Origin: Candidatus Iainarchaeum sp.
GTDB taxonomy: Archaea > Iainarchaeota > Iainarchaeia > JAGGVJ01
Direction of reading: 5' to 3'
Assembly: GCA_021158055.1 (NCBI GenBank)
Contig: JAGGVJ010000021.1
Location: 1 to 16,328, forward strand
Length of the DNA: 16,328 nt
Below are positions 1 to 16,328 of the stretch, one piece after another. The stretch's first letter is position 1. Each line of letters begins with the position of its first letter. A model generated the notes under the pieces. That model was not told the DNA's origin and made no database searches. It saw nothing but the letters and a program-made list of their open reading frames with translations. A program made the position numbers and the translations under genes.

Positions 1-1
1 G

Positions 2-256
2 AAACTTTTTTACTTTTGTTCCGCTGCCTATCAGCTTCCTCATGTGTTTTTGAGCGGTTTCAGGTTCAGAATCCCCTTCACCGACCACGCACGCCGTGGA
101 CGCAAGAATTTTTTTGGTTTCAGTGTTCACGGTTATAGTAACGTGCACGTATTTTTTGTGCCTGCCGCCATACATGCTGGTTTTATACTCTCCCCTGTTT
201 GTCATTTTTATTCCCGTGCCGTCTGAAGTGACGCTTACAAAACCCTTTTCAGGGAC
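2..256 (-). mobile_element. IS5-family DDE transposase fragment; N-terminal part missing, runs off the left edge of the window
   Basis: My translation of the minus frame containing ATG 205-203 gives PEKGFVSVTSDGTGIKMTNRGEYKTSMYGGRHKKYVHVTITVNTETKKILASTACVVGEGDSEPETAQKHMRKLIGSGTKVKKF. This matches the IS5 pattern D(S/G)TG.K..N.GE...K.h.h.V...TK.IL.....D, with the first catalytic Asp at 223-221. The frame has no stop before the window edge, which explains its absence from the ORF track. Upstream the frame is open to a TAA at 382-380, but I see no transposase resemblance beyond about 256. Confidence 0.8.
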
Positions 257-2120
257 TAAAGCCAAAGTTTCAGATGCGGTTCTGGTTGATTTAAGAACGG
301 ATTCGTTTATATCCGCATTGCCGCAGGTTACATACGGCAGGAACAACCTGGAAATTGAGCCGGTTTTCGGCAGTGTTTTTTACACTGACCTGAATGAAAT
401 CCCGTTTGACAGGATCTGCGGGGAATACACATTGGATCTGATAATGAAATATAACGGTGACTTAAATTATATTTCACTCACTCAAAAAGGATTCCATGAA
501 TCGCCGGCCAGCTGCGAAGTTACCCTTGAAAACATGGGAAACACACTAAATTCACTGAACACATTTGTCGTAACAGACAATTACCTGCTTGAAGAAGACA
601 TCAAGCCATTGCTTGCGGGAGCAATTCCCCTGACAAACATGCTCTTGACAGACGACGTGCCTCTTGATGACCTGTCTTTTGCAGACACGATCAAACTGCT
701 GAAAAACAAATCAGGCCTGACTCCGAAAACAATAATCCTGATTGACCCGGACGCAGAGCGAAACAATATTTCTGTCGAAAGATTGTTCCTGAATTTATTC
801 AGGATCCACATTGAGGCGGTAAACCGAGAAAAAGCAGCGAACCTGTTTGAATTTGTAATCATGTCCGGTTCAGAAAGCCCGATGTCGTTTTCAGATCTTA
901 AAATGGTTCTCGGCAGCAAACTAGGTTTCAGCAGGCATGAAATTGGGGATTTGATTGATGTTGATGGTTATTTGGCCAGGGTTGCGGATATTCAGCCGAC
1001 TTTTGCTGGCGGTAAAAATGAGGTTGTTTTTGAGTTGTTTGACGGCAGCGTGCCTATTGCTGTGTTTCCTGAAATGAGCCGGGTTGTTGAGGGGAGCGGA
1101 ACTGATTTCGGCGGCATTACTGGCAGCAGGTTGGTTGTTAAAGATGCGTTTAGCGGCGGTCTGGAAGAAAAACCTTATGTAGTCACGTGTGTTGAGAGGA
1201 AGTCTTCGGTTCCAAAAAACCACAAGTACGGAAACGGTGATGTAATTGATGTAGCAAGTGTTGACGGATACCTGATTGAAGTATCTGACATTGAAAGTTT
1301 TGTCTTCAAAAAAGACGGTGTCTTTTTGACGCTGCTTGACAATGACATAATAATTGACCGGGTGTTTGTCAAAGAAGGTGAAAAAACCGATTTCAACGGA
1401 ATTCTTGACAGCAATGTTTTTGTCTATCATGCTGTCCCTCGCGGTAACGAATTAACAAGTTATGCGGTTTTGTTTGTGGAAAGCAAGTCAATTGTTCTAA
1501 AACGCAACTGCGACTACGGTGACAGGTTGTCTTCAGACAGGTTGGGCATTAAAGATGTTATTGAAGGCATTGGAGAATATTCAGTGGAATTTTCAGACGC
1601 TGATATTGAGGTTGGTTTAATCAGCAAACACAACGAGGAGTACATTTACCTGACTTTGCTTAAAGGCGAAGAGATTATAGCCGAGGAAAAAATATTTTAT
1701 AACGATCACGGGTTCCAAACCGCAACTGATTTCAACGGGATTTTAGACAGCAATGTGATTGTCACACGCTTGTACGTTGGATGTGAGGGAGGGTCTGAAG
1801 CAGGTATTATTGTCGAGAAAAAATCAGTTGGAAAAACAAACATTGTAATCGACAGCAACAAGATGAAAGTAGGCGAGGAAATTGAAATTGACAACAATTA
1901 CAAGGTGCTGCTCAAAGAAGTCTACAGGGGCATGTATTATGGAGAACACGCTGTTTTGGTGTTGTTTAAGGACATGGAGGAAATCAGCAAAAAACCAATA
2001 AAAGACGGCGAATCAACAGACTTTGACGGTCTTGCAGATTTCCATGTAACTGTTCTTGACATGTTCATCGATGCTTTCGAAGATAATTACGCAACCGTAA
2101 ACATTGACTATAAGCATTGA
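96..2120 (+). CDS. Hypothetical protein with four C-terminal ~90-aa beta-rich repeats (S-layer-domain-like); true start uncertain, probably 5'-truncated near 256
   Basis: 674-codon open frame. The repeats share G(D/E).I....Y....D/E.....h.L.L......h..G..TDF.Gh....h.V......h..V(E)..S. The first ~53 codons overlap the transposase fragment in antisense. In-frame ATGs occur at 174 and 444. Confidence 0.7.
   Translation: MDARIFLVSVFTVIVTCTYFLCLPPYMLVLYSPLFVIFIPVPSEVTLTKPFSGTKAKVSDAVLVDLRTDSFISALPQVTYGRNNLEIEPVFGSVFYTDLNEIPFDRICGEYTLDLIMKYNGDLNYISLTQKGFHESPASCEVTLENMGNTLNSLNTFVVTDNYLLEEDIKPLLAGAIPLTNMLLTDDVPLDDLSFADTIKLLKNKSGLTPKTIILIDPDAERNNISVERLFLNLFRIHIEAVNREKAANLFEFVIMSGSESPMSFSDLKMVLGSKLGFSRHEIGDLIDVDGYLARVADIQPTFAGGKNEVVFELFDGSVPIAVFPEMSRVVEGSGTDFGGITGSRLVVKDAFSGGLEEKPYVVTCVERKSSVPKNHKYGNGDVIDVASVDGYLIEVSDIESFVFKKDGVFLTLLDNDIIIDRVFVKEGEKTDFNGILDSNVFVYHAVPRGNELTSYAVLFVESKSIVLKRNCDYGDRLSSDRLGIKDVIEGIGEYSVEFSDADIEVGLISKHNEEYIYLTLLKGEEIIAEEKIFYNDHGFQTATDFNGILDSNVIVTRLYVGCEGGSEAGIIVEKKSVGKTNIVIDSNKMKVGEEIEIDNNYKVLLKEVYRGMYYGEHAVLVLFKDMEEISKKPIKDGESTDFDGLADFHVTVLDMFIDAFEDNYATVNIDYKH
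936..2117 (+). repeat. Four tandem intragenic protein repeats (TDFGGI / TDFNGI / TDFNGI / TDFDGL cores)
   Basis: Visible in the translation. At DNA level 1389-1417 and 1728-1756 match at 26 of 29 positions (both encode DFNGILDSNV). Confidence 0.85.
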
Positions 2121-2151
2121 TTGCAGGTATTGAATATTGAGCCGGCCAAAA

Positions 2152-2168
2152 AAAGAATTAAATTCTTT
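2152..2168. promoter_or_regulatory. Perfect 8-1-8 palindrome upstream of hypE; candidate operator
   Basis: AAAGAATT-A-AATTCTTT lies about 72 bp before the hypE ATG. A second palindrome, AAAACA-GT-TGTTTT, is at 2197-2210. Confidence 0.35.
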
Positions 2169-2240
2169 GCAAGTCATCTTTTTTGCATGGGCAATGAAAA
2201 CAGTTGTTTTTCAAAAGAAGACGGCAAAACAAGAGAAACA

Positions 2241-3302
2241 ATGGCAGAAGCAACAAAAGCACTTCAAGGCAGAATTTCCCTTGCCCACGGGGCAGGCGGA
2301 AAATCAAGCGCGGAACTTTTAGACCTGATTTTTTCAAAAATAGAGCTGAAAAACACGCCCGGCGGAATCGGTATTGACTGCGCGGAAGATTCGGCACTGA
2401 TTAATCTTGTTGACGGCAGCAAAACAATTGCTTTTACAACCGACACTTACACGGTAAAGCCGCTTTTTTTCCCTGGAGCAGACATCGGGTGGCTTTCGGT
2501 TTGCGGAACAGTAAACGACCTTTCTGTCATGGGTGCAAAGCCAGTGGCTGTTTCGTGTTCGCTTGTAATAGAGGAAGGATTTCCGGTTCAAGACCTTGAA
2601 AAAATAATCGGGTCCATGAACCGCGCAAGCAAGACCGCGGGAGTTCCCATTGTTTGCGGGGACACGAAAGTCATGGAAAAAGGAAGCATTGACGGGTTAA
2701 TCATAAACACTGCGGGAATCGGCGAAGTGGCAGACCTGGTAAGGAACAGCGGTGCAAAAGTCGGGGACACTGTCATTGTGTCAGGGCCTGTGGGAGACCA
2801 CGGGATTGCCTTGCTGTCAGTCCGCGAAGGGCTATCCTTTGAAACCTTGCTTGAGTCAGACGCAGCCCCCCTCAATACCCTTATGCAGTCAATACCTTTG
2901 CCTCACGCCGCAAAAGACCCCACCAGAGGCGGGCTTAACTCTGCATTGAATGAAATCGCCCTGAAAAGCTCCATACCTTCTTCTCACGCCCTTGGCAGAG
3001 GGATTGAAATAAGAATTGATGAAGACAAGATTCCGGTCCGAAAAGAAGTGAAGGCGGCGTGCGCAATGCTTGGGCTTGATCCATTGTCTGTCGCGTGCGA
3101 AGGAAGAGTGGTTGTCTGCACTGACAAGCCCACAGAAACACTTGAAGCCATGAAATCACACCCTCTTGGAAAAGGAGCGCAGGCAATCGGGCGCGTGACG
3201 GAAAAAACAGGCAAGAGCAAGGCAGGGGTTTTTCTCAGGACAGCTGAAGGGGGAACCAGGGTTTTAAGGATGCAGGACGAGGTAATTCCAAGAATTTGCT
3301 GA
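2241..3302 (+). CDS. hypE: [NiFe]-hydrogenase maturation protein HypE (carbamoyl dehydratase)
   Basis: Motifs I.LAHGAGG, FTTDTYTVKPLFFPGADIG, GTVNDL, GDTKV, INTAGIG, KDPTRGGL and the diagnostic C-terminal PRIC. I place the start at ATG 2241 (MAEATK) rather than TTG 2121. Confidence 0.97.
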   Translation: MAEATKALQGRISLAHGAGGKSSAELLDLIFSKIELKNTPGGIGIDCAEDSALINLVDGSKTIAFTTDTYTVKPLFFPGADIGWLSVCGTVNDLSVMGAKPVAVSCSLVIEEGFPVQDLEKIIGSMNRASKTAGVPIVCGDTKVMEKGSIDGLIINTAGIGEVADLVRNSGAKVGDTVIVSGPVGDHGIALLSVREGLSFETLLESDAAPLNTLMQSIPLPHAAKDPTRGGLNSALNEIALKSSIPSSHALGRGIEIRIDEDKIPVRKEVKAACAMLGLDPLSVACEGRVVVCTDKPTETLEAMKSHPLGKGAQAIGRVTEKTGKSKAGVFLRTAEGGTRVLRMQDEVIPRIC

Positions 3303-3330
3303 TTGAGTGATTTGGTGTCAAGTGAGTTAA

Positions 3331-5652
3331 ATGAAAATCTTGATAAAAGGGACTGTCCAGGGAGTGGGGTTTCGCCCGCATGTTTTCTCGCTTGCGAAAA
3401 AGCACTCTGTGAAAGGTTTTGTGAGGAACGCGGGGCCAGACGTTGAAATAATCGCAAGCGGCAGCGTTTCAGAAAAATTTCTTGACGGACTTGTTTCGCT
3501 TGCCCCCCCGCTTGCAAAAATAACATCCGTTGAAGTTGACAAAACCGCTTTTGCGCACAGTGAAGATTTCAAAAATTTTGAGATAGTTTCAAGCTGTATT
3601 ATTGACGGAAACAATTTCAGGCTGCCTGTTGACTCGCGTGTCTGCGACAAGTGTCTGGCAGATCTTTCCGAAGCCAAAAACAGGCGGTTCGGTTACTTTT
3701 TGACTGCCTGCACTGACTGCGGTCCGCGTTTTTCAATAGGGGAAAAAGTTCCTTTTGACAGGGGCAACACTTCTTTTTCAGATTTTTCTTTTTGTCCGGA
3801 CTGCGAAAAAGAATTTTCAAATCCAGGTGACCGCAGGTTTTTTGCCCAGACAATCTCCTGCAGGGAATGCGGGCCAAAGCTTGAGCTTGAAGAAAAACAC
3901 GGCGCAAGAACAGCGGGATTTGCGGAAAGAGGAGACGAGATAGAAAAGATAGAAAGGACTGCAGAGCTTTTGAAAAAAGGAAAAGTTGGGCTTGTTAAGG
4001 GCTGGGGGGGATTTCACTTTGTGATGGATGCAACTTCGCCGAACGTGAAGGGTTTCAGGAAGCAAACATTTAGGGGAAACAAGCCGTTTGCGGTGATGGC
4101 AAAAGACCTCAAGTCAGTTGAAGAGTTTGCGCAGCCGACAAAACACGAAAAAAAACTGCTTGAGTCAAAAAAAAGACCCATTGTTCTCGTGGAAAAAAAA
4201 GAAAACAAAGAAAACGCGTTGTCTCTCCAAAACGAAAAATTAAATGAATATGTTTCGCCAAACCTTCACACTGTCGGTGTCATGCTTCCTTATTCACCGC
4301 TTCATTACCTGTTGTTTGAACTGATTGATTTTCCCCTGGTGTACACTTCCGCAAACAAGCCGGGGCTTCCGACAATCGTGTCTGGCGCAGAAGCGCGAGA
4401 GCTTTTCACTGCGGTTGATTCGCCGGTAGATTTTTTGCTTTCAGACAACCTTGAGATAAAAAACCGCTGTGACGATTCTGTTGTCCGGATGCAAGGCGAA
4501 AGGCCTCTTTTTCTGAGGCGAGGCAGGGGAAATGTTCCAGGCATGCAGAAACTTTCATTTAAATTTGAAAAAACAGTTTTTGCGCTTGGGGCAAGGCGCG
4601 ACTGCTCAATTTCCGTTGCTTCAAAAGGCATGCTTTTCCAGGGGCCTTACATCGGAAAAGCAGACTTTTTGGAAGTATCGCAGCAGATGCGCCTGGAGTT
4701 TGAAAAATACGTGTCCTGGTTTGGAAAACCCGATGTTATCGCATGCGATCTTCACCCCCAGTTTGAGTCAACAGTTCTTGCGAAAGAGTTGAGTGAGAAG
4801 TTATCGGTTCCTTTAATCCCTGTGCAACACCACTGCGCGCATTCTTTTTCACCTGTTTTTCACGAGAACGGGTTTTCACCGCAAGATGACTTTGTCTCAA
4901 TAGTGTGCGACGGCACAGGGCTTGGCAGCGACGAAGTTCTCTGGGGCGGGGAGGTGTTTTTGCGCAAAGACGGGGGGTTTGAAAGAGCAGGGCATCTGGC
5001 GCAAAAGCCTTACTTTGGAGATGCTTCCGCGCGGGAGCCGTTGAAAACCGCTGCTTCAATGCTTTTTGAAAACTTTGGTGAGGAAAAAACCTTTGAAGTT
5101 CTTCAAAGAGCTTACGGCAAAGAAGAATCAAAGTTTATCCTGTCATGCCTTGGAAGCGAGGGAAGCGCGACGACAAGCACGGGAAGGGTGCTTGACGCGG
5201 TTTCTGCATTGCTTGGGGTATGCACTAAAGCGACTTTTGAAGGGGAACCGGCAATGCGGCTTGAAAGCTCTGCCTTGGGCGGCGATTCATGCGCTCTTGA
5301 AAAAGAGCTTGAGCTTGAAATATCAAAAAAATCAGGAAAACTAATCCTTGAAACTTTCCCGTTGCTTGACGTTTGTGTCGGTTTTGAAAACAAGGGGATT
5401 TCCGGGAAAGACCTGGCGGCTTCCATTCAAAGAGCCCTCGGGCTCGGCATCGGGAAAGTTGCGCGCGAAGTGATTGAAAGCAACGGGATTGAAAAAGTTG
5501 TTTTAAGCGGGGGAGTGGTGTTTAATTTGGCGTTTGCGAAAGCCGTTGAAGAAGGGACTGGTGGTTCTGCTCAAGTGCTTGTCTGCCGGTGCCCGGGAGA
5601 TGCCGGAATTTCAGCAGGGCAGGCGGTTTGGGCTGCAGGCCTTCGTCTTTAA
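3331..5652 (+). CDS. hypF: Carbamoyltransferase HypF
   Basis: Acylphosphatase domain (GTVQGVGFRP, GFVRN), two zinc fingers (CDKC/CTDC, CPDC/CREC), YrdC-like domain (KGWGGFH, KPFAVM, TSAN, DDSV), Kae1-like domain (DLHP, QHHCAH, DGTG, TSTGRVLDAV, SGGV, GDAGISAGQA). Confidence 0.97.
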   Translation: MKILIKGTVQGVGFRPHVFSLAKKHSVKGFVRNAGPDVEIIASGSVSEKFLDGLVSLAPPLAKITSVEVDKTAFAHSEDFKNFEIVSSCIIDGNNFRLPVDSRVCDKCLADLSEAKNRRFGYFLTACTDCGPRFSIGEKVPFDRGNTSFSDFSFCPDCEKEFSNPGDRRFFAQTISCRECGPKLELEEKHGARTAGFAERGDEIEKIERTAELLKKGKVGLVKGWGGFHFVMDATSPNVKGFRKQTFRGNKPFAVMAKDLKSVEEFAQPTKHEKKLLESKKRPIVLVEKKENKENALSLQNEKLNEYVSPNLHTVGVMLPYSPLHYLLFELIDFPLVYTSANKPGLPTIVSGAEARELFTAVDSPVDFLLSDNLEIKNRCDDSVVRMQGERPLFLRRGRGNVPGMQKLSFKFEKTVFALGARRDCSISVASKGMLFQGPYIGKADFLEVSQQMRLEFEKYVSWFGKPDVIACDLHPQFESTVLAKELSEKLSVPLIPVQHHCAHSFSPVFHENGFSPQDDFVSIVCDGTGLGSDEVLWGGEVFLRKDGGFERAGHLAQKPYFGDASAREPLKTAASMLFENFGEEKTFEVLQRAYGKEESKFILSCLGSEGSATTSTGRVLDAVSALLGVCTKATFEGEPAMRLESSALGGDSCALEKELELEISKKSGKLILETFPLLDVCVGFENKGISGKDLAASIQRALGLGIGKVAREVIESNGIEKVVLSGGVVFNLAFAKAVEEGTGGSAQVLVCRCPGDAGISAGQAVWAAGLRL

Positions 5653-5730
5653 GTACAAATCCGGTTTTCCGGTTTTTTTAAAATTTATATCTTCAAAAGT
5701 AATATAAAGCCATATTCAATAGATGGTGAT

Positions 5731-6255
5731 ATGACAATGACTACCGGTGGTCGAGTTATTGAAATTGTGCAGGATATGGATAGATCCATCTCGGTTATGT
5801 ACAATGCAGGTACCTGGCTTAAAACATCAGGTAAAAAACTTTCAAAGTGGAGGAAACCTGAAAACTTAAACCGCGATTTTTTATTGCAATATGTGAAACC
5901 TGATGAATTCTATGTTGTTCTGGTTAATGGAAGACAAGCAGCAGCTGCTATTCTTCAATTTGATCAAAATAGTCAGGATTGGAAATGTGTTGATAAAAAT
6001 AAAACCATACATGCATTGTATATTCATTGGTTATGTGTTGAACGTGAATATACAAGCACAGGATTGCCAAAAGTAATTATGGATTTTGCTGAACAAAAAG
6101 CGATTGAAAATGGCATCATTTTTTTAAGAGCAGACACTAATGCACAAATTATGAAATTAATGAAAATATATGAAAAATTGGGATTTGATCTGATTTCTAT
6201 AGAACAAAAAGATTATCGTCAAACCGCATTTTACCAGAAACCAGTAAGAAAATAA
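5731..6255 (+). CDS. GNAT-family N-acetyltransferase
   Basis: ALYIHWLCVEREYTSTGL motif A, LRADT, and L..IYEKLGF motif B. GGTGA RBS at 5725-5729. Strongly A/T-ending codons. Confidence 0.88.
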   Translation: MTMTTGGRVIEIVQDMDRSISVMYNAGTWLKTSGKKLSKWRKPENLNRDFLLQYVKPDEFYVVLVNGRQAAAAILQFDQNSQDWKCVDKNKTIHALYIHWLCVEREYTSTGLPKVIMDFAEQKAIENGIIFLRADTNAQIMKLMKIYEKLGFDLISIEQKDYRQTAFYQKPVRK

Positions 6256-6281
6256 GTTACGAGGCAGTCCACTTCAATTTT

Positions 6282-7169
6282 TCATTTCCTTGCAACTTTT
6301 TTCATTGTGGAAGCGTCAATGATTGTTGAAACCGGCTTGTTTTTTTTCCCGCCGTCAATGTAGACCGCAACCCCTTGCCCGAAGTATTCCATTGCTTTTT
6401 TAGCAGTTGTTGCGGGCGGTTTCCCTGTTTTGTTTGCGCTTGTGGCAGTCACCGGGTTCCCGAGCATTGAGATGAGCCTGCACACCCATTTTTCATCAGG
6501 GATTCTCACACCGATTCTTTCAAAACCAACTGCCGCTTCACGCAAAAACTCATTTTTGGGCACAAGCAAAAAAGTAAACGGTCCGGGAAGCTTTTCCTCG
6601 ATTTCTTTTGCGTTTTCTTTTTCAAAAAACCTCCAGAGCATTTTTTTGCCGGAAACAAAAACCGGAAGCGGTTTTTCCAGATTGCGTTCTTTCAAGGCAT
6701 AAATCCGCTTGACTGCCAGCGGGTCGGCCACGTCTGCAAGCATGCCGTAAACCGTGTCGGTCGGTGCCACCACCACAAGCCCGTCTTTCAGGGCGTTTGC
6801 CGCAACACTCAGTGATTTTGAGTCGTCCTGGTTCAGCGCCGCAAGAGACTCCCGGTTTGTTTTGTCTTTTGCTTTTTCAGGGTAAAAGATTCTTTTTTTT
6901 GAATGGTCTCCGAAGTTTACTTTGAACTTTTCGTGTATCTCGCGCTCAAACAGCTCTGCTGAAGGAGAAAACCATTGAAAAGAAGGTGCTTTTTTGCTGC
7001 TTATCCTTACTGCAAGGCTTATCTGGTGGCGCCCGACAAAATGATAAACAAGGTGCAGGGCGTCTGACTCAAATGCGGAAATGTAGGCAAGGCGGTGGTC
7101 GGCGTGAAGTTTTTTTGCCTGCTCAAGCAATTCCTCTTGCGTTACATATTTTAACGACTGCAGTTTCAT
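6282..7169 (-). CDS. Fusion: N-terminal complex I 30-kDa/NuoC-like (EchD/MbhK-type) domain + C-terminal L-threonylcarbamoyladenylate synthase (TsaC/YrdC) domain
   Basis: Residues 1-~98 contain LVYHF and PSF...SPSAELFEREIHEKFKVNFGDH..RIFYPE (30-kDa subunit ERE..D.FG..F.GH motif). Residues ~112-295 contain PTDTVYG, IYALKER..KPL, LPGPFT, GVRIP, TSAN and STII (TsaC). There is no Sua5 C-terminal domain. Confidence 0.85.
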   Translation of the reverse strand: MKLQSLKYVTQEELLEQAKKLHADHRLAYISAFESDALHLVYHFVGRHQISLAVRISSKKAPSFQWFSPSAELFEREIHEKFKVNFGDHSKKRIFYPEKAKDKTNRESLAALNQDDSKSLSVAANALKDGLVVVAPTDTVYGMLADVADPLAVKRIYALKERNLEKPLPVFVSGKKMLWRFFEKENAKEIEEKLPGPFTFLLVPKNEFLREAAVGFERIGVRIPDEKWVCRLISMLGNPVTATSANKTGKPPATTAKKAMEYFGQGVAVYIDGGKKNKPVSTIIDASTMKKVARK

Positions 7170-7208
7170 TTGAAGTCCTTTTCCGTTTTAAGGCAAATCG
7201 TGCAAAGA

Positions 7209-8741
7209 TCATTCAACTGACTGGATAATGATTTTTTTAAGTACCACAGGGTGCCGTTTTTCAAGGTAGCTGATTGCCGATTCAAGCTTTTGCTTGTTTT
7301 CAGCATGCACTTCAAACAAAATGTCTCCCTTATGCACTTTTTCTCCCACGACCTTGTGAAAGTACAAGCCTGCCTTTTTGTCTTTCGGCGAACCCGCGAT
7401 CCTTGCAAGAAGGTTTGTTTTTTTGTTGCTTATCTGTTCAATGTAACCCTCTCTTTTTGAGAGCACATTTTTTTTGTATTCTGCAAGCTTGATTGATTTT
7501 GAAGTCACGGTTGATTTCCCGCCCTGCATCTTGATTATCTCGCGCATTTTTTTAAGGGCCAGGCCGTTTTCAATTGTTTTTTTTGCAAGGTCAAATCCGT
7601 TTCCCTTTTCCGCTTTCCCGGTCATTTCCAAGAGCACTCCGGCAAGCTCGCATGACTTTTCCCCAAGATCGTCGAAAATTTCTCCTTCAAGGGTCCGCAG
7701 AACAGCCCTTGCCTCGAGAGCCGGCCCGACAGCCCTTCCGATTGGCTGGTCTCCCTTTGTAATCAATGCCTCTGTTTTTATGCCGAGCCGTTTTCCTATC
7801 TCAACAAAATCGTCTGCAAGTGCTTTTGCGTTTTTAAGGGTTTTTACTTTGGTGTCAGGGCCCATCGGAATGTCAATTATCAGGTGGTTTGACCCGACAG
7901 ACGCCTTTTTGGCCATGACGCTTGCAATGACCTGTCCGCGGGGGTCTGCCCTCAACGGGTGCTCCACTTTGATGATTATGTCATCTGCGGGTGCAAGGCT
8001 CACCGCCCCGCCCCACGTGATAACAGCGCCGATTTTGTTTGTTATGCTCTTTATTTTTTCAAGGGGCAAATCCACAGGGCACAACACCTCCATGGTGTCT
8101 GCGGTTCCGGCAGCGCTTGTAATTGAACGCGAGGAAGTTTTCGGCATGCATAAACCGTTTGCAGCAAGTATTGGGACCACAAGCATTGTGGTTCTGTTTC
8201 CCGCCACGCCGCCGATGCAGTGCTTGTCCACAATTAGCGGCTTTTCAAATTTGATTTTTTCCCCGGAGTCAATTATCGCCCTGGTCATGTATTCAACTTC
8301 ATCCATGTTCAAGTCATTTATGTACATGGCCGTGACAAAGGCAGCGAGTTCAATTTGGCTCAAATTGTTTTCAATTATATCATTTACTATCTTGTATATC
8401 TCGGATTTTTCAAGAACCTGGTCGTTCATTTTCTTTTTTATGTACAGCATCGACTCCGGCGGTGAAGAGGGCTCAAGGAAAATTTCCTGCCCTTCTTTCA
8501 GGTTCAGTTTTTCGGCAAGCTCAAGTGACACGCCCACTTCGTCTTCTTTGACAAGCCGCGTGGTTTCGTTTACAATTGCTGTTATGTCATCGTTGTTTGC
8601 GCCGCAGACCTTTACGCGGTCTTCGATGTTTATCCCGAGTTCTTTCATGTCATTCGGGTGCATTACAATGACAAGGGGACCGCCTGTCGTAAGGTCTAAA
8701 AGTTTCACTTTGACTGGTATCGAATAAATCTTGACTTCCAT
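7209..8741 (-). CDS. deoA: AMP phosphorylase (archaeal NMP phosphorylase, thymidine phosphorylase family)
   Basis: DKHCIGGVAGNRTT, PKTSSRSITSAAGTAD, WGGAVSLAPADD, QPIGRAVGPALEA. It has the N-terminal extension domain and 510-aa length typical of AMP phosphorylase. Confidence 0.95.
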   Translation of the reverse strand: MEVKIYSIPVKVKLLDLTTGGPLVIVMHPNDMKELGINIEDRVKVCGANNDDITAIVNETTRLVKEDEVGVSLELAEKLNLKEGQEIFLEPSSPPESMLYIKKKMNDQVLEKSEIYKIVNDIIENNLSQIELAAFVTAMYINDLNMDEVEYMTRAIIDSGEKIKFEKPLIVDKHCIGGVAGNRTTMLVVPILAANGLCMPKTSSRSITSAAGTADTMEVLCPVDLPLEKIKSITNKIGAVITWGGAVSLAPADDIIIKVEHPLRADPRGQVIASVMAKKASVGSNHLIIDIPMGPDTKVKTLKNAKALADDFVEIGKRLGIKTEALITKGDQPIGRAVGPALEARAVLRTLEGEIFDDLGEKSCELAGVLLEMTGKAEKGNGFDLAKKTIENGLALKKMREIIKMQGGKSTVTSKSIKLAEYKKNVLSKREGYIEQISNKKTNLLARIAGSPKDKKAGLYFHKVVGEKVHKGDILFEVHAENKQKLESAISYLEKRHPVVLKKIIIQSVE

Positions 8742-8845
8742 TTCTTCAGCTCCGTAACCGGTTTTGGTTGTTTGCAGTTTCTTTTGTTTTTCAGTGATCT
8801 GGTTGTTTTTTTATACATTTTTTACAGGTGATGTGAACTTGTTTT

Positions 8846-9775
8846 TCAAAGCGTGTTTAGTTCTGCTGCGTCCCGAACCATTGACGAAATGAATGTTTGA
8901 GGGGTAAGCACGCCCATCTCGCAGATTATTCCGCGCACGAGTTCGATTTCAGTGCAGTCAAAAGCAGGGTTCAGCACTTTCAGGTTTTTTTGAAGCGCTG
9001 ATTTTATCACTTCAAGGGAACTCCTGTTTTCTATGGGTTCAAGAAAGCCCTGCAAAGTCAAAGGGTCAAACTTGTGCGACGAAGTGCACACGTAATGGTG
9101 CGCTTCCTCTGCCTTTGCAGCAAGGGAAATAAGCGACGTGCCTATTTTGTTCACCACGAAACCGTCGGAAGTAATCGCGTCTGCGCCTGAAAAAAACAAA
9201 TCAACGTCATTCATTATGTGACGCGCGGCAGAATCAACTATGAGAGTTGTGTTTATGCCGTAGGTTGAGAGTTCTTTTGCGCTTATCCTTCCCTGAAAAA
9301 GCGGCCGTGTTTCAGTGCATATGACACTGAATTTTTTTCCCTTGTCAAACGCCCTTTTAATCACGGCCATTACTGTGTTACTGTGGCAGTGAATCAGGAT
9401 GGTGCTGTTGTCCGGGATAAGGTTTGAGCCAAACTCGCTTATTTTTTCGTGTTCTTTCGGGAGTCTTAAGAGATAATCTTTGCAGGCGGAAATAGTCTTG
9501 TTTTTTCTTTTTTCAAATTCTTTTTCCTTTCCGGCTTTCAGTATGATGTACTTCAATGCGTTTCTGAGCATCGGTTCGGTTGGCCTTGAAGACGCAAGGA
9601 TTTTCGCGTTTTTTTCAAGTCCGGCCATGAATCCTTTTGCAGGTTCTTTTTCTGTTTCCCTTGCCCAGTAAAGAACAGCGCGCACTGCTTCTTTTGCAAC
9701 ATTTCGCGCCCCCTGAATTTCAAGGCGCTTTATTTTGCCGGCAGAGATCCTGATTTTGTTTTTTGTGTTTTGCAT
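8846..9775 (-). CDS. Ribose-1,5-bisphosphate isomerase (eIF-2B alpha/beta/delta family)
   Basis: IQGARNVA, RPTEPMLRN, HCHS (catalytic Cys), ETRP..QG, GADAIT (catalytic Asp), NKIGT, NPAFD. Adjacent to AMP phosphorylase. Confidence 0.92.
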   Translation of the reverse strand: MQNTKNKIRISAGKIKRLEIQGARNVAKEAVRAVLYWARETEKEPAKGFMAGLEKNAKILASSRPTEPMLRNALKYIILKAGKEKEFEKRKNKTISACKDYLLRLPKEHEKISEFGSNLIPDNSTILIHCHSNTVMAVIKRAFDKGKKFSVICTETRPLFQGRISAKELSTYGINTTLIVDSAARHIMNDVDLFFSGADAITSDGFVVNKIGTSLISLAAKAEEAHHYVCTSSHKFDPLTLQGFLEPIENRSSLEVIKSALQKNLKVLNPAFDCTEIELVRGIICEMGVLTPQTFISSMVRDAAELNTL

Positions 9776-9799
9776 GCAATTTAATAAAGTAAAAAGAGG

Positions 9800-9810
9800 T
9801 TATTAATTTT
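9800..9810 (-). promoter_or_regulatory. Putative BRE/TATA box for the isomerase-AMP phosphorylase-fusion unit (near-leaderless)
   Basis: The minus strand reads AAAATTAATAA about 25-35 nt upstream of ATG 9775, and no Shine-Dalgarno sequence is visible. Confidence 0.35.
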
Positions 9811-9957
9811 GCCCCATATTGCTTTAGTTTTATTTCTGCGTTGTTTTAGTTTTGCTTTTGCGGATTATCTTGTTGTTTCAGATTTGCCGGCACATTATCC
9901 GGGAGGGTTTTACCGTTACAGCATCGCGGTTTTTTTAAAAAAGCGCAGTTTGTAGCA

Positions 9958-9969
9958 TTTATTTAAATA
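9958..9969 (+). promoter_or_regulatory. Putative TATA box for ftsZ-secE
   Basis: TTTATTTAAATA matches the archaeal TTTAWATA consensus. GGAGG RBS at 10154-10158. Confidence 0.4.
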
Positions 9970-10164
9970 CTTCTTTAGTCATAGAATATGCAATAGTCAT
10001 TGCGCAAAAGAGTGTGTTGCATGTCCGCGGTCCAGTGCCGGGTTCAATAGTACAGCATAGCTTTTTGTGGGGTTAAGGAACCGCATGCTGTTTGTTTTTC
10101 TTTTGCAGGAGAGCTGCAGTTTAATGCACTGGTTTTTGGATAATACGTTTCTTGGAGGGTTCTT

Positions 10165-11292
10165 ATGAAATCAATCATAAAAAAAGCAGTTAAAAACGCC
10201 AAAAAAGACACTGTAAAAAAAAGCAGGATAGCAGTTGACGATGATGACGAGCTTATAAATATTCTTGAAAGATGCTCTGCGAGAATAAAAGTGGTTGGTG
10301 CAGGCGGTTCAGGAAACAACACGCTTAACAGGATGGTTGAAATCGGAATTGTCGGCGCAACAACCCTTGCAATCAACACTGACGCACAGCACCTTGTGAA
10401 CACGAAATCCGACTCAAGGCTTTTGCTTGGGCAGGAAATCACAAAAGGGCTCGGGGCAGGTTCAAACCCGGAAATAGGGGAAGCTGCGGCCAGGGAAAAC
10501 ATTGACGAGTTGAAAGAACTGCTCAAGGGAAACGACATGGTATTCATCACCGGCGGAATGGGCGGCGGGACAGGAACCGGAAGCGCTCCCGTTGTTGCAG
10601 AAGTCGCAAAAGACCTTGGCATGCTGACAGTCGCAGTAGTCACACTGCCTTTCTCGGTCGAGGGAAACAGAAGGCGGGACAACGCGCTTGAAGGGCTCAA
10701 CAAGCTCAAAAAACACGCTGACACAGTGATTATTATTCCAAACGACAAGCTTCTTGAAGTCGCACCCGACCTGCCGATAACAGCAGCGTTCAAGGTGGCA
10801 GACGAAGTGCTTGTCAACGCAGTAAAAGGGATAACAGAAATGATCACAAAACCAGGTCTTGTAAACCTTGACTTTTCAGACCTCAAGACAATCCTCAACC
10901 ACGGCGGAGCCGCAATGATCGGCCTCGGGGAATCGGAGGGACAGGAAACAGGCGAGGCAAGAGCCCTTGAAGCAATTGAAAACGCTTTGAGTTCACCTCT
11001 TCTTGACGTTGACATAACTGATGCTTCAAGAGCGCTCATCAATGTCACCGGCGGAAACAGCATGACCTTAAGGGAAGCGGAAATGATTGTCGAGGCAGTC
11101 AGTTCAAGGATTCACCCGAACGCCCACATAATCTGGGGTGCAATGATTGACGAGGAAGTCACCAAAAACACCATTCAGGCAATGGTTGTGATAAGCGGAG
11201 CCAGATTCCCGTACCTTGAAGACGGGGGAACAATGCAGAAAGCCACTGATGCCAAAGAGGGAGTGGACCTGGAACTTGATTACGTGGACTGA
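10165..11292 (+). CDS. ftsZ: Cell division protein FtsZ (FtsZ1 type)
   Basis: VVGAGGSGNN, INTD, GAGSNP, tubulin signature GGGTGTG, T7 loop NLDFSD. Upstream of secE and spt5, as for archaeal ftsZ1. Confidence 0.99.
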   Translation: MKSIIKKAVKNAKKDTVKKSRIAVDDDDELINILERCSARIKVVGAGGSGNNTLNRMVEIGIVGATTLAINTDAQHLVNTKSDSRLLLGQEITKGLGAGSNPEIGEAAARENIDELKELLKGNDMVFITGGMGGGTGTGSAPVVAEVAKDLGMLTVAVVTLPFSVEGNRRRDNALEGLNKLKKHADTVIIIPNDKLLEVAPDLPITAAFKVADEVLVNAVKGITEMITKPGLVNLDFSDLKTILNHGGAAMIGLGESEGQETGEARALEAIENALSSPLLDVDITDASRALINVTGGNSMTLREAEMIVEAVSSRIHPNAHIIWGAMIDEEVTKNTIQAMVVISGARFPYLEDGGTMQKATDAKEGVDLELDYVD

Positions 11293-11318
11293 AATGCAAA
11301 ACTGATTAAGGTGTTTTA

Positions 11319-11534
11319 ATGGTTAAAAGAATTGGAAAATTGTTTACTGGGATAAAAAGTTACCTGAAAAATTTTATTGCTTCGTCAAAAAGGGTGCTTA
11401 AGATTTCAAAAAAGCCGTCCGGTCCCGAGTTTAAAAGAATTGCCCAGATAACCGGAATCGGATCTTTTCTCATCGGAATGGTCGGATTTGTGATTTACTT
11501 GGCTTTTAATGTGGTTAAATTGATTGCTCTTTGA
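11319..11534 (+). CDS. secE: Protein translocase subunit SecE/Sec61-gamma
   Basis: RVLKISKKPS..EF..IA..TGIG...IG..GF.IY with a single C-terminal TM helix. AAGGTG RBS. Conserved gene order. Confidence 0.95.
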   Translation: MVKRIGKLFTGIKSYLKNFIASSKRVLKISKKPSGPEFKRIAQITGIGSFLIGMVGFVIYLAFNVVKLIAL

Positions 11535-11764
11535 TGGATAGATCAATTGCTTTTTGATTTGTTTTGATTTGGTTGCTTGTTTGCCTGTGGTTTTCGGCTA
11601 AACAACCATTTTTAATAATCAATTGCCTTTAGTATTTTAGTTATATCCTTTAGTGTATATTATTATTTTTAAATGAATTATTATTCTAATGATAATGGAT
11701 CATGTTTAACAATAATGTATTATATTTAACAATGATGACAAATTATTTTTAACGGACTGATTTT

Positions 11765-12211
11765 ATGATTTACAGTGTTAGAACAACAGTCGGACAGGAA
11801 AAAACAGTCGCTGATATGATAACAAGGCGCGCCAAGCAACAAAATGCACCCATATATTCGGTTTCAATAATCGACAATTTGAGAGGGTACGTGCTTGTGG
11901 AATCAGAGTCAGAAGTAGTTGTAAGAACAGCTATTTTTGACATGTCCCATGTCAAGGGAGTGATTTCCGGTTCAATGGAAATGAAAGACGTTGCTCACCT
12001 GTTTGAAGCAAAGCCGATTTTGAGCGGTGTTGAAGTCGGTGCCTTAATCGAACTTGTGGCGGGACCGTTCAAGGGAGAACGCGGCAAAGTAAAACGAATT
12101 GACAACACAAAAGAAGAAATAACCATTGAACTGATTGAGTCAGCGGTTCCGATCCCGATAACCGTCAAGTCAAACTACATAAAAGTGATTGACAAGGGAA
12201 AAGGAAAATAA
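11765..12211 (+). CDS. spt5: Transcription elongation factor Spt5 (archaeal NusG)
   Basis: IYSVRTTVGQE, LRGYVLVE (NGN domain), GPFKGERGKV (KOW motif), VPIPITV. Confidence 0.97.
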   Translation: MIYSVRTTVGQEKTVADMITRRAKQQNAPIYSVSIIDNLRGYVLVESESEVVVRTAIFDMSHVKGVISGSMEMKDVAHLFEAKPILSGVEVGALIELVAGPFKGERGKVKRIDNTKEEITIELIESAVPIPITVKSNYIKVIDKGKGK

Positions 12212-12215
12212 GGGC

Positions 12216-13346
12216 TTAATTTTTAGGTTTAGATGAAAGAATAATACCGGAATCTTTAAAATATTTTTTCGCGGCAATTGTCCATAACTGCGGATCGCAC
12301 CCTCCTTTTTTGATTTCAGGATTATTTAAGATAAATGTTTCAGGGGCAGTGTCCAGTTTTGATTTAATCCTTAAACTTACTTCTTCCACGTGTTTCAGGC
12401 TTTTTGCAAGACCTGCAAATTTATATTTTTCCGCCCAGATTCTGTGTTTTGCTGCCCCGCTGTTAATTATTGCCTGTTCAAAAGGCCAGACTGCCCTGGA
12501 ATGATACTCTGATTTTATGTTATCTGCTGCTTTTCGTTCAAGTGTCCTGTACCCGATGGGTGTTTCAAGTTTTTTTGATGTTTCAATAATTCCTTCCAGT
12601 TGTTTGTTTTTCAGGTCCCCGGGTTCAAGGTAAAAAAGCATGTGCAGGAAATCAGAGTTTATTGCTTCAATAGGTCCTTCTTTGTCAAGGGCAATGTAAA
12701 ATTTGTTTGATTTTTGTTCATATAATTTTTCCATGCCCTTCATCATTTTTTCCGCAACCCTGAAATATTCGGGGTTTAATAGTTTTGCAGCGCATTTCAT
12801 TCCCTGCATATTCTGGACATGCGCCAACAAGTAGCACACAGGATAAGCAGGTTCGCCGTTTTTCCTGTTTATTATTTCAGAATCTTTCCAGTAAGTTACT
12901 TTTAATGCAAATTTTTTTGCATTGCAGAATTTTGGGTCTTCCATGAATAGGTTATTTTGATTGAGATGGGAGATGATATATTTTGTTGCATTTTCTATGT
13001 TTTTCTTTTGGCGCTCTGCCAGACTTTTATCACCAGTCAAATCTATATAAAATTTGTGCCCTATCAGGAACAGGGCGGTTGTATCGCAGGCATTAAATTT
13101 GGTTGTTAATCCTCCCCAGTTTGCCGCAGGATATTCATGAACTATTTTACCGGGTTCTTCCCCGCTTTTAGGGTTTTTGTTTACCCCTTGTTCATGAGTG
13201 CAGAAATTGAGCTGGCTTTTAAGCATTTTTGAGTTTCTGGAAAGAATTGCGGATATAATACTGTCTCTTGTAAAATTTTTTGGAAAATTAGGAAGACCTG
13301 CATTATAGAGAGTGAATCCCAGATATTTTGTTTTGAGTCTCTCCAT
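12216..13346 (-). CDS. Amylo-alpha-1,6-glucosidase/glycogen-debranching-like (alpha/alpha)6 glycoside hydrolase, catalytic domain only
   Basis: Variants of family motifs: FTRDSII (FGRDS), GEEPGKIVHE, DTTALFL (DATPLF), WKDS, GYRTL, YHSRAVWP (YHNGSVWP), CDPQLW (CSPQAW). AT-rich. Confidence 0.8.
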   Translation of the reverse strand: MERLKTKYLGFTLYNAGLPNFPKNFTRDSIISAILSRNSKMLKSQLNFCTHEQGVNKNPKSGEEPGKIVHEYPAANWGGLTTKFNACDTTALFLIGHKFYIDLTGDKSLAERQKKNIENATKYIISHLNQNNLFMEDPKFCNAKKFALKVTYWKDSEIINRKNGEPAYPVCYLLAHVQNMQGMKCAAKLLNPEYFRVAEKMMKGMEKLYEQKSNKFYIALDKEGPIEAINSDFLHMLFYLEPGDLKNKQLEGIIETSKKLETPIGYRTLERKAADNIKSEYHSRAVWPFEQAIINSGAAKHRIWAEKYKFAGLAKSLKHVEEVSLRIKSKLDTAPETFILNNPEIKKGGCDPQLWTIAAKKYFKDSGIILSSKPKN

Positions 13347-13438
13347 AAACTTAATTTGATTTAAGTTATATATATTTGTTAAATATTTTCAAAGCGATTT
13401 ATTAAATGTTTTAATAGTTCTTTGAGAGAGATTATATC
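13347..13438. promoter_or_regulatory. AT-rich divergent promoter region
   Basis: 92-bp spacer between head-to-head genes with TATA-like TTATATATA and TTTATTAAA elements. Confidence 0.45.
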
Positions 13439-14137
13439 ATGGCACCTGTCAGCACCGCGGGAGACAGCGGATTTCTCGGGTTTATAATCGCGGTTTTTGC
13501 GATTCTTTTTGCGTCGTACATAATTTCCGAAGTTTTTCGGCTTTTTGACTTCTTGTCTATCTTTCTGCTTTTGTCGTTTTCTGCAGTCGCAGCCAAATTT
13601 TTGCTGTTTTCAGGGGAAAATGCAGATTCTTCAAAGCCGTGGATGGGCAGAAAAGAGATTATTTTTGAAGGGGTGGCAAGCAAAGAGCCAAAACCGTTCA
13701 GGCCTGAAAAGACAGCGGAACAAGTGCCTGAAATAGAAGTCAAGGGCAGTAAAATTGTTTCCTTTGATGTTGAAGACGACTATGTTGTCATGATCCGCGA
13801 CCTTCTTTCAAAAGCAGAAGGGCAAATCAAGGAAGGCTGGTTTGAAGAATCCGTTTCAAACTGCCGGCTTGTCTTAAGCTACTTTCTGCAAAGGCTTTGC
13901 GAGGCCTACGACGTGGAATACTCCCGCGATGACTGGGGGGAAATAGTCCCCAAGCTTGAAATGAAGGGTGTCCACCTGCCTTACGAAAGGATATGGTGGA
14001 TTAACCGCGAGCGCGCAAGCATCCAGCACCCCAACTTCGAGAAAACAACGGAAGAAGAGGCAATGCAGGCGCTGGAGATTACAAAACAAGTCCTGGCAGG
14101 CGTGGAAGCCCAAAAATTGGGGTTTAAAGCGAAATAA
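13439..14137 (+). CDS. Membrane protein: two N-terminal TM helices, linker, C-terminal HEPN-like domain with RX4H
   Basis: Hydrophobic segments at about residues 12-33 and 36-57. The C-terminal helical pattern L.KAE..I..G.FEESV..CR..L...L..L ... RASIQH ... T.EEA..AL....VL follows HEPN/DUF4145 layout. The motif is at 14012-14029. Confidence 0.7.
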   Translation: MAPVSTAGDSGFLGFIIAVFAILFASYIISEVFRLFDFLSIFLLLSFSAVAAKFLLFSGENADSSKPWMGRKEIIFEGVASKEPKPFRPEKTAEQVPEIEVKGSKIVSFDVEDDYVVMIRDLLSKAEGQIKEGWFEESVSNCRLVLSYFLQRLCEAYDVEYSRDDWGEIVPKLEMKGVHLPYERIWWINRERASIQHPNFEKTTEEEAMQALEITKQVLAGVEAQKLGFKAK

Positions 14138-14181
14138 ATCACGCAAAGTGGAATAAATTACGTGCAAAAAATAAAAAACAG

Positions 14182-14222
14182 AAAAAGCAACAGCCGGATA
14201 CAAGCCCCGACCGTTGCTTTTT
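14182..14222. terminator. Inverted repeat between convergent genes; possible bidirectional terminator
   Basis: AAAAAGCAAC (14182-14191) and GTTGCTTTTT (14213-14222) are perfect 10-bp arms, giving a T-tract on both strands. Confidence 0.55.
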
Positions 14223-14253
14223 AGCTATGTTGTTGTGCATTTTTCAATTGTTC

Positions 14254-16095
14254 TTAGCAGGAGCCGCCCACATCAACGTTTGCGGAAGAAGGCATTTCAA
14301 GGTCAATGTCGCACCCTGAAAGGTCCGGGTTTTGCAGGCACACGCCTCTCTGCACTGTGTCTATGCTGTAGCCCCGCAGGAAAATGCTGTTGTTCACAAG
14401 CCAGGTCGGTGAAGCGGTTATGCCGAGCTCGTCTGTAAATGCAATGCTTTCTTCAAGAAGCTTTGTCCCTTCGACTCCTTTTGCGCATTCTTCAACGCTT
14501 GTCGCGTCAATTCCCGCGTTGCCCGCACACTCCGCAAACATATCTCCAATGTTCCTGTAATCGGCGTTTGCGCATTCAAGGTAGTCAAGCAGCTTGTCAG
14601 GGTAGTTTTCCATTATGCACACTTGCCTCAGGTTCTCGTCCACTTCGTTTTGGCCGTGAAGGCTTGAGAAATTACCGTCGCCGTTGCTTTCAGCAATGAA
14701 CCGGATGTTGTATTCAAGGTCAGGCATTGACTTGACCATTTCTTTCAAAGTGGCTTCAGCCATTGTTCCGTAAGGGCACTGGCTCATCACAAACAAGTCA
14801 ACAGTGTTTTTGATTTCTTCCCTTCCGATAGTTTTTATCGGGGCAGTGTTCAGCAAATACAAACTGTTTTCTGTTTCCGTAAGGTATTGTTCTATCACGC
14901 CGAACTGCTCGTGTTTTTCAACGTTGTCCGGGTAAAAGAAGTATGCCGGAAGCCCGCTTATCTCGGCTTCTTTTATGAGCTCCTGTCCTTCAACCGAATC
15001 CATGTCAATTTCCTTGATGGCAAGGTTTGAGAAAAGCCCTTTGATTGAGCCGATCATCTGTGCAGGATCGCACAAGGCGCAAGTTTTGTCGTTTAAGATA
15101 AGCAGGTTTATCTCCTGTTCGGGAGGCAGGTTTTTGCACACTTCGCTTTCAGAGGCAAACTTGCATATTGCGCGTTTCAGTGAGATGGGATCGCGCCTTC
15201 CGCTGTACGGTTCTCCGTCAATGTAAAAAGTCGGCGAGCCGGATATTCCAAGCTGTTTTGCGCGCTTTATGTTCTCGCTTAAAAGAGTTTTTCCTTCTTC
15301 CCCCAAAGCACACGCTTCAAGTTCTGTTATCTCTTCCGCGGTCAATCCCGCGGTTTCAGCGGAAGCTCCCCAGTCCTTTTTGCCATGAGAAAGGTTGTCT
15401 GCAACAGCCAGCAGGTAGTCAAACAGTTTTCCATGCGAGTTTTTCAGCACGCACAACTGCCTGGTGTCTTCCTCTACTTCAGGCTGGCCGTGAAGGCTTG
15501 AAAAAGAGCCGTTGCCTGTTTCTTCTGCAATGAAGTAAATGTTGAATTCAACTTCTTTCCCGAACTCTTCAAGAACAGGTATGAGTGACTTTTCTGCCCG
15601 GGTCCCGTGAGGACAATAGCTCATGGCAAAAAGATCCACTTGAGTAAGCGCGTCTTCATATATCTCACCACTTCCATTTGCGGGTTCAGTTCCGCTCCCG
15701 CCGCCGCTTCCTGCGCCGCCCGCGCCTCCCCCTCCGCTTCCTGCGCCCACGCTTGTGTTTTGGTCTTCAGGGGGAATTACCATATTGACCGTTCCCCCTT
15801 GAGGCGTGCCTATGAGTCCTTCAAGCGCACCGTTGCCGATGGACACGGCGGCAAAAACAAGGATTATCGCGGCAACTGAAAACAGCATAATCTTTGAAGA
15901 ATCAAACGGTTTGGGTTGTTTTGGTCTTGATTCGTTTTCAGGGCCTTTTTCGGCAACTTGTTCTTCACCAATTTTTTTGGCTTCAGATTGTGGTTGAGAT
16001 TCTTCTGCGTGCCTGTCTTCTTCTTTTCTCGGGCTCAAAGCAGTTTTTTTTGCATTTGCATTTCTTTTGTGCTTGTTTGATTTCTTTTTTGACAT
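14254..16095 (-). CDS. Membrane-anchored multi-domain thioredoxin-fold (DsbA/GILT-like) protein
   Basis: Charged N-terminal tail, TM helix (IMLFSVAAIILVFAAVSIG), Gly-rich linker, two homologous domains (DLFAMSYCPHG..SSLHGQPEV..GISGSPT; DLFVMSQCPYG..SSLHGQNEV..GITASPT) flanking a CALC..GLP domain. GAGGTG RBS at 16106-16101. Confidence 0.85.
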   Translation of the reverse strand: MSKKKSNKHKRNANAKKTALSPRKEEDRHAEESQPQSEAKKIGEEQVAEKGPENESRPKQPKPFDSSKIMLFSVAAIILVFAAVSIGNGALEGLIGTPQGGTVNMVIPPEDQNTSVGAGSGGGGAGGAGSGGGSGTEPANGSGEIYEDALTQVDLFAMSYCPHGTRAEKSLIPVLEEFGKEVEFNIYFIAEETGNGSFSSLHGQPEVEEDTRQLCVLKNSHGKLFDYLLAVADNLSHGKKDWGASAETAGLTAEEITELEACALGEEGKTLLSENIKRAKQLGISGSPTFYIDGEPYSGRRDPISLKRAICKFASESEVCKNLPPEQEINLLILNDKTCALCDPAQMIGSIKGLFSNLAIKEIDMDSVEGQELIKEAEISGLPAYFFYPDNVEKHEQFGVIEQYLTETENSLYLLNTAPIKTIGREEIKNTVDLFVMSQCPYGTMAEATLKEMVKSMPDLEYNIRFIAESNGDGNFSSLHGQNEVDENLRQVCIMENYPDKLLDYLECANADYRNIGDMFAECAGNAGIDATSVEECAKGVEGTKLLEESIAFTDELGITASPTWLVNNSIFLRGYSIDTVQRGVCLQNPDLSGCDIDLEMPSSANVDVGGSC

Positions 16096-16328
16096 AAAAA
16101 CACCTCAAAAGTTGAATTTAATTAAAAGTTGTGGTTTGCAATTTATTTATTATAAAACAATTTTATTGATTAGTGTATTATCTTGTGTACAATTGTTAAA
16201 TAATACTTGTGGGTTGTCAATAATAAATATTTTAGTTAATTATGTAAATGATAAAAATTCACTTAATTCACAAATAGGTAATAAATCAAAAGATTTATAT
16301 AATAGATATCAAATATTAAGTATATATA
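16096..16328. promoter_or_regulatory. AT-rich upstream/promoter region
   Basis: Very AT-rich, no ORF, several TATA-like elements on both strands. Confidence 0.4.

Follow-up and report, generated by a model that had tools for sequence, protein, structure and literature searches.

The 30-kDa subunits of the NuoC type, among them MbhK (in 6cfw), Nqo5, NdhJ and NDUFS3, are built on a common beta-alpha-beta-beta-beta-alpha fold, and a C-terminal motif of the P-(W/L)-R-K-D type is a general NuoC hallmark. In the NuoC-NuoD fusions, i.e., NuoCD of E. coli and HycE of formate hydrogenlyase (7z0s_E), the NuoC module supplies the N-terminal portion of a larger protein, and the partner to which it is joined is its structural neighbour in the same complex. 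TsaC, a tRNA-modification enzyme, fuses readily, the known cases being Sua5 (TsaC with SUA5), TsaC-PrmC/HemK, PurE-TsaC, TsaC-TsaE, DUF167-TsaC, HypF and TobZ, and a modular TsaD-TsaC-SUA5-TcdA enzyme is reportedly another. The HemK, HypF and TobZ fusions of a TsaC-type domain are described in PMC4615747 and PMC10321239.

A protein with the N-terminal NuoC placement of NuoCD and HycE, but with a partner that has no known tie to the complex, namely TsaC, is encoded in a small archaeal genome (1.15 Mb, 95% complete) from hydrothermal vents. Within the 16,328 nucleotides of contig C6 that were analysed (the window), the minus strand carries an ATG-initiated ORF for 295 residues, P0001 (6282..7169, stop codon included), which was delimited from the ORF list and Pfam and has zero internal stops. 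The sequence-only reading had taken it for one continuous frame joining a 30-kDa domain to TsaC, with the ERE motif, all the TsaC motifs and a linker EKAKDKTNRE in place and with no ATG between the domains, and each of these points held up. Both PF00329 and PF01300 match the protein. Its NuoC-like domain, a short form of the 30-kDa subunit (residues 1-98; 6876..7169, minus strand; PF00329, alignment A3, and an AF2 model with Foldseek), contains ERE at 75-77 and a conserved R-I-F-Y-P-E tail at 93-98. A charged linker of low model confidence follows (residues 99-114, KAKDKTNRESLAALNQ; 6828..6875, minus strand), the EKAKDKTNRE string itself lying at residues 98-107, and the TsaC (TC-AMP synthase) domain occupies residues 115-292 (6294..6827, minus strand; PF01300, TIGR00057 and the match to solved TsaC/Sua5 proteins), with PTDTVYG at 136-142, KER at 160-162, RIP at 222-224, SAN at 244-246 and STIID at 281-285. 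The first internal Met is M143, and GTG and TTG as well as ATG are absent from codon 90 to V132 as read from the sequence, so the TsaC domain has no start of its own.

The explanation that we favour, with a probability of about one half, is that an orphan nuoC lying beside tsaC was fused to it by read-through, and that the N-domain still docks on the hydrogenase and tethers a working TsaC there. A short NuoC-type gene of an Mbh-like group-4 [NiFe] hydrogenase would have left its operon and settled directly upstream of tsaC, and in the source species the stop and the start between the two genes would have been lost, giving one protein of 295 residues. Its N-domain (1-98) would be the only NuoC module for the hydrogenase encoded on contig C20, most likely docking on the large subunit via the face of its beta-sheet, and through the flexible linker, some 16 residues long, TsaC would be held at the cytoplasmic arm of the membrane hydrogenase.

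The C-terminal domain is of the TsaC type and not of the Sua5 subtype. PF01300 (Sua5_yciO_yrdC) covers residues 126-292 (140.1 bits, E 7.1e-41), NCBIfam TIGR00057, the equivalog model for L-threonylcarbamoyladenylate synthase, covers residues 115-289 (141.2 against a cut-off of 123.2), and the SUA5 domain (PF03481, Sua5_C) is absent from the protein and from the genome. The best solved match to residues 120-287 was MTH1692 (1jcu, E 2.8e-23), a single-domain archaeal YrdC/TsaC without an N-terminal domain, and the two proteins align at PTDTxYG, KxR and SAN. The KxR/SxN tetrad, which is K160 and R162 (nt 6684-6692) with S244 and N246 (nt 6432-6440), aligns to solved TsaC/Sua5 proteins, and in PMC10321239 this tetrad serves as an orthologue filter. 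A second tsaC/sua5, for which the sequence-only reading had advised a search, is lacking from the assembly, where the only other match to PF01300 is HypF; this single-copy status, and that of nuoC below, applies to a 95%-complete assembly whose missing ~5% could hold another copy of either gene. Kae1 is present on contig C20 (234 bits), and judging from sequence the C-domain is probably the only threonylcarbamoyl-AMP synthase of the cell, supplying Kae1 for t6A. The further suggestion that the NuoC domain stands in for SUA5 found no support, as many of the matches are TsaC proteins of one domain that lack SUA5, and the N-domain retains the NuoC fold.

The neighbouring genes bring to mind a different role for the YrdC-like domain, that of a hydrogenase maturation factor and not a t6A enzyme, with HypF-like carbamoyl-adenylate chemistry brought to the large subunit by the NuoC domain. 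A HypE-like hydrogenase maturation gene (2121..3302, plus strand; AIRS and AIRS_C domains) and the gene for the HypF carbamoyltransferase (3331..5652, plus strand) lie close by, the latter ending 630 nt from the fusion ORF, and PMC10321239 and PMC4615747 attribute carbamoyl adenylation to the YrdC-like domains of HypF and TobZ. We nevertheless find this role hardly credible. The HypF of the window is complete, with its acylphosphatase domain, two Zn fingers, and YrdC-like and Kae1-like domains; the hypF model TIGR00143 gives the fusion protein 23.7 bits, far below its cut-off of 466.1, whereas the TIGR00057 score is above cut-off; and Kae1 needs a source of TC-AMP, for which the fusion is the only candidate. 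In addition, the fusion lies on the strand opposite hypEF and is apparently co-transcribed with genes of AMP salvage. Of these, the AMP phosphorylase gene (7209..8741, minus strand; TIGR03327, 616 bits against a cut-off of 535) is 39 nt upstream of the fusion ORF and probably shares its transcript, and further upstream on the minus strand lies an IF-2B-family gene (8846..9775; PF01008, 241.8 bits) that is closest to ribose-1,5-bisphosphate isomerase, with a TIGR00511 score of 266 bits, below the cut-off of 314.1.

For the N-terminal domain, PF00329 (Complex1_30kDa) matched residues 9-100 with 41.2 bits (E 3e-10), above its cut-off of 22.5, and the AF2 model (pLDDT 81.6, pTM 0.70) had 51 Foldseek matches at E <= 0.001, the best 50 of which were chains of complex I, NDH-1, isolated Nqo5/NuoC or the Mbh entry (6cfw_K). 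The domain has the same fold as MbhK, Nqo5, NdhJ and NDUFS3 (TMq 0.63-0.69), keeps the P-x-A-E-x-x-E-R-E core, and is predicted to contact the large subunit through its sheet. When aligned with 26 NuoC proteins of the class (alignment A3), its A71 and E75 are invariant, and S31, H43, P69, E77, E80 and F95 are conserved in at least 90%. It departs from these subunits in being a short form, with some 45 residues missing at the N-terminus and no P-W-R-K-D-like motif at the C-terminus (in A3 the motif does not follow residue 98, whereas the long forms of the class keep it), and also in having its gene outside the operon and an unrelated enzyme attached at its C-terminus. Besides this missing motif, it runs against the favoured reading that the domain is the weakest of the class's 27 PF00329 matches (43.5 bits when scanned in six frames), that its match ends at model position 109 of 124, and that TIGR01961 (NuoC_fam) gives it 21 bits, below the cut-off of 122.45. 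A six-frame PF00329 scan of the genome had one match, the fusion ORF, and class-specific NuoC HMMs, built without the fusion protein and run against 13,737 six-frame segments, also found only the fusion ORF (E 1.4e-9 and 3.2e-14), the next best segments having E-values of 0.13 and 0.16.

The sequence-only reading had pointed to a group-4 hydrogenase operon without its 30-kDa subunit as something to look for, and such an operon is present on C20, a different contig from that of the fusion. It is of the Mbh-like group-4 [NiFe] type and runs in the order NuoL-like, large subunit, a 196-aa membrane protein, NuoM-like, NuoB, NuoH and NuoI; a gene for NuoC (30-kDa) is absent from it. RICGICS and DPCFAC are both retained in the large subunit, whose closest solved relatives are MbhL (6cfw_L, E 2.9e-75) and HycE (7z0s_E), and HypC-HypD (with HypC fused to HypD), HypE and HypF are all present in the genome. 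A scan of contigs with the large subunit yielded just two unrelated NuoD loci at 30% identity. Less comfortable for the favoured reading is the nuoB-like small-subunit frame, in which no ATG, GTG or TTG precedes the first Cys motif, an anomaly that could stem from misassembly, from a start of an unusual kind or from decay of the hydrogenase.

The other genomes of the class have 26 PF00329 matches, and 25 of these are followed within 200 nt by a group-4 large-subunit match, a count obtained by comparing match coordinates by eye. The exception, genome G176, shares the rearranged operon without nuoC (NuoL-like, large subunit, antiporter-like, NuoB, NuoH, NuoI) and a short orphan NuoC of 108 aa (L031:3001-3327) some 4.6 kb upstream of it. 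Unlike the fusion, this NuoC is a stand-alone protein whose gene is not beside tsaC, the TsaC of G176 being encoded on another contig. In the tree of large subunits the two genomes pair (91/78), each on a long branch, and across five divergent lineages the branch lengths of NuoC and of the large subunit are parallel.

These comparisons bear on a second reading, in which the fusion is real and its N-domain is no longer a hydrogenase subunit, a NuoC-derived module having been co-opted as a TsaC-associated piece, separate in the relative and fused here, while the hydrogenase works without NuoC or decays. This reading draws support from the PF00329 score of the domain, lower than any other in the class, and from its shortened C-terminus, as well as from the anomalous nuoB start, a version of the module in the nearest relative that is cut at residue 89, and the link to tsaC being kept in two species with the link to the operon lost. 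In the NuoC tree the N-domain lineage sits on a long stem (2.11) with short tips, and the group-4 hydrogenases Eha and Ehb are not known to have a NuoC homologue. However, the large subunit sits on a branch just as long (1.8), which means no special acceleration of the N-domain, and in G176 an orphan NuoC persists alongside the shared operon layout with no tsaC nearby. The large subunit, ligand motifs included, is intact, the genome has the Hyp set, and Mbh, the closest solved relative of the hydrogenase, has a subunit of the NuoC type (6cfw_K). On balance we consider co-option rather unlikely.

Retained docking, as the favoured reading has it, would also agree with the co-fold. Paired with the large subunit (A4), the N-domain (A3) scored 0.88, the best of 3 controls scoring 0.00, and similar complexes have been solved; the runs shared at least 62% of contacts, with a partner pLDDT of at least 75. 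Of 157 solved complexes, 116 come up to that mark, as do 2 of 215 mismatched pairs; these counts hold only roughly because our own alignments were used. Since NuoC-NuoD complexes are among those solved (e.g., 6cfw and E. coli complex I), the score may reflect memory or likeness only. The co-fold proposed in the sequence-only reading did separate the pair from its controls and, with that reservation, speaks against co-option. Between P0001 and its relative P0124, interface residues were no better conserved than the others (18/23 against 50/66, by hand count), which does not discriminate. Docking of TsaC on the membrane hydrogenase, one of the options that the locus had suggested at the outset, is favoured by the HMM matches, the lack of a second tsaC/sua5, the nuoC-less operon and a co-fold above its controls; against it stand the separate parts in relatives.

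The architecture is almost unique, although TsaC fusions and NuoC fusions are themselves known. None of the 214 other genomes of the phylum had it, and two very large protein searches returned it only in the fusion protein's own cluster, in keeping with the first impression that it was unfamiliar. JGI metagenome contigs scanned with P0001 and with alignment A1 held no relative, and the ESM Atlas gave TsaC clusters only, at a score of 0.75, under the lead level of 0.9. A Complex1_30kDa partner was found in 0 of 17 N-extended TsaC matches scanned and in no row among the other TsaC matches listed; the partners seen among the matches were PF00731, PF02367, PF02594, PF02578 and methyltransferases. 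A TsaC match in a 293-aa frame of genome G018 proved not to be a fusion, its frame being simply cut by the contig end. The literature searched had no link between tRNA modification and energy metabolism of the fusion type, and the record listings on DPANN group-4 hydrogenases had nothing specific to the locus.

The closest protein relatives of the fusion are two separate ORFs, P0124 (NuoC-like, 89 aa) and P0003 (TsaC, 196 aa, with its own Met). The N-domain is 76% identical to the former, with no gaps, and the TsaC part 77% identical to the latter, a match that places both parts under similar constraint. We infer that the two genes are adjacent in this relative only because each was reported from a 2,019-base contig. 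With the parts encoded separately there, the covalent fusion is not required in the wider lineage. The concern that close relatives would all keep the two parts apart was partly borne out by these closest sequences. P0124 stops at residue 89 and so does not reach the conserved R-x-F-x-P tail, which does not favour our reading.

That stop also coincides with the beginning of an A8 homopolymer (T8 on the plus strand; 6893..6900, minus-strand ORF, codons S90-R93), directly after H89, and a homopolymer or assembly error there might have run together two genes that are distinct in reality, like those of the relative. The run data, moreover, consist of contigs instead of raw reads, and the window may itself come from X1. 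With 570 such runs in the genome, the tract as such is nothing out of the ordinary. Contigs from three studies, at 100%, ~93% and ~90% nucleotide identity, cross the junction with no indel among the differences listed: those of X1 and X2, two runs of one study, agree and carry the fusion stretch nearly unchanged, while the X3 contig has 76 substitutions over 6094-7189 and the X4 contig 39 over 6750-7145 (152 differences of these two relatives lie beyond the list), and among the listed differences in the four runs none is an indel at the A8 tract or elsewhere inside the ORF. Cluster P0002 comprises three member sequences on two contigs and has a D102N variant in the linker (position 6866), a variant also present in X2. 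A split would, in addition, leave the only TsaC of the genome without a start. A loose end of the X4 contig at 6875 was read from bin depths as an unrelated match, overlapping only ~25 bases of the A-rich linker, and was left out of the comparison. An artefact is very improbable on this evidence, and the fusion is genuine and restricted to its lineage.

If, as we favour, an orphan nuoC was joined to tsaC by read-through, the fusion is probably a near-neutral event between neighbouring genes rather than a designed coupling, and its adaptive meaning is unproven. A true functional coupling, with TsaC obligatorily and covalently carried by the peripheral arm of a membrane hydrogenase of the energy-converting kind, strikes us as improbable. 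Were it true, the ATP- and bicarbonate-using first step of t6A formation would take place at the cell's principal complex for redox chemistry and ion translocation, which might also regulate it; in a variant of this idea, slippage at the A8 tract (6893-6900), where the two domains meet, would yield a free NuoC-like protein of ~97 aa next to the full fusion and set their ratio.

If the N-domain is a working 30-kDa subunit, an essential translation-fidelity enzyme would be physically attached to a membrane hydrogenase. The locus is a clean natural example of reduced archaeal genomes reshuffling complex-I-type modules, nuoC being outside its operon in two lineages, this one and that of G176, and merged with a neighbour in the first. 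If the fusion is neutral, it would also warn against using Rosetta-stone fusions to infer function, given the many unrelated partners that TsaC joins.

The sequence-only reading had described a NuoC-like domain joined in frame to TsaC, and that observation is confirmed: positions 6282-7169 on the minus strand carry a single ATG-started frame of 295 codons, in which Pfam places both of the expected domains, Complex1_30kDa (PF00329) at residues 9-100 (41.2 bits, E 3e-10, cut-off 22.5) and Sua5_yciO_yrdC (PF01300) at residues 126-292 (140.1 bits). The motifs it had listed were all present: ERE (75-77), PTDTVYG (136-142), K160-x-R162, RIP (222-224), S244-x-N246 and STIID (281-285). The TsaC part aligned over its full length with solved TsaC/Sua5 proteins, the best being MTH1692 (1jcu, E 2.8e-23), and it passed the NCBIfam equivalog for L-threonylcarbamoyladenylate synthase (TIGR00057, 141.2 vs 123.2); the NuoC subfamily model (TIGR01961) stayed below its cut-off on the fusion (21 vs 122.45). 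The claim that TsaC has no start of its own also held, as there is no ATG, GTG or TTG from codon 90 to V132 and the first internal Met is M143, and so the TsaC domain can be produced solely within the fusion.

The junction was compared in assembled contigs rather than reads. Two runs of one hydrothermal-vent study, one of which may itself be the source of the window, gave contigs covering 5600-7900 with 2-3 differences from it; one of the differences is C>T at 6866 (D102N), a change also seen in P0002, the database representative of the protein's own cluster (3 member sequences on 2 contigs). In a cold-seep run (X3) of a second study a single contig spans 6094-7189; it differs by 76 substitutions, and its listed indels fall solely at 6259-6261, beyond the ORF. 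A gap-free contig from a cold-seep run of a third study spans 6750-7145 and differs by 39 substitutions. The frame across the linker is thus unbroken by any indel among the differences listed, but 152 further differences lie outside those listed, so that a stop-creating substitution in the two cold-seep relatives is possible. That the fusion is an artefact of assembly we consider very improbable; codons 90-93 do hold an A8 run (6893-6900), but with 570 such runs in the genome it is unremarkable in itself. In the X3 relative (~93% identity), 53 other letters also stand in place of the spacer (7189-7200) that separates the fusion ORF from the AMP phosphorylase gene, and the indel just 3' of the fusion stop is an insertion of 22 letters.

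Within the reach of the protein and literature searches, the architecture is new and is confined to one shallow lineage. A word-indexed search of 5.8 billion proteins found both Pfam domains in P0002 only among the 120 best listed, and residues 1-110 alone likewise retrieved only P0002 among proteins of near length. At E <= 0.001, exhaustive HMMER searching of 1.84 billion representatives returned 19,173 proteins; each of the 150 listed had its best-scoring alignment to the query within the TsaC portion, with a start no earlier than residue 101 save for a PurE fusion, P0166 (residue 75). Seventeen N-extended proteins, hand-picked from those 150 and scanned, all lacked PF00329, their partners being PurE, DUF167, a PrmC-type methyltransferase, Cu-oxidase_4 and SUA5. 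Fusions of TsaC with HemK, HypF and TobZ have been described (PMC10321239, PMC4615747); the portions available of the literature found, these two papers included, do not mention one with NuoC. A search for the architecture in other archaeal genomes had also been proposed: among 215 genomes of the class in GTDB, this one included (a phylum-level search gave the same set), 143 matched the protein at E <= 0.01, only its own genome over residues 1-295, and no other with both parts in one protein. Every TsaC/Sua5 match began at about residue 100 or later, and matches confined to the N-domain, in G004, G176 and G087, lay on contigs without a TsaC match.

The nearest relatives of the two parts are separate ORFs. 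P0124 (89 aa, ending FGSH) is 76% identical, without gaps, to residues 1-89, and P0003 (196 aa, starting MSDSTKKESL) is 77% identical to residues 102-295; each is recorded on an ENA contig 2,019 bases long, and we infer adjacent genes on one contig, about ten codons apart. The frame is whole in this genome and split into two called ORFs in its nearest relative. The equal conservation of both parts argues for purifying selection on each, and for a nuoC-tsaC neighbourhood that was in place before the two species diverged. The break falls at the A8 tract. Residues 93-98 (RIFYPE) match up with the R-x-F-L-P motif that NuoC proteins conserve and P0124 lacks, and the event could accordingly have run either way, as fusion here or as fission and truncation in the relative.

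The suspicion that a group-4 [NiFe] hydrogenase operon would lack its 30-kDa subunit was borne out on contig C20, where a NuoL-like protein (595 aa), large subunit (413 aa), 196-aa hydrophobic protein, NuoM-like protein (431 aa) and NuoB-, NuoH- and NuoI-like proteins follow one another and no NuoC gene is found. The large subunit (L009:4591-5832, minus strand), nearest among solved proteins to MbhL (6cfw_L, E 2.9e-75) and HycE (7z0s_E), retains both ligand motifs, RICGICS and DPCFAC; past DPCFAC runs a tail of ~45 residues that contains an S-C-E-S-C-E-S-C-E-S-C-E-S repeat, ends in Cys and may be a cleavable or metal-binding extension. The NuoB-like small-subunit frame (L009:2620-2735, minus strand) has no ATG, GTG or TTG ahead of the first of its Cys motifs, SCNGC; at the position of ATG-GGN-GAY in G176, this genome has an out-of-frame TTG and one extra A before GGT GAT. 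The cause may be a misassembly, an unusual start or a genuine lesion. On contig C31 (L073:1501-2739, plus strand) HypC and HypD share one 412-aa frame starting MCLAV, which gives this genome another fusion related to hydrogenase. Six-frame scans covered the whole assembly (45 contigs, of which the window is one complete contig, C6; 1,147,527 bases in all; estimated 94.9% complete): PF00329 matched this ORF only; no second tsaC/sua5 appeared, PF01300 matching only the fusion and HypF, and no SUA5 domain was found. NuoC HMMs of the class, built without the fusion, likewise hit only this ORF among 13,737 six-frame segments (E 1.4e-9 and 3.2e-14; next best 0.13 and 0.16).

Across the class, PF00329 gave 27 matches in 26 of the 215 genomes, the others in open frames of 114-228 aa and the fusion scoring lowest; judged by eye, the match coordinates put 25 of the 26 outside this genome upstream of a match to the group-4 large subunit, at a distance of 200 nt or less. 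G176 departs from this: it has the same rearranged nuoC-less operon (L031:7929-13841), followed by HypA, and an orphan 108-aa NuoC ~4.6 kb upstream (L031:3001-3327). G004 keeps the canonical order NuoB, NuoC (114 aa), NuoD, NuoH, NuoI, and in G056 the NuoC slot holds a 90-aa ORF missed by Pfam; these three share with the fusion a short NuoC without ~45 N-terminal residues. The large-subunit tree pairs our genome with G176 (91/78), a pairing to be read with caution as both branches are long; the NuoC tree sets the fusion and its 76% relative on a stem of 2.11 and leaves their placement unresolved. An N-domain that was co-opted or is a relic is possible but doubtful: the large subunit has a branch of similar length (1.8), and the domain is thus not specially accelerated.

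An AlphaFold2 model of residues 1-110, from an alignment of 28 NuoC-type sequences, had mean pLDDT 81.6 and pTM 0.70, with residues 103-110 disordered. Foldseek gave it 51 PDB matches at E <= 0.001, the 50 listed (TMq 0.63-0.69) coming from complex I, NDH-1, isolated Nqo5 (5b3p, 5b3q), NuoC (3mcr) and Pyrococcus membrane-bound hydrogenase (6cfw_K). Co-folded with the C20 large subunit (NuoC-type and large-subunit alignments), the domain scored 0.88 vs 0.00 for the best of three controls. Of 157 solved complexes 116 attain that mark, as do 2 of 215 mismatched pairs; the benchmark applies only roughly here, as the alignments were our own. The runs shared at least 62% of contacts with partner pLDDT of at least 75; predicted contacts fall on the sheet (at residues 26-33 and 41-53) and on segment 67-77, with the linker outside. 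As NuoC-NuoD complexes are already solved, the score counts as likeness and not as binding.

Directly 5' of the fusion, at 7209-9775 on the same strand, lie two genes. The nearer one, 39 nt upstream, encodes AMP phosphorylase (TIGR03327, 616 bits); the other, of the IF-2B family, comes closest to ribose-1,5-bisphosphate isomerase but stays under that model's cut-off. Both belong to AMP salvage as archaea perform it, and AMP is released when t6A is made; their adjoining a t6A gene may be coincidence. On the opposite strand Pfam identifies a HypE-like gene, a complete HypF and a GNAT acetyltransferase. To a YrdC-like domain acting in hydrogenase maturation, as such neighbours might suggest, we give scarcely any credence, the hypF model (TIGR00143) falling below its cut-off on the fusion (23.7 vs 466.1). 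A 674-aa ORF (96-2120, plus strand), which neither Pfam nor NCBIfam matches at the thresholds applied, stops 1 nt short of the HypE-like start, and a 613-aa protein (14254-16095, minus strand) combines Thioredoxin_4/DsbA-like and GILT domains, an unusual pairing for a small-genome archaeon.

Taken together, the co-fold, the single-copy status and the nuoC-less operon lead us to put at about even odds (0.5) that the N-domain is still the hydrogenase's 30-kDa module. Read-through from one gene into its neighbour is the probable origin of the fusion, and the HypC-HypD frame is a further fusion in the same genome. On the even-odds reading the N-domain would stay with the C20 hydrogenase, carrying TsaC on a flexible linker, and the tethered enzyme would continue to supply TC-AMP to Kae1, encoded on the same contig as the hydrogenase.
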